A stretch of DNA of 64,000 nucleotides, taken from assembly GCF_041886205.1 (NCBI RefSeq), contig NZ_CP169029.1. One strand, given 5' to 3'. Of this stretch, positions 1-64,000 are shown in pieces. The DNA is from Escherichia coli (GTDB lineage: Bacteria > Pseudomonadota > Gammaproteobacteria > Enterobacterales > Enterobacteriaceae). The position numbers and the translations under genes are program-made. Under the pieces are notes generated by a model. That model was not told the DNA's origin. It searched no databases and saw only the letters and a list, made by a program, of their open reading frames with translations. How positions within the stretch are numbered: position 1 is the stretch's first letter; each line of letters opens with the position of its first letter.

Positions 1-1
1 A

Positions 2-1519
<1,518 letters not shown>

Positions 1520-1591
1520 GTAAAAAAGTTAGAACGGCAACGCGTACCCTGGGTACGCGTTGTTTGTCTGGAGTTTCAGTTTAACTAGTGA

Positions 1592-2905
<1,314 letters not shown>

Positions 2906-3288
2906 TCCTGTTCTTTAACTCTTAACGTAAAAACCGCTTCGGCGGCAATGCCGATCAGTTAAGGAGCGGTTGACTGATCCTTAAACTGCGGCACTATAAC
3001 GGCTTCCACTCCAGGGAGCCGTTTTCTTATGCCACTTCTCAATGATCTGTTCGCCGCATGAGCCTCAGCGCTGATGGCGAGGTCGGAGAAAAGGTCCTGT
3101 CGCGCAATGCCATTACTCAGGCCCGGCGACGGGTGGCACCGCGCCTCTGGAATGGCTCTTTCATCAGACGGCACAGATCCGGGGAGCAGAACATTACCCC
3201 AAAGATAGCTGGCGTGTATTACAGCCCTTTGTCGTGCACGGGGGACACCGGATAGCAGGAAGTCTGGGGTATATTGCTGGCCTACAAT

Positions 3289-3370
3289 CTGATACGACGG
3301 AAAGCTACAAAGGCAGTAGAAAAGCATAAAAGAGTGCTGAAAGAAATCAGCTTCAAATTTGCCGTATCAG
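3289..3370 (+). repeat. Imperfect direct repeat, copy A (~80 bp) flanking accessory PTS/porin module
   Basis: ctgatacgacggaaagctacaaaggcagtagaaaagcataaaagagtgctgaaagaaatcagcttcaaatttgccgtatcag is repeated with roughly 85% identity at 9475..9554 in the same orientation. Confidence 0.8.
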
Positions 3371-3566
3371 AAAGTAGATGAAATCAGACATTATCTAATA
3401 TTATATTTTGGTTAAAATAGATATCAGAATTTAGCTATCCAATCGGTTTAATAAAATGAACCCGATTAAGATTGCTATGTGCTGAATGTATTTCATTTAA
3501 ATATAAATTAAAAAGTCGCCAGCAAGCTTATTTAACAGAACCGATAAAATAAAAAATGATATAAAT

Positions 3567-4613
3567 TTAGAACCAAAATTCAAGACCGGCGCGGTAAAAA
3601 TAGTCATTACTTTCTGAATTATAGGCGTCAGTTCGACCAATACGGACATAAGGGAGAAAACCATTTTCCATATTCATCATTAACTGTAAAGACGTCACTT
3701 TATCGGCGGTGTCTTTCTGGGTGACATTGTCTATTTTATAATCATTATTTTTGGCATACCCTAGCTTAGCACCATAGATACCATGCCAGTATTCGCCAAT
3801 TAAACTATAGGCATCCTGGGTGCTTTTAACATGGGTAATAAGGTCGGTCGTTTGACCATTTTTATAGCCCGCGTAAAACCTCAGACCAAGATCTGTAATG
3901 GGTATCTCGAGGCCCAAAACATAACCAGAGGCATCCTCCAGATTGTCATTTAACGTGTCATCGGTCGGTTGAACTGATTTGTTGCGAGTTTCTTCATAAG
4001 CAACATGTACTTTCACTGTAGAGAACGGCGTCCAGGTTACCCGTGAGCTGTAAGTCGTCGATCCAGAAACCGTAGAATCATCGCGATTAACGCTGAGAAC
4101 CACATCAAATCCCCCATAGTCTTTTGTTGCAAGGCTACCGTCATAGCGCACCATATTCGACATGCGATTGCTTTGATGCCAATGAACGTCACCTCCCCAG
4201 TCAAAAACGCGACCGAGACCGGGGTTGGTATAAGGCCAGTCAATGATTTCGTATAACGCCCCCTTCATGCGGCCAAAGCGAAGTTTCCCATACTTACCTT
4301 CAAACCCCACAAAGGTATCAAACTTTCCCAGACCAGAGTCGTTGGCCTCATAACCAACATAACCACTTTCAATCTGGAATATAACATTTACACCTTCAGT
4401 TATTTCTTTGTTCCCGCGAAAACCAATATATGATTCGTTATCGAGAGTATAATCATAATTCCTTTCATTGGCCTGAGTGGTAAAAATGGACATGGCTAAT
4501 TTACCATAGATTTCCAGGTTAAAATCTTTTGGCCCTCCCACTTGCATTGCATTTACTATTGTAGGCATAGTCGTAAGCAAAGAAATGCAAATAATATTAC
4601 TTGTTTTATCCAT
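3567..4613 (-). CDS. Putative outer-membrane beta-barrel porin/channel (signal peptide, C-terminal Phe)
   Basis: 348-aa ORF; N-terminal signal peptide ending ...PTIVNA; alternating hydrophobic/aromatic beta-strand pattern throughout; terminal ...GLEFWF typical of OM beta-barrels; AT-rich coding sequence. Confidence 0.7.
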   Translation of the reverse strand: MDKTSNIICISLLTTMPTIVNAMQVGGPKDFNLEIYGKLAMSIFTTQANERNYDYTLDNESYIGFRGNKEITEGVNVIFQIESGYVGYEANDSGLGKFDTFVGFEGKYGKLRFGRMKGALYEIIDWPYTNPGLGRVFDWGGDVHWHQSNRMSNMVRYDGSLATKDYGGFDVVLSVNRDDSTVSGSTTYSSRVTWTPFSTVKVHVAYEETRNKSVQPTDDTLNDNLEDASGYVLGLEIPITDLGLRFYAGYKNGQTTDLITHVKSTQDAYSLIGEYWHGIYGAKLGYAKNNDYKIDNVTQKDTADKVTSLQLMMNMENGFLPYVRIGRTDAYNSESNDYFYRAGLEFWF

Positions 4614-4833
4614 AAGTTGCCCCAGTAATTTTATATCCGAAAAGAGTAAAACCCGCCTTCATGGAGGGCTGTATTCATTACGCCATGAAAGGGCGTATTA
4701 AAATCTTTAAAAAGAAGTCTTCTGCCAGTCCTGTGAGATTTAAATCCAAAGGCAATAAGACAGAGCCAAAACCAGTGGATGACCACGCCCATAGAACGTG
4801 GTTTTCAGTTGGCAATAAATATTGAAAATAGAA

Positions 4834-5691
4834 TTATTTAGTTCTATTGATAATGTCCAGTGAAGATATTATTTTCTCCACATTATCTCCCCGATTAATA
4901 AATAATAACGCATTGAATAAAACATCAACCATAAAACTTTGTGCAGCGGTAATCGTTGATGAATCTGACTGATAAGGATTTGACGTCCCACCCGTCAGTA
5001 AGACAACATCAGCGTACTGACTTAATGAGGAATGCTTTAGTTTACTAATAACAATAGTCATCGCCCCTTTCTCTTTCACTCTTCTTAACGCATCGACAAC
5101 ATCGCGCGTTTCACCAGAGTGTGAAATCGCAACCACCACATCCTTTTTCCCAACGTTGTTCGAATTTAAGGTCATGGTATGATTGTCGATCAGAGCATCG
5201 ACGTTTGCCATAATTCTCATGAATCGATATTTGGCATACAGGACGGATATGGCTGACATACCAATGCCGTAGAAATAAACCTGCCCCGCTTTGCTCAGAC
5301 CGTCAGCTGCACGCATTAGGGTCTGTTCCTCTTGCAGGGCAAGCGTTTCATTGATAACAACGTAATTATCATTAGCCAGCTGTTGTGCAATCCCTGTCAT
5401 GGAGTTCGTCTGCTCATCAAGAGAAATCACTTTTGATAACAATGTATCGTCTGTATCTGTTTCCAGGCGAAGAGTCGTCTTTAATTCTGAAAAGCCCTTG
5501 TATCCCAGCTTTTTACAAAACCGAATAATAGACGCCTCACCAACATTCATTGCATCCGCTAATTTTGCAATGCTCATATTGATGAATTGCATACGATTAT
5601 TTTTAATAAACTGGTAAATACGTATTTCAGTCTGGGTCAATTCATTAATTCTGGTGTTAATTAACGTGTTAAAGACGACTCGGGTTTTCAT
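4834..5691 (-). CDS. RpiR-family transcriptional regulator (HTH + SIS domain)
   Basis: 285-aa ORF; N-terminal HTH segment (IAKLADAMNVGEASIIRFCKKLGYKGFSELK) and C-terminal SIS-like region (VVVAISHSGETRDV); last gene of the PTS operon, 7 bp downstream of the IIA gene. Confidence 0.85.
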   Translation of the reverse strand: MKTRVVFNTLINTRINELTQTEIRIYQFIKNNRMQFINMSIAKLADAMNVGEASIIRFCKKLGYKGFSELKTTLRLETDTDDTLLSKVISLDEQTNSMTGIAQQLANDNYVVINETLALQEEQTLMRAADGLSKAGQVYFYGIGMSAISVLYAKYRFMRIMANVDALIDNHTMTLNSNNVGKKDVVVAISHSGETRDVVDALRRVKEKGAMTIVISKLKHSSLSQYADVVLLTGGTSNPYQSDSSTITAAQSFMVDVLFNALLFINRGDNVEKIISSLDIINRTK

Positions 5692-5698
5692 TAAGTAC

Positions 5699-6004
5699 TC
5701 ACTCCATCTTTTTATAAACCTCTATCAATTCTGTCACAAGTTCACGGCAAAGCATACCTGTCATAAGGTGATCTTGGGCGTGAACCATCACCAGAGTGAT
5801 TTGCAGTTTACCTACCCCCTCATCCAGACCAATTAGCCGAGTCTGCACCTCGTGTGCCTGCCTGAAGGCATCGTCAGAAACCTTTAAAGAGGCTTCCGCT
5901 TCAGCAAAGCTCCCCGCTTTGGCGAACCTGAGCGCCTCCATGGCACAACTGCGACCTTCGCCAGCGGCGATAATCAGCGACATCACATCATTTTCATAGC
6001 TCAT
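5699..6004 (-). CDS. PTS EIIA component, lactose/cellobiose family
   Basis: 101-aa ORF with size and helical pattern of the lactose/cellobiose IIA family; conserved His region (VMVHAQDHLM). Confidence 0.85.
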   Translation of the reverse strand: MSYENDVMSLIIAAGEGRSCAMEALRFAKAGSFAEAEASLKVSDDAFRQAHEVQTRLIGLDEGVGKLQITLVMVHAQDHLMTGMLCRELVTELIEVYKKME

Positions 6005-6040
6005 TTAAATTATCTCGTGTTAGGTATCGGTGGATACGAT

Positions 6041-6352
6041 TCATTTTGATGAAATCAGATCAACGGCCTGTTGATACACTTTTTCACCATTCATAGCCCC
6101 ATACAGTAACGGGCTGATGGCCTCTGATTTCTTGCCATTCATTTCTGCCAGCTTTTGTATTTCCGTCAGCTTAAATCGAATCTGAGGCGCAACCAGTACG
6201 ACGTCATAATTCGCGATGACATCTTTCAGAACATCAACGCCGTGAGCTTCAATAACTGATTCATGGCCGACGGAATTGGCGTAATCTTTCATTCGCTTCA
6301 TTAACATTGAGGTAGACATTCCCGCAGCGCACACTAAAAGTATCTTATTCAT
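6041..6352 (-). CDS. PTS EIIB component, lactose/cellobiose family
   Basis: 103-aa ORF starting MNKILLVCAAGMSTSMLMK; the phospho-Cys loop CAAGMSTS is diagnostic of cellobiose-type IIB. Confidence 0.9.
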   Translation of the reverse strand: MNKILLVCAAGMSTSMLMKRMKDYANSVGHESVIEAHGVDVLKDVIANYDVVLVAPQIRFKLTEIQKLAEMNGKKSEAISPLLYGAMNGEKVYQQAVDLISSK

Positions 6353-6376
6353 AGCAATTACCCGTCATTGATAAAA

Positions 6377-7921
6377 TTATGTCACAGTAATATGTAAACC
6401 ACTCATCCGCCGGAAAGGGGCGGAAATGGAAGTGATCGTAGGACTGCGGCCGTTAAAGCTATAGTGAATATTTTCCATCCAGGTCTTTTCGATTTCAGAC
6501 TTAATTTTATCGAACACCATCGTTTCCTTTTCTTCAAATGAGGAATAGCTCTGGCCAATTGAAGGTAAATATTCAAACTGAACAGGGAAGCGGACTTCGG
6601 TCTGGTAAGCCCAGTCCGATACCAGCCTTTCTTTTAAGAAACGTTCGATAGCGTCAGCATTATCGCCCATGGTCGAAAAGACAAGGTTCGCTATCCCCGT
6701 ACCTAACGAATTACACGTTGTGTTCCAGCCTGCGTAGCCCTTAATGGTATCGAGTGCGCCGGCTTTATCCAGCGCCCGAATAAGTTCAGTTTCACCGCCG
6801 TTTGACATCGCCACATCGATGACTACCACTGACACCTGCAAAGCTCTGCTGGCAATTTCTTTTGCATAGGTCACCAGGTCACGATGGGTGTAGTAAGTGA
6901 TATTTTTATACTTTGGCTTCCGCACACCGGTATGCAGGTTATAGCCATAGCTAATATCAAAAGCCTCCTGCATTATCTCACCGCACCCATTGATCGCTAA
7001 AACAGGCAGCGAGGCATCATTATCGACCAACGTTATACCCGACGCGGCTGCATACGAACGCAGTGAGTGTATAAAAGGACGATCTTCATAATTCGGGATA
7101 TAGGTTTTAAACAGTTCGTTTGAATAGAGTGTGGTGGCTATAAAATCCTTTTTCCTCATCGACAAATAGGCTTTGGTCAACAATGTGCATCCAGACTCAT
7201 CGGTGCCAGGATGAACAAACACCCGGTCCTGTACCCCAAGCAGGGATATCTTTTCGTAAATGCGTTCCTGATCCTGCATCGTAAAACCAAATTCCGCGGT
7301 ATCGTCCAGCGGGATTATCAGCTGATCGATAATCTTTTCATCAACGAGTTCTATCGCATTCTCAATGAGCTGCAGATTTTTACTTCTGCGCGACAGCCAG
7401 TCGTCAAAGGAAGCAGAATTAATAGCGGAACGATGTGCAAGCAGATGCGCTTTTTCGTCTTCGCTCAGCCCGACACGCTTCTCTTTGTCAGACAGATAAC
7501 CAACCTGAAAAATTGAATGCCCGATATGTGCATAGTAATCCGGTTCTTCTTCACTGGAATTATATTTTGGCGTACGTAGCACCAGTGAAGATGCATAAAT
7601 CTTAAGTGCCGGATAACTTTCTTTCAGTGTTTTAATTTTATTTAACCTTGCTATAAGCTCAGTTAATTCCATCTGATGAATACGCGCGGGAAAAAGTCCA
7701 CCGTAGAGATACATATCCAGGCTGATAATTAACGCATCGGAATCGGCACAGTGGCTGTTTATAAAGTCATCTACAGCCTGATGTGAAGCTGGTTGTTTTT
7801 TGTATCCTAAAATCTCTTTCGCTGGCATTTTTAACGAAATATTGCTGTCCATCGAGGCCAGAGAAATCAGGAAGTCATAGTTATAAGGTCGGATATCCAG
7901 AGGTATGCTAATTATATTCAT
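6377..7921 (-). CDS. Uncharacterised 514-aa protein embedded in PTS operon (possibly DUF4127-like)
   Basis: Long intact AT-rich ORF, tightly spaced between the IIC and IIB genes (15 bp and 24 bp gaps); no signal peptide or TM segments evident; no catalytic motif I can assign by eye. The family guess comes from memory of size and PTS context only. Confidence 0.6.
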   Translation of the reverse strand: MNIISIPLDIRPYNYDFLISLASMDSNISLKMPAKEILGYKKQPASHQAVDDFINSHCADSDALIISLDMYLYGGLFPARIHQMELTELIARLNKIKTLKESYPALKIYASSLVLRTPKYNSSEEEPDYYAHIGHSIFQVGYLSDKEKRVGLSEDEKAHLLAHRSAINSASFDDWLSRRSKNLQLIENAIELVDEKIIDQLIIPLDDTAEFGFTMQDQERIYEKISLLGVQDRVFVHPGTDESGCTLLTKAYLSMRKKDFIATTLYSNELFKTYIPNYEDRPFIHSLRSYAAASGITLVDNDASLPVLAINGCGEIMQEAFDISYGYNLHTGVRKPKYKNITYYTHRDLVTYAKEIASRALQVSVVVIDVAMSNGGETELIRALDKAGALDTIKGYAGWNTTCNSLGTGIANLVFSTMGDNADAIERFLKERLVSDWAYQTEVRFPVQFEYLPSIGQSYSSFEEKETMVFDKIKSEIEKTWMENIHYSFNGRSPTITSISAPFRRMSGLHITVT

Positions 7922-7936
7922 GTGCTCTTTCTCTGA

Positions 7937-9259
7937 TTATTTCTGTTTATTCATGGCGAAAACAAATGGCAGATAAATGATAACCGACAAGCTGATTAAA
8001 AATACGGATAGCACCGCAGCTCTCCAGTCTCCTCCCGTAGCCAGGAAGGCGCTAATCACTGGTGGCGTTGTCCATGGCACAAGAACATATGTATGGTTAA
8101 TCAAATCCATTGCCGTCGCGGCATAAGCAATCACGATGCTGATAATCGGAGTGAATAAAAATGGTACAATTAGCACCGGGTTGAACATAATTGGCAAACC
8201 AAAAATGATGGGTTCATTTATGTTGAACAACATCCCAGGAGTTGCCAGACGAGTAATCGCACGATGCTCTGATTTTTTCGCTGCAATCCATAAAGCAATC
8301 AGTAAGCCGATTGTCTGGCCTCCGCCGCCCATAAATCCAAAGGCATCGATGAACGGTTTTGTGACGATATGTGGGATTTCAAGGCCAGCCTTAAACGCGG
8401 CAGTATTTTCCTGAATCGCCACCAGCAGGGTTGTCTCAGTAATAGGGTACATGATACTGGCACCATGGATCCCTGCCCACCATAATCCGTTTTGCGTCAA
8501 AAGTAGTCCTATTACTCCGCTCAGACCCTGTAAAATATTTTGCAGCGGAGCCTGAATCATCAGAGTAACGATTTCATGTATGTTTTTGTTGAAGAGACTG
8601 CTTAACGACCATGCAAAGAGACTCAGCAAGGTTAACACCAGGATCATCGGTATTAATACGTTAAAGCTCCTTGATACGGAGGGGGGAACTGAATCAGATA
8701 AAGTAATTTTCAATTTAGATGAGGCCGAAACTTTGCGAAAAAGTTCAGTGGAAATAAGCGCCACAAATATGCCTACAAACATACCAGACGCGCCACTTTC
8801 ATTGCCGCTGATTAGCCCCGAAACCTGAAAAACCTCGCCCGTCGGCGCTGTAACGGGAATGGTGACCGGGAACAAAACAAATAAACATGCCAGTGAGAAG
8901 ATGGCATACGTTATCCCATCCTCGCCATAGCTGTTGGCTAATCGATATGAAATCATCACCGTTGCCAGAAAGGCGAGAATATTCAGCGTTCCGTTATAGA
9001 CGCGGATGCCAATTTCCTGTAGGTGGCGAACCCATGCGCCTTCCAGCCCCAGAAAACCGACTAAACCGGATTCGCCGTTGAGCAATACATTATTTATTAA
9101 TATAAATAGAGACGCAGCAATAATTAAAGGCATGAGCGCGACAAATGATTCCCTCACTGCCGAAAGATGTCGCTGTCCTGAAAAATCGCCCGCCCAATTA
9201 GAGATCTTGTCAATGAAAACAAGACCACTCCCACTTTTAATTTTATTGATGAAATTCAT
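7937..9259 (-). CDS. PTS EIIC permease, lactose/cellobiose family
   Basis: 440-aa polytopic membrane protein with multiple hydrophobic segments; first gene of the operon IIC-unknown-IIB-IIA-RpiR. Confidence 0.85.
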   Translation of the reverse strand: MNFINKIKSGSGLVFIDKISNWAGDFSGQRHLSAVRESFVALMPLIIAASLFILINNVLLNGESGLVGFLGLEGAWVRHLQEIGIRVYNGTLNILAFLATVMISYRLANSYGEDGITYAIFSLACLFVLFPVTIPVTAPTGEVFQVSGLISGNESGASGMFVGIFVALISTELFRKVSASSKLKITLSDSVPPSVSRSFNVLIPMILVLTLLSLFAWSLSSLFNKNIHEIVTLMIQAPLQNILQGLSGVIGLLLTQNGLWWAGIHGASIMYPITETTLLVAIQENTAAFKAGLEIPHIVTKPFIDAFGFMGGGGQTIGLLIALWIAAKKSEHRAITRLATPGMLFNINEPIIFGLPIMFNPVLIVPFLFTPIISIVIAYAATAMDLINHTYVLVPWTTPPVISAFLATGGDWRAAVLSVFLISLSVIIYLPFVFAMNKQK

Positions 9260-9474
9260 ATAAGAAAATCTCGCGCCCTAGATATTAGTTTCAGCGTATT
9301 TTATTTATCCCCTTTCGTAATACTGTTAGCTTTGTCACAAAACTCCAAAAATTCCAACTAAAATGATACTAAATGGAGTTTTTTTGGTTTTGTAATCTAC
9401 CGTTCTGGAGTCTGGTATTAACAATAAAAGCGGCTTTCGCAGGAGGATAAATCATCAGCATTTGTCCAGACAAG

Positions 9475-9554
9475 CTGATACGACGGGAAGCTATAAAGGT
9501 ACAGAAAAGCATAAAAGAGCGCCGTTAGAAATCAGCTTTAAATTTGCCTTTCAG
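9475..9554 (+). repeat. Imperfect direct repeat, copy B (partner of 3289..3370)
   Basis: ctgatacgacgggaagctataaaggtacagaaaagcataaaagagcgccgttagaaatcagctttaaatttgcctttcag; same orientation as copy A. Confidence 0.8.
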
Positions 9555-9759
9555 TTTATACAACAGAAATGATAGTGCCGGGAAACACGTCGTCGCCGGG
9601 AATGCTCCCAAGAGACTGGAGTATCGGAGGGGAAACCTGGAAGCGCTGTTCATAACAAAACGCCCCGACCGTCAAGGCCGCGGGTGGTGAAGATATCAAA
9701 ACGTCCATGCTGTTCCGCTTAAGTGAACGGCATTGCGCTGCAGTGGGTTTTTTATGCCT

Positions 9760-10584
9760 TCAAAGTAGTAGCGGTAGGGTCGCACTCGCCGTTTGCTGGC
9801 TCACATCGTTGTACTTTTCATCCAGTCCAAACAGCGACGTGGTGAGCAGTTCCACCAACAGCATGACACCAACCTTGGCGTTTAGCGCGCCAGCACTCAA
9901 CGGACCTTCTGGTTTGGCTGCGACCAGTTGAATATCACTCAGCGAAGCCAGCGGACTATGCGGTGTATTACTCAGCGCCAGTATGCGTACACCTTGCTTA
10001 CGCGCCAGTTTAACCACATGCAGCAGATCGCGTGTGGAGCCTGAACTGGATATTGCCACTACCAGCGTGTCTTTGCTTAGCGTTGTAGCGTTCATAGCAG
10101 CACGGTGCATGTCGCTGAACAATTGCGCGGGTTTGCCGAGGCGCAGGAGTTTGTAATGTAAATACTCTCCCAGAATAGCGCTGGCCGCTACGCCATAAAT
10201 TTGTACCGACTGAGCCTGATGCAGCGCCAGAGCGGCTGCTTCCAGTAATGTTCTGTCGAGTAATTTTGCCGTGTCCTGCAGCGCTTGCACGGATTCATTG
10301 ACGACATTGTCAATCTCATCACCGCTGCGCTCTACCAGCTCTCCTTGCCGGAGATCGAGTGCCAGCGCCATCTTAAATTCGTTATAGCCCTTACACCCCA
10401 GCGTACGGCACAGACGTGTGACGCTCGCCTCGCTGGTGTCGCTTTCACGCGCCAGTTCGGTAATCGTCAGGTAGACCACTCTTGCCGGATCGCTAAGCAC
10501 AAACTCTCCCAGCTTCTGTTGAGTTCGACTATATCCATCAACGCTCTGGCGCAATCTCAGCAGTAGGTTTTCATTTTCTGACAT
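9760..10584 (-). CDS. RpiR/MurR-like transcriptional regulator (HTH + SIS)
   Basis: 274-aa ORF; N-terminal HTH (ITELARESDTSEASVTRLCRTLGCKGYNEFK), SIS-type C-terminal domain (LVVAISSSGSTRDL); divergent from the EIICB gene. Confidence 0.85.
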   Translation of the reverse strand: MSENENLLLRLRQSVDGYSRTQQKLGEFVLSDPARVVYLTITELARESDTSEASVTRLCRTLGCKGYNEFKMALALDLRQGELVERSGDEIDNVVNESVQALQDTAKLLDRTLLEAAALALHQAQSVQIYGVAASAILGEYLHYKLLRLGKPAQLFSDMHRAAMNATTLSKDTLVVAISSSGSTRDLLHVVKLARKQGVRILALSNTPHSPLASLSDIQLVAAKPEGPLSAGALNAKVGVMLLVELLTTSLFGLDEKYNDVSQQTASATLPLLL

Positions 10585-10710
10585 GCAAAATCCTTAATGC
10601 GTTTCTCTGCCGATAGTGTGGCGGAAAGTAGGGGAGAGATGCTAGTCATTTTAAAAAAGTATGATCGGTGCCCTGGTTTTTGATGGTAATTTTCATTTTT
10701 ATAATTAGTT

Positions 10711-12306
10711 GTGGTAAAAATTTTCATCAAAGAGCGGGGAGATGAAAAAATGATGCAAATATTTAGCGGCGCTTCGTCAGGCGCATGGTTTGAAAAAGCG
10801 CAGCGGTTCGGCAAATCGTTCATGCTGCCGATTGCGGTATTGCCCGCAGCGGGGTTGTTGTTGGGGATTGGTGGGGCTCTGTCGAATCCCAATACGCTGA
10901 CGGCCTACCCATTCTTGAATGTCGACTGGCTGCAGGCAATTTTCACGATCATGACCAGCGCAGGTTCTATCGTGTTTGCCAACCTGTCGGTGCTTTTTGC
11001 GGTTGGTGTTGCCGTGGGACTGGCGAAAACGGATAAAGGCACGGCGGGCCTTGCGGCATTGCTGGCTTTTCTGGTGATGAATGCCACCATCAATGCTTTG
11101 TTAACGCTCAACGGAACGTTGGCGCACGAAAATCCAGGTGCTGTGGGCCAAGGGATGACGCTGGGCATTCAGACGCTGGAAACGGGCGTTTTTGGCGGGG
11201 TCGTGATTGGTCTGGTCACCTGCGCACTGCATAACCGTTTCAATAAAGTCTCACTCCCTCAGTTTCTTGGCTTTTTCAGTGGTTCGCGTTTTGTACCGAT
11301 TATCAGTTCGCTTGCCGCGATTGTAGTGGGGGTGATCATGACGGTGGTATGGCCGCATTTCCAGAAGCTCATTTTTGGACTGGGCGGTCTGGTGGATGCG
11401 ACGGGCTATCTGGGGACGCTACTGTATGGTTTCATTCTGCGTATGCTTGGCCCACTGGGTTTACACCATATCTTTTATTTGCCGTTCTGGACAACAGCGC
11501 TGGGAGGGAGCGAAATCGTCAACGGTCAACTGGTCGAAGGCACCCAGCGTATTTTCTTTGCCCAACTTGCCGATCCGAATACGCAGCAGTTTTATGCCGG
11601 TACCTCGCGCTTTATGTCCGGGCGCTTTATCACCATGATGTTTGGCCTGCTTGGCGCATGCCTCGCGATGTACCACACGGCAAAACCGGAGAAGAGAAAG
11701 CTTGTCGCCGGACTGCTGTTGTCGGCGGCCCTGACTTCTTTCCTGACGGGCATCACTGAGCCTATTGAGTTCTCCTTCCTGTTTGTGGCTCCGGTGTTAT
11801 ATGTCATTCACGCCTTCTTCGATGGTCTGGCGTTTATGATGGCGCATATTTTACATATCACTATTGGGCAAACCTTTTCGGGTGGACTGATCGATTTCCT
11901 CCTCTTCGGCGTGCTACAGGGGGAAGCGAAAACCAACTGGATGTACGTCCCCTTGGTTGGGGTTCCGTGGTTCTTTCTTTACTACTTCACCTTCCGTTAT
12001 TTGATTAACCGTTTTAACTGGCTGACGCCCGGGCGCGAGAACACAGCCCAGGTGGAGTCCGGTCTGCCTCAGAGCGAACGCGCAGCGGCAGTCATCGCCG
12101 GACTGGGAGGCAAAGAGAATCTGGAAGAGGTGGACTGTTGCGCCACACGCTTACGCGTGACGGTGAAAGAGAGCAGCAAGGTAGATGAAGCTGCGCTGAA
12201 AGCGACCGGAGCGCGTGGCGTAATTATTCGCGGCAACGGTGTTCAGGTGATTTATGGCCCGCATGTCACCATAATTAAAAATGAAGTCGAAGAGATCTTA
12301 TCATGA
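10711..12306 (+). CDS. PTS EIICB component, glucose/N-acetylglucosamine superfamily
   Basis: 531-aa ORF; N-terminal IIC membrane domain, C-terminal IIB domain with the phospho-Cys motif ([11 protein letters not shown]). The start may instead be an internal Met at about 10750 (MMQIFSG...). Stop overlaps the next gene's start (ATGA). Confidence 0.85.
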
Positions 12307-12995
12307 TGAAAACTGTACTGGATTCCCTGAAAGGTAAACTAATTGTCTCCTGCCAGGCGCTGGAAAATGAACCCCTGCACAGCCCGTTTATTATGTCGCG
12401 TATGGCGCTGGCGGCAGCGCAGGGCGGTGCGGCAGGTATCCGTGCTAACAGCGTGGTAGATATTCGCTCGATCAAAGAGAGCGTCTCCCTGCCGGTAATA
12501 GGGATTATCAAGCGTGATTATCCGGGCTGCGAGGTGTTTATTACGGCCACTTTGCAGGAAGTGGATGAGCTGATGACCGTTGAGCCGGAAATTATTGCTC
12601 TGGATGCGACAGCGCGCCCGCGCCCCGGTGGGCAAATGCTGGAAGAGCTGGTTATGCAAATCCGTGTCCGCTATCCGTCCGTACTGCTGATGGCGGATAT
12701 CGCCACCGTCGATGAGGCGGTAACAGCCGAGCGGCTGGGTTTTGACTGCGTGGGCACCACGCTCTATGGCTATACCGCGGACACTGCCGGGCATGTAATG
12801 GTGGATAACGACTGCGGTTTTTTACGTGAGGTGTTGGCGGCGGTCACAATACCGGTCGTGGCGGAAGGTAATATCGATACCCCGGAACGCGCCGCACGTT
12901 GCCTGGCATTAGGCGCGCATACCGTGGTGGTTGGAGGCGCTATCACGCGTCCGCAGCAGATAACGGCACGATTTGTCGCGGCGATCGCCTCGTAA
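12303..12995 (+). CDS. Putative N-acetylmannosamine-6-phosphate 2-epimerase (NanE family)
   Basis: 230-aa ORF ([26 protein letters not shown]...) with NanE-like TIM-barrel pattern; translationally coupled to the EIICB gene. Confidence 0.8.
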
Positions 12996-13066
12996 AGCAT
13001 CGATGGGGCATGATACTTTGGCGGGGATCTGCGATAATTAACGTTTATCCCCATATTGAGAGCGCT

Positions 13067-13738
13067 ATGCAGTACCCGATTAACGAGATGTTCCAGACCC
13101 TGCAAGGTGAGGGTTACTTTACCGGCGTCCCCGCCATTTTTATTCGTTTACAGGGATGCCCGGTTGGCTGTGCCTGGTGCGACACCAAACACACCTGGGA
13201 AAAGCTTGAGGATCGGGAAGTCTCCCTTTTCAGCATTCTGGCGAAGACCAAAGAGAGTGATAAGTGGGGGGCGGCGAGCAGTGAAGACTTGCTGGCTGTC
13301 ATTGGTCGCCAGGGATACACCGCGCGGCATGTGGTGATTACGGGGGGGGAGCCTTGCATTCATGATTTGCTGCCACTGACTGACCTACTCGAAAAGAACG
13401 GTTTTAGCTGCCAGATCGAAACCAGTGGTACTCATGAAGTACGCTGCACACCGAATACCTGGGTTACCGTATCGCCAAAGCTGAACATGCGCGGCGGCTA
13501 TGAAGTGTTGTCACAGGCACTGGAGCGAGCCAACGAAATCAAGCATCCTGTGGGGCGCGTACGCGATATTGAAGCACTGGATGAACTACTGGCAACGCTG
13601 ACCGATGATAAACCGCGAGTCATTGCACTGCAGCCGATTAGCCAAAAGGATGATGCCACACGATTGTGCATTGAAACCTGTATTGCGCGTAATTGGCGTT
13701 TGTCGATGCAAACACATAAATATTTAAATATTGCCTAA
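13067..13738 (+). CDS. queE: 7-carboxy-7-deazaguanine synthase
   Basis: Start taken at the internal ATG 13067 of ORF 12899..13738 (MQYPINEMFQTLQGEGYFTGVPAIFIRLQGCPVGCAWCDTKHTW), giving a 223-aa radical-SAM protein with CxxxCxxC-type cluster motif. Confidence 0.93.
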   Translation: MQYPINEMFQTLQGEGYFTGVPAIFIRLQGCPVGCAWCDTKHTWEKLEDREVSLFSILAKTKESDKWGAASSEDLLAVIGRQGYTARHVVITGGEPCIHDLLPLTDLLEKNGFSCQIETSGTHEVRCTPNTWVTVSPKLNMRGGYEVLSQALERANEIKHPVGRVRDIEALDELLATLTDDKPRVIALQPISQKDDATRLCIETCIARNWRLSMQTHKYLNIA

Positions 13739-14077
13739 TTACACATTTATAAGCGTTATAAATGGGTGGAACTTGTAAAGAATTCCACTCATTTGTATTA
13801 TTTGTCGCCCCTGAAAACTCATCCATCTTGCCCATCCCGGACTAATCATTATCATTCTCTACAAATTCTGCGGCGTTAATTTTTCGCTGGAGTGAAAATT
13901 ATTGCGGCGAAGTTTGGTAGATTTTAGTTTGTATAGAGTTATTTTAAATATTTACCTTTTTAATCAAAAGATTAAGTGCTCTTTAACATAATGGATGTGT
14001 TGTTTGTGTGATACTGTAAAGTTGGTAGATTGTGACTGGCTTAAAAAATCATTAATTAATAATAGGTTATGTTTAGA
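13739..14077 (+). promoter_or_regulatory. CRISPR leader (AT-rich) of the queE-adjacent type I-E array
   Basis: ~340-bp AT-rich non-coding segment ending ...cattaattaataataggttatgtttaga immediately before the first repeat; matches my memory of the E. coli I-E leader terminus. Confidence 0.8.
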
Positions 14078-14350
14078 GAGTTCCCCGCGCCAGCGGGGAT
14101 AAACCGTTCGCTGGCAATCCACTCAGGAATTTCGGGAAGAGTTCCCCGCGCCAGCGGGGATAAACCGGGCAGTACCGACATGGACGGTCACCACGAGTTG
14201 AGTTCCCCGCGCCAGCGGGGATAAACCGTGTATAGCGCCAAAATTGACGAAAGACATGTTGAGTTCCCCGCGCCAGCGGGGATAAACCGGTTGTAGCTGA
14301 CAATGTAAATCATGGATTTACGAGTTCCCCGTGCCAGCGGGGATAACCAT
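14078..14350 (+). CRISPR. Type I-E CRISPR array: 5 repeats (last degenerate), 4 spacers of 32 bp
   Basis: 29-bp repeat GAGTTCCCCGCGCCAGCGGGGATAAACCG at 14078, 14139, 14200, 14261; degenerate terminal repeat gagttccccgtgccagcggggataaccat at 14322..14350. Spacers at 14107..14138, 14168..14199, 14229..14260, 14290..14321. Confidence 0.97.
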
Positions 14351-14360
14351 TCAGGTATGT

Positions 14361-14930
14361 TCAGGCCGGGCAGTTTCCCGCCCGGCCTTCCTCACTTACG
14401 CATTCGACCAGCTCTGGATCGAATCCGCATTCCCCATGCATCACTTCATACGATTTTTTCAGTATTACATCATTATGTTTGGTTAGGTCTTTGAAAATGC
14501 CTTTATTCATCGCGTCGTAGCGTTTGGCATTGCTCTCAATCGGTATAAAGATATCTTTCACGCGAACCATTTTGTCGACAGCCGTTGCGTAATCCGGGTA
14601 TAGTCCCAGACCTACCGCCGTATTAATCGCTGCCCCCAGACTTGCACAACCGTTAATGGCGTTACGTCGTGCCGGAAGGTTGAACATGTCGGCAAAAATC
14701 TGCATAAACAGATCGCTGTTCGAACCGCCGCCAGTAATGATCACATGCTTTGCAAAGTGATTCATTTCATTACGCATATTGTCGTAATTGTTCTTCAGCG
14801 TCAGAGCCACGCTTTCCAGTATCGAACGATATATCCATGCGTAACGCGCAAGCGCTGCCTGCAATACCGGCACCAATAATAATAATGTCGCAGTCATCTT
14901 CCGTGTCATACCCCAAATATCCAGACTCAA
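14361..14930 (-). pseudogene. ygcE: 3' remnant of FGGY-family sugar kinase (ygcE-like), N-terminal ~300 codons missing
   Basis: ORF encodes only a C-terminal FGGY-like segment (...HVIITGGGSNSDLFMQIFADMFNLPARR...); a full kinase would be ~490 aa, but queD begins only ~50 bp upstream, so no room for the N-terminal domain. Confidence 0.7.
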
Positions 14931-14980
14931 CTCCCTGACCGAGCCTTACTTAAGGGAAATTGACCGCCGACACACTCTTA

Positions 14981-15346
14981 TCATTCGCCGCGATAGATAC
15001 AACCTGCGGTGCAGGTTTCTTTTACCATCACCGCACTTAACAGCGGCACAACGGGTTTAACCTGATCCCAAATCCATTTTGCTAAAACTTCGCTGGTTGG
15101 GTTTTCCAGACCTGGAATATCATTGAGATAATGGTGATCGAGGCGCTCGTAGGTTGGCTTAAACGCCGCTTTCAGTTCAGCGAAATCGATAATCCAGCCC
15201 GTATGCGGATCGACTTCCCCGGTAATTTCCAGTCGCACCATAAAGGAATGCCCGTGCAGGCGACCACATTTATGCCCTTCCGGGACGTGTGGTAAGCGGT
15301 GAGCGGCTTCGAAGGTGAAATCTTTAAATAACGTGGTGGACATCAT
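14981..15346 (-). CDS. queD: 6-carboxy-5,6,7,8-tetrahydropterin synthase
   Basis: Start taken at internal Met ([35 protein letters not shown]...), 121 aa; divergent from cysJ. Confidence 0.93.
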
Positions 15347-15661
15347 AATTTCTCTACAGGACGATAAAACCGCCGTAGAGTACCGGAAAGGCTGTTTTTT
15401 CGCATTATCTAAAACGACTTTGTTGCGCAAAATCGCTGATTTATCTTATTGATGGGCAATATTCATTTGTTTTTCATTAGGTTGGTTAATCTATTTTGTT
15501 GTTAAAGACTATTGCTAAAACAGGTTAGTCGATTTGGTTATTAGTTATCGCTATCCCGTCTTTAATCCACACCGTTCACCCCGTTAACCTTACCTTCTCT
15601 TCTGTTTTATGGGCGCTGACAGGGCGCAGAAACAGCTTTGCTTACTGGAACATAACGACGC

Positions 15662-17461
15662 ATGACGACACAGGTCCCACCTTCCGCGTTGCTTCCGTTG
15701 AACCCGGAGCAACTGGCACGCCTTCAGGCGGCCACGACCGATTTAACTCCCACCCAGCTTGCCTGGGTTTCTGGCTATTTCTGGGGCGTGCTCAACCAGC
15801 AGCCTGCTGCGCTTGCAGCGACGCCAGCGCCCGCCGCAGAAATGCCGGGTATAACTATTATCTCTGCTTCGCAAACCGGCAATGCGCGCCGGGTTGCTGA
15901 AGCATTACGCGATGATTTATTAGCAGCAAAACTGAACGTTAAGCTGGTGAACGCGGGCGACTATAAATTCAAACAAATCGCCAGCGAAAAACTGCTTATC
16001 GTGGTGACGTCAACGCAAGGGGAAGGGGAACCACCGGAAGAAGCCGTCGCGCTGCATAAGTTCCTGTTCTCCAAAAAAGCGCCGAAGCTGGAAAACACCG
16101 CGTTTGCCGTGTTTAGCCTCGGCGATAGTTCTTATGAATTTTTCTGCCAGTCCGGGAAAGATTTTGACAGCAAGCTGGCGGAACTGGGTGGTGAACGCCT
16201 GCTCGACCGTGTCGATGCCGATGTTGAATACCAGGCTGCTGCCAGCGAGTGGCGCGCCCGCGTGGTTGATGCGCTTAAATCGCGTGCGCCTGTCGCGGCA
16301 CCTTCGCAATCCGTCGCTACTGGCGCGGTAAATGAAATCCACACCAGCCCGTACAGCAAAGACGCGCCGCTGGTGGCTAGCCTCTCTGTTAACCAGAAAA
16401 TTACCGGGCGTAACTCTGAAAAAGACGTTCGCCATATCGAAATTGACTTAGGTGACTCGGGTCTGCGTTACCAGCCGGGTAACGCGCTGGGTGTCTGGTA
16501 TCAGAACGATCCGGCACTGGTGAAAGAACTTGTCGAACTGCTGTGGCTGAAAGGCGATGAACCTGTCACCGTCGAGGGCAAAACGTTGCCTCTGAACGAA
16601 GCGCTACAGTGGCACTTCGAACTGACCGTCAACACCGCCAACATTGTTGAGAATTACGCCACGCTTACCCGCAGTGAAACACTGCTGCCGCTGGTGGGCG
16701 ATAAAGCGAAGTTACAGCATTACGCCGCGACGACGCCGATTGTTGACATGGTGCGTTTCTCCCCGGCACAGCTTGATGCCGAAGCGCTAATTAATCTGCT
16801 GCGCCCGCTGACCCCGCGCCTGTATTCCATCGCCTCCTCGCAGGCTGAAGTCGAGAACGAAGTACACGTCACCGTTGGCGTGGTGCGTTACGACGTGGAA
16901 GGCCGCGCCCGTGCCGGTGGTGCCTCCAGCTTCCTCGCGGACCGCGTGGAAGAAGAGGGCGAAGTCCGCGTATTTATCGAACATAACGATAACTTCCGCC
17001 TGCCCGCTAACCCGGAAACCCCGGTGATTATGATTGGCCCAGGCACCGGCATCGCGCCGTTCCGCGCCTTTATGCAGCAACGTGCTGCCGACGAAGCACC
17101 GGGTAAAAACTGGCTGTTCTTTGGCAACCCGCACTTTACGGAAGATTTCCTCTACCAGGTGGAGTGGCAGCGCTACGTCAAAGAGGGTGTGCTAACGCGG
17201 ATCGATCTCGCCTGGTCGCGCGATCAAAAAGAAAAAGTTTACGTACAAGACAAACTGCGCGAACAGGGCGCGGAGCTGTGGCGCTGGATCAATGACGGTG
17301 CCCACATTTATGTCTGCGGCGACGCTAATCGCATGGCGAAAGACGTTGAGCAGGCACTTCTGGAAGTGATTGCCGAATTTGGTGGCATGGACACCGAAGC
17401 GGCTGATGAATTTTTAAGTGAGCTGCGCGTAGAGCGCCGTTATCAGCGAGATGTCTACTAA
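15662..17461 (+). CDS. cysJ: Sulfite reductase [NADPH] flavoprotein alpha subunit
   Basis: 599-aa ORF with flavodoxin-like N-terminus and FAD/NADPH reductase C-terminus (...RYQRDVY); stop overlaps cysI start. Confidence 0.96.
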
Positions 17462-19173
17462 TGAGCGAAAAACATCCAGGGCCTTTAGTGGTCGAAGGAA
17501 AACTGACAGACGCCGAGCGCATGAAGCTTGAGAGCAACTACCTGCGCGGCACCATTGCGGAAGATTTAAACGACGGTCTGACCGGCGGCTTTAAGGGCGA
17601 CAACTTCCTGCTGATCCGCTTCCACGGCATGTATCAGCAGGATGACCGCGACATCCGCGCCGAACGTGCTGAACAGAAGCTGGAGCCGCGCCACGCGATG
17701 CTGCTTCGCTGTCGTCTGCCGGGTGGGGTGATTACCACCAAACAGTGGCAGGCGATCGACAAATTTGCCGGTGAAAACACCATCTATGGCAGCATTCGCC
17801 TGACCAACCGCCAGACGTTTCAGTTCCACGGCATTCTGAAAAAGAACGTCAAACCGGTGCACCAGATGCTGCACTCGGTTGGTCTTGATGCGCTGGCGAC
17901 CGCTAACGACATGAACCGTAACGTACTCTGCACCTCGAACCCTTACGAGTCGCAGCTACACGCGGAAGCGTATGAATGGGCGAAGAAAATCTCTGAACAT
18001 CTGCTGCCGCGTACCCGCGCGTATGCGGAGATCTGGCTCGATCAGGAAAAAGTCGCCACCACCGATGAAGAACCGATCCTCGGTCAGACTTATTTGCCGC
18101 GTAAATTCAAAACCACGGTAGTGATCCCGCCGCAGAACGATATCGATCTGCATGCCAACGACATGAACTTCGTGGCGATCGCCGAAAACGGCAAGCTGGT
18201 GGGCTTCAACTTGCTGGTGGGCGGTGGGCTTTCTATCGAACACGGCAACAAGAAAACCTACGCCCGCACCGCAAGCGAGTTTGGCTATCTGCCGCTGGAG
18301 CATACGCTGGCGGTGGCGGAAGCTGTCGTGACAACTCAGCGTGACTGGGGTAACCGAACCGATCGTAAAAATGCCAAAACCAAATACACGCTGGAACGCG
18401 TGGGGGTTGAGACGTTTAAAGCGGAAGTGGAGCGTCGCGCGGGGATCAAATTTGAACCGATCCGTCCGTATGAGTTCACCGGACGTGGCGATCGTATTGG
18501 CTGGGTTAAGGGCATTGATGATAACTGGCACCTGACGCTGTTTATCGAAAATGGTCGCATCCTTGATTATCCGGGGCGTCCGCTGAAAACCGGCCTGCTG
18601 GAGATCGCAAAGATCCACAAAGGTGATTTCCGCATTACGGCGAACCAGAATCTGATCATCGCCGGTGTGCCGGAAAGCGAGAAAGCGAAGATCGAGAAGA
18701 TCGCCAAAGAGAGCGGGTTAATGAATGCCGTCACGCCGCAGCGTGAAAACTCGATGGCCTGCGTGTCATTCCCGACTTGCCCGCTGGCGATGGCGGAAGC
18801 GGAGCGTTTCCTGCCGTCTTTTATCGACAACATCGATAATTTAATGGCGAAACATGGTGTCAGCGATGAGCATATCGTGATGCGTGTAACAGGCTGCCCG
18901 AACGGTTGTGGTCGCGCGATGCTGGCGGAAGTGGGCCTGGTGGGTAAAGCACCGGGTCGCTACAACCTGCATCTTGGCGGCAACCGCATTGGGACACGTA
19001 TCCCACGGATGTATAAAGAAAACATCACCGAGCCGGAAATCCTGGCGTCGCTTGATGAACTGATAGGGCGCTGGGCGAAAGAGCGCGAAGCGGGTGAAGG
19101 CTTCGGCGACTTTACGGTGCGTGCGGGCATCATTCGCCCGGTGCTCGATCCGGCGCGCGATTTGTGGGATTAA
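17461..19173 (+). CDS. cysI: Sulfite reductase [NADPH] hemoprotein beta subunit
   Basis: 570-aa ORF ([22 protein letters not shown]...) with siroheme/4Fe-4S Cys cluster (CPNGCGRA). Confidence 0.96.
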
Positions 19174-19189
19174 CCATCAGCCCGGTCTT

Positions 19190-19226
19190 GTAGGCCTGAT
19201 AAGACGCGTGAGCGTCGCATCAGGCA
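19190..19226. repeat. REP (repetitive extragenic palindrome) element
   Basis: gtaggcctgataagacgcgtgagcgtcgcatcaggca: canonical REP palindrome in the cysI-cysH spacer. Confidence 0.8.
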
Positions 19227-19246
19227 AGGCAAACAGTGAGGAATCT

Positions 19247-19981
19247 ATGTCCAAACTCGATCTAAACGCCCTGAACGAACTGCCGAAGGTAGATCGCATT
19301 CTGGCGCTGGCAGAAACTAACGCCGAACTGGAAAAACTGGACGCTGAAGGCCGCGTCGCCTGGGCGCTGGAAAATCTGCCCGGTGAATATGTACTTTCCT
19401 CCAGCTTTGGCATTCAGGCGGCGGTGAGCCTGCATCTGGTGAATCAGATTCGCCCGGATATTCCGGTGATCCTCACCGATACGGGTTACTTGTTCCCGGA
19501 AACCTACCGCTTTATTGACGAGTTAACGGACAAACTCAAGCTCAACCTGAAAGTGTACCGCGCTACCGAAAGCGCCGCCTGGCAGGAAGCACGTTACGGA
19601 AAACTATGGGAGCAGGGCGTTGAAGGCATTGAAAAGTACAATGACATCAACAAAGTCGAACCGATGAACCGGGCGCTGAAAGAACTGAATGCGCAAACGT
19701 GGTTTGCTGGCCTGCGGCGTGAACAATCCGGCAGCCGTGCCAATTTACCGGTGTTGGCAATTCAGCGTGGCGTATTTAAAGTGCTGCCGATTATCGACTG
19801 GGATAACCGAACTATTTATCAGTACCTGCAAAAACATGGCCTGAAATATCACCCATTATGGGACGAAGGATATTTATCGGTGGGCGATACCCATACAACC
19901 CGTAAATGGGAACCTGGCATGGCGGAAGAAGAAACGCGTTTCTTTGGCTTAAAAAGGGAATGTGGGTTACACGAAGGGTAA
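19247..19981 (+). CDS. cysH: Phosphoadenosine phosphosulfate (PAPS) reductase
   Basis: Start at internal ATG 19247 ([25 protein letters not shown]...), 244 aa, C-terminal ECGLH motif. Confidence 0.95.
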
Positions 19982-20245
19982 ATATTGCCGGATAAATTAA
20001 ACGCCTCTGTCAGAAATGATGGGGGCGTTTTTATTTTGCGAGCAGCATTCCTGATTTTAAACGTGAAAATAGCAGAGGGAATCAGCAGGCATAGAATGGC
20101 GTCGGGTGCTTGAGGCTGTCTGGCGTTGAGCATTCGCGAGGTTCCAGATGGACAAAAGCCCCAGGCGATATTTCTATCAACCTGAGGCCAGCGTTCGAAC
20201 CTAAGCAATTCGGATGTTAGTCTCTTCTTTGCAGGGAGGCAAGAC

Positions 20246-20398
20246 ATGCTGACAAAATATGCCCTTGTGGCAATCATCGTACTGTGTTGTACAGTACTGG
20301 GATTCACGCTGATGGTAGGCGACTCGTTGTGTGAGTTGAGTATCAGAGAACGTGGTATGGAGTTTAAGGCAGTTCTCGCTTACGAATCGAAGAAGTAG
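20246..20398 (+). CDS. Hok/Gef-family type I toxin-like small membrane peptide (50 aa)
   Basis: Unlisted small [53 protein letters not shown]: single TM helix followed by the Hok signature ...SLCE(L/I)..R.....E.A...AYES.K; GGAGG RBS upstream (gcagggaggcaagacATG). Confidence 0.7.
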
Positions 20399-20399
20399 C

Positions 20400-20635
20400 C
20401 ACCACGCGGGGGGTAAAATCCCGCGTACTGAATTGTGATGGTTTGGTCTCCTGCACCCTTTTTAATTTATATTGTTTATGTGAATATTATGCCTGTGTTT
20501 ATTATTTATATGTTTTATAGATGAAAACCATTGAATTATTCACAATGTAAATATTTTAATGAACGATATATATCACAGATAATTTTTAATATATGCGTAA
20601 ATATCCTTTAAGTTTTACGAAAGGATAAAAACATT
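20400..20635 (+). promoter_or_regulatory. AT-rich cas3 upstream/promoter region
   Basis: Strongly AT-rich ~230-bp tract immediately upstream of the cas3 start; in K-12 the equivalent region holds the H-NS-repressed cas3 promoter (from memory). No -10/-35 assigned. Confidence 0.45.
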
Positions 20636-22063
20636 GTGACTTTCTTTGATTTCTGGGGAAAAAACCGACGCGGCGAGAAAGAGGGCGGCGACGACTATCA
20701 TCTACTTTGCTGGCATTCGCTGGATGTAGCCGCGATGGGCTATTTAATGGTTAAAAGCAATTGCTTCGGGCTGGCTGACTATTTTCGTCAACTAGGTTTC
20801 GATGATACGGAGCAGGCAGCACAATTTTTCGCCTGGCTATTGTGCTGGCACGATATTGGAAAATTTGCCCGCTCTTTTCAGCAACTTTATCTGCATCCAC
20901 AACTCAAGGTTCCGGAAGGCGCAAGAAAAAATAACGAAAAGATCTCTCATTCAACGCTGGGTTACTGGTTGTGGAATCATTATTTAATTGAATGTGACGA
21001 GTTGCTTCCTTCCTCTTCACTCTCTCCCCGCAAACTTAAACGGGTAATAGCGATGTGGATGCCCATGAGCACGGGGCATCATGGTCGCCCACCTGACCGT
21101 ATTGATGAACTGGATAATTTTCTGCCTGAAGACAAAGTTGCCGCGCGAGATTTTCTCCTTGAAATCAAGTCACTGTTCCCGCTCATAGAGATCCCCACAT
21201 TCTGGGATGATGACGAGGACGTTGAACTTATAAAACAACTTTCCTGGTATATCTCTGCAACCGTCGTACTTGCAGACTGGACAGGATCGTCAACGAGATT
21301 TTTTCCACGCGTCGCACACCCAATGGATATTAAAGATTACTGGCAGAAGGCTTTAGTGCAGGCTCAAAACGCCTTAACCGTCTTTCCTCCAAAAGCAGAA
21401 ACCGCACCTTTCACCGGAATTAATACACTGTTTCCTTTTATTGAGAATCCGACACCGTTACAGCAAAAGGTGCTGGAACTGGATATCAGCCGGCCCGGGC
21501 CACAGTTATTTATTCTGGAGGATGTAACCGGCGCAGGTAAAACAGAAGCGGCGCTTATCCTGGCGCACAGGTTGATAGCTGCGGGGAAAGCTCAGGGGCT
21601 GTTTTTTGGTCTGCCAACAATGGCAACGGCCAATGCCATGTACGATCGGCTGGTCAAAACCTGGCTTGCTTTCTATTCGCCAGAATCCCGCCCCAGCCTG
21701 GTGCTGGCACACAGTGCCCGCACATTAATGGACCGCTTTAATGACTCACTCTGGTCCGGTGATTTAGTCGGGTCAGAAGAACCGGATGAACAAACGTTCA
21801 GTCAGGGATGTGCAGCCTGGTTTGCCGACAGTAACAAGAAGGCTTTACTGGCTGAAATTGGCGTCGGCACGCTGGATCAGGCGATGATGGCAGTGATGCC
21901 GTTTAAACATAATAATCTGCGGCTTCTGGGGTTGAGTAACAAAATCCTGCTGGCTGATGAGATCCACGCCTGTGACGCTTACATGTCGTGCATTCTTGAA
22001 GGGCTGATCGAGCGGCAGGCGCGTGGCGGAAACAGCGTTATTTTGCTTTCTGCTACGTTATCT
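20636..22063 (+). pseudogene. cas3: Truncated cas3 (type I-E): HD nuclease plus first half of helicase core; 3' half deleted
   Basis: ORF begins at GTG 20636; HD motifs (LLCWHSLDVAA, CWHDIGKF), Walker A (VTGAGKTEAA) and DExH box (LLADEIHA) present; coding sequence ends ...NSVILLSATLS and runs directly into a CRISPR repeat at 22064. Intact Cas3 is ~890 aa; only ~476 codons remain. Confidence 0.85.
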
Positions 22064-22214
22064 GTGTTCCCCGCGCCAGCGGGGATAAACCGCCATTCTT
22101 GTTGTCGTTCATCAAGCGCAGGGGGTGTTCCCCGCGCCAGCGGGGATAAACCGGGTAAATAACACAGCGTTTGAAACAGGCAAAAGTGTTCCCCGCGCCA
22201 GCGGGGATAAACCG
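22064..22214 (+). CRISPR. Residual type I-E CRISPR array (iap-proximal): 3 repeats, 2 spacers, no leader
   Basis: Repeat GTGTTCCCCGCGCCAGCGGGGATAAACCG at 22064, 22125, 22186; 32-bp spacers at 22093..22124 and 22154..22185. Differs from the queE-adjacent array repeat at position 2 (T vs A). Confidence 0.95.
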
Positions 22215-22330
22215 GCGCAATACGGTGCGGTTTTCCCGGAAGTAAACCGGGCGCACTGGATGCGATGATGGGTATGACTTAGAATTCCCCGCCCCTGCGG
22301 TAGAACTCCCAGCTCCCATTTTCAAACTCC

Positions 22331-23368
22331 TCAAGACGCCTTCGCCAGCTCCTTCACCAGCGGTAGCATTATCCGCATAACATCACGGCAGCGACGTTCT
22401 ATTCTTCCAGGAAGTGCCTTATCAATATGTTGTTGATTATCCAGTCTTACGTCATGCCAGCTATTTCCCGCCGGGAAGGCAGGTGTTTTTGCGCGTTGCT
22501 GATAACCATCCTTATTCCCAAGATTCCAGTTAGTCGCTTCCACCGAAAGTACAGCAATGCCCGCTTTGTCGAATATTTCTGCGTCATTACAACACCCAGT
22601 GCCTTTCGGATAATTTTTATTCAAACCCGGATTGGTCGTTGCGGCTATTCCGTGACTGCGCGCAATTGCCAGCGCCCTGTCGCGCGTTAATTTCCTTACT
22701 GCTTCAGGGGTTTTTACACCGCTGTTGAAATACAATTTATCGCCAACAATTAAGTTATCGAGATCAATCACCAGCAGCGTATTTTTCTTTTCGGTGTCAC
22801 TCATCCGCTTGAGTAAATTCTCAGCGCCTAATTTCCCTTCCTCTTCGCCGCTGGTCGCCACAAATCGAATACCATACTCGGTAGGCGTATTTTTCAGGCG
22901 TTCTGCCAGTTCCAGCATGACACCTAAACCTGCGGCGTTATCATCCATTCCTTGTAACGTCAGCCCGCCGAGATTGGCATCGGCGTCAGCATCGCTCAGC
23001 GGGGCGTAAGTATCCAGATGCGCCATAATGATGATCTGCTGCGGCGCTTTGCCTTCATGAGCGGCAATCACCGTACTTCCTGTCACGTTATGCCAGTTCT
23101 TGCGATTATCGCGGGCGGTATAAATATACCGACTATTAAATGTCCGAATATCACTGCGATAACCCATTTGCTGAAACTGTTGGCGAATATAATCGGCAGA
23201 TAACATTTCTGCAGGAGTTCCGGTCATGCGTCCCGGAAAGAAAGTAGCAATATGTCGTGCCTGAGTATTAGCAAAATCGCCAGGTTTAGGTAACGAGGCG
23301 TGTACGGGGAGAATAAAGCATACGCCGAGCGCCAGGGCAGCGGTACGGTGGCGCAATGCGGAAAACAT
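22331..23368 (-). CDS. iap: Alkaline phosphatase isozyme conversion aminopeptidase (M28 family)
   Basis: 345-aa ORF MFSALRHRTAALALGVCFILPVHA... with signal peptide and M28-type metal-binding region (IIIMAHLDT...DDNAAG...SGEEEG). Confidence 0.93.
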   Translation of the reverse strand: MFSALRHRTAALALGVCFILPVHASLPKPGDFANTQARHIATFFPGRMTGTPAEMLSADYIRQQFQQMGYRSDIRTFNSRYIYTARDNRKNWHNVTGSTVIAAHEGKAPQQIIIMAHLDTYAPLSDADADANLGGLTLQGMDDNAAGLGVMLELAERLKNTPTEYGIRFVATSGEEEGKLGAENLLKRMSDTEKKNTLLVIDLDNLIVGDKLYFNSGVKTPEAVRKLTRDRALAIARSHGIAATTNPGLNKNYPKGTGCCNDAEIFDKAGIAVLSVEATNWNLGNKDGYQQRAKTPAFPAGNSWHDVRLDNQQHIDKALPGRIERRCRDVMRIMLPLVKELAKAS

Positions 23369-23620
23369 AGTGAGTCCTTAAATACCATGCAAATTTTTTT
23401 ACCGCCATAGTATGAAACTGCCGCTGCGCTAAAACAATTTCAAATCTTCCTAAACGCCCGAAATCCGGTGGCTTAAGCACTTTTTGATATTAGCTTTGCC
23501 AAATCGTTATTCCGTTAAGGAACTACTCATTCTAATTGGTAATTTCATTCGTTCACTTACGCTCCCTATAGTCGAAACATCTGATGGCAAGAAAAATAGC
23601 GGTATTGCAAAGGAACGGTT

Positions 23621-24529
23621 ATGGATCAAAAACGACTCACTCACCTGCGGCAACTGGAGGCGGAAAGCATCCACATTATTCGCGAGGTGGCGGCAGAATT
23701 CTCAAATCCGGTGATGCTCTACTCTATCGGTAAAGATTCCAGCGTCATGCTGCATCTGGCGCGCAAGGCGTTTTATCCAGGTACGCTGCCTTTCCCGTTG
23801 CTGCATGTCGATACCGGCTGGAAATTCCGCGAGATGTATGAGTTCCGCGATCGTACGGCGAAAGCCTACGGCTGCGAGCTGCTGGTGCATAAAAACCCGG
23901 AAGGCGTGGCGATGGGGATTAATCCATTCGTACACGGCAGCGCGAAACATACCGATATTATGAAAACTGAAGGCCTGAAACAGGCGCTGAACAAATACGG
24001 TTTTGATGCCGCCTTCGGTGGTGCGCGCCGTGACGAAGAAAAATCCCGCGCTAAAGAGCGAATTTACTCTTTCCGTGACCGCTTCCATCGCTGGGACCCG
24101 AAAAATCAGCGCCCGGAGCTGTGGCACAACTACAACGGGCAAATTAACAAAGGCGAAAGCATCCGCGTCTTCCCACTCTCTAACTGGACCGAGCAGGACA
24201 TCTGGCAATACATCTGGCTGGAAAATATCGACATTGTTCCGCTGTATCTCGCTGCGGAACGTCCGGTTCTGGAACGCGACGGTATGTTGATGATGATTGA
24301 TGACAACCGTATCGACCTGCAACCGGGCGAAGTGATTAAAAAACGGATGGTGCGTTTCCGTACGCTGGGCTGCTGGCCGCTGACCGGTGCGGTGGAGTCA
24401 AATGCACAAACACTGTCGGAGATCATCGAAGAGATGCTGGTTTCCACCACCAGTGAACGTCAGGGTCGCGTGATTGACCGCGACCAGGCGGGATCCATGG
24501 AGCTGAAAAAACGTCAGGGGTATTTTTAA
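23621..24529 (+). CDS. cysD: Sulfate adenylyltransferase subunit 2
   Basis: 302-aa [30 protein letters not shown]...; PAPS-reductase-like fold with SIGKDSSV motif. Confidence 0.96.
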
Positions 24530-24530
24530 G

Positions 24531-25958
24531 ATGAACACCGCACTTGCACAACAAATCGCCAATGAAGGCGGCGTCGAAGCCTGGATGATTGCGCAACAAC
24601 ATAAAAGCCTGCTGCGTTTTCTGACCTGTGGTAGCGTCGATGACGGCAAAAGTACCCTGATTGGTCGCCTGCTGCACGATACTCGCCAAATCTACGAAGA
24701 TCAGCTCTCATCGCTGCATAACGACAGTAAACGTCACGGCACCCAGGGCGAAAAGCTGGATCTGGCGCTGCTGGTGGACGGCCTGCAAGCTGAGCGCGAA
24801 CAGGGTATTACCATTGACGTGGCTTACCGTTATTTCTCTACCGAGAAGCGTAAATTTATTATCGCCGACACCCCAGGACACGAGCAGTACACCCGCAATA
24901 TGGCGACTGGCGCATCGACATGTGAACTGGCGATCTTACTGATCGATGCCCGTAAAGGCGTGCTCGATCAAACCCGTCGTCACAGTTTTATCTCCACACT
25001 GTTGGGGATCAAACATCTGGTCGTGGCGATCAACAAAATGGATCTGGTGGATTACAGTGAAGAGACGTTCACCCGTATTCGTGAAGATTATTTGACCTTT
25101 GCCGGGCAGCTGCCGGGTAATCTGGATATCCGCTTTGTGCCGCTCTCTGCACTGGAAGGCGACAATGTGGCTTCGCAAAGTGAAAGTATGCCGTGGTACA
25201 GCGGTCCGACACTGCTCGAAGTGCTGGAAACCGTGGAGATCCAGCGAGTGGTGGATGCCCAGCCAATGCGCTTCCCGGTGCAGTACGTTAACCGCCCAAA
25301 TCTCGATTTTCGTGGCTACGCCGGAACGCTGGCATCCGGTCGCGTGGAAGTCGGGCAACGTGTAAAAGTGCTGCCCTCTGGTGTGGAATCAAACGTCGCG
25401 CGGATCGTGACTTTTGATGGTGATCGCGAAGAAGCCTTTGCCGGAGAAGCGATCACCCTGGTGCTGACGGATGAGATCGACATCAGCCGTGGCGATCTGC
25501 TGCTGGCGGCAGACGAAGCGTTACCAGCTGTGCAGAGCGCGTCGGTGGATGTGGTATGGATGGCGGAACAGCCGCTTTCCCCGGGCCAGAGTTATGACAT
25601 CAAAATTGCCGGTAAGAAGACGCGTGCTCGTGTTGATGGCATTCGTTATCAGGTTGATATTAATAACCTTACCCAACGCGAAGTTGAAAACCTGCCGCTG
25701 AACGGCATCGGCCTGGTGGATCTCACTTTTGACGAGCCACTGGTGTTAGATCGTTATCAGCAAAACCCGGTTACCGGTGGGCTGATTTTTATCGATCGCC
25801 TGAGCAATGTGACCGTAGGTGCCGGTATGGTGCATGAGCCAGTTAGCCAGGCAACTGCTGCGCCATCTGAATTTAGTGCATTCGAACTGGAATTGAATGC
25901 CCTGGTTCGCCGCCACTTTCCGCACTGGGGCGCGCGCGATTTGCTGGGGGATAAATAA
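24531..25958 (+). CDS. cysN: Sulfate adenylyltransferase subunit 1 (GTPase)
   Basis: 475-aa ORF; GTP-binding motifs ([21 protein letters not shown]). Confidence 0.96.
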
Positions 25959-26563
25959 TGGCGCTGCATGACGAAAACGTCGTCTGGCATAGCCATCCGG
26001 TCACTGTGCAACAACGCGAGCTACACCACGGTCATCGTGGTGTAGTGCTGTGGTTTACCGGCCTCTCCGGGTCCGGTAAATCAACGGTCGCCGGGGCGCT
26101 GGAGGAGGCGTTACATAAACTCGGCGTCAGTACGTATCTGCTGGATGGCGACAATGTTCGCCACGGATTATGCAGCGATCTCGGTTTTAGCGATGCCGAT
26201 CGTAAAGAGAATATCCGTCGCGTCGGTGAAGTGGCGAATTTGATGATTGAAGCCGGACTGGTGGTGCTGACCGCATTTATCTCGCCACACCGCGCCGAAC
26301 GCCAGATGGTTCGCGAACGCGTAGGAGAAGGGCGCTTTATCGAAGTGTTTGTCGATACGCCGCTGGCGATTTGCGAAGCCCGCGATCCAAAAGGCTTATA
26401 TAAGAAAGCGCGTGCCGGTGAACTGCGCAACTTTACGGGAATAGATTCCGTTTACGAAGCGCCTGAATCGGCAGAAATTCATCTCAATGGTGAACAATTA
26501 GTAACAAATTTGGTACAGCAATTATTAGATCTGTTGAGACAGAACGATATTATCAGATCCTGA
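25958..26563 (+). CDS. cysC: Adenylyl-sulfate kinase
   Basis: 201-aa ORF; P-loop GLSGSGKST; start overlaps cysN stop. Confidence 0.96.
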
Positions 26564-26612
26564 GACACCACCGGGTTTCCATGCCCGGTTCGTCAAAGTA
26601 ACAGGATCAAAT

Positions 26613-26936
26613 ATGCGTAATAGCCATAACATTACACTAACAAATAACGACAGCCTTACTGAGGATGAAGAAACCACATGGTCACTGCCTGGTGCCGTGG
26701 TCGGTTTTATCTCCTGGTTATTTGCGCTGGCGATGCCGATGTTGATTTATGGCTCTAACACGCTGTTCTTCTTTATCTACACCTGGCCTTTCTTTCTGGC
26801 GCTGATGCCCGTCGCAGTAGTGGTGGGGATTGCGCTGCATTCATTGATGGACGGAAAGCTACGCTACAGTATTGTTTTCACCCTGGTGACAGTAGGCATT
26901 ATGTTTGGCGCACTGTTTATGTGGCTACTGGGCTAA
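26613..26936 (+). CDS. ygbE: Inner membrane protein YgbE (DUF3561)
   Basis: 107-aa ORF with three hydrophobic helices; position between cysC and ftsB matches E. coli synteny. Confidence 0.85.
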   Translation: MRNSHNITLTNNDSLTEDEETTWSLPGAVVGFISWLFALAMPMLIYGSNTLFFFIYTWPFFLALMPVAVVVGIALHSLMDGKLRYSIVFTLVTVGIMFGALFMWLLG

Positions 26937-27129
26937 TTTGTACTTTCCCGTCTCTTCTGTTCATAATTCAAACCGTAACTAATAATGAGATTATGTTCTG
27001 CACGCCCTGGGTATACGTAACAATGGACAAATGTGGTACATTTGCCCGCGTTGTCGCGGTATCCCCAACAGAGGATGTAGAGTCGTCTTCGGATGCATGG
27101 GATGATGATGCCGTTTTTCAGGGGGCAGG

Positions 27130-27441
27130 ATGGGTAAACTAACGCTGCTGTTGCTGGCTATTCTGGTCTGGCTACAGTATTCGCTGTGGTTCGGTAAGAA
27201 CGGTATACATGACTATACCCGCGTCAATGATGATGTGGCGGCACAGCAAGCTACAAACGCGAAACTTAAAGCGCGAAACGATCAACTTTTTGCCGAAATT
27301 GACGATCTCAATGGCGGCCAGGAGGCGCTCGAAGAGCGTGCGCGTAATGAACTCAGCATGACCAGGCCGGGCGAAACTTTTTATCGTCTGGTGCCTGACG
27401 CGTCGAAGCGCGCACAGTCTGCGGGGCAAAACAATCGATAA
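27130..27441 (+). CDS. ftsB: Cell division protein FtsB
   Basis: 103-aa [28 protein letters not shown]...; N-terminal TM segment plus coiled coil. Confidence 0.95.
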
Positions 27442-27459
27442 ATCAGCCCGGGAATTAAC

Positions 27460-28170
27460 ATGGCAACCACTCATTTGGATGTTTGCGCCGTGGTTCCGGC
27501 GGCCGGATTTGGCCGTCGAATGCAAACGGAATGTCCTAAGCAATATCTCTCAATCGGTAATCAAACCATTCTTGAACACTCGGTGCATGCGCTGCTGGCG
27601 CATCCCCAGGTGAAACGTGTCGTCATTGCCATAAGTCCTGGCGATAGCCGTTTTGCACAACTTCCTCTGGCGAATCATCCGCAAATCACCGTTGTAGATG
27701 GCGGTGATGAGCGTGCCGATTCCGTGCTGGCAGGTCTGAAAGCCGCTGGCGACGCGCAGTGGGTATTGGTGCATGACGCCGCTCGTCCTTGTCTGCATCA
27801 GGATGACCTCGCGCGATTGTTGGCGTTGAGCGAAACCAGCCGCACGGGGGGGATCCTCGCCGCACCAGTGCGCGATACTATGAAACGTGCCGAACCGGGC
27901 AAAAATGCCATTGCTCATACCGTTGATCGCAACGGCTTATGGCACGCGCTGACGCCGCAATTTTTCCCTCGTGAGCTGTTACATGACTGTTTGACGCGCG
28001 CTCTAAATGAAGGCGCGACTATTACCGACGAAGCCTCGGCGCTGGAATATTGCGGATTCCATCCTCAGTTGGTCGAAGGCCGTGCGGATAACATTAAAGT
28101 CACGCGCCCGGAGGATTTGGCACTGGCCGAGTTTTACCTCACCCGAACCATCCATCAGGAGAATACATAA
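27460..28170 (+). CDS. ispD: 2-C-methyl-D-erythritol 4-phosphate cytidylyltransferase
   Basis: 236-aa [24 protein letters not shown]...; nucleotidyltransferase glycine-rich motif. Confidence 0.96.
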
Positions 28171-28649
28171 TGCGAATTGGACACGGTTTTGACGTACACG
28201 CCTTTGGCGGTGAAGGCCCAATTATCATTGGTGGCGTACGCATTCCTTACGAAAAAGGATTGCTGGCGCATTCTGATGGCGACGTGGCGCTCCATGCGTT
28301 GACCGATGCATTGCTTGGCGCGGCGGCGCTGGGGGATATCGGCAAACTGTTCCCGGATACCGATCCGGCATTTAAAGGTGCCGATAGCCGCGAGCTGCTA
28401 CGCGAAGCCTGGCGTCGTATTCAGGCGAAGGGTTATACCCTTGGCAACGTCGATGTCACTATCATCGCTCAGGCACCGAAGATGTTGCCGCACATTCCAC
28501 AAATGCGCGTGTTTATTGCCGAAGATCTCGGCTGCCATATGGATGATGTTAACGTGAAAGCCACTACTACGGAAAAACTGGGATTTACCGGACGTGGGGA
28601 AGGGATTGCCTGTGAAGCGGTGGCGCTACTCATTAAGGCAACAAAATGA
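28170..28649 (+). CDS. ispF: 2-C-methyl-D-erythritol 2,4-cyclodiphosphate synthase
   Basis: 159-aa [42 protein letters not shown]...; start overlaps ispD stop. Confidence 0.96.
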
Positions 28650-29675
28650 TTGAGTTTGATAATCTCACTTACCTCCACGGTAAACCGCAAGGCACCGGGC
28701 TGCTGAAAGCCAATCCGGAAGACTTTGTGGTGGTGGAAGATTTGGGCTTTGAGCCTGATGGTGAAGGTGAGCATATTCTGGTTAGAATCCTCAAAAACGG
28801 TTGCAATACCCGTTTTGTGGCGGATGCACTGGCGAAATTCCTGAAAATTCATTCCCGTGAAGTCAGCTTTGCTGGGCAAAAAGACAAACATGCTGTTACA
28901 GAACAGTGGTTATGCGCTCGCGTGCCGGGCAAGGAAATGCCCGATCTGAGCGCCTTTCAACTGGAAGGCTGCCAGGTGCTGGAGTATGCGCGGCACAAGC
29001 GCAAGCTGCGTTTAGGGGCGCTGAAAGGTAACGCCTTTACCCTGGTTCTGCGCGAAGTGAGCAATCGCGGTGACGTTGAACAACGTCTGATCGATATTTG
29101 CGTAAAAGGTGTACCGAACTACTTCGGTGCCCAACGTTTTGGGATTGGCGGTAGCAACTTGCAGGGCGCGCTGCGCTGGGCGCAAACCAATACTCCGGTG
29201 CGCGATCGCAATAAACGGAGTTTTTGGTTGTCGGCAGCCCGCAGTGCGTTGTTTAATCAGATTGTTGCTGAGCGCCTCAAAAAAGCAGACGTTAATCAAG
29301 TTGTTGACGGCGATGCGCTACAATTAGCCGGACGTGGTAGCTGGTTTGTTGCAACCACCGAAGAACTGGTGGAATTACAGCGTCGCGTCAACGATAAAGA
29401 GCTGATGATAACCGCCGCATTGCCGGGCAGTGGCGAATGGGGAACTCAGCGTGAAGCGCTGGCATTCGAACAGGCAGCTGTCGCCGCAGAAACTGAATTA
29501 CAAGCCTTACTGGTGCGCGAAAAAGTTGAAGCCGCGCGCAGAGCGATGCTGCTGTATCCGCAACAATTAAGCTGGAACTGGTGGGATGACGTCACCGTAG
29601 AGATCCGTTTCTGGCTTCCGGCGGGTAGTTTTGCAACCAGCGTTGTCAGGGAACTTATCAACACAACAGGTGATT

Positions 29676-29695
<20 letters not shown>
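28646..29695 (+). CDS. truD: tRNA pseudouridine(13) synthase
   Basis: 349-aa ORF; position after ispF and overall sequence consistent with TruD. Confidence 0.93.
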
Positions 29696-31057
<1,362 letters not shown>

Positions 31058-31196
31058 AACGTGAGGAAATACCTGGATTTTTCCTGGTTATTTTGCCGCA
31101 GGTCAGCGTATCGTGAACATCTTTTCCAGTGTTCAGTATGGTGCCTTGCACGGTAATTATGTCACTGGTTATTAACCAATTTTTCCTGGGGGATAA

Positions 31197-32336
31197 ATGA
31201 GCGCGGGAAGCCCAAAATTCACCGTTCGCCGCATTGCGGCTTTGTCACTGGTTTCGCTATGGCTGGCAGGCTGTTCTGACACTTCAAATCCACCGGCACC
31301 GGTCAGCTCCGTTAATGGCAATGCGCCTGCAAATACCAATTCTGGTATGTTGATTACGCCGCCGCCGAAAATGGGGACGACGTCTACAACCCAGCAACCG
31401 CAAATTCAGCCGGTACAGCAGCCACAAATTCAGGCTACTCAACAACCGCAAATCCAGCCAGTGCAGCCAGTAGCTCAGCAGCCGGTACAGATGGAAAACG
31501 GACGCATCGTCTACAACCGTCAGTATGGGAACATTCCGAAAGGCAGTTATAGCGGCAGTACCTATACCGTGAAAAAAGGCGACACACTTTTCTATATCGC
31601 CTGGATTACTGGCAACGATTTCCGTGACCTTGCTCAGCGCAACAATATTCAGGCACCATACGCGCTGAACGTAGGTCAGACCTTACAGGTGGGGAATGCT
31701 TCCGGTACGCCAATCACTGGCGGAAATGCCATTACCCAGGCCGACGCAGCAGAGCAAGGAGTTGTGATCAAGCCTGCACAAAATTCCACCGTTGCTGTTG
31801 CGTCGCAACCGACAATTACGTATTCTGAGTCTTCGGGTGAACAGAGTGCTAACAAAATGTTGCCTAACAACAAGCCAACTGCGACCACGGTCACAGCGCC
31901 TGTAACGGTACCAACAGCAAGCACAACCGAGCCGACTGTCAGCAGTACATCAACCAGTACGCCTATCTCCACCTGGCGCTGGCCGACTGAGGGCAAAGTG
32001 ATCGAAACCTTTGGCGCTTCTGAGGGGGGCAACAAGGGGATTGATATCGCAGGCAGCAAAGGACAGGCAATTATCGCGACCGCAGATGGCCGCGTTGTTT
32101 ATGCCGGTAACGCGCTGCGCGGCTACGGTAATCTGATTATCATCAAACATAATGATGATTACCTGAGTGCCTACGCCCATAACGACACAATGCTGGTCCG
32201 GGAACAACAAGAAGTGAAGGCGGGGCAAAAAATAGCAACCATGGGTAGCACCGGAACCAGTTCAACACGCTTGCATTTTGAAATTCGTTACAAGGGGAAA
32301 TCCGTAAACCCGCTGCGTTATTTGCCGCAGCGATAA
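31197..32336 (+). CDS. nlpD: Murein hydrolase activator lipoprotein NlpD (LysM + M23 domain)
   Basis: 379-aa ORF; lipobox (LAGCSD), Q/P-rich repeats (QQPQIQP), LysM region and C-terminal LytM/M23 domain. Confidence 0.95.
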
Positions 32337-32398
32337 ATCGGCGGAACCAGGCTTTTGCTTGAATGTTCCGTCAAGGGATCACGGGTAGGAGCCACCTT

Positions 32399-33391
32399 AT
32401 GAGTCAGAATACGCTGAAAGTTCATGATTTAAATGAAGATGCGGAATTTGATGAGAACGGAGTTGAGGTTTTTGACGAAAAGGCCTTAGTAGAAGAGGAA
32501 CCCAGTGATAACGATTTGGCCGAAGAGGAACTGTTATCGCAGGGAGCCACACAGCGTGTGTTGGACGCGACTCAGCTTTACCTTGGTGAGATTGGTTATT
32601 CACCACTGTTAACGGCCGAAGAAGAAGTTTATTTTGCGCGTCGCGCACTGCGTGGAGATGTCGCCTCTCGCCGCCGGATGATCGAGAGTAACTTGCGTCT
32701 GGTGGTAAAAATTGCCCGCCGTTATGGCAATCGTGGTCTGGCGTTGCTGGACCTTATCGAAGAGGGCAACCTGGGGCTGATCCGCGCGGTAGAGAAGTTT
32801 GACCCGGAACGTGGTTTCCGCTTCTCAACATACGCAACCTGGTGGATTCGCCAGACGATTGAACGGGCGATTATGAACCAAACCCGTACTATTCGTTTGC
32901 CGATTCACATCGTAAAGGAGCTGAACGTTTACCTGCGAACCGCACGTGAGTTGTCCCATAAGCTGGACCATGAACCAAGTGCGGAAGAGATCGCAGAGCA
33001 ACTGGATAAGCCAGTTGATGACGTCAGCCGTATGCTTCGTCTTAACGAGCGCATTACCTCGGTAGACACCCCGCTGGGTGGTGATTCCGAAAAAGCGTTG
33101 CTGGACATCCTGGCCGATGAAAAAGAGAACGGTCCGGAAGATACCACGCAAGATGACGATATGAAGCAGAGCATCGTCAAATGGCTGTTCGAGCTGAACG
33201 CCAAACAGCGTGAAGTACTGGCACGTCGATTCGGTTTGCTGGGGTACGAAGCGGCAACACTGGAAGATGTAGGTCGTGAAATTGGCCTCACCCGTGAACG
33301 TGTTCGCCAGATTCAGGTTGAAGGCCTGCGCCGTTTGCGCGAAATCCTGCAAACGCAGGGGCTGAATATCGAAGCGCTGTTCCGCGAATAA
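32399..33391 (+). CDS. rpoS: RNA polymerase sigma factor RpoS (sigma-38)
   Basis: Start at internal ATG 32399 ([21 protein letters not shown]...), 330 aa, sigma-70 family regions 2-4; codon 33 is GAG (Glu). Confidence 0.96.
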
Positions 33392-33408
33392 GTAAGCATC
33401 TGTCAGAA

Positions 33409-33442
33409 AGGCCAGTCTCAAGCGAGGCTGGCCTTTTTCTTT
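33409..33442 (+). terminator. Rho-independent terminator downstream of rpoS
   Basis: aggccagtctc-aagc-gaggctggcct hairpin followed by tttttctttt. Confidence 0.75.
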
Positions 33443-33511
33443 TGTTTGGGGAGTCGATGTGTTTTGTCGCCTGGATAAGACATGTCAGCGTCCCACCCGG
33501 CAATCAGCATC

Positions 33512-33919
33512 CTATTTGCTCATCATCTTGCGCACCAGCTGCATAAACAGCTCCTGCTCTTCTCCACTCAAACGCCCCAAAAATTCCTCATCCACGCTGT
33601 CACCAATGGGGATCGCCGCAGCAAGTACCTTTTCTCCTTCGGCAGTCAGCCAGACAAAGCGTCGCCGCTTGTCAGCGGCGTCATGTTCACGTCTGACTAA
33701 GCCACGATTTTCCATTCTTGCCAACATTTCTGCCAGCGTTGCTTTGGTGCTGACGGCTGCTTCCATCAGTGCAACCTGTTCGATACCAGGCTTATCAGCA
33801 ATGGCGCGCATCACCGCGTACTGCGGTTTGGTCAGATCAGGTAGCTCATGCTGCCAGCGAGATGTGTGCTGCTGAAAAAGCTGTCGTAACTGATGGAACG
33901 CTTTATTTCGTAACGCCAT
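33512..33919 (-). CDS. MarR/SlyA-family transcriptional regulator
   Basis: 135-aa ORF with winged-helix MarR pattern (LTKPQYAVMRAIADKPGIEQVALMEAA...); divergent from the decarboxylase cluster. Confidence 0.85.
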   Translation of the reverse strand: MALRNKAFHQLRQLFQQHTSRWQHELPDLTKPQYAVMRAIADKPGIEQVALMEAAVSTKATLAEMLARMENRGLVRREHDAADKRRRFVWLTAEGEKVLAAAIPIGDSVDEEFLGRLSGEEQELFMQLVRKMMSK

Positions 33920-34065
33920 GTAAACTCCGGGCTAATTCTCTGCCGCTATCATAGCGGTTTTTCAGTGACGAAGAAGATGTTGTTACTTTTCAGTGCTTGC
34001 CGCGATGAAAACAGAGGCGTATTTTAATAATAACGTTCGTATACGAACAATTAAGAGAATAAACA

Positions 34066-34659
34066 ATGAGACTGATCGTCGGGATGACAGGGGCTACCGG
34101 TGCGCCTCTTGGGGTGGCATTACTGCAAGCGCTGCGTGAGATGCCGAATGTCGAGACTCATCTGGTGATGTCAAAGTGGGCGAAAACCACCATTGAACTG
34201 GAAACGCCTTACAGCGCCCGCGATGTTGCTGCCCTCGCAGACTTCAGTCATAACCCGGCGGATCAGGCGGCGACCATCTCCTCAGGTTCCTTTCATACCG
34301 ACGGCATGATCGTTATTCCGTGCAGTATGAAAACGCTCGCCGGTATCCGTGCCGGTTACGCCGATGGCCTGGTAGGGCGCGCGGCGGACGTCGTGCTCAA
34401 AGAAGGCCGCAAACTAGTGCTGGTGCCGCGTGAAATGCCGCTTAGCACCATCCATCTCGAAAATATGCTCGCACTTTCACGCATGGGCGTGGCGATGGTG
34501 CCGCCGATGCCTGCCTTTTATAACCATCCCGAAACGGTAGAGGACATTGTCCACCACGTGGTAGCCCGCGTGCTGGATCAATTTGGCCTCGAACATCCCC
34601 ACGCCAGGCGCTGGCAAGGATTGCCGCAGGCCCGGAATTTTTCTCAGGAGAATGAATAA
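34066..34659 (+). CDS. ecdB: UbiX-like flavin prenyltransferase (decarboxylase B subunit)
   Basis: 197-aa ORF MRLIVGMTGATGAPLGVALLQALRE...; flavoprotein UbiX/Pad1 family signature. Symbol from memory of the O157-type rpoS-mutS segment. Confidence 0.85.
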   Translation: MRLIVGMTGATGAPLGVALLQALREMPNVETHLVMSKWAKTTIELETPYSARDVAALADFSHNPADQAATISSGSFHTDGMIVIPCSMKTLAGIRAGYADGLVGRAADVVLKEGRKLVLVPREMPLSTIHLENMLALSRMGVAMVPPMPAFYNHPETVEDIVHHVVARVLDQFGLEHPHARRWQGLPQARNFSQENE

Positions 34660-36086
34660 TGGCATTTGATGATTTACGCAGCTTTTTACAGGCGCTTGAT
34701 GACCACGGCCAGTTACTGAAAATCAGCGAAGAGGTGAACGCTGAGCCGGATTTGGCCGCTGCTGCCAATGCCACCGGGCGTATCGGAGACGGCGCACCGG
34801 CGCTGTGGTTTGATAATATTCGCGGCTTTACCGATGCACGCGTGGCGATGAATACCATCGGTTCCTGGCAGAACCACGCGATTTCCCTCGGCCTGCCACC
34901 AAACACCCCGGTCAAAAAGCAGATTGATGAGTTTATCCGCCGCTGGGATAACTTCCCGATTGCCCCGGAGCGCCGCGCCAATCCTGCCTGGGCGCAGAAC
35001 ACCGTTGATAGCGACGAGATTAACCTGTTCGATATCCTGCCGCTGTTTCGTTTAAACGATGGCGATGGCGGTTTCTATCTCGACAAAGCCTGCGTGGTTT
35101 CCCGCGATCCGCTCGACCCAGATAACTTCGGCAAGCAGAACGTCGGCATCTACCGCATGGAAGTGAAGGGCAAGCGTAAGCTCGGCCTGCAACCGGTGCC
35201 GATGCACGATATCGCCCTGCATCTGCATAAAGCAGAAGAGCGCGGTGAAGATCTGCCGATTGCGATCACGCTCGGTAACGATCCGATCATCACGCTGATG
35301 GGGGCCACGCCGCTGAAATACGATCAGTCTGAGTATGAAATGGCTGGCGCGCTGCGTGAAAGTCCATACCCGATCGCCACCGCGCCATTGACTGGTTTTG
35401 ATGTGCCGTGGGGTTCAGAAGTGATCCTCGAAGGGGTCATCGAAAGCCGTAAACGCGAAATCGAAGGGCCGTTCGGTGAGTTTACCGGACACTACTCCGG
35501 CGGACGTAACATGACCGTGGTGCGCATCGATAAAGTCTCTTACCGCACCAGGCCGATTTTCGAATCGCTGTACCTCGGTATGCCGTGGACCGAAATCGAC
35601 TACCTGATGGGGCCAGCCACCTGCGTGCCGCTGTATCAGCAGCTGAAAGCCGAGTTCCCGGAAGTGCAGGCGGTAAACGCCATGTACACCCACGGCCTGC
35701 TGGCGATTATCTCCACCAAAAAACGCTACGGCGGCTTTGCTCGCGCGGTGGGCCTTCGTGCGATGACCACGCCGCACGGTCTGGGCTACGTGAAGATGGT
35801 GATTATGGTCGATGAAGACGTTGATCCGTTCAACCTGCCGCAGGTGATGTGGGCGCTCTCCTCGAAAGTGAACCCGGCAGGGGATTTGGTGCAGTTGCCG
35901 AATATGTCCGTGCTGGAACTCGACCCAGGCTCAAGCCCGGCGGGGATCACCGACAAGCTGATTATCGACGCCACTACGCCTGTCGCCCCGGACAACCGTG
36001 GTCACTACAGCCAGCCGGTGGTGGATTTGCCGGAAACCAAAGCCTGGGCTGAAAAACTGACCGCTATGCTGGCTGCACGTAAATAA
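34659..36086 (+). CDS. ecdC: UbiD-family reversible (hydroxy)arylic acid decarboxylase, C subunit
   Basis: 475-aa ORF with UbiD-family length and conserved blocks; start overlaps ecdB stop. Confidence 0.85.
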   Translation: MAFDDLRSFLQALDDHGQLLKISEEVNAEPDLAAAANATGRIGDGAPALWFDNIRGFTDARVAMNTIGSWQNHAISLGLPPNTPVKKQIDEFIRRWDNFPIAPERRANPAWAQNTVDSDEINLFDILPLFRLNDGDGGFYLDKACVVSRDPLDPDNFGKQNVGIYRMEVKGKRKLGLQPVPMHDIALHLHKAEERGEDLPIAITLGNDPIITLMGATPLKYDQSEYEMAGALRESPYPIATAPLTGFDVPWGSEVILEGVIESRKREIEGPFGEFTGHYSGGRNMTVVRIDKVSYRTRPIFESLYLGMPWTEIDYLMGPATCVPLYQQLKAEFPEVQAVNAMYTHGLLAIISTKKRYGGFARAVGLRAMTTPHGLGYVKMVIMVDEDVDPFNLPQVMWALSSKVNPAGDLVQLPNMSVLELDPGSSPAGITDKLIIDATTPVAPDNRGHYSQPVVDLPETKAWAEKLTAMLAARK

Positions 36087-36096
36087 GGAGAAGAAG

Positions 36097-36333
36097 ATGA
36101 TTTGTCCACGTTGTGCCGATGAACAGATTGAAGTGATGGCGAAATCGCCGGTGAAAGATGTCTGGACGGTATATCAGTGCCAGCATTGCCTTTATACCTG
36201 GCGCGATACTGAACCGCTGCGGCGTACCAGCCGCGAACATTATCCCGAAGCGTTCCGCATGACGCAGAAAGATATTGATGACGCGCCGATGGTGCCGAGC
36301 ATCCCGCCGCTGCTGGCGGCAGATAAGCGTTGA
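36097..36333 (+). CDS. ecdD: Decarboxylase small (D) subunit, zinc-ribbon-like
   Basis: 78-aa ORF MICPRCADEQIEVMAKSPVKDVWTVYQCQHCLYTWRD... with CxxC...CxxC pattern, immediately after ecdC. Confidence 0.75.
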   Translation: MICPRCADEQIEVMAKSPVKDVWTVYQCQHCLYTWRDTEPLRRTSREHYPEAFRMTQKDIDDAPMVPSIPPLLAADKR

Positions 36334-36374
36334 TAAAAAAGTGCCGGGTAGAGGCTTTGCTTTACCCGGCCTCA

Positions 36375-37031
36375 TTACTTTATTTTATAAAATGACAGCC
36401 GCCCGCTTTTCGGCGTGTCGGTATCAATATAAATCTGGTTAGCGAAGGTCTGAATGTTATCAAACATCATATGTCCAAATATAAAATAATCAGCGCCGTT
36501 TATTTGTTGTAACTCGCCATTAAGCGATTTCTGCACACGATCAACAGGCCAGAGTAATTCGCTTTCTACTATTTCTTTACCAAACTGATATTCATCACCC
36601 GGATAATCTGCATGTGCGATGACATATTTTATGTTGTCATTAATGATTTCAATAATATGTGGAAGGTGATGGAATTTCAGCAACAGATCTATTGCCTCTT
36701 GTTGCTCTGAATCATTTAAATCGAAAAACCAGTCACCACCGCTGGCAAGCCACATATTTCCATCGCCAGTTTCGAATGCATCAAGCGCCATCGCTTCATG
36801 GTTGCCTTTAACCGATGTAAACCAGGGCTGGTTTAACAGGCGTAGCACGTTAAGACTCTCCGGCCCACGATCAATGTTATCGCCGACAGAAATAAGTAAG
36901 TCTGTTTCAGGGCAAAAAGAGAGTAGATGTAAGCGGGATTGTAATAATTGATAGTCACCATGAATATCACCAACGGCCCATATATGGCGATAGTGATGGG
37001 CATTGATTTTTTGATAGCGTGTAGATGGCAT
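36375..37031 (-). CDS. pphB: Serine/threonine protein phosphatase 2
   Basis: 218-aa ORF MPSTRYQKINAHHYRHIWAVGDIHGDYQ...; metallophosphatase motifs GDxHG, GDxxDRG, GNHE. Confidence 0.93.
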   Translation of the reverse strand: MPSTRYQKINAHHYRHIWAVGDIHGDYQLLQSRLHLLSFCPETDLLISVGDNIDRGPESLNVLRLLNQPWFTSVKGNHEAMALDAFETGDGNMWLASGGDWFFDLNDSEQQEAIDLLLKFHHLPHIIEIINDNIKYVIAHADYPGDEYQFGKEIVESELLWPVDRVQKSLNGELQQINGADYFIFGHMMFDNIQTFANQIYIDTDTPKSGRLSFYKIK

Positions 37032-37136
37032 GGTTTTACCCTGTAAAATAAGCTTTCCTATTATACAGGGTGTTTTTATTTTATTCGTCAGTTGTCGTTA
37101 ATATTCCCGATAGCAAAAGACTATCGGGAATTGTTA

Positions 37137-39698
37137 TTACACCAGGCTCTTCAAGCGATAAATCCACTCCAGCGCCTGACGCGGAGTCAGTGAATCCGGA
37201 TCGAGGTTTTCCAGTGCCTCGACCGCAGGCGAGGTTTCTTCCGGTACGGACAGCAAAGACATTTGCGTACCATCCACTTGCGTAGCGGCGGCGTTCGGCG
37301 AAATGCTTTCCAGCTCACGCAGTTTCTGCCGCGCACGCTTGATCACCTCTTTCGGCACACCCGCCAGCGCAGCAACCGCCAGGCCGTAGCTTTTACTCGC
37401 CGCGCCGTCCTGTACGCTGTGCATAAAGGCGATGGTGTCACCGTGCTCCAGCGCATCGAGGTGCACGTTAGCCACGCCTTCCATTTTCTCCGGCAGTTGA
37501 GTCAGCTCGAAGTAATGGGTGGCAAACAACGTCAATGCCTTAATCTTATTCGCCAGATTTTCAGCGCACGCCCACGCCAGCGACAGACCATCGTAAGTGG
37601 ACGTTCCACGCCCAATCTCATCCATCAGCACCAGACTGTACTCGGTGGCGTTATGTAAAATATTGGCGGTTTCGGTCATTTCCACCATAAAGGTTGAACG
37701 CCCGGATGCCAGATCATCCGCTGCCCCTACGCGGGTAAAGATGCGATCGATAGGTCCAATCTCGACTTTTTGTGCCGGTACATAGCTGCCGATGTAGGCC
37801 ATCAGCGCAATCAGTGCGGTCTGGCGCATATAGGTACTTTTACCGCCCATATTCGGACCGGTAATGATCAACATGCGACGCTGCGGCGACAGGTTCAGCG
37901 GGTTGGCGATAAACGGCTCATTCAGCACTTGTTCAACCACCGGATGGCGGCCTTCGGTGATGCGAATACCCGGTTTATCAATAAAGGTCGGGCAGGTGTA
38001 GTTCAGGGTATAGGCCCGCTCCGCCAGGTTAACCAGCACATCAAGTTCTGCCAGTGCGCTTGCGCTCTGTTGCAACGCTTCCAGATGCGGCAACAGCAGG
38101 TCGAACAGCTCTTCATAAAGTTGTTTTTCCAGAGCCAGTGCTTTGCCTTTTGAGGTGAGAACTTTATCTTCGTACTCTTTTAGCTCTGGAATGATGTAGC
38201 GCTCGGCGTTTTTCAGCGTCTGGCGACGCATGTAGTTGATGGGTGCCAGATGGCTTTGCCCACGGCTGATTTGAATGTAGTAGCCGTGCACCGCATTAAA
38301 GCCAACTTTCAGCGTGTCCAGGCCGGTACGTTCACGCTCGCGGACTTCCAGACGCTCCAGATAATCGGTCGCGCCGTCAGCCAGCGCGCGCCACTCATCC
38401 AGCTCTTCGTTATAGCCCGATGCGATAACACCACCGTCGCGTACCAGCACCGGCGGTGTGTCGATGATTGCTCGCTCCAGCAGATCACGCAGCTCGGCAA
38501 ACTCGCCCATCTTCTCACGTAGCGCCTGTACCGGTGCACTATCGACAGTTTCTAACTGCGCACGCAGCTCCGGCAGTTGCTGGAAAGCGTGGCGCATACG
38601 GGCCAGATCGCGTGGGCGAGCAGTTCGTAAAGCCAGACGTGCCAGAATACGTTCCAGGTCGCCGACCTGACGCAGTACCGGCTGCAACTCGGCGGTGAAA
38701 TCCTGCAATGCGCCAATAGTTTGCTGGCGCTCAAGCAACACGCGGGTATCGCGCACTGGCATATGCAGCCAGCGTTTCAGCATACGACTACCCATCGGCG
38801 TGACGGTGCAGTCGAGCACAGAAGCCAGCGTATTTTCCGCACCGCCCGCCAGGTTCTGAGTAATTTCCAGGTTACGACGTGTCGCGGCATCCATAATGAT
38901 GCTGTCCTGCTCACGTTCCATGGTGATAGAACGAATATGCGGCAGGGTCGTGCGTTGGGTATCTTTCGCATACTGCAACAGACAACCGGCAGCACAAAGT
39001 CCGCGCGGCGCGTTCTCGACGCCAAAACCGACCAGATCGCGGGTGCCAAATTGCAGATTCAACTGCTGGCGCGCGGTGTCGATTTCAAACTCCCACAGCG
39101 GGCGACGGCGCAGGCCGCGACGGCCTTCAATCAGCGACATCTCGGCGAAATCTTCTGCATACAGCAGTTCCGCCGGATTAGTGCGTTGCAGCTCTGCCGC
39201 CATCGTTTCGCGGTCGGCCGGTTCGCTCAGGCGAAAACGCCCGGAGCTGATATCCAGCGTCGCGTAGCCGAAACCTTTGCTGTCCTGCCAGATAGCCGCC
39301 AGCAGGTTGTCCTGACGCTCCTGTAACAGGGCTTCATCGCTGATGGTGCCTGGCGTAACGATACGCACAACTTTGCGCTCAACCGGACCTTTGCTGGTCG
39401 CCGGATCGCCAATTTGTTCGCAGATGGCAACGGACTCGCCCTGATTCACCAGTTTGGCGAGATAGTTTTCCACCGCATGGTAGGGAATCCCCGCCATCGG
39501 GATCGGCTCTCCCGCCGAAGCACCGCGTTTGGTCAGTGAAATATCCAGCAGTTGCGACGCGCGTTTTGCGTCGTCATAAAACAGTTCATAAAAATCACCC
39601 ATCCGGTAAAACAGCAGGATCTCGGGATGCTGGGCTTTCAGCTTGAGATACTGCTGCATCATGGGCGTATGGGCGTCGAAATTTTCTATTTCACTCAT
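37137..39698 (-). CDS. mutS: DNA mismatch repair protein MutS
   Basis: 853-aa [43 protein letters not shown]...; Walker A (GPNMGGKST). Confidence 0.97.
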
Positions 39699-39984
39699 GG
39701 GGTTATGTCCGGTTCCCTGATATTAAATGGGGTGTGATGGTTTTTATTTTCGTTGTAATCACATAAGGCGCACATGATACCGGAGTTAATCATTTCAGGG
39801 GAAGAAGCGAACGGCGAGTTCTTGATGCTGGTTCCGGGAAAGATGCTGTTTTGCAGCTTTTGCGTGATGCTTATGAAGCAAGTACGCAAAATTGTATCGG
39901 TTGGCTAACCCTTCTTCTTTAGAGTCATAGTGCCCTTTAAAATTAAGTTGTAATATAAATACATCTTAATGAGGTGGAGGCAGC

Positions 39985-40338
39985 ATGTCCGGCAAGCGTA
40001 TCTCTCGTGAAAAACTGACGATTAAAAAAATGATCGATCTTTATCAAGCGAAATGCCCGCAGGCGTCAGCGGAGCCGGAGCATTACGAGGCGTTGTTTGT
40101 TTACGCGCAAAAGCGGCTGGATAAATGTGTGTTCGGCGAAGAGAAACCAGCCTGTAAGCAGTGTCCGGTGCACTGTTACCAGCCTGCAAAGCGTGAAGAG
40201 ATGAAACAGATTATGCGTTGGGCCGGGCCGAGAATGCTGTGGCGTCATCCGATCTTAACCGTGCGTCATCTCATCGATGACAAGCGTCCGGTGCCAGAAC
40301 TACCGGAAAAATATCGTCCGAAAAAAACTCGTGAATAG
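39985..40338 (+). CDS. ygbA: Nitrous-oxide-stimulated-promoter family protein YgbA
   Basis: 117-aa ORF with Cys-rich core (KCPQA...CKQCPVHCY); divergent from mutS. Confidence 0.85.
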   Translation: MSGKRISREKLTIKKMIDLYQAKCPQASAEPEHYEALFVYAQKRLDKCVFGEEKPACKQCPVHCYQPAKREEMKQIMRWAGPRMLWRHPILTVRHLIDDKRPVPELPEKYRPKKTRE

Positions 40339-40374
40339 TATGCCGGACAGTCAGATCTGTCCGGCAATTTGCAG

Positions 40375-42453
40375 TTAAATCAATGCCGATTTATCAATTC
40401 CCAGTCGCTTCATCCGTGACAGCAGGGTCGTGCGTTTCAGCCCCAGACGTTGCGCAGCGCCTTTAGGCCCGGCAACCACGCCGTTAGTTTCTTTCAGCAC
40501 GCGAACAATCAACTGATATTCATCTTCGCCCTCCTGAGCGACAACCGTTGCGGCAGGCGGCGTTTCAGGCTCCGGTAAAGCAATATCTGGCAATGACAGC
40601 TGCAGCACGTTGCCGCGTGTTAGCAATACCGCGCGCTCAATGACGTTTTCCAGTTCGCGTACGTTACCCGGCCACTCCATATTGCTCAAGGTGCGCAACG
40701 TCTCGGCAGGAATGCTGTCGATATTGCGCCCCAGACGACGGGCAATTTTGAAGGTAAAGGCTTTCGCCAGCAGCGGAATATCTTCCGGACGCTCGCGTAG
40801 TGGCGGCAGGTGGATCGGGAATACGTTCAGGCGGTAATAGAGATCGCTACGGAACTCTCGGTCGGCGACCATTTTTTTCAGATCGCGGTTAGTCGCGGCG
40901 ATTAGACGCACGTCCGTCTGAATGATTTTGTTGCTGCCGAGACGTTCAAACTCCTGTTCCTGTAATACACGCAGCAACTTCGGCTGTAACTCCAGTGGCA
41001 TATCGCCCACTTCATCGAGGAACAGGGAGCTTTTATCCGCCAGTTCAAAACGACCGATACGCTGGGCGCTGGCACCGGTAAAAGCCCCACGCTCATGACC
41101 AAACAGATCGCTCTCCAGCAATCCGGCAGGCATCGCCGCGCAGTTCATTTTGACCATGCGGCGATTATTACGCCCACTGAGATTATGGATCGCGCGGGCA
41201 ATCAGCTCTTTACCCGTGCCAGTTTCACCGAGGATCAGCACGGTACTGTCACTTTGCGCCACCATTTCAACTTGTTTAAGCACGCTGTACATGGCTTCGC
41301 TGCGGCCAATAATCTCGCCAAATTCACTATCAACATTGTTGAGCTGCTCGGTCAGGGCGAGGTTTTCATCAACCAGCCGTTCTTTCAGACGATGGATTTC
41401 CTGATAGGCGAGGGCGTTATCGACAGCGATTGCCACACGTTCGGCAATCTGGCGCAGTAAATTCAGATTGGTAGTGGTAAACACTTTCTCTTCGCATTGC
41501 GCCAGTTTCAGCACGCCCAGCATGGTGTCGCCAGACATCAGCGGTAACAGGCACAAGGTTTGAATCTGGTTGCCCCAGGTGTCGAACAACATGCGTTCAT
41601 AGGGGGCTAAATCGTCCCGCTCGTGGAGATTGATCAGCAGCATCTCTTTACTTTTGAACACGCGTTCGGTGAGGGTTCCGGCTTCATCGACTTCGCTCTG
41701 TTCGTGGGCGGGATGTTGTTTATCAAGATAGTGAGTGGAGTAGATGTTGAGTTTGTTTTTACGGTGGCTGCGTAAGACAATGCTGATATCGTCAATGTCG
41801 AAATAGTAATGGATTTCTTTGGCGACTTCGCTGACCAGTTCGTCCATATCCAGGCGGGAAAGCACCGCGTTGGTGATGGCGACCAGGATGCGGAAGTTAT
41901 CGCGTTCCCGGCATAACAACTCATAGTCGACATTGTTAACGACGCGACTCTGGATTTGTTCGGTGACGACAGAAACGATCTGCGTAAATGTTTGCAGACG
42001 ATTGAACTCTTTTTCGCTCCAGGGGCGATCGTCATAACGAATAAATTCACAGCCACCAAAAATATGCCCTTCCGCCGCCAGTGGCATCAGGCAATAGTGA
42101 CCAAATTTTGGGTATAGCCCACCTGCGGCCAGCTGCGGCCAGGTTTCACAAAATTCTTCGTAACTGCAATGCAGCGTATCAGGGCGCGACAAAATGCTGC
42201 GTACCGGACCGTGTGCCAGAACAGTTTCGTCTTCATATTTAATGGGGGTGTCTTTTTCACGCGATGCGTAATAAGACGCACGTTGAGTCTGCGCTTGCCA
42301 CAACACAATAGCCGCGTTGTCGGCGAGCGCAGAACGCTTTACCAGTTGCGAAAGAGCCTCACACAGCGAGGCCAGATCGGGCTGCTGCAATAGTGTCCGA
42401 GTGATGTCGAACAACCCTTGCTGTCCGAGATCACTCATCGGTGTATATGACAT
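40375..42453 (-). CDS. fhlA: Formate hydrogenlyase transcriptional activator (sigma-54-dependent)
   Basis: Start at internal Met (MSYTPMSDLGQQGLFDITRTLLQQ...), 692 aa; GAF domains, AAA+ sigma-54 interaction domain (GETGTGKE, GAFTGA) and C-terminal HTH. Confidence 0.95.
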   Translation of the reverse strand: MSYTPMSDLGQQGLFDITRTLLQQPDLASLCEALSQLVKRSALADNAAIVLWQAQTQRASYYASREKDTPIKYEDETVLAHGPVRSILSRPDTLHCSYEEFCETWPQLAAGGLYPKFGHYCLMPLAAEGHIFGGCEFIRYDDRPWSEKEFNRLQTFTQIVSVVTEQIQSRVVNNVDYELLCRERDNFRILVAITNAVLSRLDMDELVSEVAKEIHYYFDIDDISIVLRSHRKNKLNIYSTHYLDKQHPAHEQSEVDEAGTLTERVFKSKEMLLINLHERDDLAPYERMLFDTWGNQIQTLCLLPLMSGDTMLGVLKLAQCEEKVFTTTNLNLLRQIAERVAIAVDNALAYQEIHRLKERLVDENLALTEQLNNVDSEFGEIIGRSEAMYSVLKQVEMVAQSDSTVLILGETGTGKELIARAIHNLSGRNNRRMVKMNCAAMPAGLLESDLFGHERGAFTGASAQRIGRFELADKSSLFLDEVGDMPLELQPKLLRVLQEQEFERLGSNKIIQTDVRLIAATNRDLKKMVADREFRSDLYYRLNVFPIHLPPLRERPEDIPLLAKAFTFKIARRLGRNIDSIPAETLRTLSNMEWPGNVRELENVIERAVLLTRGNVLQLSLPDIALPEPETPPAATVVAQEGEDEYQLIVRVLKETNGVVAGPKGAAQRLGLKRTTLLSRMKRLGIDKSALI

Positions 42454-42526
42454 TTTGTTCTTCCAGGAAAGCACCGCAAAGCGGTGCAAAAGGTCATTGA
42501 CTAACTATAGGAGATTTAGAATTTTA

Positions 42527-43537
42527 TTAGCATATACGCGGAAGCGGTTCGGCGTGTGGTAAATCGAGGGTTCGTTTCACGCCATACAGACCGGCAAGAC
42601 GAACACCTTTACGTTCCACCACTTCACCAATCAGCGCCGCGTCTTTCCCCAATGGATGGGAATGTAACGCTGCCAAAACTTGCTCTGCCGTGTTGCGTTC
42701 AACGGCGATCACCAGTTTGCCTTCATTGGCAAAGTTAAGGGCGTCCAGTCCCAGTAGTTCACAAACGCCGCGCACAGCAGGTTTAACCGGCAGTGCCGCT
42801 TCTGAAAGTTCAATACCGCAACCGCAGGCTGCCGCGAACTCATGAACCACCGCGTTTACACCACCACGGGTGGCATCACGCAGCGCTTTCACGCCGGGAA
42901 TGTCACGCAGCGTCTGAATAAGCGGCGTCAGCACCGCGCAGTCGCTGACCAGTTCGCCATCCAGCCCCAGCTGCTCACGCAGGTTAAGGATAGTCGCCCC
43001 GTGGTCGCCGAGTGTACCGCTAACCAGCAATACATCGCCTGCGGTTAGCGTCTGTGCGCCCCAGTGAATATTCGCCGGAATTGCGCCCATGCCAGCGGTG
43101 TTGATAAACAGTTTATCTGCCGCGCCGCGCTGCACCACTTTAGTATCGCCAGTAACGATGGCAATGCCTGCCGTGCGGGCGGTTTCTGCCATGCTGGTCA
43201 CTACGGCTTTCAGTGTCTCCATCGGCAATCCTTCTTCGAGGATAAAGCCACAGGAGAGATAGCGCGGAATAGCGCCACTGACCGCAACGTCATTCGCGGT
43301 GCCGCAAATCGCCAGCTTGCCGATATTACCGCCAGGAAAGAACAGCGGGTCAATGACGTAACTGTCGGTGGAGAACGCCAGACGGTCGCCTTCCGCTACC
43401 AGCTGCGCCAGATCAAGACGTGCCTGATCTTCCTGCTCTGCCAGCCACGGGTTGGCAAAGGCTTCCATAAACAGGCTGTTGATTAATTGCTGCATCGCCT
43501 GGCCGCCGCTGCCGTGGGCGAGTTGGATATTATTCAC
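42527..43537 (-). CDS. hypE: [NiFe]-hydrogenase maturation carbamoyl dehydratase HypE
   Basis: 336-aa ORF ending ...PRIC (C-terminal Cys characteristic of HypE). Confidence 0.95.
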   Translation of the reverse strand: MNNIQLAHGSGGQAMQQLINSLFMEAFANPWLAEQEDQARLDLAQLVAEGDRLAFSTDSYVIDPLFFPGGNIGKLAICGTANDVAVSGAIPRYLSCGFILEEGLPMETLKAVVTSMAETARTAGIAIVTGDTKVVQRGAADKLFINTAGMGAIPANIHWGAQTLTAGDVLLVSGTLGDHGATILNLREQLGLDGELVSDCAVLTPLIQTLRDIPGVKALRDATRGGVNAVVHEFAAACGCGIELSEAALPVKPAVRGVCELLGLDALNFANEGKLVIAVERNTAEQVLAALHSHPLGKDAALIGEVVERKGVRLAGLYGVKRTLDLPHAEPLPRIC

Positions 43538-44655
43538 GCTTCACTCTCCTGCTGACGATACTGATACCACGCGGCGCAAGCTCCTTCGGAGGAGACCATC
43601 AGTGCACCAAATGCGGTTTGAGGATTACAGGTGTTACCAAACAGCGGGCATTGATGCGGCTTACATTTGCCCGTTAATACCTCACCACAACGCGCGCGCG
43701 GGTCATCGCAGACCTGCTGCGGTGCCGGGCGGAAATGTGCTTCGGCATCGAATCGTTGATAATCCGGCGTCAGGTGCACGCCAGAAGATTCAATCACGCC
43801 TAAGCCACGCCATTCGCTGTCGCCGTTGACACAGAACACATCGGCAATCGCCTGTTGCGCCAGCAGGTTACCGGCATCCGGTACCACTCGACGATACTGA
43901 TTCTCTACCTTGCTGTGGGCCGCTATTTTCTGCTCCACCAGCATCACCACGCCTTGCAGTAGATCAAGGGGTTCGAAACCAGCGACCACCAGCGGACGAT
44001 GAAAATCGCTGGCGATAAAATTATAGGCATCAGTGCCGATAACCATACTAACGTGGCCCGGCGCGAGGAACGCGTCGATACCGTTATCCGGCTGTTCCAG
44101 CAAACTGCGCAGCGTCGGGATAAGCGTAATATGCTGGCAGAAGAAGTAAAAATTCTGCACATCGCGGGCTTTCGCCTGTTGCAGAGTGATGGCGGTGGTC
44201 GGCATGGTGGTTTCAAAACCTAAGCCGAAGAACACCACTTTGCGGGTTGGATTCTCCTGCGCCAGTTTCAACGCATCCATCGGCGAGTAAACGATGCGCA
44301 CATCGGCACCGCGTGCTTTTGCCTGCAACAGCGATCCCTGTTTCCCTGGTACGCGCATGGCGTCGCCAAAGGTACAGAAGATGACTTCCGGATGGCTGGC
44401 AATCTCCACGCAGGTGTCGATTCTACCCATCGGCAGTACGCACACCGGGCAACCCGGACCGTGGATAAACTCAACGTTTTCAGGCAGTAACTGGTCGAGG
44501 CCGAATTTAAAAATGGCGTGGGTATGACCACCGCACACTTCCATAATCCGCAGAGGGCGTTCGGCGGTGTAAGAGAGATGTGAAGCACGTTCGCGCAGAT
44601 GCTCAATTAACTGCATCACCTGTTCCGGCGCGCGATATTCATCAACAAAACGCAT
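43534..44655 (-). CDS. hypD: [NiFe]-hydrogenase maturation factor HypD
   Basis: 373-aa [24 protein letters not shown]... with CGGH and CPVC motifs. Confidence 0.95.
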   Translation of the reverse strand: MRFVDEYRAPEQVMQLIEHLRERASHLSYTAERPLRIMEVCGGHTHAIFKFGLDQLLPENVEFIHGPGCPVCVLPMGRIDTCVEIASHPEVIFCTFGDAMRVPGKQGSLLQAKARGADVRIVYSPMDALKLAQENPTRKVVFFGLGFETTMPTTAITLQQAKARDVQNFYFFCQHITLIPTLRSLLEQPDNGIDAFLAPGHVSMVIGTDAYNFIASDFHRPLVVAGFEPLDLLQGVVMLVEQKIAAHSKVENQYRRVVPDAGNLLAQQAIADVFCVNGDSEWRGLGVIESSGVHLTPDYQRFDAEAHFRPAPQQVCDDPRARCGEVLTGKCKPHQCPLFGNTCNPQTAFGALMVSSEGACAAWYQYRQQESEA

Positions 44656-44927
44656 TATTTTTCCTCGCCATACAACAGCGCGCCGACATCCGGCTCAACG
44701 TCAAACATGTTTTGTAAGGCGTCGAGAGTGTCGCGTGCTTCGGCTTCATTAATTACGCTCATGGCAAAGCCAACGTGTACCAGTACCCACTGGCCCACGC
44801 GCGGCTGACCGTTTTCATCGCAGCTGCCGACTAACGTTAAATCGACATCGCGCTGAATGCCGCAGACGTCGACTTTTGCCTGGTTGCCGTCAATGGTGCG
44901 GATCTGGCCGGGAACGCCTATGCACAT
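44655..44927 (-). CDS. hypC: [NiFe]-hydrogenase maturation chaperone HypC
   Basis: Start at internal Met giving [14 protein letters not shown]... (90 aa), the HypC N-terminal signature; overlaps the hypB stop. Confidence 0.93.
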
Positions 44928-45790
44928 CGCTGTGTCTCCAGCCAGTTCAGCCACTGGTCCATCCCTTCGCCGCTGGTGGCGGAAATAAGGATGATTTCAA
45001 TTTCTGGATTGACTTCGCGGGCGCAGGCGATGCACTTCTCAACGTCAAAGTTGAGATACGGCAACAGGTCAACTTTGTTGAGCAGCATCAGCGAGGCGGC
45101 GGCAAACATATGCGGATATTTCAGCGGTTTGTCTTCACCTTCGGTAACGGAAAGCACCGCCACTTTGTGTTTTTCACCGAGATCGAAGCTGGCCGGGCAT
45201 ACGAGGTTGCCAACGTTTTCGATAAACAGAATACCGTTATCGTCCAGTGGCAGACGCGGTGCGGCGTCGGCAATCATCTGTGCGTCAAGATGGCAGCCTT
45301 TACCGGTGTTCACCTGAATCGCTGGTGTGCCGGTAGCGCGAATGCGTGCGGCATCGTTCACGGTTTGCTGGTCACCTTCAATAACCGCGCACGGAACGCT
45401 GTCTTTCAGGCGCATTAAGGTTTCCGTCAGCAGGGTGGTTTTACCGGAACCTGGGCTGGAAACCAGGTTGAGCACCAGTTGCTTGCGGGCAGCAAAGCGC
45501 GCGCGGTTGCGTTCCGCCAGACGGTTATTTTTGTCCAGCACGTCAATTTCGACTTCCAGCATCCGACGCTGGCTCATGCCCGGCGCGTGAGTGCCCGCTT
45601 CGCCATGACCGTAATGCAGGTCGCCTTCTTCAGTCTGGCTGGGGGTAAATTCAGGCGCTTTAATGCCGGTGATTTTCATCTTCGGGCGTGCCGCCGGGGC
45701 AAATGGCGCGCTACGAAACGCGGAATGAGGGTTATGTTCATCACCCTCGATATACAGGTTGCCTTCACCGCAACCGCATGTTGTACACAT
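44918..45790 (-). CDS. hypB: Hydrogenase nickel-incorporation GTPase HypB
   Basis: 290-aa [13 protein letters not shown]... with N-terminal metal-binding Cys/His stretch and GTPase P-loop (GSGKTTLL). Confidence 0.95.
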
Positions 45791-45793
45791 CGC

Positions 45794-46144
45794 TCACTCC
45801 TGGTCTATTTCTATCCGCCGAATCTGTAAACCGTCGTCTGCCACAATCTGTAGCATGTCACCATGACACTGTGGACAGCGGCGGACGCGCTGGGTCAGTA
45901 GCGTCACATACTGTTGGCATGTTTCACACCAGCATTCGGCCTCTTGTTCTTCGAGGTGCAGTTTACAACCTTCCGCCACGCTGCCGCGGCAAACCAGATC
46001 AAAACAAAAGGCAAGAGAGCTGGTTTCGACACAAGAAAATGCGCCAATTTTGAGCCAGACCCCAGTTACGCGTTTTGCGCCGTGTTTTGCGGCCTGCTGT
46101 TCGATCAATTCCAGTGCCCGTTGGCAGAGGGTTATTTCGTGCAT
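45794..46144 (-). CDS. hypA: Hydrogenase nickel-insertion protein HypA
   Basis: Start at internal Met (MHEITLCQRALELIEQQ...), 116 aa; zinc-binding CxxC...CxxC. Confidence 0.93.
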   Translation of the reverse strand: MHEITLCQRALELIEQQAAKHGAKRVTGVWLKIGAFSCVETSSLAFCFDLVCRGSVAEGCKLHLEEQEAECWCETCQQYVTLLTQRVRRCPQCHGDMLQIVADDGLQIRRIEIDQE

Positions 46145-46174
46145 ATCGCCTCCCATTAACTATTGCCAGCTACA

Positions 46175-46191
46175 AGCAATAATTGTGCCAG
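46175..46191 (-). promoter_or_regulatory. Sigma-54 (-24/-12) promoter candidate for the hyp operon
   Basis: Minus strand reads cTGGCACaattaTTGCT, matching the TGGCAC-N5-TTGC consensus; correct orientation and distance for hypA. Confidence 0.65.
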
Positions 46192-46224
46192 TGTTGATTA
46201 TCTCTGCGGTGAATAATGTCGATG

Positions 46225-46262
46225 ATGTCGAAATGACACGTCGACACGGCGACGAAATTCAT
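46225..46262. promoter_or_regulatory. Candidate FhlA upstream activating sequence (hypA-hycA intergenic)
   Basis: atgtcgaaatgacacgtcgacacggcgacgaaattcat: TGTCGAAATGACA-type half-sites in inverted arrangement; the same motif recurs at 46877..46923. Confidence 0.5.
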
Positions 46263-46303
46263 CTTTAGCTTAAAAATCTCTTTAATAACAATAAATTAAA
46301 AGT

Positions 46304-46319
46304 TGGCACAAAAAATGCT
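46304..46319 (+). promoter_or_regulatory. Sigma-54 (-24/-12) promoter candidate for the hyc operon
   Basis: TGGCACaaaaaaTGCT, ~35 bp upstream of the hycA ATG; matches GG-N10-GC spacing. Confidence 0.65.
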
Positions 46320-46355
46320 TAAAGCTGGCATCTCTGTTAAACGGGTAACCTGACA

Positions 46356-46817
46356 ATGACTATTTGGGAAATAAGCGAGAAAGCCGATTACATCGCACAG
46401 CGGCATCGTCGCCTACAGGACCAGTGGCACATCTACTGCAATTCGCTGGTTCAGGGGATCACGTTATCGAAAGCGCGCCTGCATCACGCCATGAGCTGCG
46501 CGCCGGACAAAGAACTCTGTTTCGTCCTTTTTGAACATTTTCGTATTTACGTCACCCTGGCGGATGGCTTTAACAGCCACACCATCGAGTATTACGTCGA
46601 AACAAAAGATGGCGAAGACAAACAGCGGATTGCGCAGGCGCAACTGAGCATTGACGGCATGATTGATGGCAAGGTCAACATCCGCGATCGCGAACAGGTT
46701 CTGGAACACTATCTCGAAAAAATCGCTGGCGTTTACGACAGCTTATACACCGCTATTGAAAACAATGTGCCGGTGAATTTAAGCCAACTGGTAAAGGGAC
46801 AAAGCCCGGCAGCATGA
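46356..46817 (+). CDS. hycA: Formate hydrogenlyase regulatory protein HycA
   Basis: 153-aa ORF MTIWEISEKADYIAQRHRRLQDQWHIYCNSL...; first gene of the hyc operon. Confidence 0.93.
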   Translation: MTIWEISEKADYIAQRHRRLQDQWHIYCNSLVQGITLSKARLHHAMSCAPDKELCFVLFEHFRIYVTLADGFNSHTIEYYVETKDGEDKQRIAQAQLSIDGMIDGKVNIRDREQVLEHYLEKIAGVYDSLYTAIENNVPVNLSQLVKGQSPAA

Positions 46818-46876
46818 GCTGAGGCTTTGCCCGTTTTGCAGGCGTTACGCCTGTCTGGGGATGGGCGTGTCGATGA

Positions 46877-46923
46877 GTGTCGAAAATGACATTTCATCGG
46901 CATGTTTTCGTCAAAAATGACAA
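46877..46923. promoter_or_regulatory. Candidate FhlA-binding repeat motif in hycA-hycB spacer
   Basis: gtgtcgaaaatgacatttcatcggcatgttttcgtcaaaaatgacaa: two copies of (C)GAAAATGACA-type motif similar to that at 46225..46262. Confidence 0.5.
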
Positions 46924-46941
46924 TCACCTGAGGAATGCCTG

Positions 46942-47553
46942 GTGAATCGTTTTGTAATTGCTGACTCCACGCTCTGTATCGGCTGCCACACTTGTGAGGC
47001 CGCCTGTTCAGAGACGCATCGCCAGCACGGCCTGCAATCAATGCCGCGCCTGAGAGTGATGCTGAATGAAAAAGAATCTGCGCCGCAGCTCTGTCACCAC
47101 TGTGAAGATGCACCCTGCGCGGTGGTCTGCCCGGTTAACGCCATCACCCGCGTTGATGGGGCCGTGCAGTTGAATGAAAGTCTGTGCGTAAGCTGCAAAC
47201 TGTGCGGCATCGCCTGCCCGTTTGGCGCAATTGAATTTTCCGGCAGCCGTCCGCTGGATATTCCTGCAAACGCCAATACCCCGAAAGCGCCACCGGCACC
47301 GCCTGCTCCGGCGCGTGTCAGCACATTGCTTGACTGGGTGCCAGGTATTCGCGCGATCGCCGTCAAATGTGACCTTTGTAGCTTTGATGAACAAGGTCCG
47401 GCCTGCGTGCGGATGTGCCCGACTAAAGCCCTGCATCTGGTGGATAACACCGATATCGCCCGCGTCAGCAAACGTAAGCGTGAGCTGACCTTTAACACGG
47501 ACTTTGGCGATCTCACCTTGTTTCAGCAGGCTCAAAGTGGAGAGGCTAAATGA
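46942..47553 (+). CDS. hycB: Formate hydrogenlyase subunit 2 (4Fe-4S ferredoxin-type)
   Basis: 203-aa ORF with four CxxCxxCxxxCP clusters. Confidence 0.95.
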   Translation: MNRFVIADSTLCIGCHTCEAACSETHRQHGLQSMPRLRVMLNEKESAPQLCHHCEDAPCAVVCPVNAITRVDGAVQLNESLCVSCKLCGIACPFGAIEFSGSRPLDIPANANTPKAPPAPPAPARVSTLLDWVPGIRAIAVKCDLCSFDEQGPACVRMCPTKALHLVDNTDIARVSKRKRELTFNTDFGDLTLFQQAQSGEAK

Positions 47554-49376
47554 GCGCAATTTCCCTGATCAATAGCGGCGTGGCGTGGTTTGTCGCCGCC
47601 GCTGTTCTGGCATTTCTCTTTTCTTTTCAAAAGGCGCTAAGCGGCTGGATAGCCGGAATTGGCGGCGCGGTTGGTAGTCTGTATACGGCAGCCGCGGGCT
47701 TCACTGTACTGACTGGCGCGGTTGGCGTGAGCGGTGCGCTGTCGCTGGTAAGCTATGATGTGCAAATCTCTCCGCTTAACGCGATTTGGCTGATTACGCT
47801 CGGTCTGTGCGGTCTGTTTGTCAGCCTCTACAACATTGACTGGCATCGCCACGCGCAGGTGAAGTGCAACGGCTTGCAGATCAATATGTTGATGGCTGCC
47901 GCCGTCTGCGCCGTCATCGCCAGCAACCTCGGCATGTTCGTGGTAATGGCTGAAGTCATGGCCTTGTGTTCGGTGTTCCTTACCAGCAACAGCAAAGAGG
48001 GCAAACTGTGGTTTGCGCTGGGGCGTCTTGGCACTCTGCTGCTGGTGATTGCTTGCTGGCTGCTGTGGCAGCGTTATGGCACGCTGGATCTGCGCCTGCT
48101 GGATATGCGTATGCAACAGCTGCCGCTCGGTTCCGATATCTGGCTGCTCGGTGTGATTGGCTTTGGCCTGCTGGCCGGGATTATTCCGCTGCACGGCTGG
48201 GTGCCGCAGGCACATGCGAACGCCTCTGCGCCAGCTGCCGCGTTGTTTTCTACGGTAGTCATGAAAATTGGCCTGCTGGGCATTTTAACCCTGTCACTGC
48301 TGGGCGGTAATGCACCGCTGTGGTGGGGGATCGCGCTGCTGGTGCTCGGCATGATCACCGCGTTCGTCGGTGGTCTGTATGCGTTGATGGAACACAACAT
48401 CCAGCGCCTGCTGGCTTACCACACCCTGGAAAATATCGGCATTATCCTGCTGGGGCTGGGCGCTGGCGTAACGGGTATCGCGCTCGAACAACCGGCACTG
48501 ATTGCTCTTGGCCTGGTCGGTGGTCTGTACCATCTGCTTAACCATAGCCTGTTCAAAAGCGTACTGTTCCTCGGAGCGGGGAGCGTCTGGTTCCGTACCG
48601 GTCATCGCGATATCGAAAAACTCGGTGGTATTGGCAAGAAAATGCCGGTTATCTCCATCGCCATGTTAGTCGGGCTGATGGCAATGGCTGCGCTGCCGCC
48701 GCTGAATGGTTTTGCCGGGGAATGGGTTATCTATCAATCCTTCTTCAAACTGAGCAATAGTGGCGCGTTTGTTGCCCGTCTGCTGGGGCCGCTGCTCGCC
48801 GTGGGTCTGGCAATTACCGGTGCGCTGGCGGTGATGTGTATGGCGAAAGTCTATGGCGTCACGTTCCTCGGCGCGCCGCGTACCAAAGAAGCCGAAAACG
48901 CCACCTGTGCACCGCTCCTGATGAGCGTAAGCGTAGTGGCACTGGCGATTTGCTGCGTAATTGGCGGTGTTGCTGCGCCGTGGCTGCTGCCGATGCTGTC
49001 TGCTGCTGTACCTCTGCCGCTGGAGCCTGCTAACACCACCGTTTCTCAACCGATGATCACGTTGCTGCTGATTGCCTGCCCGCTGCTGCCATTCATCATT
49101 ATGGCGATTTGCAAAGGCGATCGTTTGCCATCGCGTTCCCGCGGCGCGGCCTGGGTGTGCGGCTACGACCACGAAAAATCAATGGTGATTACCGCTCACG
49201 GTTTTGCCATGCCGGTGAAACAGGCGTTTGCGCCAGTGCTGAAACTGCGCAAATGGCTGAATCCGGTGTCGCTGGTGCCGGGCTGGCAGTGCGAAGGTAG
49301 TGCGTTGCTGTTCCGCCGGATGGCGCTGGTTGAACTGGCGGTACTGGTGGTGATTATTGTTTCACGAGGAGCCTGA
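47550..49376 (+). CDS. hycC: Formate hydrogenlyase subunit 3 (membrane, NuoL/ND5-like)
   Basis: 608-aa polytopic membrane protein; start overlaps hycB stop. Confidence 0.95.
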   Translation: MSAISLINSGVAWFVAAAVLAFLFSFQKALSGWIAGIGGAVGSLYTAAAGFTVLTGAVGVSGALSLVSYDVQISPLNAIWLITLGLCGLFVSLYNIDWHRHAQVKCNGLQINMLMAAAVCAVIASNLGMFVVMAEVMALCSVFLTSNSKEGKLWFALGRLGTLLLVIACWLLWQRYGTLDLRLLDMRMQQLPLGSDIWLLGVIGFGLLAGIIPLHGWVPQAHANASAPAAALFSTVVMKIGLLGILTLSLLGGNAPLWWGIALLVLGMITAFVGGLYALMEHNIQRLLAYHTLENIGIILLGLGAGVTGIALEQPALIALGLVGGLYHLLNHSLFKSVLFLGAGSVWFRTGHRDIEKLGGIGKKMPVISIAMLVGLMAMAALPPLNGFAGEWVIYQSFFKLSNSGAFVARLLGPLLAVGLAITGALAVMCMAKVYGVTFLGAPRTKEAENATCAPLLMSVSVVALAICCVIGGVAAPWLLPMLSAAVPLPLEPANTTVSQPMITLLLIACPLLPFIIMAICKGDRLPSRSRGAAWVCGYDHEKSMVITAHGFAMPVKQAFAPVLKLRKWLNPVSLVPGWQCEGSALLFRRMALVELAVLVVIIVSRGA

Positions 49377-49378
49377 GA

Positions 49379-50302
49379 ATGAGTGTTTTATATCCGTTAA
49401 TTCAGGCGCTGGTGTTATTTGCCGTTGCGCCGCTGCTCTCCGGTATTACCCGCGTGGCGCGCGCCCGTCTGCATAACCGTCGTGGGCCGGGTGTGTTGCA
49501 GGAGTATCGTGACATTTTCAAACTGCTGGGCCGCCAGAGCGTTGGCCCGGATGCCTCCGGCTGGGTGTTCCGCCTGACGCCGTATGTGATGGTGGGCGTC
49601 ATGCTGACTATCGCTACTGCGCTGCCGGTGGTGACCGTCGGTTCTCCGCTGCCGCAACTGGGTGATTTAATCACCTTACTGTATCTCTTTGCCATCGCGC
49701 GTTTCTTCTTTGCCATTTCTGGTCTGGATACCGGTAGCCCGTTTACCGCTATCGGCGCGAGCCGTGAAGCGATGCTTGGCGTGCTGGTCGAACCGATGCT
49801 GCTGCTTGGTCTGTGGGTTGCCGCACAGGTTGCCGGTTCCACCAACATCAGCAACATCACCGACACCGTTTATCACTGGCCGCTGAGCCAGAGCATCCCG
49901 CTGGTACTGGCGCTTTGTGCCTGTGCGTTCGCCACTTTTATCGAAATGGGCAAACTGCCGTTCGACCTGGCGGAAGCCGAGCAGGAGTTGCAGGAAGGTC
50001 CGCTCTCTGAGTATAGCGGCAGCGGCTTTGGCGTCATGAAATGGGGTATCAGCCTGAAACAGCTGGTGGTGCTGCAGATGTTCGTCGGGGTGTTTATTCC
50101 GTGGGGACAAATGGAAACCTTCACCGCCGGTGGACTGCTGCTGGCGCTGGTGATTGCCATCGTAAAACTGGTGGTCGGCGTCCTGGTTATCGCGCTGTTC
50201 GAAAACAGCATGGCCCGTCTGCGTCTTGATATTACTCCGCGCATTACCTGGGCTGGGTTTGGCTTTGCATTTTTAGCGTTCGTCTCCTTGCTGGCGGCGT
50301 GA
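49379..50302 (+). CDS. hycD: Formate hydrogenlyase subunit 4 (membrane, NuoH-like)
   Basis: 307-aa polytopic membrane protein. Confidence 0.95.
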   Translation: MSVLYPLIQALVLFAVAPLLSGITRVARARLHNRRGPGVLQEYRDIFKLLGRQSVGPDASGWVFRLTPYVMVGVMLTIATALPVVTVGSPLPQLGDLITLLYLFAIARFFFAISGLDTGSPFTAIGASREAMLGVLVEPMLLLGLWVAAQVAGSTNISNITDTVYHWPLSQSIPLVLALCACAFATFIEMGKLPFDLAEAEQELQEGPLSEYSGSGFGVMKWGISLKQLVVLQMFVGVFIPWGQMETFTAGGLLLALVIAIVKLVVGVLVIALFENSMARLRLDITPRITWAGFGFAFLAFVSLLAA

Positions 50303-50319
50303 TTAAAGAGAGTTTGAGC

Positions 50320-52029
50320 ATGTCTGAAGAAAAATTAGGTCAACATTATCTCGCCGCGCTGAATGAGGCATTTCCGGGCGTCGTGCTGGACCACGCCTGG
50401 CAGACCAAAGATCAGCTGACTGTCACCGTAAAGGTGAACTACCTGCCGGAAGTGGTGGAGTTTCTTTACTACAAACAGGGTGGCTGGCTGTCGGTGCTGT
50501 TTGGTAACGACGAACGCAAACTGAATGGTCATTACGCCGTTTACTACGTGCTGTCGATGGAGAAGGGCACTAAGTGTTGGATTACGGTTCGCGTCGAAGT
50601 TGACGCCAACAAACCGGAATATCCGTCCGTGACACCGCGCGTTCCGGCGGCGGTGTGGGGCGAGCGCGAAGTGCGCGATATGTACGGTTTGATTCCGGTT
50701 GGTCTGCCGGATGAACGCCGTCTGGTGCTGCCGGATGACTGGCCGGATGAACTTTATCCGCTGCGTAAAGACAGCATGGATTATCGTCAGCGTCCGGCGC
50801 CGACCACCGATGCTGAAACCTACGAGTTCATCAACGAACTGGGCGACAAGAAAAACAACGTCGTGCCGATTGGTCCGCTGCACGTCACTTCCGACGAACC
50901 GGGCCACTTCCGTCTGTTCGTCGATGGCGAAAACATTATCGACGCCGACTACCGCCTGTTCTACGTTCATCGCGGTATGGAAAAACTGGCGGAAACCCGT
51001 ATGGGTTACAACGAAGTGACCTTCCTCTCTGACCGTGTGTGCGGGATCTGCGGCTTTGCCCACAGCACCGCCTACACCACGTCGGTAGAAAACGCGATGG
51101 GTATTCAGGTGCCAGAACGTGCGCAGATGATCCGCGCCATTCTGCTGGAGGTGGAACGCCTGCACTCGCATCTGCTCAACCTCGGCCTCGCCTGCCACTT
51201 TACCGGCTTCGACTCCGGCTTTATGCAGTTCTTCCGCGTGCGTGAAACCTCCATGAAAATGGCCGAGATCCTCACCGGTGCGCGTAAAACCTACGGCCTG
51301 AACCTGATCGGCGGGATTCGTCGCGATCTGTTGAAAGATGACATGATCCAGACCCGCCAGCTGGCGCAACAGATGCGTCGTGAAGTGCAGGAGCTGGTGG
51401 ATGTGCTGCTGAGCACACCGAACATGGAACAGCGCACCGTCGGCATTGGTCGTCTGGACCCGGAAATTGCCCGCGATTTCAGTAACGTTGGCCCGATGGT
51501 CCGCGCCAGCGGACACGCTCGCGATACCCGCGCTGATCACCCGTTTGTTGGTTATGGCCTGCTGCCAATGGAAGTCCACAGCGAGCAGGGCTGCGACGTT
51601 ATTTCGCGTCTGAAAGTGCGTATCAACGAAGTCTATACCGCGCTGAACATGATCGACTACGGTCTGGATAACCTGCCGGGTGGCCCGCTGATGGTGGAAG
51701 GCTTTACCTACATTCCGCACCGTTTCGCGCTGGGCTTTGCCGAAGCGCCGCGCGGTGATGATATCCACTGGAGCATGACTGGCGACAACCAGAAGCTGTA
51801 CCGCTGGCGCTGCCGTGCCGCGACCTACGCGAACTGGCCGACCCTGCGCTACATGCTGCGTGGCAACACTGTTTCCGATGCGCCGCTGATTATCGGTAGC
51901 CTGGACCCTTGCTACTCCTGTACCGACCGCATGACCGTGGTCGATGTGCGTAAGAAAAAGAGCAAAGTGGTGCCGTACAAAGAACTCGAGCGTTACAGCA
52001 TTGAGCGTAAAAACTCGCCGCTGAAATAA
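50320..52029 (+). CDS. hycE: Formate hydrogenlyase subunit 5, [NiFe]-hydrogenase 3 large subunit
   Basis: Start at internal ATG 50320 (MSEEKLGQHYLAALNEAF...), 569 aa; N-terminal RxCGxC and C-terminal DPCxxC nickel-binding motifs. Confidence 0.95.
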   Translation: MSEEKLGQHYLAALNEAFPGVVLDHAWQTKDQLTVTVKVNYLPEVVEFLYYKQGGWLSVLFGNDERKLNGHYAVYYVLSMEKGTKCWITVRVEVDANKPEYPSVTPRVPAAVWGEREVRDMYGLIPVGLPDERRLVLPDDWPDELYPLRKDSMDYRQRPAPTTDAETYEFINELGDKKNNVVPIGPLHVTSDEPGHFRLFVDGENIIDADYRLFYVHRGMEKLAETRMGYNEVTFLSDRVCGICGFAHSTAYTTSVENAMGIQVPERAQMIRAILLEVERLHSHLLNLGLACHFTGFDSGFMQFFRVRETSMKMAEILTGARKTYGLNLIGGIRRDLLKDDMIQTRQLAQQMRREVQELVDVLLSTPNMEQRTVGIGRLDPEIARDFSNVGPMVRASGHARDTRADHPFVGYGLLPMEVHSEQGCDVISRLKVRINEVYTALNMIDYGLDNLPGGPLMVEGFTYIPHRFALGFAEAPRGDDIHWSMTGDNQKLYRWRCRAATYANWPTLRYMLRGNTVSDAPLIIGSLDPCYSCTDRMTVVDVRKKKSKVVPYKELERYSIERKNSPLK

Positions 52030-52038
52030 GGAATCGCC

Positions 52039-52581
52039 ATGTTTACCTTTATCAAAAAAGTCATCAAAACCGGCACGGCGACCTCGTCTTATCCGCTGGA
52101 GCCGATTGCGGTTGATAAAAACTTCCGTGGTAAGCCAGAGCAGAACCCGCAGCAGTGCATCGGCTGCGCGGCCTGCGTCAATGCCTGCCCGTCAAACGCC
52201 TTAACGGTTGAAACTGACCTCGCCACAGGAGAGCTTGCGTGGGAGTTTAATCTCGGGCGCTGCATCTTCTGTGGACGCTGCGAAGAAGTTTGCCCGACGG
52301 CGGCGATCAAACTGTCGCAAGAGTACGAACTGGCGGTGTGGAAAAAAGAAGATTTCCTGCAACAGTCCCGCTTTGCGCTGTGCAACTGTCGCGTCTGCAA
52401 TCGTCCTTTCGCCGTCCAGAAAGAGATCGACTACGCCATTGCGCTGCTTAAGCACAACGGCGACAGCCGCGCGGAAAACCACCGCGAAAGCTTTGAGACT
52501 TGCCCGGAATGTAAGCGCCAGAAATGCCTGGTGCCGTCCGACCGTATTGAACTGACTCGCCATATGAAAGAGGCCATCTGA
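52039..52581 (+). CDS. hycF: Formate hydrogenlyase subunit 6 (Fe-S)
   Basis: 180-aa ORF with two CxxCxxCxxxCP motifs. Confidence 0.95.
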
Positions 52582-53348
52582 TGAGCAATTTATTAGGCCC
52601 CCGTGACGCCAACGGCATTCCGGTCCCGATGACGGTGGATGAATCCATCGCCAGCATGAAGGCGTCGTTACTGAAAAAAATCAAACGTTCTGCCTATGTT
52701 TACCGCGTGGACTGCGGCGGCTGCAACGGCTGCGAAATCGAAATTTTCGCCACTTTATCGCCGCTGTTTGATGCAGAACGCTTCGGCATTAAAGTCGTTC
52801 CTTCACCGCGTCATGCGGATATTTTACTGTTTACCGGCGCGGTCACCCGTGCAATGCGATCCCCTGCGCTGCGTGCGTGGCAGTCCGCGCCGGACCCGAA
52901 AATTTGTATCTCCTACGGTGCCTGCGGTAACAGCGGTGGTATTTTCCACGATCTCTACTGCGTGTGGGGCGGTACGGATAAAATCGTCCCGGTAGATGTC
53001 TACATTCCGGGTTGCCCGCCAACGCCTGCCGCCACGCTGTACGGCTTTGCAATGGCACTCGGCCTGCTGGAGCAGAAAATTCACGCCCGTGGCCCGGGTG
53101 AGCAGGATGAACAACCGGCTGAGATTCTGCATGGCGATATGGTGCAGCCGCTGCGCGTGAAAGTGGATCGCGAAGCACGTCGCCTGGCGGGTTATCGTTA
53201 CGGTCGTCAGATTGCCGATGATTACCTTACACAGTTAGGGCAGGGCGAAGAACAGGTTGCACGCTGGCTGGAAGCGGAAAACGATCCGCGTCTGAACGAG
53301 ATTGTCAGCCATCTGAATCATGTTGTTGAAGAGGCGCGTATCCGATGA
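52581..53348 (+). CDS. hycG: Formate hydrogenlyase subunit 7, hydrogenase 3 small subunit (NuoB-like)
   Basis: 255-aa ORF with NuoB-type cysteine motifs ([14 protein letters not shown]). Confidence 0.95.
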
Positions 53349-53755
53349 GTGAAAAGGTGGTGTTCAGTCAACTGAGCCGTAAATTTATTGATGAGAACGA
53401 TGCCACGCCCGCCGAGGCGCAGCAGGTGGTCTATTACAGCCTGGCGATTGGTCACCACCTTGGGGTTATCGATTGCCTGGAAGCGGCGCTCACCTGCCCA
53501 TGGGATGAATATCTGGCATGGATTGCCACTCTGGAGGCGGGCAGCGAAGCCCGCCGCAAAATGGAAGGCGTACCGAAATATGGCGAGATCGTCATCGACA
53601 TTAACCATGTGCCGATGCTGGCCAATGCATTCGATAAAGCCCGGGCAGCGCAAACTTCGCAGCAGCAGGAATGGAGTACAATGCTGTTAAGTATGCTGCA
53701 TGATATTCATCAGGAAAACGCCATCTATTTGATGGTGAGGAGACTGCGTGACTGA
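53345..53755 (+). CDS. hycH: Formate hydrogenlyase maturation protein HycH
   Basis: 136-aa [43 protein letters not shown]... Confidence 0.92.
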
Positions 53756-54218
53756 CGTTTTACTCTGTGTTGGCAATAGCATGATGGGCGATGATGGCGC
53801 AGGTCCGCTGCTGGCGGAAAAGTGCGCCGCCGCGCCGAAAGGTAACTGGGTGGTGATTGATGGCGGTAGTGCACCGGAAAACGACATCGTCGCCATCCGT
53901 GAACTGCGCCCTACGCGGTTACTGATTGTTGACGCTACTGATATGGGGCTAAACCCCGGCGAAATCCGCATCATCGACCCGGATGATATCGCCGAGATGT
54001 TTATGATGACTACCCATAACATGCCGCTGAACTATCTTATCGACCAGTTGAAAGAAGACATTGGCGAAGTGATTTTCCTCGGCATCCAGCCGGATATCGT
54101 CGGCTTTTACTACCCGATGACTCAGCCGATTAAAGATGCGGTAGAAACCGTTTATCAACGACTGGAAGGCTGGGAAGGGAATGGCGGCTTCGCGCAGTTA
54201 GCGGTGGAAGAAGAGTAG
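53748..54218 (+). CDS. hycI: Hydrogenase 3 maturation endopeptidase
   Basis: 156-aa [28 protein letters not shown]...; HybD/HycI protease signature. Confidence 0.94.
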   Translation: MTDVLLCVGNSMMGDDGAGPLLAEKCAAAPKGNWVVIDGGSAPENDIVAIRELRPTRLLIVDATDMGLNPGEIRIIDPDDIAEMFMMTTHNMPLNYLIDQLKEDIGEVIFLGIQPDIVGFYYPMTQPIKDAVETVYQRLEGWEGNGGFAQLAVEEE

Positions 54219-54288
54219 TTTTTCAATAAGGAATCAGGACAGGGATGTTCTTGATGGGGTGAACCAGCTCTGATGCCAAATGCTAAAT

Positions 54289-54376
54289 TGCCCGATGCGC
54301 TGCGCTTATCGGGCTTTCCTGGTTCGTGCGACACGTAGGCCGGATAAGGCGTTCACGCCGCATCCGGCACGGTTAC

Positions 54377-54378
<2 letters not shown>
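54289..54378. repeat. REP elements in hycI-ascB spacer
   Basis: tgcccgatgcgctgcgcttatcgggc and gtaggccggataaggcgttcacgccgcatccggca: REP-type palindromes. Confidence 0.75.
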
Positions 54379-57267
<2,889 letters not shown>

Positions 57268-57526
57268 CGGATTTTATCCTGTTATCAGTAGGGTAGATGT
57301 AGTTGTTATCAGTCGACGTGACGGAAAAATGCCGATGCTGAAACGGAATTAAGAAACCGGTTTCACAAAATCATGAATAGTTGTCACTAAATAAGCAAGA
57401 GAGTTAATTGTTCATTTTTTATATTTGTGAAACCGGTCACCTGAATATTTTTCCCGCCGATTGCGCAAGGACAATCGGCAAACGGTGCAGTACACTGCGT
57501 TGATTGCGTGTAAAGGGATGAAAATG

Positions 57527-58537
57527 ATGACGACGATGCTGGAAGTGGCGAAGCGCGCCGGGGTTTCAAAAGCGACCGTTTCCCGCGTGCTTTCAGGTAA
57601 TGGCTACGTCAGCCAGGAGACTAAAGATCGCGTGTTTCAGGCGGTAGAAGAGAGCGGTTACCGCCCAAACTTGCTGGCGCGTAATCTGTCGGCGAAGAGT
57701 ACTCAGACGCTGGGGCTGGTAGTGACCAACACGCTTTACCACGGCATTTATTTTAGTGAATTACTGTTTCATGCCGCGCGAATGGCGGAAGAGAAAGGGC
57801 GGCAGTTGCTATTGGCAGATGGTAAACACAGCGCCGAAGAAGAGCGCCAGGCGATTCAGTATCTGCTGGATCTGCGCTGCGACGCGATCATGATTTATCC
57901 GCGCTTTTTAAGCGTGGATGAAATTGATGACATCATTGACGCGCACAGTCAGCCGATAATGGTGCTTAATCGCCGCCTGCGCAAAAATAGCAGCCATAGC
58001 GTCTGGTGCGATCATAAACAGACCAGCTTTAACGCCGTGGCAGAGTTGATAAACGCCGGGCATCAGGAGATTGCTTTCCTTACCGGCTCGATGGATTCCC
58101 CCACCAGCATTGAACGTCTTGCCGGGTATAAAGACGCGCTGTCGCAGCATGGTATTGCGCTCAATGAAAAACTTATCGCTAACGGTAAATGGACGCCCGC
58201 CAGCGGGGCCGAAGGGGTAGAAACGTTGCTCGAACGTGGGGCTAAATTTAGCGCGTTAGTTGCCAGTAACGACGATATGGCGATAGGTGCGATGAAAGCG
58301 TTGCACGAGCGCGGCGTAGCGGTGCCAGAGCAGGTGTCAGTTATCGGATTCGATGATATCGCAATTGCCCCCTATATCGTTCCGGCGCTCTCCAGCGTAA
58401 AAATTCCGGTGACTGAGATGATTCAGGAAATTATTGGACGGCTGATTTTTATGCTCGATGGCGGGGATTTCTCACCGCCGAAAACCTTCAGCGGAAAACT
58501 GATCCGCCGCGACTCACTCATTGCTCTTTCGCGATAA
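57527..58537 (+). CDS. ascG: LacI-family repressor of the asc operon
   Basis: Start chosen at MTTMLEVAKRAGVSKATVSRVLSG... (336 aa); in-frame ATGs at 57518 and 57524 are alternative starts; LacI HTH and periplasmic-binding-like fold; reading frame intact. Confidence 0.93.
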   Translation: MTTMLEVAKRAGVSKATVSRVLSGNGYVSQETKDRVFQAVEESGYRPNLLARNLSAKSTQTLGLVVTNTLYHGIYFSELLFHAARMAEEKGRQLLLADGKHSAEEERQAIQYLLDLRCDAIMIYPRFLSVDEIDDIIDAHSQPIMVLNRRLRKNSSHSVWCDHKQTSFNAVAELINAGHQEIAFLTGSMDSPTSIERLAGYKDALSQHGIALNEKLIANGKWTPASGAEGVETLLERGAKFSALVASNDDMAIGAMKALHERGVAVPEQVSVIGFDDIAIAPYIVPALSSVKIPVTEMIQEIIGRLIFMLDGGDFSPPKTFSGKLIRRDSLIALSR

Positions 58538-58550
58538 ACATTGTCATCAC

Positions 58551-58587
58551 ATGTCATCGTCACTAGTGTCGATGACATCGTTTTTCC
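58551..58587 (+). terminator. Rho-independent terminator downstream of ascG
   Basis: atgtcatcg-tcactagtgt-cgatgacat hairpin followed by cgtttttcc. Confidence 0.7.
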
Positions 58588-58685
58588 TGCATTACAGAAA
58601 TTAATTTCCTTAAATAACAGCAAATTAAAAACTGGCATGATTTGTGAATGTATCGGCGCATTAACTGTCATTGCTGGAGAATTTG

Positions 58686-59213
58686 ATGAACCGTTTCATC
58701 ATTGCTGACGCGAGTAAATGTATTGGTTGCCGTACCTGTGAAGTGGCGTGCGTGGTTTCTCATCAGGAAAATCAGGACTGTGCATCGCTGACCCCGGAAA
58801 CCTTTTTACCGCGAATCCATGTCATTAAAGGTGTGAACATTTCCACGGCGACAGTCTGCCGTCAGTGTGAAGATGCACCGTGCGCTAACGTCTGCCCGAA
58901 TGGTGCTATCAGCCGTGATAAAGGGTTTGTTCATGTGATGCAGGAACGTTGCATTGGTTGCAAAACCTGCGTGGTGGCTTGCCCGTATGGCGCGATGGAA
59001 GTGGTGGTACGTCCGGTGATTCGCAACAGCGGCGCGGGGCTGAATGTACGGGCTGACAAAGCTGAAGCCAATAAATGCGACCTGTGCAACCATCGCGAAG
59101 ACGGCCCGGCGTGTATGGCGGCTTGCCCGACCCATGCGCTGATTTGTGTCGATCGTAATAAACTTGAACAACTGAGCGCAGAAAAACGTCGCCGTACGGC
59201 GCTGATGTTCTAA
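58686..59213 (+). CDS. hydN: Electron transport protein HydN (4Fe-4S ferredoxin-type)
   Basis: Start at ATG 58686 (MNRFIIADASKCIGCRTCEVACV...), 175 aa, with GGAGA RBS; multiple CxxCxxCxxxCP motifs. Confidence 0.94.
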   Translation: MNRFIIADASKCIGCRTCEVACVVSHQENQDCASLTPETFLPRIHVIKGVNISTATVCRQCEDAPCANVCPNGAISRDKGFVHVMQERCIGCKTCVVACPYGAMEVVVRPVIRNSGAGLNVRADKAEANKCDLCNHREDGPACMAACPTHALICVDRNKLEQLSAEKRRRTALMF

Positions 59214-59365
59214 AAATCTTATAGAACTGTTCTGGCATCAAAGGAATTCCCGGAAATATTCGTAGAATACGGAGCTGGCGGTATCGCCGACCTGAGACTG
59301 CCGGATACGACGCAGTCGTGTCCGGCAGGGCGGGTTACGCAATTCATGATGGCGGGAATAACTCA

Positions 59366-61618
59366 ATGGCAAAAAACACATCTTGCGGTGTCCAACTGCG
59401 TATTCGAGGCAAAGTGCAGGGCGTCGGTTTTCGTCCGTTTGTCTGGCAGCTGGCACAGCAATTAAATCTTCACGGCGATGTCTGTAATGACGGCGATGGC
59501 GTAGAAGTCCGGCTGCTGGAAGACCCGGAAACGTTTCTTGTTCAATTGCATCAGCACTGCCCGCCGCTGGCGCGTATTGATAGCGTCGAGCGTGAGCCGT
59601 TTATCTGGTCACAACTGCCCACCGAGTTCACTATACGCCAGAGCACAGGCGGCACCATGAATACGCAAATTGTTCCCGATGCCGCTACTTGCCCTGCCTG
59701 TCTTGCCGAAATGAATACCCCAGGCGAGCGGCGTTATCGTTATCCGTTTATCAACTGTACTCACTGTGGTCCGCGTTTCACCATTATTCGCGCCATGCCT
59801 TACGACCGCCCGTTTACCGTAATGGCGGCGTTTCCGCTGTGTCCAGCCTGTGATAAAGAGTACCGCGACCCGCTCGATCGTCGCTTCCACGCCCAGCCGG
59901 TGGCCTGCCCGGAGTGTGGCCCGCATCTTGAATGGGTAAGTCATGGTGAACATGCAGAACAAGAGGCGGCATTACAGGCAGCTATCGCACAGTTAAAAAT
60001 GGGCAACATTGTCGCCATCAAAGGGATTGGCGGATTTCATCTTGCCTGCGATGCACGTAACAGTAACGCGGTGGCGACACTTCGGGCGCGCAAACATCGC
60101 CCGGCGAAACCGCTGGCGGTCATGTTGCCAGTGGCTGACGGTTTACCAGACGCTGCGCGCCAGTTGCTTACCACGCCCGCCGCGCCGATTGTGCTGGTGG
60201 ATAAAAAATACGTTCCTGAGCTTTGTGATGATATCGCCCCTGGCCTTAACGAAGTCGGCGTGATGTTGCCTGCGAACCCGCTCCAGCATTTGCTGTTACA
60301 GGAACTGCAATGCCCGCTGGTGATGACCTCCGGCAACCTGAGCGGTAAACCACCGGCTATCAGCAACGAACAGGCGCTGGCGGATTTGCAGGGCATTGCC
60401 GACGGATTCTTGATACATAACCGCGACATCGTGCAGCGGATGGATGATTCGGTGGTGCGCGAAAGCGGCGAAATGCTGCGCCGTTCGCGGGGGTATGTAC
60501 CGGATGCACTGGCTTTGCCTCCGGGCTTTAAAAATGTGCCGCCTGTGCTGTGTCTCGGCGCAGATCTGAAAAACACCTTCTGCCTGGTGCGCGGTGAACA
60601 AGCAGTGTTGAGTCAGCATCTGGGCGATTTAAGTGACGATGGCATCCAGATGCAGTGGCGCGAAGCGTTACGCCTGATGCAAAACATCTACGATTTCACT
60701 CCGCAATACATTGTGCATGACGTGCATCCGGGCTATGTCTCCAGCCAGTGGGCGAGCGAAATGAATCTGCCGACGCAAACGGTGCTGCATCATCATGCCC
60801 ACGCAGCGGCGTGTCTGGCAGAACATCAGTGGCCGCTGGATGGCGGTGATGTCATTGCTTTGACGCTCGATGGTATCGGTATGGGGGAGAACGGCGCTTT
60901 GTGGGGCGGCGAGTGCCTGCGGGTGAACTATCGCGAATGTGAGCACCTGGGCGGCTTGCCCGCGGTGGCGCTTCCGGGCGGCGATCTGTCTGCAAAACAG
61001 CCGTGGCGAAATTTGCTGGCGCAGTGCCTGCGCTTTGTGCCGGAGTGGCAGAATTACTCTGAAACGGCACGTGTGCAACAGCAAAACTGGAGCGTGCTGG
61101 CGCGGGCCATTGAGCGTGGAATTAACGCGCCGCTGGCGTCGTCGTGTGGGCGTTTGTTCGATGCAGTGGCGGCGGCACTGGGCTGTGCGCCAGCCACGTT
61201 AAGTTATGAAGGTGAAGCGGCTTGTGCTCTGGAGGCGCTCGCAGCCTCATGCCACGGAGTGACGCATACGGTGACAATGCCGCTGGTGGACAATCAACTG
61301 GATCTCGCCACTTTCTGGCAGCAGTGGCTGAACTGGCAGGCACCGGTTAATCAACGCGCGTGGGCGTTTCATGATGCGCTGGCGCAGGGTTTTGCCGCGT
61401 TGATGCGTGAGCAGGCCACGATGCGTGGTATCACTACGCTGGTATTTAGCGGTGGGGTTATTCATAACCGTTTGCTGCGTGCACGTCTGGCGCATTATCT
61501 CGCTGATTTCACATTGCTCTTTCCACAGAGTTTACCGGCGGGTGATGGCGGTTTGTCTCTGGGGCAGGGGGTTATTGCTGCGGCGCGTTGGTTAGCGGGT
61601 GAAGTCCAGAACGGATAA
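59366..61618 (+). CDS. hypF: [NiFe]-hydrogenase maturation carbamoyltransferase HypF
   Basis: Start at internal ATG 59366 ([27 protein letters not shown]...), 750 aa; acylphosphatase domain, two zinc fingers (CPACLAEM...CTHCGPRF), YrdC and Kae1-like domains. Confidence 0.95.
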
Positions 61619-61642
61619 AACGTGTTGCATTTGGACACCATT

Positions 61643-61724
<82 letters not shown>

Positions 61725-61745
61725 ATTTTAGGCACAGTAGCCCAC

Positions 61746-62879
61746 CTACATCGGCAATGTTTTCAACAATCCAAATGCCTCTTTCATCCGATCCTCACTG
61801 ACCACAAAGGCGCGAAGCTGGTCAGCATCGTCAACGCCGCGCGCCACCATTCCCTGGCGTTCGGTATTAATTTGCCAGCGTAAATCCTGACGCTGGGTTT
61901 CGCCTGCCAGATGCAGCGGTAATTCCGGCGTTTTGATTTTCACCAGCATCGCCGGGAGTTTCAGCGGCGTGTTATTGCCGAGAAGATTTTTTGCCAGCAC
62001 CATCGCGCTAAGTTGAATCGGCTGGAGGAACGGCAATACCTGACCGTTAATTTCCGCGCAATCGCCCAGCGCGTAAATATCGGTATTACTGGTTTGCAGA
62101 TAACTATCGACGCAAACGCCGCGATTAATCGTCAGCCCGGCGCGTCGTGCCAGGGCGGTTTCCGGGCGCAGTCCGGTGGCGGCAATTACCGCATCCACTT
62201 CGATGCTACGCTGGCGGTCCAGCGTTGCCAGAATGCCAGAATCCGTTTTTTCCAGCCCCTGTAACTGAGATTTCAACAGCAGATGAACGCCCATCTCCGT
62301 CAACCGATGCTGCAAGCGGCTGCTTACTTCCGGTGGCATTAACGACGCCAGAATACTGGCAGCGTTGTCGATTAGCGTGACCGCTTTGCCTGCACGACAA
62401 AAATCCATCGCCAGTTCGCTACCAATCAAACCACCGCCAACAATCAACACGCGTCGGGCATCCCGCAGTTGCGTTTCACAGGCGCGATACTCTTGCTGAC
62501 TATTTAACGTCAGCATTAACTCACGCCCAGGCACAGGCGGGACAAAGGCGCTGGCACCGGTTGCCAGCACTAACTTGTCGTATTGCCACTGATTATTCTG
62601 GCTTTTCACCACATGGGCTTCGGCATCGATATCCGTCACCCAGGTGTGCGGAAACAGGCGCAGATTAAACTGCCCGGCAAATTCACCCGCCGTCTGGCGG
62701 GTAAGGTCATCGGCACGTTGCCCCTGACTGATAACATGGCTGATGTCAGGTTTGTTGTACTCATCCATGCTGTCGGCGGCAATCAAGGTTAATGGAATAG
62801 TGGCGTCCTGTTTGCGAATATTTTTCACCAGTTGTCGGGCGGCGAAGCCCGAACCAATGATCACAATGCCGTTGCTCAT
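61746..62879 (-). CDS. norW: Nitric oxide reductase FlRd-NAD(+) reductase
   Basis: 377-aa [26 protein letters not shown]...; FAD/NAD(P)-binding Rossmann motifs (GSGFAA, GGGLIG). Confidence 0.95.
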
Positions 62880-64000
62880 TTTGCCTCCGATGCCAGTTCG
62901 TCAAAGACGTCTTTGCCGAGGGAGCATTCCGGGCAGAGGAAGTTATCCGGAACTTCACTCCACGGCGTTCCTGGCGCAACGTCCTGCATTGGCTCGCCTT
63001 TTGCCGGATCGTAAATCCACTGGCAGACGCTGCACTGCATCCGTGGGCCGAGGTCAGCCGTCGTGGTGGCAGAGGTTTCTTCTTTAACCACCGAATTCAC
63101 CGTGCTCTGCGGCAGCGGCGCGAGCGCCCACTGACGGGCGATTTCGCGACCGTGTTCACGGCATAACTCCAGAGCGTCCTGGTCTGGTCGCCATTTGGCT
63201 TTCAGGCTGAGCGACATTTCGAAACCCGCATCCTGCAGGCGCGTGGAAAGACGATCCACCGCACCGCCGCTCCAGCCGTGAGATCCGAAAGCACTGGCGC
63301 GTTTGTTACGGAAGCGTAATCCGGTCATCTCCTCCACCAGCCCGGCGATTTTCGGCATCATCACGTTATTCATCGTCGAAGTGCCGACCAGCACGCCTTT
63401 TGAGCGGAAGACATTGGTCAGGATTTCGTTTTTATCGCTTCGGGCGACGTTGAAAATTTTCACCGCCACGCGTGGGTCGGTTTCCGCAATTCCCTGGGCG
63501 ATAGCGTCAGCCATCATGCGGGTGTTATTCGACATGGTGTCGTAGAAAATGGTGATTCTGTCTTCCTGATAATCAGCCGCCCATTTCAGGTACAGCTCGA
63601 CAATTTGCGTCGGGTTATCGCGCCATACCACGCCGTGGGAAGTGGCTATCATATCGACTGGTAAGTTAAAGCCCAGGATCTCGGTAATTTTCGGCGTTAC
63701 CAGGCGGCTGAACGGCGTCAGGATATTGGCGTAGTAACGTTGGCACTGCTCGAAAAGCTCCGTCTGATCCACTTCATCGTTGAACAGATGCTCGTCGCAG
63801 TAGTGCTGACCGAAAGCATCGTTACTGAACAGCACCGCGTCGCCTGTCAGGTAAGTCATCATGCTGTCCGGCCAGTGCAGCATTGGTGTTTCGACAAAAA
63901 TGAGCTGTTTGCCGTTGCCGATATCCAGCGTGTCGCCAGTTTTCACCACATTAAAATTCCACTCCGGATGATGGTGATGACCATTTATCGAGTCGATAGC
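62876..64000 (-). CDS. norV: Anaerobic nitric oxide reductase flavorubredoxin, 5'-partial (N-terminus beyond window end)
   Basis: C-terminal flavodoxin and rubredoxin domains ([10 protein letters not shown]...CPECSLGKD); frame open to position 64000, so the start lies outside the window. Confidence 0.93.

Follow-up and report, generated by a model that had tools for sequence, protein, structure and literature searches.

A hosA-like regulator gene and a predicted three-subunit hydroxyarylic-acid decarboxylase operon between rpoS and mutS in Escherichia coli

Results

Organization of the rpoS-mutS interval

The analyzed window is a stretch of 64,000 nucleotides of an E. coli genome, and all positions given below refer to it. 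Four uninterrupted open reading frames (ORFs) occupy positions 33512..36333, between rpoS and pphB-mutS. A gene for a MarR-type regulator, hosA (33512..33919, minus strand, 135 aa), is divergently oriented from three adjacent genes, all on the plus strand and in the order B-C-D, encoding subunit B (EcdB/Pad1/VdcB; 34066..34659, 197 aa), subunit C (EcdC/YclC/VdcC; 34659..36086, 475 aa) and subunit D (EcdD/VdcD; 36097..36333, 78 aa). The coordinates of these four ORFs and of the 146-bp divergent intergenic region between hosA and B (33920..34065) in an initial annotation of this DNA agree exactly with the ORF list. Disruption of any of the ORFs, which that annotation had named as a reason to abandon its reading, was looked for, and all four are intact. 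The ATG of C shares one base with the stop codon of B (TAATG; an overlap of 1 nt), while 10 nt separate the stop codon of C from the start of D, which is preceded by a Shine-Dalgarno-like GGAGAAG.

On the left, the cluster is flanked by rpoS (32399..33391, plus strand), corresponding to a gene of 993 nt that bears the rpoS annotation in a genome identical to the window here. At the nucleotide level it shares 99.2-99.8% identity with its counterparts in three further E. coli strains, all amino acids being unchanged, and it is followed by an intrinsic terminator (33405..33438, plus strand) consisting of a 15-pair stem and a T-run. On the right lie pphB (36375..37031, minus strand; NCBIfam PRK09968, 464 bits), encoding a Ser/Thr phosphatase and likewise annotated as pphB in the window-identical genome, and mutS (37137..39698, minus strand, an ORF of 853 aa). 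As the initial annotation had it, the K-12 ygbI-ygbN block is absent: both the ORF list and genome comparison reveal none of these genes in the window between rpoS and mutS. No RNA families were found in or near the cluster in an Rfam scan of the whole 64-kb window.

Similarity to K-12-type genomes ends at 33437, which places the left edge of the variable segment at 33437/33438; the rpoS-proximal segment measures 2938 bp. At the other end, similarity to genomes carrying both the cluster and the ygb block stops at 36338 and restarts at 36376. The 37 bp at 36339..36375 form a D-pphB joint peculiar to the arrangement that lacks the ygb block and hold a hairpin (36343..36370, with arms of 11 nt) that is likely to be a bidirectional terminator between D and pphB. 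Collinearity of the window with O157:H7 strain F8492 extends from rpoS into mutS, so that the comparison with an O157:H7-type segment proposed earlier returns the same arrangement. With a slyA-like regulator gene, a decarboxylase cluster and no ygb (o454) block, the window belongs to the O157:H7/EHEC-1 type of the rpoS-mutS region (pattern I, Ewers 2014), one of the published patterns that bear out the description of this interval as a known polymorphic hot-spot. D and pphB are directly adjacent in 802 complete genomes. The possibility that the window lineage lost the ygb block in a separate event was considered and rejected, as O157:H7 has the 37-bp joint too, apart from a few base differences.

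The regulator is predicted to be HosA

The divergent MarR/SlyA-like regulator proposed in the initial annotation is recovered by both domain and structure searches. The protein contains a Pfam MarR domain (E = 4.6e-12), and its residues 1-134 align to crystallized HosA (PDB 8aga; E = 1e-82) with four substitutions (A20S, I52M, A119G and N134S), none of which affects a reported ligand contact; six more HosA entries in the PDB match as well. All reported contacts to 4-hydroxybenzoate (H9, R12, H18, W22, K31, Y34 and D110) are kept, and the ligand-contact residues are invariant in 77 out of 77 orthologues. At each of the 77 loci in which hosA could be seen, it is oriented divergently to the operon. 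The product of 33512..33919 is accordingly assigned, by homology, as HosA, a predicted MarR-family repressor sensing 4-hydroxybenzoate.

The signal sensed by the regulator had been described as poorly defined. This does not agree with the literature, in which the HosA effector, its operator and crystal structures have all been published. Binding assays and crystal structures identify 4-hydroxybenzoate (4-HBA) as the effector; HosA of strain UMN026 binds it with a Kd of 4.7 uM and is thereby freed from its DNA site. Auto-repression of hosA and induction of the operon were reported by Roy and Ranjan (2016), as given in a paper summarizing that study. The next-best solved relative of the window regulator is the distant PcaV (E = 7e-16). 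Like HosA, PcaV and other phenolic-acid-sensing MarR repressors are winged-helix proteins released by a hydroxybenzoate, although the operator and the regulated pathway of PcaV-type repressors are unlike those of HosA.

Subunits of the predicted decarboxylase

The three structural genes had been interpreted as encoding a prenyl-FMN synthase, a UbiD-like decarboxylase and a small zinc-ribbon subunit, and each product indeed passes the cut-off of the corresponding NCBIfam model, with family assignments well beyond chance level. Subunit B, a Pfam Flavoprotein, scores 312 bits on VdcB (cut-off 290) and 257 bits on the UbiX subfamily model (cut-off 188), and matches E. coli O157:H7 Pad1 (PDB 1SBZ) over its full length (E = 7e-128). 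It is predicted to be a UbiX-type flavin prenyltransferase making prenylated FMN (prFMN).

Subunit C has the Pfam composition UbiD_N/UbiD/UbiD_C and scores 791 bits on VdcC (cut-off 650) as opposed to 171 bits on the UbiD equivalog model (cut-off 788). Likewise, it is far closer to the solved VdcC of PDB 7AE4 (E = 1e-160) than to E. coli UbiD (E = 5e-46). The initial annotation had made its reading depend on the conserved prFMN-binding residues of the UbiD-like protein; in alignments to solved relatives, C keeps N161, R166, H183, E225, E269 and E274. Among these, R166, E269 and E274 make up the Glu-Arg-Glu catalytic network, while N161, H183 and E225 occupy positions that we take to be Mn ligands. 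N161 and E225 correspond to UbiD N175 and E241 in the alignment, with a His nearby. The equivalent network residues of Fdc1 (R173, E277 and E282) are conserved in the Sedimentibacter hydroxybenzoicus protein ShVdcC, whose catalytic glutamate E278 aligns with E274 of window C (PMC8379154). Subunit C is predicted, on these alignments, to be a prFMN-dependent decarboxylase of the UbiD family.

Subunit D scores 121 bits on VdcD (cut-off 30) and matches the ShdD chain of PDB 7AE4. Two CXXC knuckles, made up of Cys3, Cys6, Cys28 and Cys31, coincide in position with the Zn ligands of ShVdcD and mark it as a predicted zinc-ribbon activator subunit. By gene order and by the characteristics of each of its three products, B-C-D is classified as a putative non-oxidative, reversible hydroxyarylic-acid decarboxylase.

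Control elements in the hosA-B intergenic region

A perfect 14-bp palindrome, GTTCGTATACGAAC, is located at 34035..34048, 17 nt before the start codon of the operon. Its sequence, flanks included, is identical to that of the oligonucleotide given as the HosA binding site in the PMC6261655 supplement, and it has a single match in the 64-kb window. The core of the palindrome, GTTCG-N4-CGAAC, precedes the structural genes in 76 out of 76 loci with upstream sequence, in most of them 12-25 nt ahead of the first start codon.

A candidate promoter for BCD lies at 33997..34025 on the plus strand, with a -35 element TTGCCG (33997..34002), a 17-nt spacer and a -10 element TATTTT (34020..34025). When 20 sequences spanning several genera were lined up, the spacing of the TTG and of a TA..TT hexamer relative to the operator proved constant. 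A sigma-70 consensus scan of 33380..36420 returned no promoter, the proposed pair matching the consensus at 8 of 12 positions and falling under the scanner's threshold. A promoter at this position would start transcription near 34032 and so agree with a published report placing the HosA site downstream of the start; 33997..34025 is proposed as a weak candidate for the BCD promoter.

A second conserved element, the inverted repeat GCCGCTAT-C-ATAGCGGT, whose core reads CTATSATAG, is situated at 33942..33958, beginning 23 and ending 39 nt upstream of the start codon of hosA. Most of the 20 lined-up sequences, which span genera from Escherichia to Franconibacter, have this core. As the minus strand reads TATGAT (33948..33953), the repeat may contain the -10 element of hosA. 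Both this repeat and the palindrome at 34035..34048 were called 'terminator-like' in a scan; these calls were rejected, since the former has no upstream plus-strand gene to terminate and the latter is the HosA operator.

Distribution and allelic history

The cluster is present in 2380 out of 5426 complete E. coli genomes (44%), and at least 15 genera of Enterobacteriaceae likewise have it in the rpoS-mutS interval. This shared location points to an ancestral presence of the cluster at the rpoS-mutS site in this family, with K-12 representing a derived state that has lost it. The polarity implied by the initial annotation, in which the cluster takes the place of the K-12 block, runs the opposite way. 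The association of the cluster with pathogenic lineages is a historical one; the cluster is not specific to pathogens, given its frequency among complete genomes and the mixed hosts of the window allele: the recorded sources of the twelve genomes that carry this allele (≥ 99% identity) are humans, bear faeces, cattle, pig and poultry, the remainder being without a host entry.

The window allele is rare, and its synonymous divergence from O157:H7 amounts to a dS of approximately 0.18. Relative to O157:H7, hosA shows 8 amino-acid changes, B 4, C 1 and D 2, with dN/dS values of 0.15, 0.10, 0.010 and 0.13, respectively; in C, the single amino-acid change is accompanied by 56 nucleotide differences. 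The sequence determinants of the steps proposed below are all present, intact and under purifying selection in the window.

An identity of 95-96% to most E. coli raised the possibility that the window derives from a non-coli Escherichia genome. This was rejected on three observations. Across ispD-pcm, half of all E. coli genomes, K-12 and B derivatives among them, share at least 99% identity with the window; Escherichia sp. E1V33 is more distant from the window (92%); and divergence from other E. coli is limited to roughly 33.4-39.5 kb, while the chromosomal backbone resembles that of K-12. The gene mutS falls in the same divergent block as the cluster, with a nucleotide identity to other E. 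coli of 95.9-96.2%, compared with more than 99% for rpoS.

Discussion

We are highly confident that this locus represents the known HosA-controlled, non-oxidative hydroxyarylic-acid decarboxylase (ecdBCD/kpdBCD/vdcBCD/'pad1-yclC-yclD') in the O157:H7-type arrangement between rpoS and pphB-mutS. The hosA and ecdBCD (pad1-yclC-yclD) genes of E. coli O157:H7, EPEC and UMN026 have the same order, orientation, operator and both junctions, and the published segment length of 2.9 kb agrees with the window; only the allele is unlike that of the window (∼96% nucleotide identity). The orthologous operon is found in Klebsiella pneumoniae (KpdBCD) and, in Enterobacter cloacae, as the 4-hydroxybenzoate decarboxylase. 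Other Klebsiella and Enterobacter species carry it at the same site, in the order rpoS-hosA-BCD-mutS, with a C subunit 96-97% identical to that of the window, but genera of this type lack pphB between D and mutS, and most have a second HosA-type site by the -35 element.

The three-subunit architecture is shared with VdcCD of S. hydroxybenzoicus (deposited as ShdC/ShdD, 7AE4), BsdBCD/VdcCD of Bacillus subtilis and VdcBCD of Streptomyces, as are the Glu-Arg-Glu network, the two CXXC motifs of the zinc-ribbon subunit D and, also in D, the salt-bridge residues R36 and E39. ShVdcC and window C are roughly 60% identical, as judged by eye from the alignment. In contrast, the salt bridge between R12 of ShVdcD and D173 of ShVdcC is not kept, as window D has E12 and window C has G171 flanked by lysines.

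A working model can be proposed on this basis. Without ligand, a HosA dimer would occupy GTTCGTATACGAAC, just downstream of the operon transcription start, and block RNA polymerase. Upon entering the cell, 4-hydroxybenzoate would bind at the dimer interface, contacting D110 of one subunit and H9 and R12 of the other. Ligand-bound HosA would then leave the DNA, allowing transcription of B-C-D as one translationally coupled unit. B would prenylate reduced FMN to prFMN, and C, stabilized by D, would catalyze a reversible, oxygen-sensitive, prFMN-dependent decarboxylation through its R166/E269/E274 network, converting 4-hydroxybenzoate to phenol and CO2 and vanillate to guaiacol. The literature demonstrates the ligand and the operator of HosA, operon repression, a complex of C with D and enzyme activity for proteins that are near-identical or orthologous to those encoded here. 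Decarboxylation of 4-hydroxybenzoate or vanillate, dependent on C, D and prFMN, is established for the S. hydroxybenzoicus and B. subtilis enzymes, and E. coli expressing kpdBCD of K. pneumoniae turns 4-hydroxybenzoate into phenol. Activity of the E. coli enzyme is attributed to Lupa (2005), cited here second-hand. By analogy, we infer that the window allele is active in both HosA release and decarboxylation.

It is improbable that the main job of the enzyme is instead the reverse reaction, that is carboxylation of phenol or catechol in the CO2-rich anaerobic gut, or that B and C serve as a back-up for UbiX and UbiD in ubiquinone synthesis. The enzyme family is reversible, B is a UbiX paralogue and C does match E. 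coli UbiD. Moreover, B is lost altogether in twelve related loci, implying that the housekeeping UbiX can supply prFMN there and that both systems draw on a common cofactor pool. In UbiX/UbiD and fungal Fdc1/Pad1 the cofactor chemistry is the same, with a UbiX-type enzyme making prFMN and a UbiD-fold enzyme using it, while the substrates are prenylated 4-HBA for UbiD, cinnamic acids for Fdc1 and free phenolic acids for systems of the window type. Unlike UbiX/UbiD, the latter also need subunit D, and C falls far below the UbiD equivalog cut-off while exceeding that of VdcC. It is generally known that K-12 makes ubiquinone without the cluster. Finally, both roles are difficult to reconcile with an operon induced by free 4-hydroxybenzoate, the substrate of decarboxylation, and with an invariant ligand pocket.

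Even less probable, and very much so, is that the cluster is a decaying remnant in the window lineage, intact by chance after its function had gone. The region is a hot-spot of deletion and recombination, and the cluster has been lost from 56% of the complete genomes of E. coli. Decay is nevertheless contradicted by four full-length ORFs, by the near-absence of amino-acid replacement among the many nucleotide differences in C, and by the intact operator and catalytic, metal-binding and ligand-binding residues. HosA-controlled decarboxylation is retained as the preferred reading, and the cluster is real, functional-looking and ordinary.

The locus, its polymorphism, the ligand and operator of the regulator and the enzyme mechanism have all been published before, and the rare allele is the only local peculiarity. 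To this the present comparison adds an evolutionary point, namely that throughout Enterobacteriaceae the cluster is the original content of the rpoS-mutS gap and not a 'pathogen insertion', with the HosA ligand pocket and operator conserved over the whole order. Practical interest lies in the potential conversion of 4-hydroxybenzoate from the diet or from preservatives (paraben hydrolysis products) to phenol by gut Enterobacteriaceae. HosA is already in use as a 4-HBA biosensor.

Two features of the regulatory circuit deserve mention. The second HosA-type site beside the -35 element, which most other genera carry, is absent from Escherichia, and this loss suggests that E. coli may regulate hosA itself unlike its relatives. 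A role of the CTATSATAG repeat (33942..33958) as a second control element of the hosA/BCD divergon, acting with another regulator or at the RNA level, seems doubtful, though such an element could be one undescribed so far. Beyond the divergon, HosA was originally reported from EPEC as a regulator of motility, and it may therefore have targets other than the decarboxylase operon.

Organization and identity of the decarboxylase cluster

Between rpoS (32399..33391, with nlpD also on its left) and mutS (37137..39698, minus strand), the six-frame ORF list of the window contains four uninterrupted genes: hosA, encoding a MarR-type regulator (33512..33919, minus strand, 135 aa), and the plus-strand decarboxylase subunit genes B (34066..34659, 197 aa), C (34659..36086, 475 aa) and D (36097..36333, 78 aa). 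The right flank is formed by pphB (36375..37031, minus strand), beyond which lies mutS. The B stop codon and the C start have one base in common (TAATG), and D begins 10 nt after the end of C, preceded by an SD-like GGAGAAG, an arrangement typical of a translationally coupled operon. All four ORFs lie exactly where the initial annotation had placed them and are unbroken. Its statement that they replace the K-12 ygbI-ygbN block also holds, as the ORF list, the annotation and genome comparison revealed no ygbI-ygbN in the window, the block being missing between rpoS and mutS.

The proposed combination of a regulator with a UbiX/UbiD/zinc-ribbon system was borne out by Pfam (MarR in ORF 33512..33919; Flavoprotein in B; UbiD_N, UbiD and UbiD_C in C), NCBIfam and solved-structure matches. 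The curated NCBIfam models for subunits B, C and D of non-oxidative hydroxyarylic acid decarboxylases recognize B (VdcB, 312 bits; cut-off 290), C (VdcC, 791 bits; cut-off 650) and D (VdcD, 121 bits; cut-off 30), whereas C reaches only 171 bits against the UbiD equivalog model for the ubiquinone enzyme (cut-off 788). In the solved-structure search, B matches Pad1 of E. coli O157:H7 (1SBZ) over its full length, while C (E = 1e-160) and D (3.5e-11) match chains of 7AE4, the VdcCD complex of Sedimentibacter hydroxybenzoicus, deposited as ShdC/ShdD.

The UbiD-like protein retains its cofactor-binding residues. Alignment and motif positions locate N161 and R166 of C within an NVGIYR motif, followed by H183, E225 in SEYE, and E269 and E274 within EGPFGE; N161, R166, E225, E269 and E274 align with N175, R180, E241, E285 and D290 of E. 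coli UbiD. The Mn ligands of C are presumably N161, H183 and E225, counterparts of Fdc1 N168, H191 and E233. Residues R166, E269 and E274 sit where Aspergillus niger Fdc1 has R173, E277 and E282, a catalytic network (PMC5818171) reported to be conserved in ShVdcC (PMC8379154), and E274 aligns with the catalytic glutamate E278 of ShVdcC (PMC8379154). The D cysteines at 3, 6, 28 and 31 are the same four reported as zinc ligands in ShVdcD (PMC8379154). The ShVdcD interface residues R36 and E39 are kept in D, whereas the interface salt bridge between ShVdcC D173 and ShVdcD R12 is missing: in C, the window has G171 between K170 and K172, and in D it has E12. The region around C residue 171 and D E12 could form a charge-swapped contact.

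HosA, its ligand and its operator

The hosA product aligns over residues 1-134 with 8aga, "Transcriptional regulator HosA", as well as with six other entries, and shows four substitutions relative to crystallised HosA (A20S, I52M, A119G, N134S), none of them at 4-hydroxybenzoate (4-HBA)-contacting residues. HosA of E. coli UMN026 specifically recognizes 4-HBA (ITC Kd = 4.74 uM), and in EMSA the ligand frees the protein from a palindromic site of 14 bp (PMC6261655). In the crystal structure of a 2024 preprint, D110 from one subunit holds 4-HBA together with R12 and H9 from its partner, and H18, W22, Y34 and K31 are close by; all seven residues are present in the window HosA. The view that the regulator's signal is poorly defined is therefore out of date, 4-HBA being its published ligand (PMC6261655; 2024 preprint).

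The supplementary oligonucleotide T_H (PMC6261655) includes AATTGTTCGTATACGAACGTTATTA, which is identical to the opposite strand of window 34029..34053. Within this match, the palindromic operator GTTCGTATACGAAC occupies 34035..34048, leaving 17 nt up to the B start codon, and occurs once in the whole 64-kb window. In its account of Roy and Ranjan (Biochemistry 2016), the 2024 preprint states that HosA represses both itself and the decarboxylase operon, that the operator is downstream of the transcription start, and that 4-HBA induces the operon several-fold.

We infer a BCD promoter at 33997..34025 (-35 TTGCCG at 33997..34002, 17 nt, TATTTT at 34020..34025). Across sequences from 20 species, the TTG and TA..TT hexamers keep a constant register relative to the operator; the pair is too weak to be called by a consensus promoter scanner. 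The hosA leader contains an inverted repeat, GCCGCTAT-C-ATAGCGGT (33942..33958), whose core CTATSATAG recurs in most of 20 genera-spanning sequences compared; its minus strand reads TATGAT and could be the hosA -10 element. In most non-Escherichia genera, a second HosA-type site (GATCGTRTRCGAAC) abuts the -35 element, ~57 nt upstream of the proximal operator (loci L015, L024, L026, L034, L041 and others from related genomes). Only the proximal site is found in the window (33975..33996 compared) and in two other Escherichia-type loci (L005, L006).

Proposed mechanism

In VdcCD orthologues, C is inactive by itself and binds D tightly and stoichiometrically, in a complex made up of a C hexamer with six copies of D attached; prFMN, an oxygen-sensitive cofactor, is required for turnover of 4-hydroxybenzoate and vanillate (PMC8379154). 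When expressed in E. coli, Klebsiella pneumoniae kpdBCD produces phenol from 4-hydroxybenzoate (Lupa 2005, as cited in PMC6424909); in other Klebsiella species, subunit C shares 96-97% identity with its window counterpart. The best-supported mechanism is therefore one in which HosA, bound to its operator at +3..+16, would stop transcription until it binds 4-HBA; B would provide prFMN once the operon is derepressed, and the C-D complex would use it to remove the carboxyl group from the phenolic acid. The initial annotation thus read the cluster correctly at the level of gene and function; the system itself is already published and structurally and biochemically characterised, and the questions that made the locus interesting are largely answered already.

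Conservation across species

Scanning one genome per species yielded 353 relatives of C. Among the best 80 of these, some 40-50 Enterobacteriaceae species have the order nlpD-rpoS-hosA(-)-B-C-D-mutS(-), with gaps of typically 70-150 bp before hosA and 50-150 bp after D; genera with the rpoS-hosA-BCD-mutS order include Citrobacter, Klebsiella, Enterobacter, Kluyvera, Leclercia, Atlantibacter, Kosakonia, Franconibacter, Mangrovibacter, Pseudocitrobacter, Cedecea and Pluralibacter. The cluster is therefore the original, ancestral resident of the rpoS-mutS gap; pphB and the ygb block are later arrivals in Escherichia, and the K-12 state is a loss.

In 77 of 77 loci where hosA is visible, it and the operon are divergently oriented. 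The seven contact residues (H9, R12, H18, W22, K31, Y34, D110) are invariant in all 77 HosA orthologues compared, at overall identities down to 50%, and the operator core GTTCG-N4-CGAAC precedes the structural genes in 76/76 loci with upstream sequence, mostly 12-25 nt before the first start codon. HosA ligand specificity and operator are thus conserved across Enterobacterales, including one Vibrio.

In twelve related loci, inspected immediately ahead of C (at about 6001 in each), hosA directly precedes C-D and the UbiX-like B is missing (L037, L053, L054, L063, L065, L066, L073, L074, L077, L080, L083, L084). The genera include Superficieibacter, Pluralibacter, Cedecea, Chimaeribacter, Siccibacter, Rouxiella and Erwinia; in Mangrovibacter and Rahnella, B is missing in some species and kept in sister species. 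These loci imply repeated loss of B, with prFMN coming from the housekeeping UbiX.

Distribution and junctions in E. coli

The cluster occurs in 2380 of 5426 complete E. coli genomes, chromosomal every time. D directly adjoins pphB in 802 of these 2380, as in the window and O157:H7; sampled examples of the remainder carry the cluster plus ygbN-ygbI, and K-12-type genomes have just ygbN-ygbI. These three arrangements agree with the patterns that have been published for the mutS-rpoS region (PMC4209514; PMC5491219). Similarity to K-12 stops at 33437, within the rpoS terminator, and restarts at 36376, delimiting a segment of 2938 bp, published as "2.9 kb" (PMC5491219; PMC4209514). Comparison with the O157:H7-type segment, as the initial annotation had suggested, revealed the same D-pphB adjacency and a common 37-bp joint including a hairpin (36343..36370). 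A fresh deletion of the ygb block in the window lineage is ruled out because O157:H7 shares this joint: the D-pphB arrangement is a single, ancestral one.

The region is indeed a polymorphic hot-spot, as the published patterns attest; its supposed association with pathogenic lineages does not stand and stems from the choice of the earliest sequenced strains. Twelve genomes, of 4.57-4.89 Mb, carry the window allele (at least 99% identity); some have no host on record, and the others are from humans, pig, cattle, poultry and bear faeces.

A diverged allele under purifying selection

While rpoS is 99.7-99.8% identical to that of the K-12-like strain DL21 and of O157:H7 (dS = 0.009 versus the latter), identity to all three compared strains falls to 92-98% from 33438 to about 39.5 kb (hosA through mutS), and dS reaches ~0.18 in C and hosA. 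The mosaic boundary at 33438, between rpoS and the hosA-mutS stretch, is sharp. The most diverged gene is pphB (93.8% identity, 15-16 amino-acid changes). Only 12 of 2417 cluster-bearing genomes have the allele at an identity of at least 99%; one reaches 98% and the others 96.6% or less. The backbone is ordinary E. coli, and recombinational mosaicism around mutS is well documented (PMC4209514); the divergence represents this known mosaicism, no new phenomenon, and the allele is the window's only peculiarity.

Relative to O157:H7 strain F8492, dN/dS is 0.010 for C (56 nucleotide differences, with G118S as the sole amino-acid change), 0.10 for B, 0.13 for D and 0.15 for hosA, strong evidence pointing to purifying selection on the cluster.

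Other elements

Over the regions compared, the window is 100% identical to strain wlxctx60, isolated from Japanese black bear faeces. In that strain (L001, 12473..15745), a tyrosine integrase, a hypothetical gene and an ISEcp1 transposase directly follow mutS; the window lacks this insertion and runs straight into ygbA and fhlA, so it belongs to a close relative of wlxctx60. Just downstream of cysH lies a chromosomal hok/sok-type toxin-antitoxin locus (20104..20398), comprising a sok antisense RNA (20104..20261; Rfam RF01794, 108 bits) and a Hok-like ORF (20246..20398, 50 aa). At 14139..14291 there is a minimal CRISPR array, in which the type I-E repeat GAGTTCCCCGCGCCAGCGGGGATAAACCG recurs over ~2.5 units of 61 bp.

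Follow-up and report, generated by a model that had tools for sequence, protein, structure and literature searches.

The region examined here is the 211-bp spacer between hypA and hycA (46145–46355) in a 64-kb stretch of an Escherichia coli chromosome, the whole of which is referred to below as the window. The hypA coding sequence occupies 45794–46144 on the minus strand, with its start codon at 46142–46144, and was identified from the list of open reading frames, by tblastn and from the annotation of a genome identical over a 1.2-kb query around the region. On the other side of the spacer hycA, the gene for the formate hydrogenlyase regulator, is read from the plus strand at 46356–46817 (open reading frame list and annotation). 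Several E. coli chromosomes with 100% identity to the 1.2-kb query are annotated as hypB, hypA and hycA at this position, and the query was found in 5,425 of the 5,426 complete E. coli genomes. The spacer is flanked by hypABCDE-fhlA on one side and by hycABCDEFGHI, ascBFG and hydN-hypF on the other, the fhlA gene itself lying within the window. Between 46100 and 47000 the sequence differs from that of K-12 MG1655 by three substitutions (46203, 46544 and 46855), none of which falls in a motif discussed here; the one at 46203 (T here, C in K-12) is in a part of the spacer, between the UAS and the −24 element of hyp, that is not conserved. In E. coli this locus, between hypABCDE-fhlA and hycABCDEFGHI, is known as the classical site of formate-regulon control. 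Its promoters, activator and formate logic were established in the 1990s and were later re-confirmed by genome-wide sigma-54 mapping, and none of these is new here.

Each of the two genes is preceded by a sigma-54 promoter motif. That of hyp, CTGGCACAATTATTGCT, lies on the minus strand at 46175–46191, with the −24 GG at 46188–46189 and the −12 GC at 46176–46177, and has no mismatch to TGGCACNNNNNTTGCW (TGGCAC-N5-TTGCW). That of hyc, TTGGCACAAAAAATGCT, lies on the plus strand at 46303–46319 (−24 GG at 46305–46306, −12 GC at 46317–46318), and within it TGGCACAAAAAATGCT (46304–46319, plus strand) has a single mismatch to TGGCAC-N5-TTGCW. In both motifs the GG and GC doublets are one helical turn apart. 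The original prediction had read near-consensus −24/−12 elements on both strands, and they were found where it had placed them.

A loose sigma-54 pattern with one mismatch allowed is not enriched in the window (4 matches seen, 3.6 expected), and the window was therefore scored with an RpoN weight matrix derived from 186 promoters and printed in PMC7658346. This kind of scan had been suggested as a check on the two promoters, and it singles them out: in the whole window the hyp motif, with 18.9, is the best and the hyc motif, with 15.2, the second best of ~128,000 positions, and in a regional rescan with a uniform background they score 18.6 and 14.9 and rank first and third. Random sequence of 64 kb gives on average 1.0 match of at least 15 and 0.025 matches of at least 18.5 with the same matrix.

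With the transcription start placed 12 nt beyond the C of the −12 GC, the predicted hyp start is at 46164 on the minus strand (from the C at 46176), 20 nt 5′ of the hypA ATG, and the predicted hyc start, from the same geometry, is at 46330 on the plus strand, 26 nt 5′ of the hycA ATG. These equal the distances of 20 (hypA) and 26 (hycA) given in Table 1 of Bonocora et al. 2015 (PMC4591121). There the identical 17-mers are sigma-54 ChIP-seq peaks OS28 (hypA, occupancy score 201) and OS27 (hycA, occupancy score 91), both flagged ‘C’, that is, experimentally confirmed in EcoCyc. By our own arithmetic a constant offset of 1978 bp carries both motif centres from U00096.2 to NC_000913.3 by way of the window. 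Genomic SELEX shows binding of the RpoN holoenzyme to the hypA–hycA spacer (PMC8743547). In Salmonella, ChIP-chip gave sigma-54 peaks at hycA and hypA, and the expression of hyc, hyp, hydN and fdhF depends on sigma-54, FhlA being the activator (PMC3844500). Both elements are thus true promoters, from which sigma-54 polymerase serves hypA and hycA. The 17-nt motifs, their orientation and their distances from the start codons are identical to those of the K-12 hycA and hypA promoters, with no difference of substance, and the base-level promoter positions that had been put forward for this strain therefore add nothing new.

Several other signals were seen near the promoters. The third-best sigma-54 match of the whole window, which falls between hyp and hyc in the regional ranking, is TGGCACATCTACTGCA within hycA (46425–46440, plus strand; matrix score ~15, 15.1 / 15.0). 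It encodes W-H-I-Y-C and most likely owes its existence to the coding sequence: roughly one in four of the 81 orthologous loci described below has TGT in place of TGC as the Cys codon, a synonymous change that destroys the −12 GC, and the motif is absent from the published sigma-54 ChIP-seq list (PMC4591121). We have accordingly rejected it as a conserved promoter. The two promoters are also linked by a 27-nt inverted repeat (46164–46190 and 46304–46330, 81% complementary), which runs past the −12 elements to a GCTGGCA shared near each predicted start. The GCTGGCA part is lost in E. albertii and poorly kept elsewhere, and the repeat was set aside as lineage-specific or due to chance. A scan for sigma-70 promoters and terminators gave nothing above shuffled sequences, and a search of Rfam gave only noise. 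The FNR consensus has no match within hypA or near either sigma-54 promoter, a scan that proved uninformative. The 25-nt hycA leader, ATCTCTGTTAAACGGGTAACCTGACA (46331–46355, plus strand), is conserved across genera about as well as the promoter itself, and its match to a Shine–Dalgarno sequence is weak.

Between the two promoters lies a cluster of YGTCR/YGACR units, 6 of them in 50 bp (46213–46262) against a background of 0.47, a density that no other cluster in the 64 kb reaches; the second densest is the hydN UAS. Its conserved core, ATGTCGATGATGTCGAAATGACACGTCGACA (46215–46246, to be read on either strand), was delimited from matrix score, unit density and conservation footprint, and has its centre near −99 relative to the predicted start of hyc and near −67 relative to that of hyp. 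On sequence grounds it is an FhlA-type candidate site, and physical binding of FhlA to its UAS was reportedly shown by Schlensog and colleagues in 1994. With an FhlA matrix of the TGTC-N6-GACA type, compiled from 13 characterised sites (PMC7658346 Table 2), the site at 46217–46230 scores 16.0, and matches of at least 15.5 are expected only 0.075 times per random 64 kb. The neighbouring TGTCGAAATGACA (46226–46238) is a 4+4 inverted repeat of TGTC and GACA whose halves are 5 nt apart, and in that register it does not match the matrix.

The original prediction had placed a palindromic motif at 46225–46262. The motif TGTCGAAATGACA does lie inside this span, but it is not a full palindrome, and the right-hand extension of the span, CGGCGACGAAATTCAT (46247–46262, either strand), is not conserved: it is a sequence of the E. 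coli lineage and the site of length variation between genera, with insertions or deletions of ~11 or 22 bp. We also searched with the idealised FhlA consensus CATTTCGTACGAAATG of Leonhartsberger et al. 2000, as quoted in PMC4987338, and found no match with three or fewer mismatches anywhere in the window. As it misses even the known hydN UAS, this consensus is a poor detector, and its failure is no evidence against the sites described here.

The interval that separates the UAS from the hyc −24 element contains an IHF-like site, TAACAATAAATTA (46286–46298, plus strand), which departs from WATCAANNNNTTR at one base. Kluyvera and Klebsiella oxytoca have AATCAATTAATTA at the corresponding place in the alignment, and there the consensus is matched perfectly. 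A regional scan and the alignment gave no IHF-like site on the hyp side of the central array, and the feature is thus confined to the hyc side. With the published sigma-54 peaks, an FhlA-type cluster between the promoters and fhlA itself within the window, the FhlA- and formate-dependent control of both operons, which the original prediction had cited as known, is well borne out.

A second FhlA-type cluster lies outside the hypA–hycA spacer altogether, in the 124-bp spacer between hycA and hycB. It consists of GTGTCGATGAGTGTCGAAAATGACA (46866–46891) and TTTCGTCAAAAATGACA (46906–46922), again to be read on either strand, and is found 706–756 bp upstream of the predicted hyp start and ~650 bp from the central array. 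It contains the best FhlA matrix match of the whole window, TGTCGAAAATGACA at 46878–46891, which scores 17.4 of a possible 17.5, and a further match at 46909–46922 that scores 12.1. The two arrays are related in sequence. Local pairwise alignment, used for this comparison since the internal repeats shift the register in MAFFT, shows that the 22-nt module at 46217–46238 is the same as the 24 nt at 46868–46891 save for two 1-nt insertions; the alignment scores 36, whereas none of 1,000 shuffles exceeded 23. Near the second array no sigma-54 motif scores above 8.3, save for the coding-derived one in hycA.

The window also holds the hydN-hypF control region (58529–58659), which has five YGTCR/YGACR units at −115 to −84 and an IHF-like AAATAACAGCAAATTAAAAA module resembling that of hyc; its sigma-54 promoter, CTGGCATGATTTGTGAA (58632–58648), is weak and has no −12 GC. 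Two overlapping FhlA matrix matches were found inside ascG at 57919–57941 (TGAAATTGATGACA, 13.3, and CGTCAATGATGTCA, 11.7), ~700 bp upstream of the hydN promoter, and are probably due to chance.

A scan of species-representative genomes for HycA gave 80 loci from at least 15 genera, including Escherichia, Salmonella, Citrobacter, Klebsiella, Raoultella, Enterobacter, Kluyvera, Lelliottia, Kosakonia, Pseudocitrobacter, Pseudescherichia, Superficieibacter and others; the counts given here are over 81 loci. All loci from the scan have the arrangement hypA, hycA, hycB, and both sigma-54 motifs are present in 81 of 81. The predicted hyc start is 24–27 nt before hycA throughout, and the predicted hyp start precedes the hypA ATG by 18–24 nt in 80 of the loci and by 32 nt in the remaining one. 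Within the hypA–hycA spacer the conserved stretches are the hypA ribosome-binding region, the hyp −12 and −24 elements, the core at 46215–46246, an A/T-rich IHF-like block, the hyc −24 and −12 elements and the whole of the hycA leader. In the hycA–hycB spacer the first 45 bp are unconserved, whilst GTGTCGAnnnGTGTCGAAA(A)TGACA and TTTCGTCAAAAATGAC are near-invariant and the 15-mer TTCGTCAAAAATGAC is found exactly in 78 of 81 enterobacterial loci. Conservation thus picks out the two arrays, 46215–46246 and 46866–46922, and leaves out 46247–46262 and 46815–46860. The second array is conserved more strongly than anything in the hyp–hyc spacer, the central array included.

The spacing of these elements varies between genera in discrete steps. 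The gap from one −24 element to the other (46191–46303 in the E. coli window) is 113–115 nt in most genera; the Citrobacter freundii group, Kosakonia and one Enterobacter have 101–102 nt, and the Pseudescherichia group has 91 nt. The core is always either 42–44 or 53–55 nt away from the hyp −24 element, and it is 69–70, 58–61 or 47 nt away from that of hyc. Steps of about one turn on both sides suggest that there are rotational constraints towards both promoters. The steps rest on only about five independent events, and the array is itself a repeat of ~9–10 bp in which a shift of register could mimic a one-turn step. In the second array, most genera have paired TGYCGA units (46868–46891 region) 38–39 and 28–29 nt upstream of TTCGTCAAAAATGAC; the distances in Enterobacter, Lelliottia and Huaxiibacter are 26–30 and 16–20 nt, about one helical turn less.

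The position of an array with respect to the predicted starts is informative as to which promoter it serves. Relative to the predicted start of hyc, the units of the central array span −111 to −78; at hydN and fdhF, each array taken relative to the predicted start of its own gene, the spans are −115 to −84 and −134 to −82. The layout of the central array is therefore the same as that at hydN and fdhF, which would make it primarily a hyc enhancer. From the predicted hyp start the same units span −88 to −55, ~25 bp closer than for hyc, and those of the second array span −756 to −706. An array ~100 bp upstream of the start is thus present for hyc, and the central array does not provide one for hyp.

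In the primary literature the central array is reported to activate hyc and the hycA–hycB array (46866–46922) to activate hyp (Lutz and colleagues in 1990, Schlensog and colleagues in 1994, and the 2002 review of Leonhartsberger, Korsa and Bock). Among the papers available in full text, a search found none that gives the position of the hyp UAS. On this reported assignment, the second array most likely serves as the principal enhancer of hyp, which it would reach through a long-range loop.

The picture that we favour is then as follows. Sigma-54 RNA polymerase would be held in closed complexes on PhypA (46175–46191, minus strand) and PhycA (46303–46319, plus strand). FhlA, the formate-activated enhancer-binding protein encoded at the end of the hyp operon, would bind to the arrays of TGTCG/GACA units, and its hydrolysis of ATP would open the closed complexes. 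The central array (46215–46246), ~100 bp upstream of the hyc start, would act on PhycA with the IHF-like bend site at 46286–46298 between the two, and the second array (46866–46922), ~730 bp upstream of PhypA, would reach PhypA through a long-range loop. We hold with good confidence that this is the classical formate control region, with the central array primarily the hyc enhancer and the hycA–hycB array most likely the main hyp enhancer. What was computed here is where the motifs lie, how significant and how conserved they are and how they are spaced; sigma-54 occupancy and the confirmed status of the promoters come from the papers cited, and the array assignment and the exact starts are inferred or reported in earlier work.

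The first alternative is the one that the original prediction had adopted. In it PhypA and PhycA would both be activated from a single UAS that lies between them and binds FhlA, as ZraR is reported to do between zraP and zraSR, the hycA–hycB array being irrelevant to hyp. There is indeed an FhlA-type array between the promoters, both of them strongly occupied by sigma-54, and the restricted distances from the core to the hyp −24 element and from one −24 element to the other, with their steps of about one helical turn, are what such an arrangement might be expected to show. At hyp–hyc, however, this array is neither the only one nor comparably placed on the two sides, as a single shared enhancer would be. 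It lies at −88 to −55 for hyp, whereas the arrays of the other three FhlA-dependent promoters examined centre near −100, and the IHF-like site was found on the hyc side only. The hycA–hycB array, conserved above the central one, must in addition have some function, and the footprinting and deletion literature reportedly gives that array to hyp. We therefore consider a single shared UAS to be unlikely.

A lesser role for the central array at hyp is a separate matter. The spacing on the hyp side is as expected if the array were phased to PhypA, and a contribution to hyp is for this reason possible; that it makes a real one we would put forward only tentatively, and with more doubt than belief. 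In the strongest form of this idea the central array would be held in a fixed register to both promoters, so that FhlA and the two closed complexes would form one stereospecific assembly that feeds PhypA too, which we think improbable. If it were true, hyp would have dual enhancers, the central one and the distant one between hycA and hycB, a design absent from the classical model.

The second alternative is that the hycA–hycB array is an FhlA site which does not serve hyp. It might act on PhycA from downstream, at about +540 to +590, might titrate FhlA beside the gene of its antagonist HycA, or might be concerned with the translation of hycB. The array does end ~20 nt before the hycB start, in a conserved block that reaches the hycB ribosome-binding region, and there are known cases, of which PMC3844500 mentions rocG, of an enhancer downstream of its sigma-54 promoter. 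A near-perfect FhlA matrix match and a repeat of the central module nevertheless point to the binding of a protein rather than to an RNA or translation signal, and PhycA already has a canonical upstream array and an IHF-like site. The literature, moreover, reportedly gives this array to hyp, and all three variants taken together seem to us quite unlikely. That the sigma-54 motifs themselves are chance matches with no regulatory role can be dismissed, for although the one-mismatch pattern is no more frequent in the window than expected, the two are among the three best regional matrix scores, stand in the correct orientation before both start codons, recur in every locus across genera and are occupied by sigma-54 in identical sequence (PMC4591121).

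We thus retain the assignment of the central array to hyc and of the hycA–hycB array to hyp, and it can be set against related systems. At fdhF and hydN-hypF, the other members of the formate regulon compared here, a YGTCR/YGACR array is likewise centred ~100 bp upstream of a sigma-54 promoter, and an IHF-like module, TAA(A)TAACA..AAATTAAAA, adjoins the −24 element at both hydN and hyc. The hyp–hyc region differs from both in that two divergent promoters flank one array and a second array lies 650 bp off, within the hyc operon. The zraP/zraSR region likewise has back-to-back sigma-54 promoters, ~130–160 bp apart, with activator sites between them. The ZraR sites were reportedly placed between the two promoters by Leonhartsberger and colleagues in 2001, and a single shared enhancer is the accepted model there. 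Unlike zra, hyp–hyc has a second conserved array and an asymmetrically placed central one. Both zra promoters are occupied by sigma-54 (OS38 and OS39, PMC4591121). In Salmonella Typhimurium the hycA and hypA motifs, TGGCATGGAAAATGCT and TGGCATAAATATTGCT (PMC3844500), lie at orthologous positions and within the variation of the 81-locus set, with a −24 element of TGGCAT, not TGGCAC.

As a discovery these results carry little weight, the region having long been studied, and the comparison of 81 loci with its one-turn spacing steps is a small addition to the known picture. Their use is rather as a correction for annotators and for those who engineer the region, for instance by deletion or replacement of hycA for hydrogen production: a strongly conserved FhlA-type array lies between hycA and hycB. 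Since this array is in the spacer downstream of hycA, removal of hycA together with that spacer may disturb the formate control of hyp–fhlA.

What the first reader, a model, noticed from the sequence alone, without database searches (positions are those of the whole stretch)
46818..46941. Second copy of the FhlA-like motif in the hycA-hycB spacer
The 124-bp gap between hycA and hycB contains tgtcgaaaatgaca ... cgtcaaaaatgacaa, closely resembling the motif in the hypA-hycA region. From memory, an FhlA-binding site acting at a distance on the hyp operon has been placed in this spacer. The sequence shows the motif is conserved and duplicated here.
Basis: partly seen in the sequence, partly recalled or inferred. 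Interest (0 to 1): 0.3.

Follow-up and report, generated by a model that had tools for sequence, protein, structure and literature searches.

The report
FhlA enhancer between hycA and hycB
The short gap between the E. coli genes hycA and hycB holds a deeply conserved cluster of binding motifs for the formate-sensing activator FhlA, a remote enhancer already described for the neighbouring hyp operon, so the finding is real but ordinary.

Summary
The window is the E. coli hyp/hyc locus. The 124-bp hycA-hycB spacer (46818-46941) holds TGTCGAAAATGACA (46878-46891) and CGTCAAAAATGACA (46909-46922), 31 bp apart, plus an unnoticed half-site TGTCGA (46868-46873).

- **Match to consensus.** Copy 1 equals the consensus of a published FhlA matrix and is the best hit in the 64-kb window. 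The second-best hit lies in the hypA-hycA intergenic enhancer.
- **Related sites.** A 25-nt stretch of the spacer matches that intergenic enhancer at 22 of 25 positions. The core of copy 2 recurs about 104 bp upstream of the fdhF start site.
- **Conservation.** The block is present in all 80 related Enterobacteriaceae loci. TTTCGTCAAAAATGAC is at least 95% conserved in every column, more than any 16-nt stretch at the start of hycB. The rest of the spacer varies freely. 5318 of 5426 E. coli records are identical over 82 bp.
- **Target.** No sigma-54 promoter lies next to the block in any genus. The nearest are hyp (about -720/-750) and hyc (about +555/+585), so it must act by looping. No RNA structure or Rfam family explains it.

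That hyp is the target rests on 1990s papers I could not retrieve. Already known; low interest.

The parts
46818..46941 (+). hycA-hycB spacer, 124 bp, transcribed as part of the hyc operon mRNA
   Evidence: ORFs and RefSeq annotation. Identical to K-12 except at 46855.
46868..46873 (+). Half-site A, TGTCGA, 10 bp upstream of site B
   Evidence: Exactly two TG[TA]CGA hexamers occur in all 81 spacers. Their spacing is 10 bp in 75 of 78 distinct spacers.
46878..46891 (+).
   Evidence: Matrix score 17.47 of 17.63, the best in the window (matrix). TGTCGA...GACA is kept in all genera with an inner gap that varies by 1-2 nt.
46894..46902 (+). TCATCGGCA, the right arm of an imperfect palindrome with half-site A (bottom strand reads TGCCGATGA)
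   Evidence: Seen as the stem of the predicted hairpin. Only partly conserved across genera: TCGGCATG, TCGACAGG or TCGCCATG in many, absent in Klebsiella and Raoultella.
46906..46922 (+).
   Evidence: All 16 columns are at least 95% conserved in 78 distinct spacers. CGTCAAAAATGAC is exact in 79 of 81 and differs by one base in the other two. The same core, GTCAAAACTGAC, lies in the fdhF upstream region.
46924..46945 (+). hycB ribosome-binding region TCACCTGAGGAATGCCTGGTGA, with Shine-Dalgarno GAGGA at 46930-46934 and GTG start at 46942. Adjacent to the enhancer but not part of it.
   Evidence: Conserved across genera. A 17-19 nt insertion in Kosakonia separates it from site C.
46216..46261 (+). 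Intergenic hyc/hyp enhancer: ATGTCGATGATGTCGAAATGACA (46216-46238), then GTCGACAC and CGACGAAATTC
   Evidence: Second-best FhlA matrix hit in the window, at 46217-46230. Conserved across genera. 22 of 25 identical to the spacer module.
46175..46190 (-). hyp sigma-54 promoter TGGCACAATTATTGCT, the presumed target of the spacer enhancer about 720-750 bp away
   Evidence: Best RpoN matrix hit in the window, 18.65. Sigma-54 ChIP-seq peak in Bonocora 2015. Conserved in all 80 loci.
46304..46319 (+). hyc sigma-54 promoter TGGCACAAAAAATGCT, an alternative or additional target. The spacer enhancer lies about +555 to +585 downstream of its start site.
   Evidence: RpoN matrix score 14.93. Sigma-54 ChIP-seq peak.
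46829..46866 (+). Hairpin-forming 5' part of the spacer. Not part of the enhancer and restricted to one clade.

Best explanation
The 3' half of the spacer (about 46866-46922) is a bacterial enhancer (upstream activating sequence) for FhlA, the formate-responsive sigma-54 activator.

It carries three binding elements on roughly one face of the helix. These are half-site A (TGTCGA), site B (TGTCGAAAATGACA) and site C (CGTCAAAAATGACA), at start-to-start distances of 10 and 31 bp.

Proposed mechanism: FhlA oligomers assemble on these sites when formate is present. The DNA loops over about 0.7 kb so that FhlA touches sigma-54 RNA polymerase waiting at the hyp promoter (46175-46190, minus strand). 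ATP hydrolysis then opens the promoter. This drives hypABCDE-fhlA, and so raises FhlA's own synthesis.

Shown here: the motif, its match to the consensus, its relatives at other FhlA-dependent promoters, its deep conservation, and the absence of any nearby promoter.

Inferred or recalled only: FhlA binding itself, and hyp as the target.
For: 1. **Consensus match.** Site B equals the consensus of the FhlA matrix in PMC7658346 Table 2. That matrix was built from 13 sites taken from Skibinski 2002 and Leonhartsberger 2000. Site B is the top hit in the 64-kb window. The second hit lies in the intergenic hyc/hyp enhancer.

2. **Same motif family at other FhlA-dependent promoters.**
   - fdhF carries GTCAAACTGAC's longer form GTCAAAACTGAC about 104 bp upstream of its start site. 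Chance expectation is 0.03 matches in 601 bp.
   - hydN carries TGTCATC...GTGTCGATGACA upstream of its sigma-54 promoter.
   - hyfA carries GTGTCGAA...AATGACC upstream.

3. **Purifying selection on non-coding DNA.** The block is present in all 80 loci from about 20 genera, while the 5' part of the spacer varies from 6 to about 70 nt and is unalignable. The 16-mer around site C is at least 95% conserved in every column. No 16-nt window in the first 180 nt of hycB reaches this, and four-fold degenerate sites average 0.74.

4. **Spacing fits one face of the helix.** A to B is 10 bp in 75 of 78 spacers. B to C is 30-31 bp in 58 loci (28 in one more) and 18-22 bp in 21 loci, about one helical turn shorter.

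5. **No adjacent promoter.** No sigma-54 promoter lies beside the block in any genus. The only strong ones are hyp and hyc, 560-750 bp away.

6. **Geometry of the other enhancer.** The intergenic enhancer sits at the usual distance of about -98 from the hyc start, with an IHF-like site between. It is only about -67 from the hyp start. This fits hyp needing a second, remote enhancer.

7. **Distance is plausible.** Enhancers of this class are documented to work up to 3 kb upstream or 1.5 kb downstream.
Against: - No binding or expression data could be examined. The primary footprinting and deletion papers are not in the library.
- The published matrix may include this very site, so the consensus match is partly circular. 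My attempt to rebuild the matrix from E. coli 14-mers failed.
- Sequence alone cannot say whether the target is hyp, hyc or both.
- The change in B-C spacing is probably one deletion event in one clade. Within that clade it varies by plus or minus 2 bp, so it is weak evidence for helical phasing.
- Site C is conserved more strictly than a typical activator site. It carries an invariant C where the matrix prefers T, which hints at an extra constraint.
Confidence: 0.82

Rival explanations
1. The block is an FhlA enhancer, but it serves the hyc promoter from a downstream position (about +555 to +585), or serves both divergent promoters, rather than hyp alone.
For: The hyc and hyp promoters are only about 115-130 bp apart, so both lie at similar looping distances. 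Enhancers of this class can work from downstream (rocG, 1.5 kb). The spacer enhancer and the intergenic enhancer co-occur in all 81 loci.
Against: hyc already has a canonical enhancer at about -98 with an IHF-like site. As I recall them, the published deletion and in vitro data assign the spacer site to hyp.
Confidence: 0.12
2. The conserved sequences work mainly at the RNA level. As part of the hyc mRNA they would form a structure or protein/sRNA site that controls hycB translation or mRNA processing between hycA and hycB.
For: The spacer is transcribed. The E. coli spacer RNA folds unusually well (MFE -53.8 kcal/mol, z = -3.95). Site C lies 20-33 nt before the hycB start in most genera. AAAAUGA of site C can pair with UCGUUUU in hycB codons 2-4, which are invariant at synonymous positions.
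Against: - The consensus structure is weak: -7.3 kcal/mol, covariation term -0.25, one compensatory pair out of 16.
- The long-range helix has mean pair probability 0.44 and exceeds 0.5 in only 47% of 78 spacers.
- There is no Rfam match.
- The favourable fold in E. coli comes from the clade-specific 5' hairpin and from the palindromic nature of the DNA sites.
- The same motifs occur in non-transcribed enhancer regions of fdhF and hyc.
Confidence: 0.04
3. The sites are bound by a regulator other than FhlA, such as its paralogue HyfR or another protein that recognises TGTC/GACA.
For: HyfR is a close FhlA paralogue, and the hyf upstream region carries related bits. GlrR recognises TGTC-N10-GACA.
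Against: The exact match is to the FhlA consensus. The spacing differs from the GlrR site. hyf and hyfR are missing from many of the genera that keep the block (inference, not tested here).
Confidence: 0.02

Closest known systems
FhlA upstream activating sequence of the hyp operon (UAS_hyp), as described by Lutz et al. 1990, Schlensog et al. 1994 and Hopper et al. 1994. Cited from my own memory; the papers are not held in the library.
   Same: Location between hycA and hycB. FhlA-type motif. Action at about 0.7 kb on the sigma-54 hyp promoter. This is most probably the very same element.
   Different: Nothing known to differ. This analysis adds the third half-site, the 25-nt similarity to the intergenic enhancer, and the conservation pattern across genera.
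Intergenic hyc/hyp FhlA enhancer (window 46216-46261)
   Same: Tandem TGTCGA followed by TGTCGAAA(A)TGACA, in the same orientation, 22 of 25 identical. Conserved in the same genera.
   Different: It sits about -98 from the hyc start with an IHF-like site between. Its internal gaps are 1 nt shorter (9 and 5 instead of 10 and 6). Its third element (CGACGAAATTC) is 24 bp from site B rather than 31, and is less conserved.
fdhF upstream activating sequence (K-12, L083 about 300-325)
   Same: Core GTCAAAACTGAC matches site C (GTCAAAAATGAC) at 11 of 12 positions. Flanking TTTCGTCA repeats are also shared.
   Different: It lies at the canonical distance of about -104 from its own promoter and is not inside another operon.
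NorR three-site enhancer at norVW, and NtrC enhancers at glnA
   Same: Several dyad sites that nucleate an oligomeric sigma-54 activator. Such enhancers work over hundreds to thousands of base pairs by looping.
   Different: Different proteins and motifs (NorR recognises GT-N7-AC). That three FhlA dimers form a hexamer here is an analogy only.

Membership tests
FhlA-dependent enhancer (UAS) of the formate regulon | Sequence matches the FhlA binding consensus | tested here: met
   Site B equals the consensus TG(T/A)C(A/G)A(A/T)(A/G)ATG(A/T)CA and scores 17.47 of 17.63. Site C scores 12.2 (forward) and 11.85 (reverse). Caveat: the matrix may include this site.
FhlA-dependent enhancer (UAS) of the formate regulon | Motif shared with independently located FhlA-dependent promoters (fdhF, hyc, hydN, hyf) | tested here: met
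   fdhF has GTCAAAACTGAC at about -104. The hyc enhancer is 22 of 25 identical. Related elements lie upstream of hydN and hyf.
FhlA-dependent enhancer (UAS) of the formate regulon | A sigma-54 (-24/-12) promoter within looping distance | tested here: met
   The hyp promoter (46175-46190, minus strand) scores 18.65 and the hyc promoter (46304-46319, plus strand) scores 14.93. Both have sigma-54 ChIP-seq peaks. None lies closer in any genus.
FhlA-dependent enhancer (UAS) of the formate regulon | Multiple sites arranged on one face of the helix | tested here: met
   Spacings are 10 bp and 30-31 bp, or 18-22 bp in one clade. This is consistent with phasing but is not proof.
FhlA-dependent enhancer (UAS) of the formate regulon | Evolutionary conservation beyond the neutral level | tested here: met
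   81 of 81 spacers carry the block. The 16-mer is at least 95% conserved per column, against 0.74 at four-fold degenerate sites. 5318 of 5426 E. coli records are identical.
FhlA-dependent enhancer (UAS) of the formate regulon | Physical binding by FhlA (footprint, gel shift, ChIP) | not testable with these tools
   The primary papers are not held. No FhlA ChIP data set was found in the library.
FhlA-dependent enhancer (UAS) of the formate regulon | Required for formate- and FhlA-dependent activation of the hyp promoter | not testable with these tools
   This needs reporter or deletion experiments. It rests on recalled literature only.
Structured cis-regulatory RNA in the hyc mRNA | Conserved secondary structure supported by compensatory changes | tested here: not met
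   RNAalifold gives -7.3 kcal/mol with a covariation term of -0.25 and 1 of 16 pairs compensatory. The candidate long-range helix is predicted in only 47% of spacers. There is no Rfam family.

The most novel reading that the evidence does not exclude
Site C (TTTCGTCAAAAATGAC) is held more tightly than the neighbouring coding sequence, and more tightly than site B. It keeps an invariant non-consensus C. It may therefore carry a second function on top of FhlA binding. One possibility is an mRNA element that, together with the TCACC...GGTGA hairpin around the hycB ribosome-binding site, sets HycB translation. Another is an FhlA roadblock inside the hyc transcription unit that tunes the ratio of HycA (the anti-activator) to the structural Hyc proteins.
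Probability: 0.1. Interest if true: 0.45.

Novelty: already known. Interest (0 to 1): 0.15.

Why it matters
It is a clean natural example of a bacterial enhancer that sits inside one operon and acts over about 0.7 kb on the divergent neighbouring operon. Because fhlA is the last gene of that operon, the element also closes a positive feedback loop on the activator.

Practically, anyone who deletes or replaces hycA, or rebuilds the start of the hyc operon for hydrogen or formate production, risks removing this element. One example is the fdhF::hycB fusion and promoter-swap strains described. Losing it could change hyp and fhlA expression.

The cross-genus footprint found here gives exact bases to spare or to mutate: half-site A, site B, and the near-invariant 16-mer around site C. 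None of this changes current understanding.

Tried and rejected
1. **Retrieving the primary evidence.** Schlensog 1994, Hopper 1994, Hopper and Böck 1995, Skibinski 2002, the EcoSal review and Sanchez-Torres 2009 were all not held. Nine full-text searches found no open paper that states where the hyp enhancer lies.

2. **Rebuilding the published matrix.** I tried to reproduce the 13-site FhlA matrix from gapless 14-mers of the five E. coli regulatory regions, to prove that the spacer sites are among them. The integer programme is infeasible, so the matrix was built from gapped or non-E. coli sites. Circularity is neither proven nor excluded.

3. **Internal FhlA-dependent promoter for hycB.** Rejected. 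The best sigma-54 score within 400 bp downstream of the block is at most 6.5 in every genus. Further into the E. coli window it reaches only 9.0-9.7.

4. **Antisense sigma-54 promoter just left of the enhancer.** There is a weak GG-N10-GC match at 46837-46852 (minus strand), scoring 8.3 here and 12.1 in some Escherichia lineages. It lies in the clade-specific hairpin, is absent outside Escherichia, and is only about 16 bp from the sites.

5. **Sigma-70 promoter or intrinsic terminator in the spacer.** None found.

6. **RNA structure or Rfam family.** Not supported.

7. **Mis-typed search pattern.** My first pattern search had one A too many. It was corrected.

8. **Excess of one-mismatch hits to GTCRAAANTGAC.** There are 11 against 2.4 expected. 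Four fall in hycB-hycF and four elsewhere in the window. The few I translated read as in-frame codon strings such as GTC GAA ATT GAC. I take them as a coding-composition effect, not as extra sites.

Full report
**Identity of the window.** The region is the E. coli hyp/hyc locus. A 901-bp query (46100-47000) matches 5425 of 5426 complete E. coli genomes at 95% identity or better. It differs from K-12 MG1655 at four bases, of which only one (46855) is in the spacer. A 100% identical RefSeq record gives the following map:

| Gene | Coordinates | Strand |
|---|---|---|
| fhlA | 40375-42453 | - |
| hypE to hypB | 42527-45790 | - |
| hypA | 45794-46144 | - |
| hycA | 46356-46817 | + |
| hycB | 46942-47553 | + (GTG start) |
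| hycC to hycI | to 54218 | + |
| ascB, ascF | | - |
| ascG, hydN, hypF | | + |

**The observation.** The 124-bp spacer holds TGTCGAAAATGACA at 46878-46891 and CGTCAAAAATGACA at 46909-46922. The repeat finder reports them as a two-copy direct repeat, 12 of 13 identical and 31 bp apart. There is also a TGTCGA half-site at 46868-46873, 10 bp upstream of copy 1.

The left part of the block, GTGTCGATGAGTGTCGAAAATGACA (46867-46891), aligns with the intergenic ATGTCGATGA-TGTCGAAA-TGACA (46216-46238). The two share 22 of 25 positions, with two one-base gaps.

**Is it an FhlA-type motif?** An open paper on Proteus FhlA prints a 14-position count matrix. It was compiled from 13 FhlA sites in Skibinski 2002 and Leonhartsberger 2000, with consensus TG(T/A)C(A/G)A(A/T)(A/G)ATG(A/T)CA.

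- Copy 1 equals this consensus. It scores 17.47 of a possible 17.63, the best position on either strand of the 64-kb window.
- The second-best position (16.09) is in the intergenic enhancer.
- Copy 2 ranks fifth (12.2).
- In 100 simulated windows the maximum averaged 13.9 and never exceeded 17.3.

The matrix may itself contain this site. I could not settle that, because the matrix cannot be rebuilt from gapless E. coli 14-mers.

Independent support comes from other FhlA-dependent promoters.

- **fdhF (K-12).** The upstream region holds CGTCACGTCAAAACTGACGACA...TTTTTCGTCA. Its core, GTCAAAACTGAC, lies about 104 bp before the start site. It differs from copy 2 at one base, where 0.03 chance matches are expected in the 601 bp searched.
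- **hydN.** The upstream region (58541-58580) holds TGTCATC...GTGTCGATGACA ahead of its sigma-54 promoter.
- **hyfA.** The upstream region holds GTGTCGAA and AATGACC.

**Comparative footprint.** A scan of one genome per species with a HycA alignment returned 80 loci. They come from Escherichia, Salmonella, Citrobacter, Klebsiella, Raoultella, Enterobacter, Lelliottia, Kluyvera, Kosakonia, Pseudocitrobacter and other genera. All have the hypA / hycA-hycB arrangement.

Spacer length ranges from 67 to 146 bp. The part next to the hycA stop codon is unalignable and varies from 6 to about 70 nt. The block GTGTCGA-N3/4-GTGTCGAAA(A)TGACA...TTTCGTCAAAAATGAC, followed by the hycB ribosome-binding site, is present in every locus.

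- Every spacer has exactly two TG[TA]CGA hexamers, 10 bp apart in 75 of 78 distinct sequences.
- The 16-mer TTTCGTCAAAAATGAC is at least 95% conserved in each of its 16 columns.
- No 16-nt window in the first 180 nt of the well-conserved hycB gene reaches that level.
- Four-fold degenerate sites in hycB have a mean major-allele frequency of 0.74.

The distance from site B to site C falls into two classes. It is 30-31 bp in 58 loci (28 bp in one more) and 18-22 bp in 21 loci of the Enterobacter/Lelliottia group. The difference is about one helical turn. This fits sites that must face the same side of the DNA. It is probably a single evolutionary event, so it carries limited weight.

Within E. 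coli, 5318 of 5426 records are identical over 46860-46941. The cryptic Escherichia clades and E. albertii keep both motifs unchanged.

**What can it act on?** A matrix for sigma-54 promoters from the same paper gives these top hits in the window:

| Site | Coordinates | Strand | Score |
|---|---|---|---|
| hyp promoter | 46175-46190 | - | 18.65 (best in window) |
| hyc promoter | 46304-46319 | + | 14.93 |

Both coincide with published sigma-54 ChIP-seq peaks, and both are conserved across the genera.

Next to the block there is no sigma-54 promoter in any genus. The mean best score is 4.3 to the left and 2.0 to the right, no better than wrong-orientation controls. The block therefore lies about 720 and 750 bp upstream of the hyp start site, or about 555 and 585 bp downstream of the hyc start site.

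Activators of this class usually bind 70-150 bp upstream. They are documented to work from 1.5 kb downstream and 3 kb upstream.

The intergenic enhancer sits about 98 bp upstream of the hyc start, with an IHF-like site (46286-46298) between them. This is the same distance as at fdhF. It is only about 67 bp from the hyp start. That geometry gives a reason why hyp should need a second, remote enhancer. This step is inference.

The assignment of the spacer site to hyp agrees with my recollection of Lutz et al. 1990, Schlensog et al. 1994 and Hopper et al. 1994. None of those papers could be read here.

**Rivals.**

- **RNA-level element.** This was considered because the spacer is transcribed and the E. 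coli spacer RNA folds well (z = -3.95). That stability comes from a clade-specific 5' hairpin and from the palindromic DNA sites. The consensus structure over 25 genera is weak, with one compensatory pair. A candidate helix between site C and hycB codons 2-4 is predicted in fewer than half of the spacers. No Rfam family matches.
- **Local promoters or terminators.** No sigma-70 promoter or terminator is called in the spacer. An internal promoter for hycB and an antisense promoter are not supported.
- **Which promoter is served.** Action on hyc, or on both promoters, cannot be excluded by sequence.

**Verdict.** The element is an already described enhancer of the formate regulon.

The one loose end is the unusually strict conservation of site C, which could hide a second function. 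I give that about a 10% chance.

Noticed in passing
window 46425-46440 (+), inside hycA: A sigma-54-like site, TGGCACATCTACTGCA, scores 15.0. This is second best in the whole window and above the real hyc promoter. It falls on codons W24-H-I-Y-C28-N. Across 81 loci the essential GC becomes GT in about 20, and only 44 score 12 or more. It is not in the ChIP-seq table text of Bonocora 2015. It is probably a by-product of conserved codons.
   Followed up: partly
window 46829-46866: The 5' half of the spacer forms a hairpin: GCCCGUUUUG[CAGGCGUUACGCCUG]UCUGGGGAUGGGC. Salmonella and several Citrobacter keep the outer GCCC/GGGC flanks but carry a different, longer inner hairpin (Intestinirhabdus carries another inner hairpin with altered flanks). 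Klebsiella, Enterobacter and Kluyvera lack the segment altogether. Its function is unknown. It could be an mRNA stability or processing element between hycA and hycB.
   Followed up: partly
window 46837-46852 (-): A weak GG-N10-GC sigma-54-like match (AGGCGTAACGCCTGCA, score 8.3) lies inside that hairpin. The variant AGGCATGACGCCTGCA in some Escherichia lineages scores 12.1. It is only about 16 bp from the FhlA sites and is not conserved outside Escherichia.
   Followed up: partly
window 46924-46945: TCACC...GGTGA can pair so that the hycB Shine-Dalgarno (GAGGA) and the GTG start codon sit in a small hairpin. Lelliottia and Huaxiibacter have a different pairing (GUCC/GGAC) that also covers the Shine-Dalgarno. 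hycB codons 3-4 (CGT TTT) are invariant at synonymous positions in the 25 representative loci aligned.
   Followed up: partly
window 46164-46190 and 46304-46330: The two divergent sigma-54 promoters form a 27-nt inverted repeat, 81% complementary. It extends past the -12 element to a second CTGGCA on each side. The extension is not conserved in other genera.
   Followed up: no
window 45542-45553 (-), inside hypB: This is the third exact match to the core GTCRAAANTGAC (GTCGAAATTGAC), about 620 bp downstream of the hyp start. It encodes V-E-I-D and is kept in only about 12 of 80 loci, so it is probably chance.
   Followed up: partly
window 58541-58580 and 58632-58648: The hydN-hypF regulatory region holds a cluster of TGTCA/TGTCG elements (TTGTCATCACATGTCATCGTCACTAGTGTCGATGACATCG). 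They lie about 50-90 bp upstream of the sigma-54 promoter CTGGCATGATTTGTGAA, and start directly after the ascG stop codon.
   Followed up: partly
window 57519-57532 and 57919-57932 (ascG): Two FhlA-matrix hits score 13.7 and 13.4 (third and fourth in the window). One is at the ascG start and one is inside ascG. They were not examined for conservation.
   Followed up: no
window 46249-46261: The intergenic enhancer has a possible third element, GCGACGAAATTCA. It resembles site C and lies 24 bp after its site B. This suggests the same A-B-C layout as in the spacer, in a more compact form.
   Followed up: no
record NZ_CP146656.1 (hit H8): A 32.8-kb record holds the hypA-hycA-hycB region, and one search counts one match on a plasmid (that count was not tied to this record). 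If it is this record, it is probably an unplaced chromosomal fragment.
   Followed up: no

Follow-up and report, generated by a model that had tools for sequence, protein, structure and literature searches.

The asc locus of Escherichia coli, in which ascG is divergent from ascFB and all three genes lie between hycI and hydN, raises two questions. Does an intact set of asc genes mean that β-glucosides can be used, and is the palindrome that stands directly behind ascG the terminator of this repressor gene? Both were addressed by computational analysis of a stretch of 64,000 nucleotides of E. coli DNA, referred to below as the window, whose relevant features are collected in Table 1. The best explanation as a whole, to which we assign a probability of roughly 0.8, is that asc is present in its standard silenced form, as in K-12, and that the palindrome is an enhancer of hydN.

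Table 1. Features of the asc-hydN region and fhlA, in window coordinates
Feature	Position	Strand	Basis or remark
fhlA, sigma-54 enhancer-binding activator	40375..42453	-	NCBIfam NF011958, 1548 bits over 1-692/692
Two REP-like palindromes between convergent hycI and ascB	54290..54368		sequence reading
ascB, 6-phospho-β-glucosidase (GH1), 474 aa, intact	54377..55801	-	NCBIfam NF007356, Pfam PF00232
ascF, PTS EIIBC for cellobiose/arbutin/salicin, 485 aa, intact	55810..57267	-	NCBIfam NF007311
Divergent ascFB/ascG control region, 259 bp	57268..57526		aligned to MG1655
Predicted AscG operator box AGAAACCGGTTTCA	57352..57365		13/14 matches to TGAAACCGGTTTCA; identical in K-12
CRP-like box TGTGA-N6-TCACC, enclosing the second AscG box	57426..57441		sequence reading
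Second predicted AscG box, TGAAACCGGTCACC	57428-57441		identical in K-12
ascG, LacI/GalR-family repressor, 336 aa, intact	57527..58537	+	Pfam LacI HTH and Peripla_BP domains
Extra half-site-like repeat TGTCATCAC, directly 5' of the palindrome	58542..58550		sequence reading
28-bp palindrome, ATGTCATCGTCACT/AGTGTCGATGACAT	58551..58578		13/14 positions complementary; the hairpin of the original prediction
T5 run	58581..58585	+	after the palindrome, CG between
IHF-like A/T-rich element TAACAGCAAATTA, between putative enhancer and promoter	58615..58627		alignment A2
Sigma-54 -24/-12 promoter of hydN-hypF, CTGGCATGATTTGTGAA	58632..58648	+	exact match to OS26
hydN, first gene of the FhlA/formate-regulated hydN-hypF operon	58686..59213	+	NCBIfam NF007658, 383 bits

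The asc genes and their K-12 counterparts

Comparison with MG1655, codon by codon, revealed that ascG, ascF and ascB (compared with b2714, b2715 and b2716) have the same lengths in both genomes, with no frameshift and no stop. The proteins are 98.5-98.8% identical, with 4 amino acid differences in AscG (98.8% identity; A206S, M233T, T284I and P334L), 6 in AscF and 7 in AscB; dN/dS of the three genes is 0.08-0.20, and the intergenic parts of the locus differ by 3 SNPs. The ascG frame begins at the same ATG and spans the same 1011 nt as b2714, and it carries neither IS186 nor a frameshift, which is the configuration of the repressed state. Its product contains the LacI-type HTH (PF00356, residues 3-48, 76 bits) and the effector domain Peripla_BP_3/1 (PF13377/PF00532, residues 60-330). 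The original prediction, that all three genes are intact and that ascG is full length with an undamaged HTH, is borne out by these data, and the comparison of ascG with K-12, which it had proposed as a check, gave equal length and four substitutions.

The profile searches cover the whole length of AscB (1085 bits over 1-474/474 of NF007356) and of AscF (1025 bits over 1-485/485 of the equivalog NF007311). The NEI and ENG catalytic motifs are found in AscB; AscF contains the Pfam domains PTS_EIIB and PTS_EIIC only, with no EIIA domain, and has its Cys motif, CMTRLR, at residue 28. NCBIfam holds no AscG-specific model, the best matches being GalR and GalS (221 and 217 bits, with cut-offs of 557 and 555), so the identity of AscG rests on its similarity to b2714 and on RefSeq annotation; in RefSeq genomes with a 100%-identical locus, the genes are annotated ascB, ascF, ascG and hydN. 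The two palindromes between hycI and ascB, which resemble the E. coli REP consensus, are the probable 3' boundary of the ascFB transcript. A scan of the asc-hydN region with Rfam gathering thresholds gave no matches.

The intact locus had been set against K-12, in which asc is described as cryptic, with the implication that β-glucoside use in this strain would depend on inducer recognition by AscG. This contrast does not hold: the MG1655 genes are also intact and of equal lengths, and the control regions are identical but for SNPs at two positions, 57405 and 57464, both outside the AscG boxes. The asc operon of K-12 was termed cryptic (Hall and Xu, 1992, as cited in PMC4403981 and PMC3505978) due to an intact repressor without a known inducer (PMC3505978, PMC4488073), and its activation occurs through IS186 insertion (PMC3505978, PMC4488073). 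Since the silence of K-12 is caused by the intact repressor, an intact ascG predicts the same silent phenotype and not a functional inducible system. The window thus contains an ordinary E. coli ascG/ascFB locus, in the standard wild-type configuration that is called cryptic in K-12, and by analogy with that strain the Asc phenotype is predicted to be silent on arbutin, salicin and cellobiose alike. The asc proteins themselves would be functional, as judged solely by their intact reading frames.

How this silence would be achieved can be proposed from the control region. The boxes in Table 1 resemble the AscG consensus TGAAACCGGTTTCA, which is said to originate from the work of Ishida et al. 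in 2009; in a literature search, this consensus string returned only unrelated 'AscG/ASCG' papers. The second box would overlap a CRP site, which reportedly agrees with the same 2009 study. That ascFB carries two AscG sites was described in the literature (PMC3505978). AscG, a dimeric repressor of LacI/GalR type, would bind both TGAAACCGGTTTCA-like boxes, including the one overlapping the CRP-like box, and ascFB would be kept off. If ascFB were expressed, AscF, which would need EIIA in trans, would import and phosphorylate β-glucosides, and AscB would then hydrolyse the 6-phospho-β-glucoside.

Distribution of asc and the allele of this lineage

ascG and hydN are colinear in 4696 of 5426 complete E. 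coli genomes (~87%), and asc is absent from ~729. Insertions of IS elements in ascG were considered as a common state of natural isolates and rejected, as all 52 sampled full-length matches are one uninterrupted piece and only 4 extra 'places' occur among the 5426 records. AscG orthologues of 335-337 aa were found at 21 further loci in other genera of Enterobacteriaceae. Such wide conservation, together with purifying selection, fits reports of substrates such as cellobionic acid.

These data bear on the question whether the asc system of this strain is truly inducible, its AscG allele (with the four substitutions given above) recognising a natural β-glucoside. All four differences are located in or after the effector domain, and at residue 233 threonine is the majority in other genera, so that it is M233 of K-12 that is derived; moreover, low dN/dS and cross-genus conservation imply use in nature, and unmutated K-12 requires ascB for growth on cellobionic acid (PMC4403981). 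However, the operators and the control region are essentially those of K-12, positions 206, 284 and 334 are variable among orthologues, no inducer of AscG is known (PMC3505978), and the sequence offers nothing that would functionally distinguish this AscG allele. True inducibility is therefore highly unlikely.

Could the intact frames, conversely, hide a partial loss of function, with private substitutions at invariant positions impairing the transporter or the glucosidase? Three substitutions are private to the lineage: G52D in AscF (G in all 17 other species and K-12), H140Y in AscB (H in 12 of 13 other species and K-12) and R149C in AscB (R in all 13 other species and K-12). Alleles at least 99% identical to the set in the window are present in only 21-30 of ~5400 E. 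coli genomes. Against impairment stand the intact catalytic motifs and the low dN/dS, and K-12 has derived residues of its own (S7, D27 and F440), yet its AscB is functional. The positions equivalent to the AscB substitutions are not known to be conserved across GH1 enzymes generally. Partial loss is unlikely, if somewhat less so than inducibility, and the K-12-like silenced form is retained as the preferred reading of asc.

The palindrome behind ascG

The original prediction attributed to ascG a terminator of its own, a clean hairpin. The hairpin is real and located as described; the word 'terminator' is an interpretation and not an observation. Three properties speak for it: the palindrome begins 14 nt past the ascG stop codon, its RNA folds at -13.6 kcal/mol (z = -3.4; 1 of 200 shuffles folds as well) with UUUUU beginning 2 nt past the stem, and a barrier that keeps ascG read-through out of hydN would be plausible. 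In the perfect stem, G-C pairs make up only 4 of 9. A generic promoter/terminator scan of 54000-59400 did not call the palindrome, as its criteria allow loops of at most 8 nt and the perfect stem of 9 bp encloses 10; it yielded no useful promoter either and was uninformative. The supplement text of the eLife 2021 Term-seq paper, as searched, contains no entry for an ascG or hydN 3' end.

The comparison of genomes with and without ascG points to another role. Alignment A2, of 39 sequences from ~20 genera, shows the palindrome upstream of hydN throughout, and it is present without ascG in Salmonella arizonae and diarizonae, E. albertii, Mangrovibacter, Cedecea and Buttiauxella. In all 8 sampled E. 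coli that lack asc, homology resumes at window position 58532, which means that hydN keeps the entire ascG-hydN spacer. At both asc-less loci that were inspected, SaT040 (in which the palindrome is perfect, 14/14) and S87, transcription of the gene next upstream runs away from hydN, leaving nothing there to terminate. The palindrome is thus kept whether or not ascG is present, which shows it to be part of the sigma-54 promoter downstream.

The pattern of conservation within alignment A2 is of the same kind. Columns without any variation are concentrated in the palindrome, in the -24/-12 element and in the Shine-Dalgarno sequence, while the stretches between these blocks, T-run included, are not conserved and the flanks of the palindrome have diverged. 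The palindrome arms are invariant rather than covarying, 7 of 12 paired positions being the same across all 39 sequences, and the position of the central T-T mismatch is unpaired in 17 of them. The palindrome centre is separated from the promoter GG by 68-70 nt (24 sequences) or by 58-61 nt (15 sequences), and no intermediate distance occurs; the two classes are one helical turn apart. In the window the distance from the centre to the GG of CTGGCATGATTTGTGAA is 69 nt.

The repeat TGTCATCAC has an element of TGTCA/CGTCA/CGACA type at its position in most genera of the alignment, and it may act as an additional half-site.

A symmetric change of TGTCAT to TGACAT with ATGACA to ATGTCA, by which complementarity is kept, distinguishes Cedecea and Buttiauxella; it is as compatible with an RNA stem as with a dyad bound by protein, and to this extent counts against an enhancer-only reading. 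So does the resemblance of the hairpin with T5 in E. coli to a moderate intrinsic terminator.

The T-run follows the upstream gene poorly. At least 5 T in the 10 nt after the palindrome were counted in 10 of 39 aligned sequences, 6 of which have no ascG upstream; among the rows with ascG upstream this applies only to three Escherichia-type rows and Pseudescherichia vulneris, most having 0-4. The pairing covariation and the U-tract conserved alongside the upstream gene that mark an intrinsic terminator were not found. It is thus very improbable that the palindrome and T-run exist mainly as the Rho-independent terminator of ascG: the palindrome is kept where neither ascG nor any co-directional gene is upstream, it is phased to a sigma-54 promoter, and the generic scan and the Term-seq supplement text gave it no support. 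Judged by its conservation, the palindrome is primarily an element of the hydN promoter and not primarily an ascG terminator, and termination of ascG transcripts there, in Escherichia, may have at best a local secondary role.

Such a role could still be combined with the enhancer, the 28 bp acting as an FhlA enhancer on DNA and as an intrinsic terminator in the lineages with a T-run (Escherichia, Salmonella and Mangrovibacter), where the gene terminated would be whichever reads in, i.e., ascG in E. coli or hycI in Salmonella and Mangrovibacter. Behind the palindrome, the Escherichia-type, Salmonella and Mangrovibacter rows carry T-runs of 5-8, and Pseudescherichia and both Cedecea have an interrupted 6 of 10 T. 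In most of these lineages the palindrome is preceded by a gene in the same direction, which is ascG for E. coli and Pseudescherichia and hycI for Salmonella, Mangrovibacter and C. neteri. The Salmonella version of the palindrome folds at -12.8 kcal/mol (z = -3.4). On the other hand, ST131-type E. coli retain the T-run though their upstream gene points away, most genera that carry ascG upstream lack the T-run, and the Term-seq supplement text lists no such 3' ends. Dual use is a tentative possibility, with odds clearly against it. Slightly more doubtful is the extended proposal of one 28-bp element working in two molecules, the DNA enhancer of hydN-hypF and an RNA terminator. If it were true, transcription coming from the sugar regulon would end exactly at the binding site of the activator and might transiently disturb it, by which expression of the β-glucoside repressor would be coupled to the control of hydrogenase maturation genes.

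The hydN-hypF promoter and FhlA

The reading of the palindrome as a hydN enhancer is consistent with what surrounds it. The promoter CTGGCATGATTTGTGAA is exactly the ChIP-seq site OS26 of Bonocora et al., 2015 (PMC4591121), is homologous to the Salmonella hydN sigma-54 site TGGCACGATTCGTGTATA (PMC3844500), and is accompanied by an RpoN gSELEX peak between hydN and ascG (PMC8743547). Its TGG and TG are invariant in alignment A2, and HydN is 100% identical to that of K-12. The control of hydN-hypF by FhlA and formate was described previously (PMC11841067, PMC3844500). Between palindrome and promoter, the element TAACAGCAAATTA has CA...TAA columns that are nearly invariant in alignment A2, and Enterobacter-type sequences carry at this place AATCAATGCATTA, a perfect WATCAANNNNTTR, which suggests IHF as its binder.

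Likeness to other FhlA-controlled regions comes from short shared sequences. The window contains 6 copies of the motif TGTCGATGA, where 0.58 would be expected, and 3 of them are in the hycA-hypA, hycA-hycB and ascG-hydN spacers; the palindrome shares TGTCGATGA/GTGTCGATGA with the hyc/hyp regulatory regions. These hyc/hyp regions are presumably those where FhlA sites lie. A core of CGTCA-N4-TGWCG type is common to the palindrome and the upstream region of K-12 fdhF, the pattern (YGTCR-N4-TGWCR) having been defined post hoc, after the sites had been seen.

Other patterns were less informative. The 16-mer FhlA consensus CATTTCGTACGAAATG (PMC4987338), applied as a simple match count over the window, placed neither the hydN palindrome nor the hycA-hypA region near the top; only one hycA-hycB site reaches 11/16, level with 10 unrelated sites, and the consensus was dropped as a discriminator. 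TGTCGNNNTGACA with 1 mismatch was not enriched in the window (6 matches against 4.1 expected).

The palindrome lies within the ~70-150 bp upstream that are usual for sigma-54 enhancers, is conserved independently of its neighbour, is phased to the promoter and resembles FhlA-controlled regions. It is best read as a putative FhlA upstream activating sequence, an enhancer of the hydN-hypF sigma-54 promoter centred at about -94, and FhlA, which is encoded in the same window, most probably binds it. In the proposed order of control elements, the enhancer would be followed by the IHF-like A/T element and then by the -24/-12 promoter, with formate-responsive FhlA binding to the palindrome; in Escherichia, the T5 run may additionally let the palindrome RNA stop ascG transcripts.

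What the locus teaches

The biology described here is already known, as asc is in its textbook state and the formate regulon is known to include hydN-hypF. What changes is the interpretation of two labels. A palindrome with a T-run just past a stop codon need not be the terminator of that gene, and 'cryptic' does not mean broken: the asc genes of K-12 are intact and their silence comes from an intact repressor.

Comparison with known systems

The closest relative of the locus is the cryptic asc operon of K-12, which has the same genes, order, orientation, lengths and neighbours, hycI and hydN; the differences, amino acid substitutions and intergenic SNPs, are allelic only. The bgl operon (bglGFB), also called cryptic in K-12 (PMC4488073, PMC2646131), likewise combines a β-glucoside PTS permease with a GH1 phospho-β-glucosidase, both paralogous to those of asc. 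It is controlled by H-NS silencing and the BglG antiterminator, whereas asc has a LacI/GalR repressor and a permease without EIIA; the scores of AscF against Bgl-type EIIABC models, 442 and 276 bits, do not reach the cut-offs. With GalR, GalS and other LacI/GalR repressors AscG shares the two-domain architecture and the arrangement of two operators flanking or overlapping the promoter. AscG is neither GalR nor GalS, its scores being far below both cut-offs, and it differs from them in the operator half-site and in having no known inducer.

The hydN promoter, in turn, resembles the FhlA-dependent promoters of the formate regulon (hyc, hyp, fdhF and hydN-hypF). These have a -24/-12 promoter, as at the published hydN site, and an upstream dyad, which in the window is ~70 nt from the promoter, and at hydN an A/T-rich IHF-like element lies between the two. 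The hyc/hyp spacers and K-12 fdhF have TGTCGATGA and CGTCA/TGTCG...TGACA/TGWCG repeats in common with the hydN element of the window. In contrast to their looser tandem arrangement, the hydN element consists of a single long palindrome, near-perfect over its 28 bp, and it adjoins the stop codon of ascG, a gene unrelated to it, where the T-run of Escherichia gives it the look of a terminator.

The palindrome downstream of ascG

The right-hand part of the window, as delineated by ORF listing and family scans, corresponds to the hyc – asc – hydN/hypF – norVW region of E. coli, with both hydN and hypF lying downstream of ascG. In a megablast search of positions 54300–58700 against 5,426 complete E. 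coli genomes, the 100%-identical loci carry the annotation ascB/ascF/ascG/hydN.

Coordinates of the features discussed in the text
Feature	Position	Strand	Description
fhlA	40375-42453	minus	family scan
REP-like palindrome	54290-54314		GCCCGATGCGCTGCGCTTATCGGGC; between convergent hycI and ascB
REP-like palindrome	54338-54368		GGCCGGATAAGGCGTTCACGCCGCATCCGGC; between convergent hycI and ascB
ascB	54377-55801	minus	474 aa; NF007356, 1085 bits, full model
ascF	55810-57267	minus	485 aa; NF007311, 1025 bits, 1-485/485
AscG-type box 1	57352-57365		AGAAACCGGTTTCA; identical in K-12
AscG-type box 2	57428-57441		TGAAACCGGTCACC; identical in K-12
ascG	57527-58537	plus	336 aa; LacI HTH + periplasmic-binding-like effector domain
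Palindrome/hairpin	58551-58578		arms ATGTCATCGTCACT / AGTGTCGATGACAT; 13/14 positions complementary
Sigma-54 promoter of hydN	58632-58648	plus	CTGGCATGATTTGTGAA; exact match to ChIP-seq site OS26
hydN	58686-59213	plus	NF007658; downstream of ascG

The original prediction assigned to ascG a hairpin terminator of its own. A hairpin and a T-run are indeed present there: the palindrome starts 14 nt past the ascG stop, its RNA fold reaches -13.6 kcal/mol (z = -3.4), and after it come CG and a TTTTT run (58581-58585). The word terminator, however, is an interpretation, and the element is better explained as part of the hydN promoter. The consensus terminator scan did not return the palindrome after ascG.

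Four lines of evidence link the palindrome to hydN and not to ascG: asc-less genomes, other genera, type of constraint and phasing. About 729 complete E. coli genomes are without asc, a deletion already reported in ST131 (PMC3917908), and in all eight of those sampled the homology to the window starts again at 58532, shortly ahead of the ascG stop. In SaT040 and S87, the two asc-less genomes whose loci were examined, hycI and hydN are separated by another three-gene cassette and the gene nearest upstream of hydN is transcribed away from it, so that nothing needs terminating; both keep the whole ascG-hydN spacer, and the SaT040 palindrome is perfect (14/14).

For other genera, about 45 hydN orthologues were collected by a pattern scan, with one genome per species, and then by tblastn, and 39 distinct upstream regions were aligned (alignment A2). 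The palindrome, TGTCATCGTCAC-N4-GTGWCGATGACA, is found there with any kind of upstream neighbour, be it ascG, hycI (Salmonella arizonae and diarizonae, Mangrovibacter, Cedecea neteri) or another gene (E. albertii, Buttiauxella, Leclercia). The columns that never change are concentrated in four places: the palindrome, the TGG...TG of the -24/-12 element, the Shine-Dalgarno sequence and an A/T-rich CA...TTAA element that would fit IHF. The stretch 3′ of the palindrome is unconserved. Only 10 of the 39 rows have at least five T within 10 nt 3′ of the palindrome: four are Escherichia-type, two come from Salmonella and two from Mangrovibacter, and the remaining two are Cedecea neteri and Cedecea sulfonylureivorans. 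Pseudescherichia vulneris also has 6/10 T, and most genera with ascG upstream have 0-4. The hairpin with its T5 could plausibly act as a moderate terminator in Escherichia, as could its counterparts in Salmonella and Mangrovibacter, toward which hycI is transcribed, but the T-run is scarce in genera with ascG upstream and the palindrome is kept where no gene reads into it. No ascG or hydN 3′ end is listed in the searched supplement text of a published Term-seq study.

Since 7 of the 12 stem pairs never vary across the 39 sequences and the central position is unpaired in 17, the constraint is the sequence conservation expected of a protein site, not structure-preserving covariation. Cedecea and Buttiauxella show the sole symmetric change, TGTCAT/ATGACA to TGACAT/ATGTCA, which fits the protein-site and RNA-stem readings alike. 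In 24 of the 39 sequences the palindrome is centred 68-70 nt from the promoter GG and in the other 15 it is 58-61 nt away, with no intermediates; these two classes differ by one helical turn.

A putative FhlA enhancer of hydN-hypF

The spacer between ascG and hydN is 148 bp long and has one SNP relative to K-12. Bonocora et al. (PMC4591121) attributed site OS26 to hydN, CTGGCATGATTTGTGAA is homologous to the Salmonella hydN sigma-54 site (PMC3844500), and an RpoN gSELEX peak labelled 'hydN < ascG' covers the promoter site (PMC8743547); the FhlA/formate regulon includes hydN-hypF (PMC11841067; PMC3844500). The palindrome is centred 69 nt upstream of the -24 GG, at about -94 from the expected start. 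Sigma-54 enhancers are expected at about such a distance from the promoter.

Six copies of the 9-mer TGTCGATGA are present in the 64-kb window, where 0.58 would be expected. One of them lies in the hycA-hypA spacer (46217), one in the hycA-hycB spacer (46868) and one in the hydN palindrome (58567); the first two reportedly correspond to the FhlA sites of hyc and hyp (Schlensog 1994; Hopper 1994). Both spacers (46214-46246 and 46866-46925) contain clustered TGTCG/TGACA repeats, e.g., TGTCGATGATGTCGAAATGACACGTCGACA. A CGTCA-N4-TGWCG core, a pattern defined after the sites were seen, is also present upstream of K-12 fdhF. A review (PMC4987338) quotes a 16-mer FhlA consensus; a simple match count with it put neither the hycA-hypA region nor the hydN palindrome near the top, and one hycA-hycB site scored 11/16, tied with 10 unrelated sites, so the count does not discriminate. 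Also visible in the hycA-hypA/hycA-hycB spacers is the divergent pair of sigma-54 promoters, TTGGCACAAAAAATGCT and its partner.

The supposed terminator is best explained as a conserved putative FhlA/sigma-54 enhancer of hydN-hypF. The palindrome would act as double-stranded DNA bound by FhlA, an IHF bend would form between it and the promoter, and the -24/-12 promoter would then drive hydN-hypF. Judged from sequence, this is most likely a classical sigma-54 architecture, the onset 14 nt past the ascG stop being incidental. Because the hairpin with its T5 is a plausible moderate terminator in Escherichia, Salmonella and Mangrovibacter, one palindrome might serve both as DNA enhancer and as RNA terminator; we consider such dual use rather unlikely, and it would be the one mildly novel possibility at this locus.

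Other features of the region

The cassette that replaces ascBFG between hycI and hydN is present in ~13% of complete E. coli genomes and in E. albertii. It encodes a hypothetical protein, an HTH-domain protein and a further hypothetical protein (SaT040, L003 2568-3727; L004; E. albertii, L012), its junction is the ascG stop codon, and the haplotype is common to ST131-type E. coli and E. albertii. In SaT040, an ST131 genome, hypF is annotated as frameshifted (pseudogene; L003 4835-7086), which could be a sequencing artefact or a true loss of hydrogenase maturation. The REP-like palindromes (54290-54368) are probable 3′ boundaries of the hyc and ascFB transcripts. The only Rfam gathering-level match in the whole window is a full-length sok antitoxin RNA (RF01794, 108 bits, 20104-20261, plus strand), which indicates a chromosomal hok/sok-type toxin-antitoxin locus.

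The asc genes and their repressed state

The asc genes proved intact, as had been proposed: in a codon-by-codon comparison ascG, ascF and ascB have exactly the lengths of K-12 MG1655, with no frameshift or premature stop. AscG differs from K-12 by four substitutions (A206S, M233T, T284I, P334L), AscF by six and AscB by seven; the CMTRLR phosphorylation-site motif of AscF and the NEI/ENG catalytic motifs of AscB are kept. The model matched by AscF is titled 'PTS cellobiose/arbutin/salicin transporter subunit IIBC'. The contrast implied with a cryptic K-12 did not hold, as the K-12 asc genes are likewise all intact.

The asc configuration of the window is the norm within E. coli. The ascG-spacer-hydN order is colinear in 4,696/5,426 complete genomes, and 52 of 52 full-length matches sampled among them form a single uninterrupted piece. 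In Citrobacter, Enterobacter, Klebsiella oxytoca, Kluyvera, Kosakonia, Lelliottia, Trabulsiella, Pseudescherichia and others, the ascG-ascFB block is likewise flanked by hycI and hydN, and AscG orthologues of 335-337 aa were found at 21 further non-E. coli loci. The genes show no decay: dN/dS against K-12 is 0.08 for ascG, 0.20 for ascF and 0.08 for ascB. Growth on cellobionic acid needs ascB in unmutated K-12, BL21 and other strains, therefore asc is not cryptic for every substrate (PMC4403981), and the conservation across genera together with the low dN/dS fits this requirement.

A caveat on the term 'functional' comes from the lineage-private substitutions AscF G52D (~57112-57114) and AscB H140Y and R149C (codons 140/149, ~55355-55384), at positions that vary little or not at all among 13-17 other species and K-12; genomes at least 99% identical to this asc allele set number only 21-30. 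K-12 AscB has derived residues of its own (S7, D27, F440). In Kluyvera genomosp. 3 (L106), Citrobacter youngae ATCC 29220 (L087) and Citrobacter sp. Cu233 (L091), ascG or ascB is reduced to fragments or frameshifted pieces beside hydN, with palindrome and promoter intact; this indicates that several lineages have lost asc, or let it decay, independently.

Only two positions of the 259-bp control region between ascF and ascG differ from K-12 (57405 and 57464), and box 2 is embedded in a CRP-like TGTGA-N6-TCACC. Ishida et al. reportedly described in 2009 the AscG consensus TGAAACC-GGTTTCA, along with the CRP overlap. Because ascG is intact, the K-12 genes are intact too and both boxes are identical, the intact repressor predicts the same silent Asc phenotype as in K-12. 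In K-12, silence is ascribed to the intact repressor, for which no inducer has been reported, and insertion of IS186 activates the operon (PMC3505978; PMC4488073). Cellobiose use stays poor even after inactivation of the asc repressor (PMC4488073). None of the findings is new in kind: the window carries the familiar asc system, organised as in K-12 and in its ordinary repressed state.
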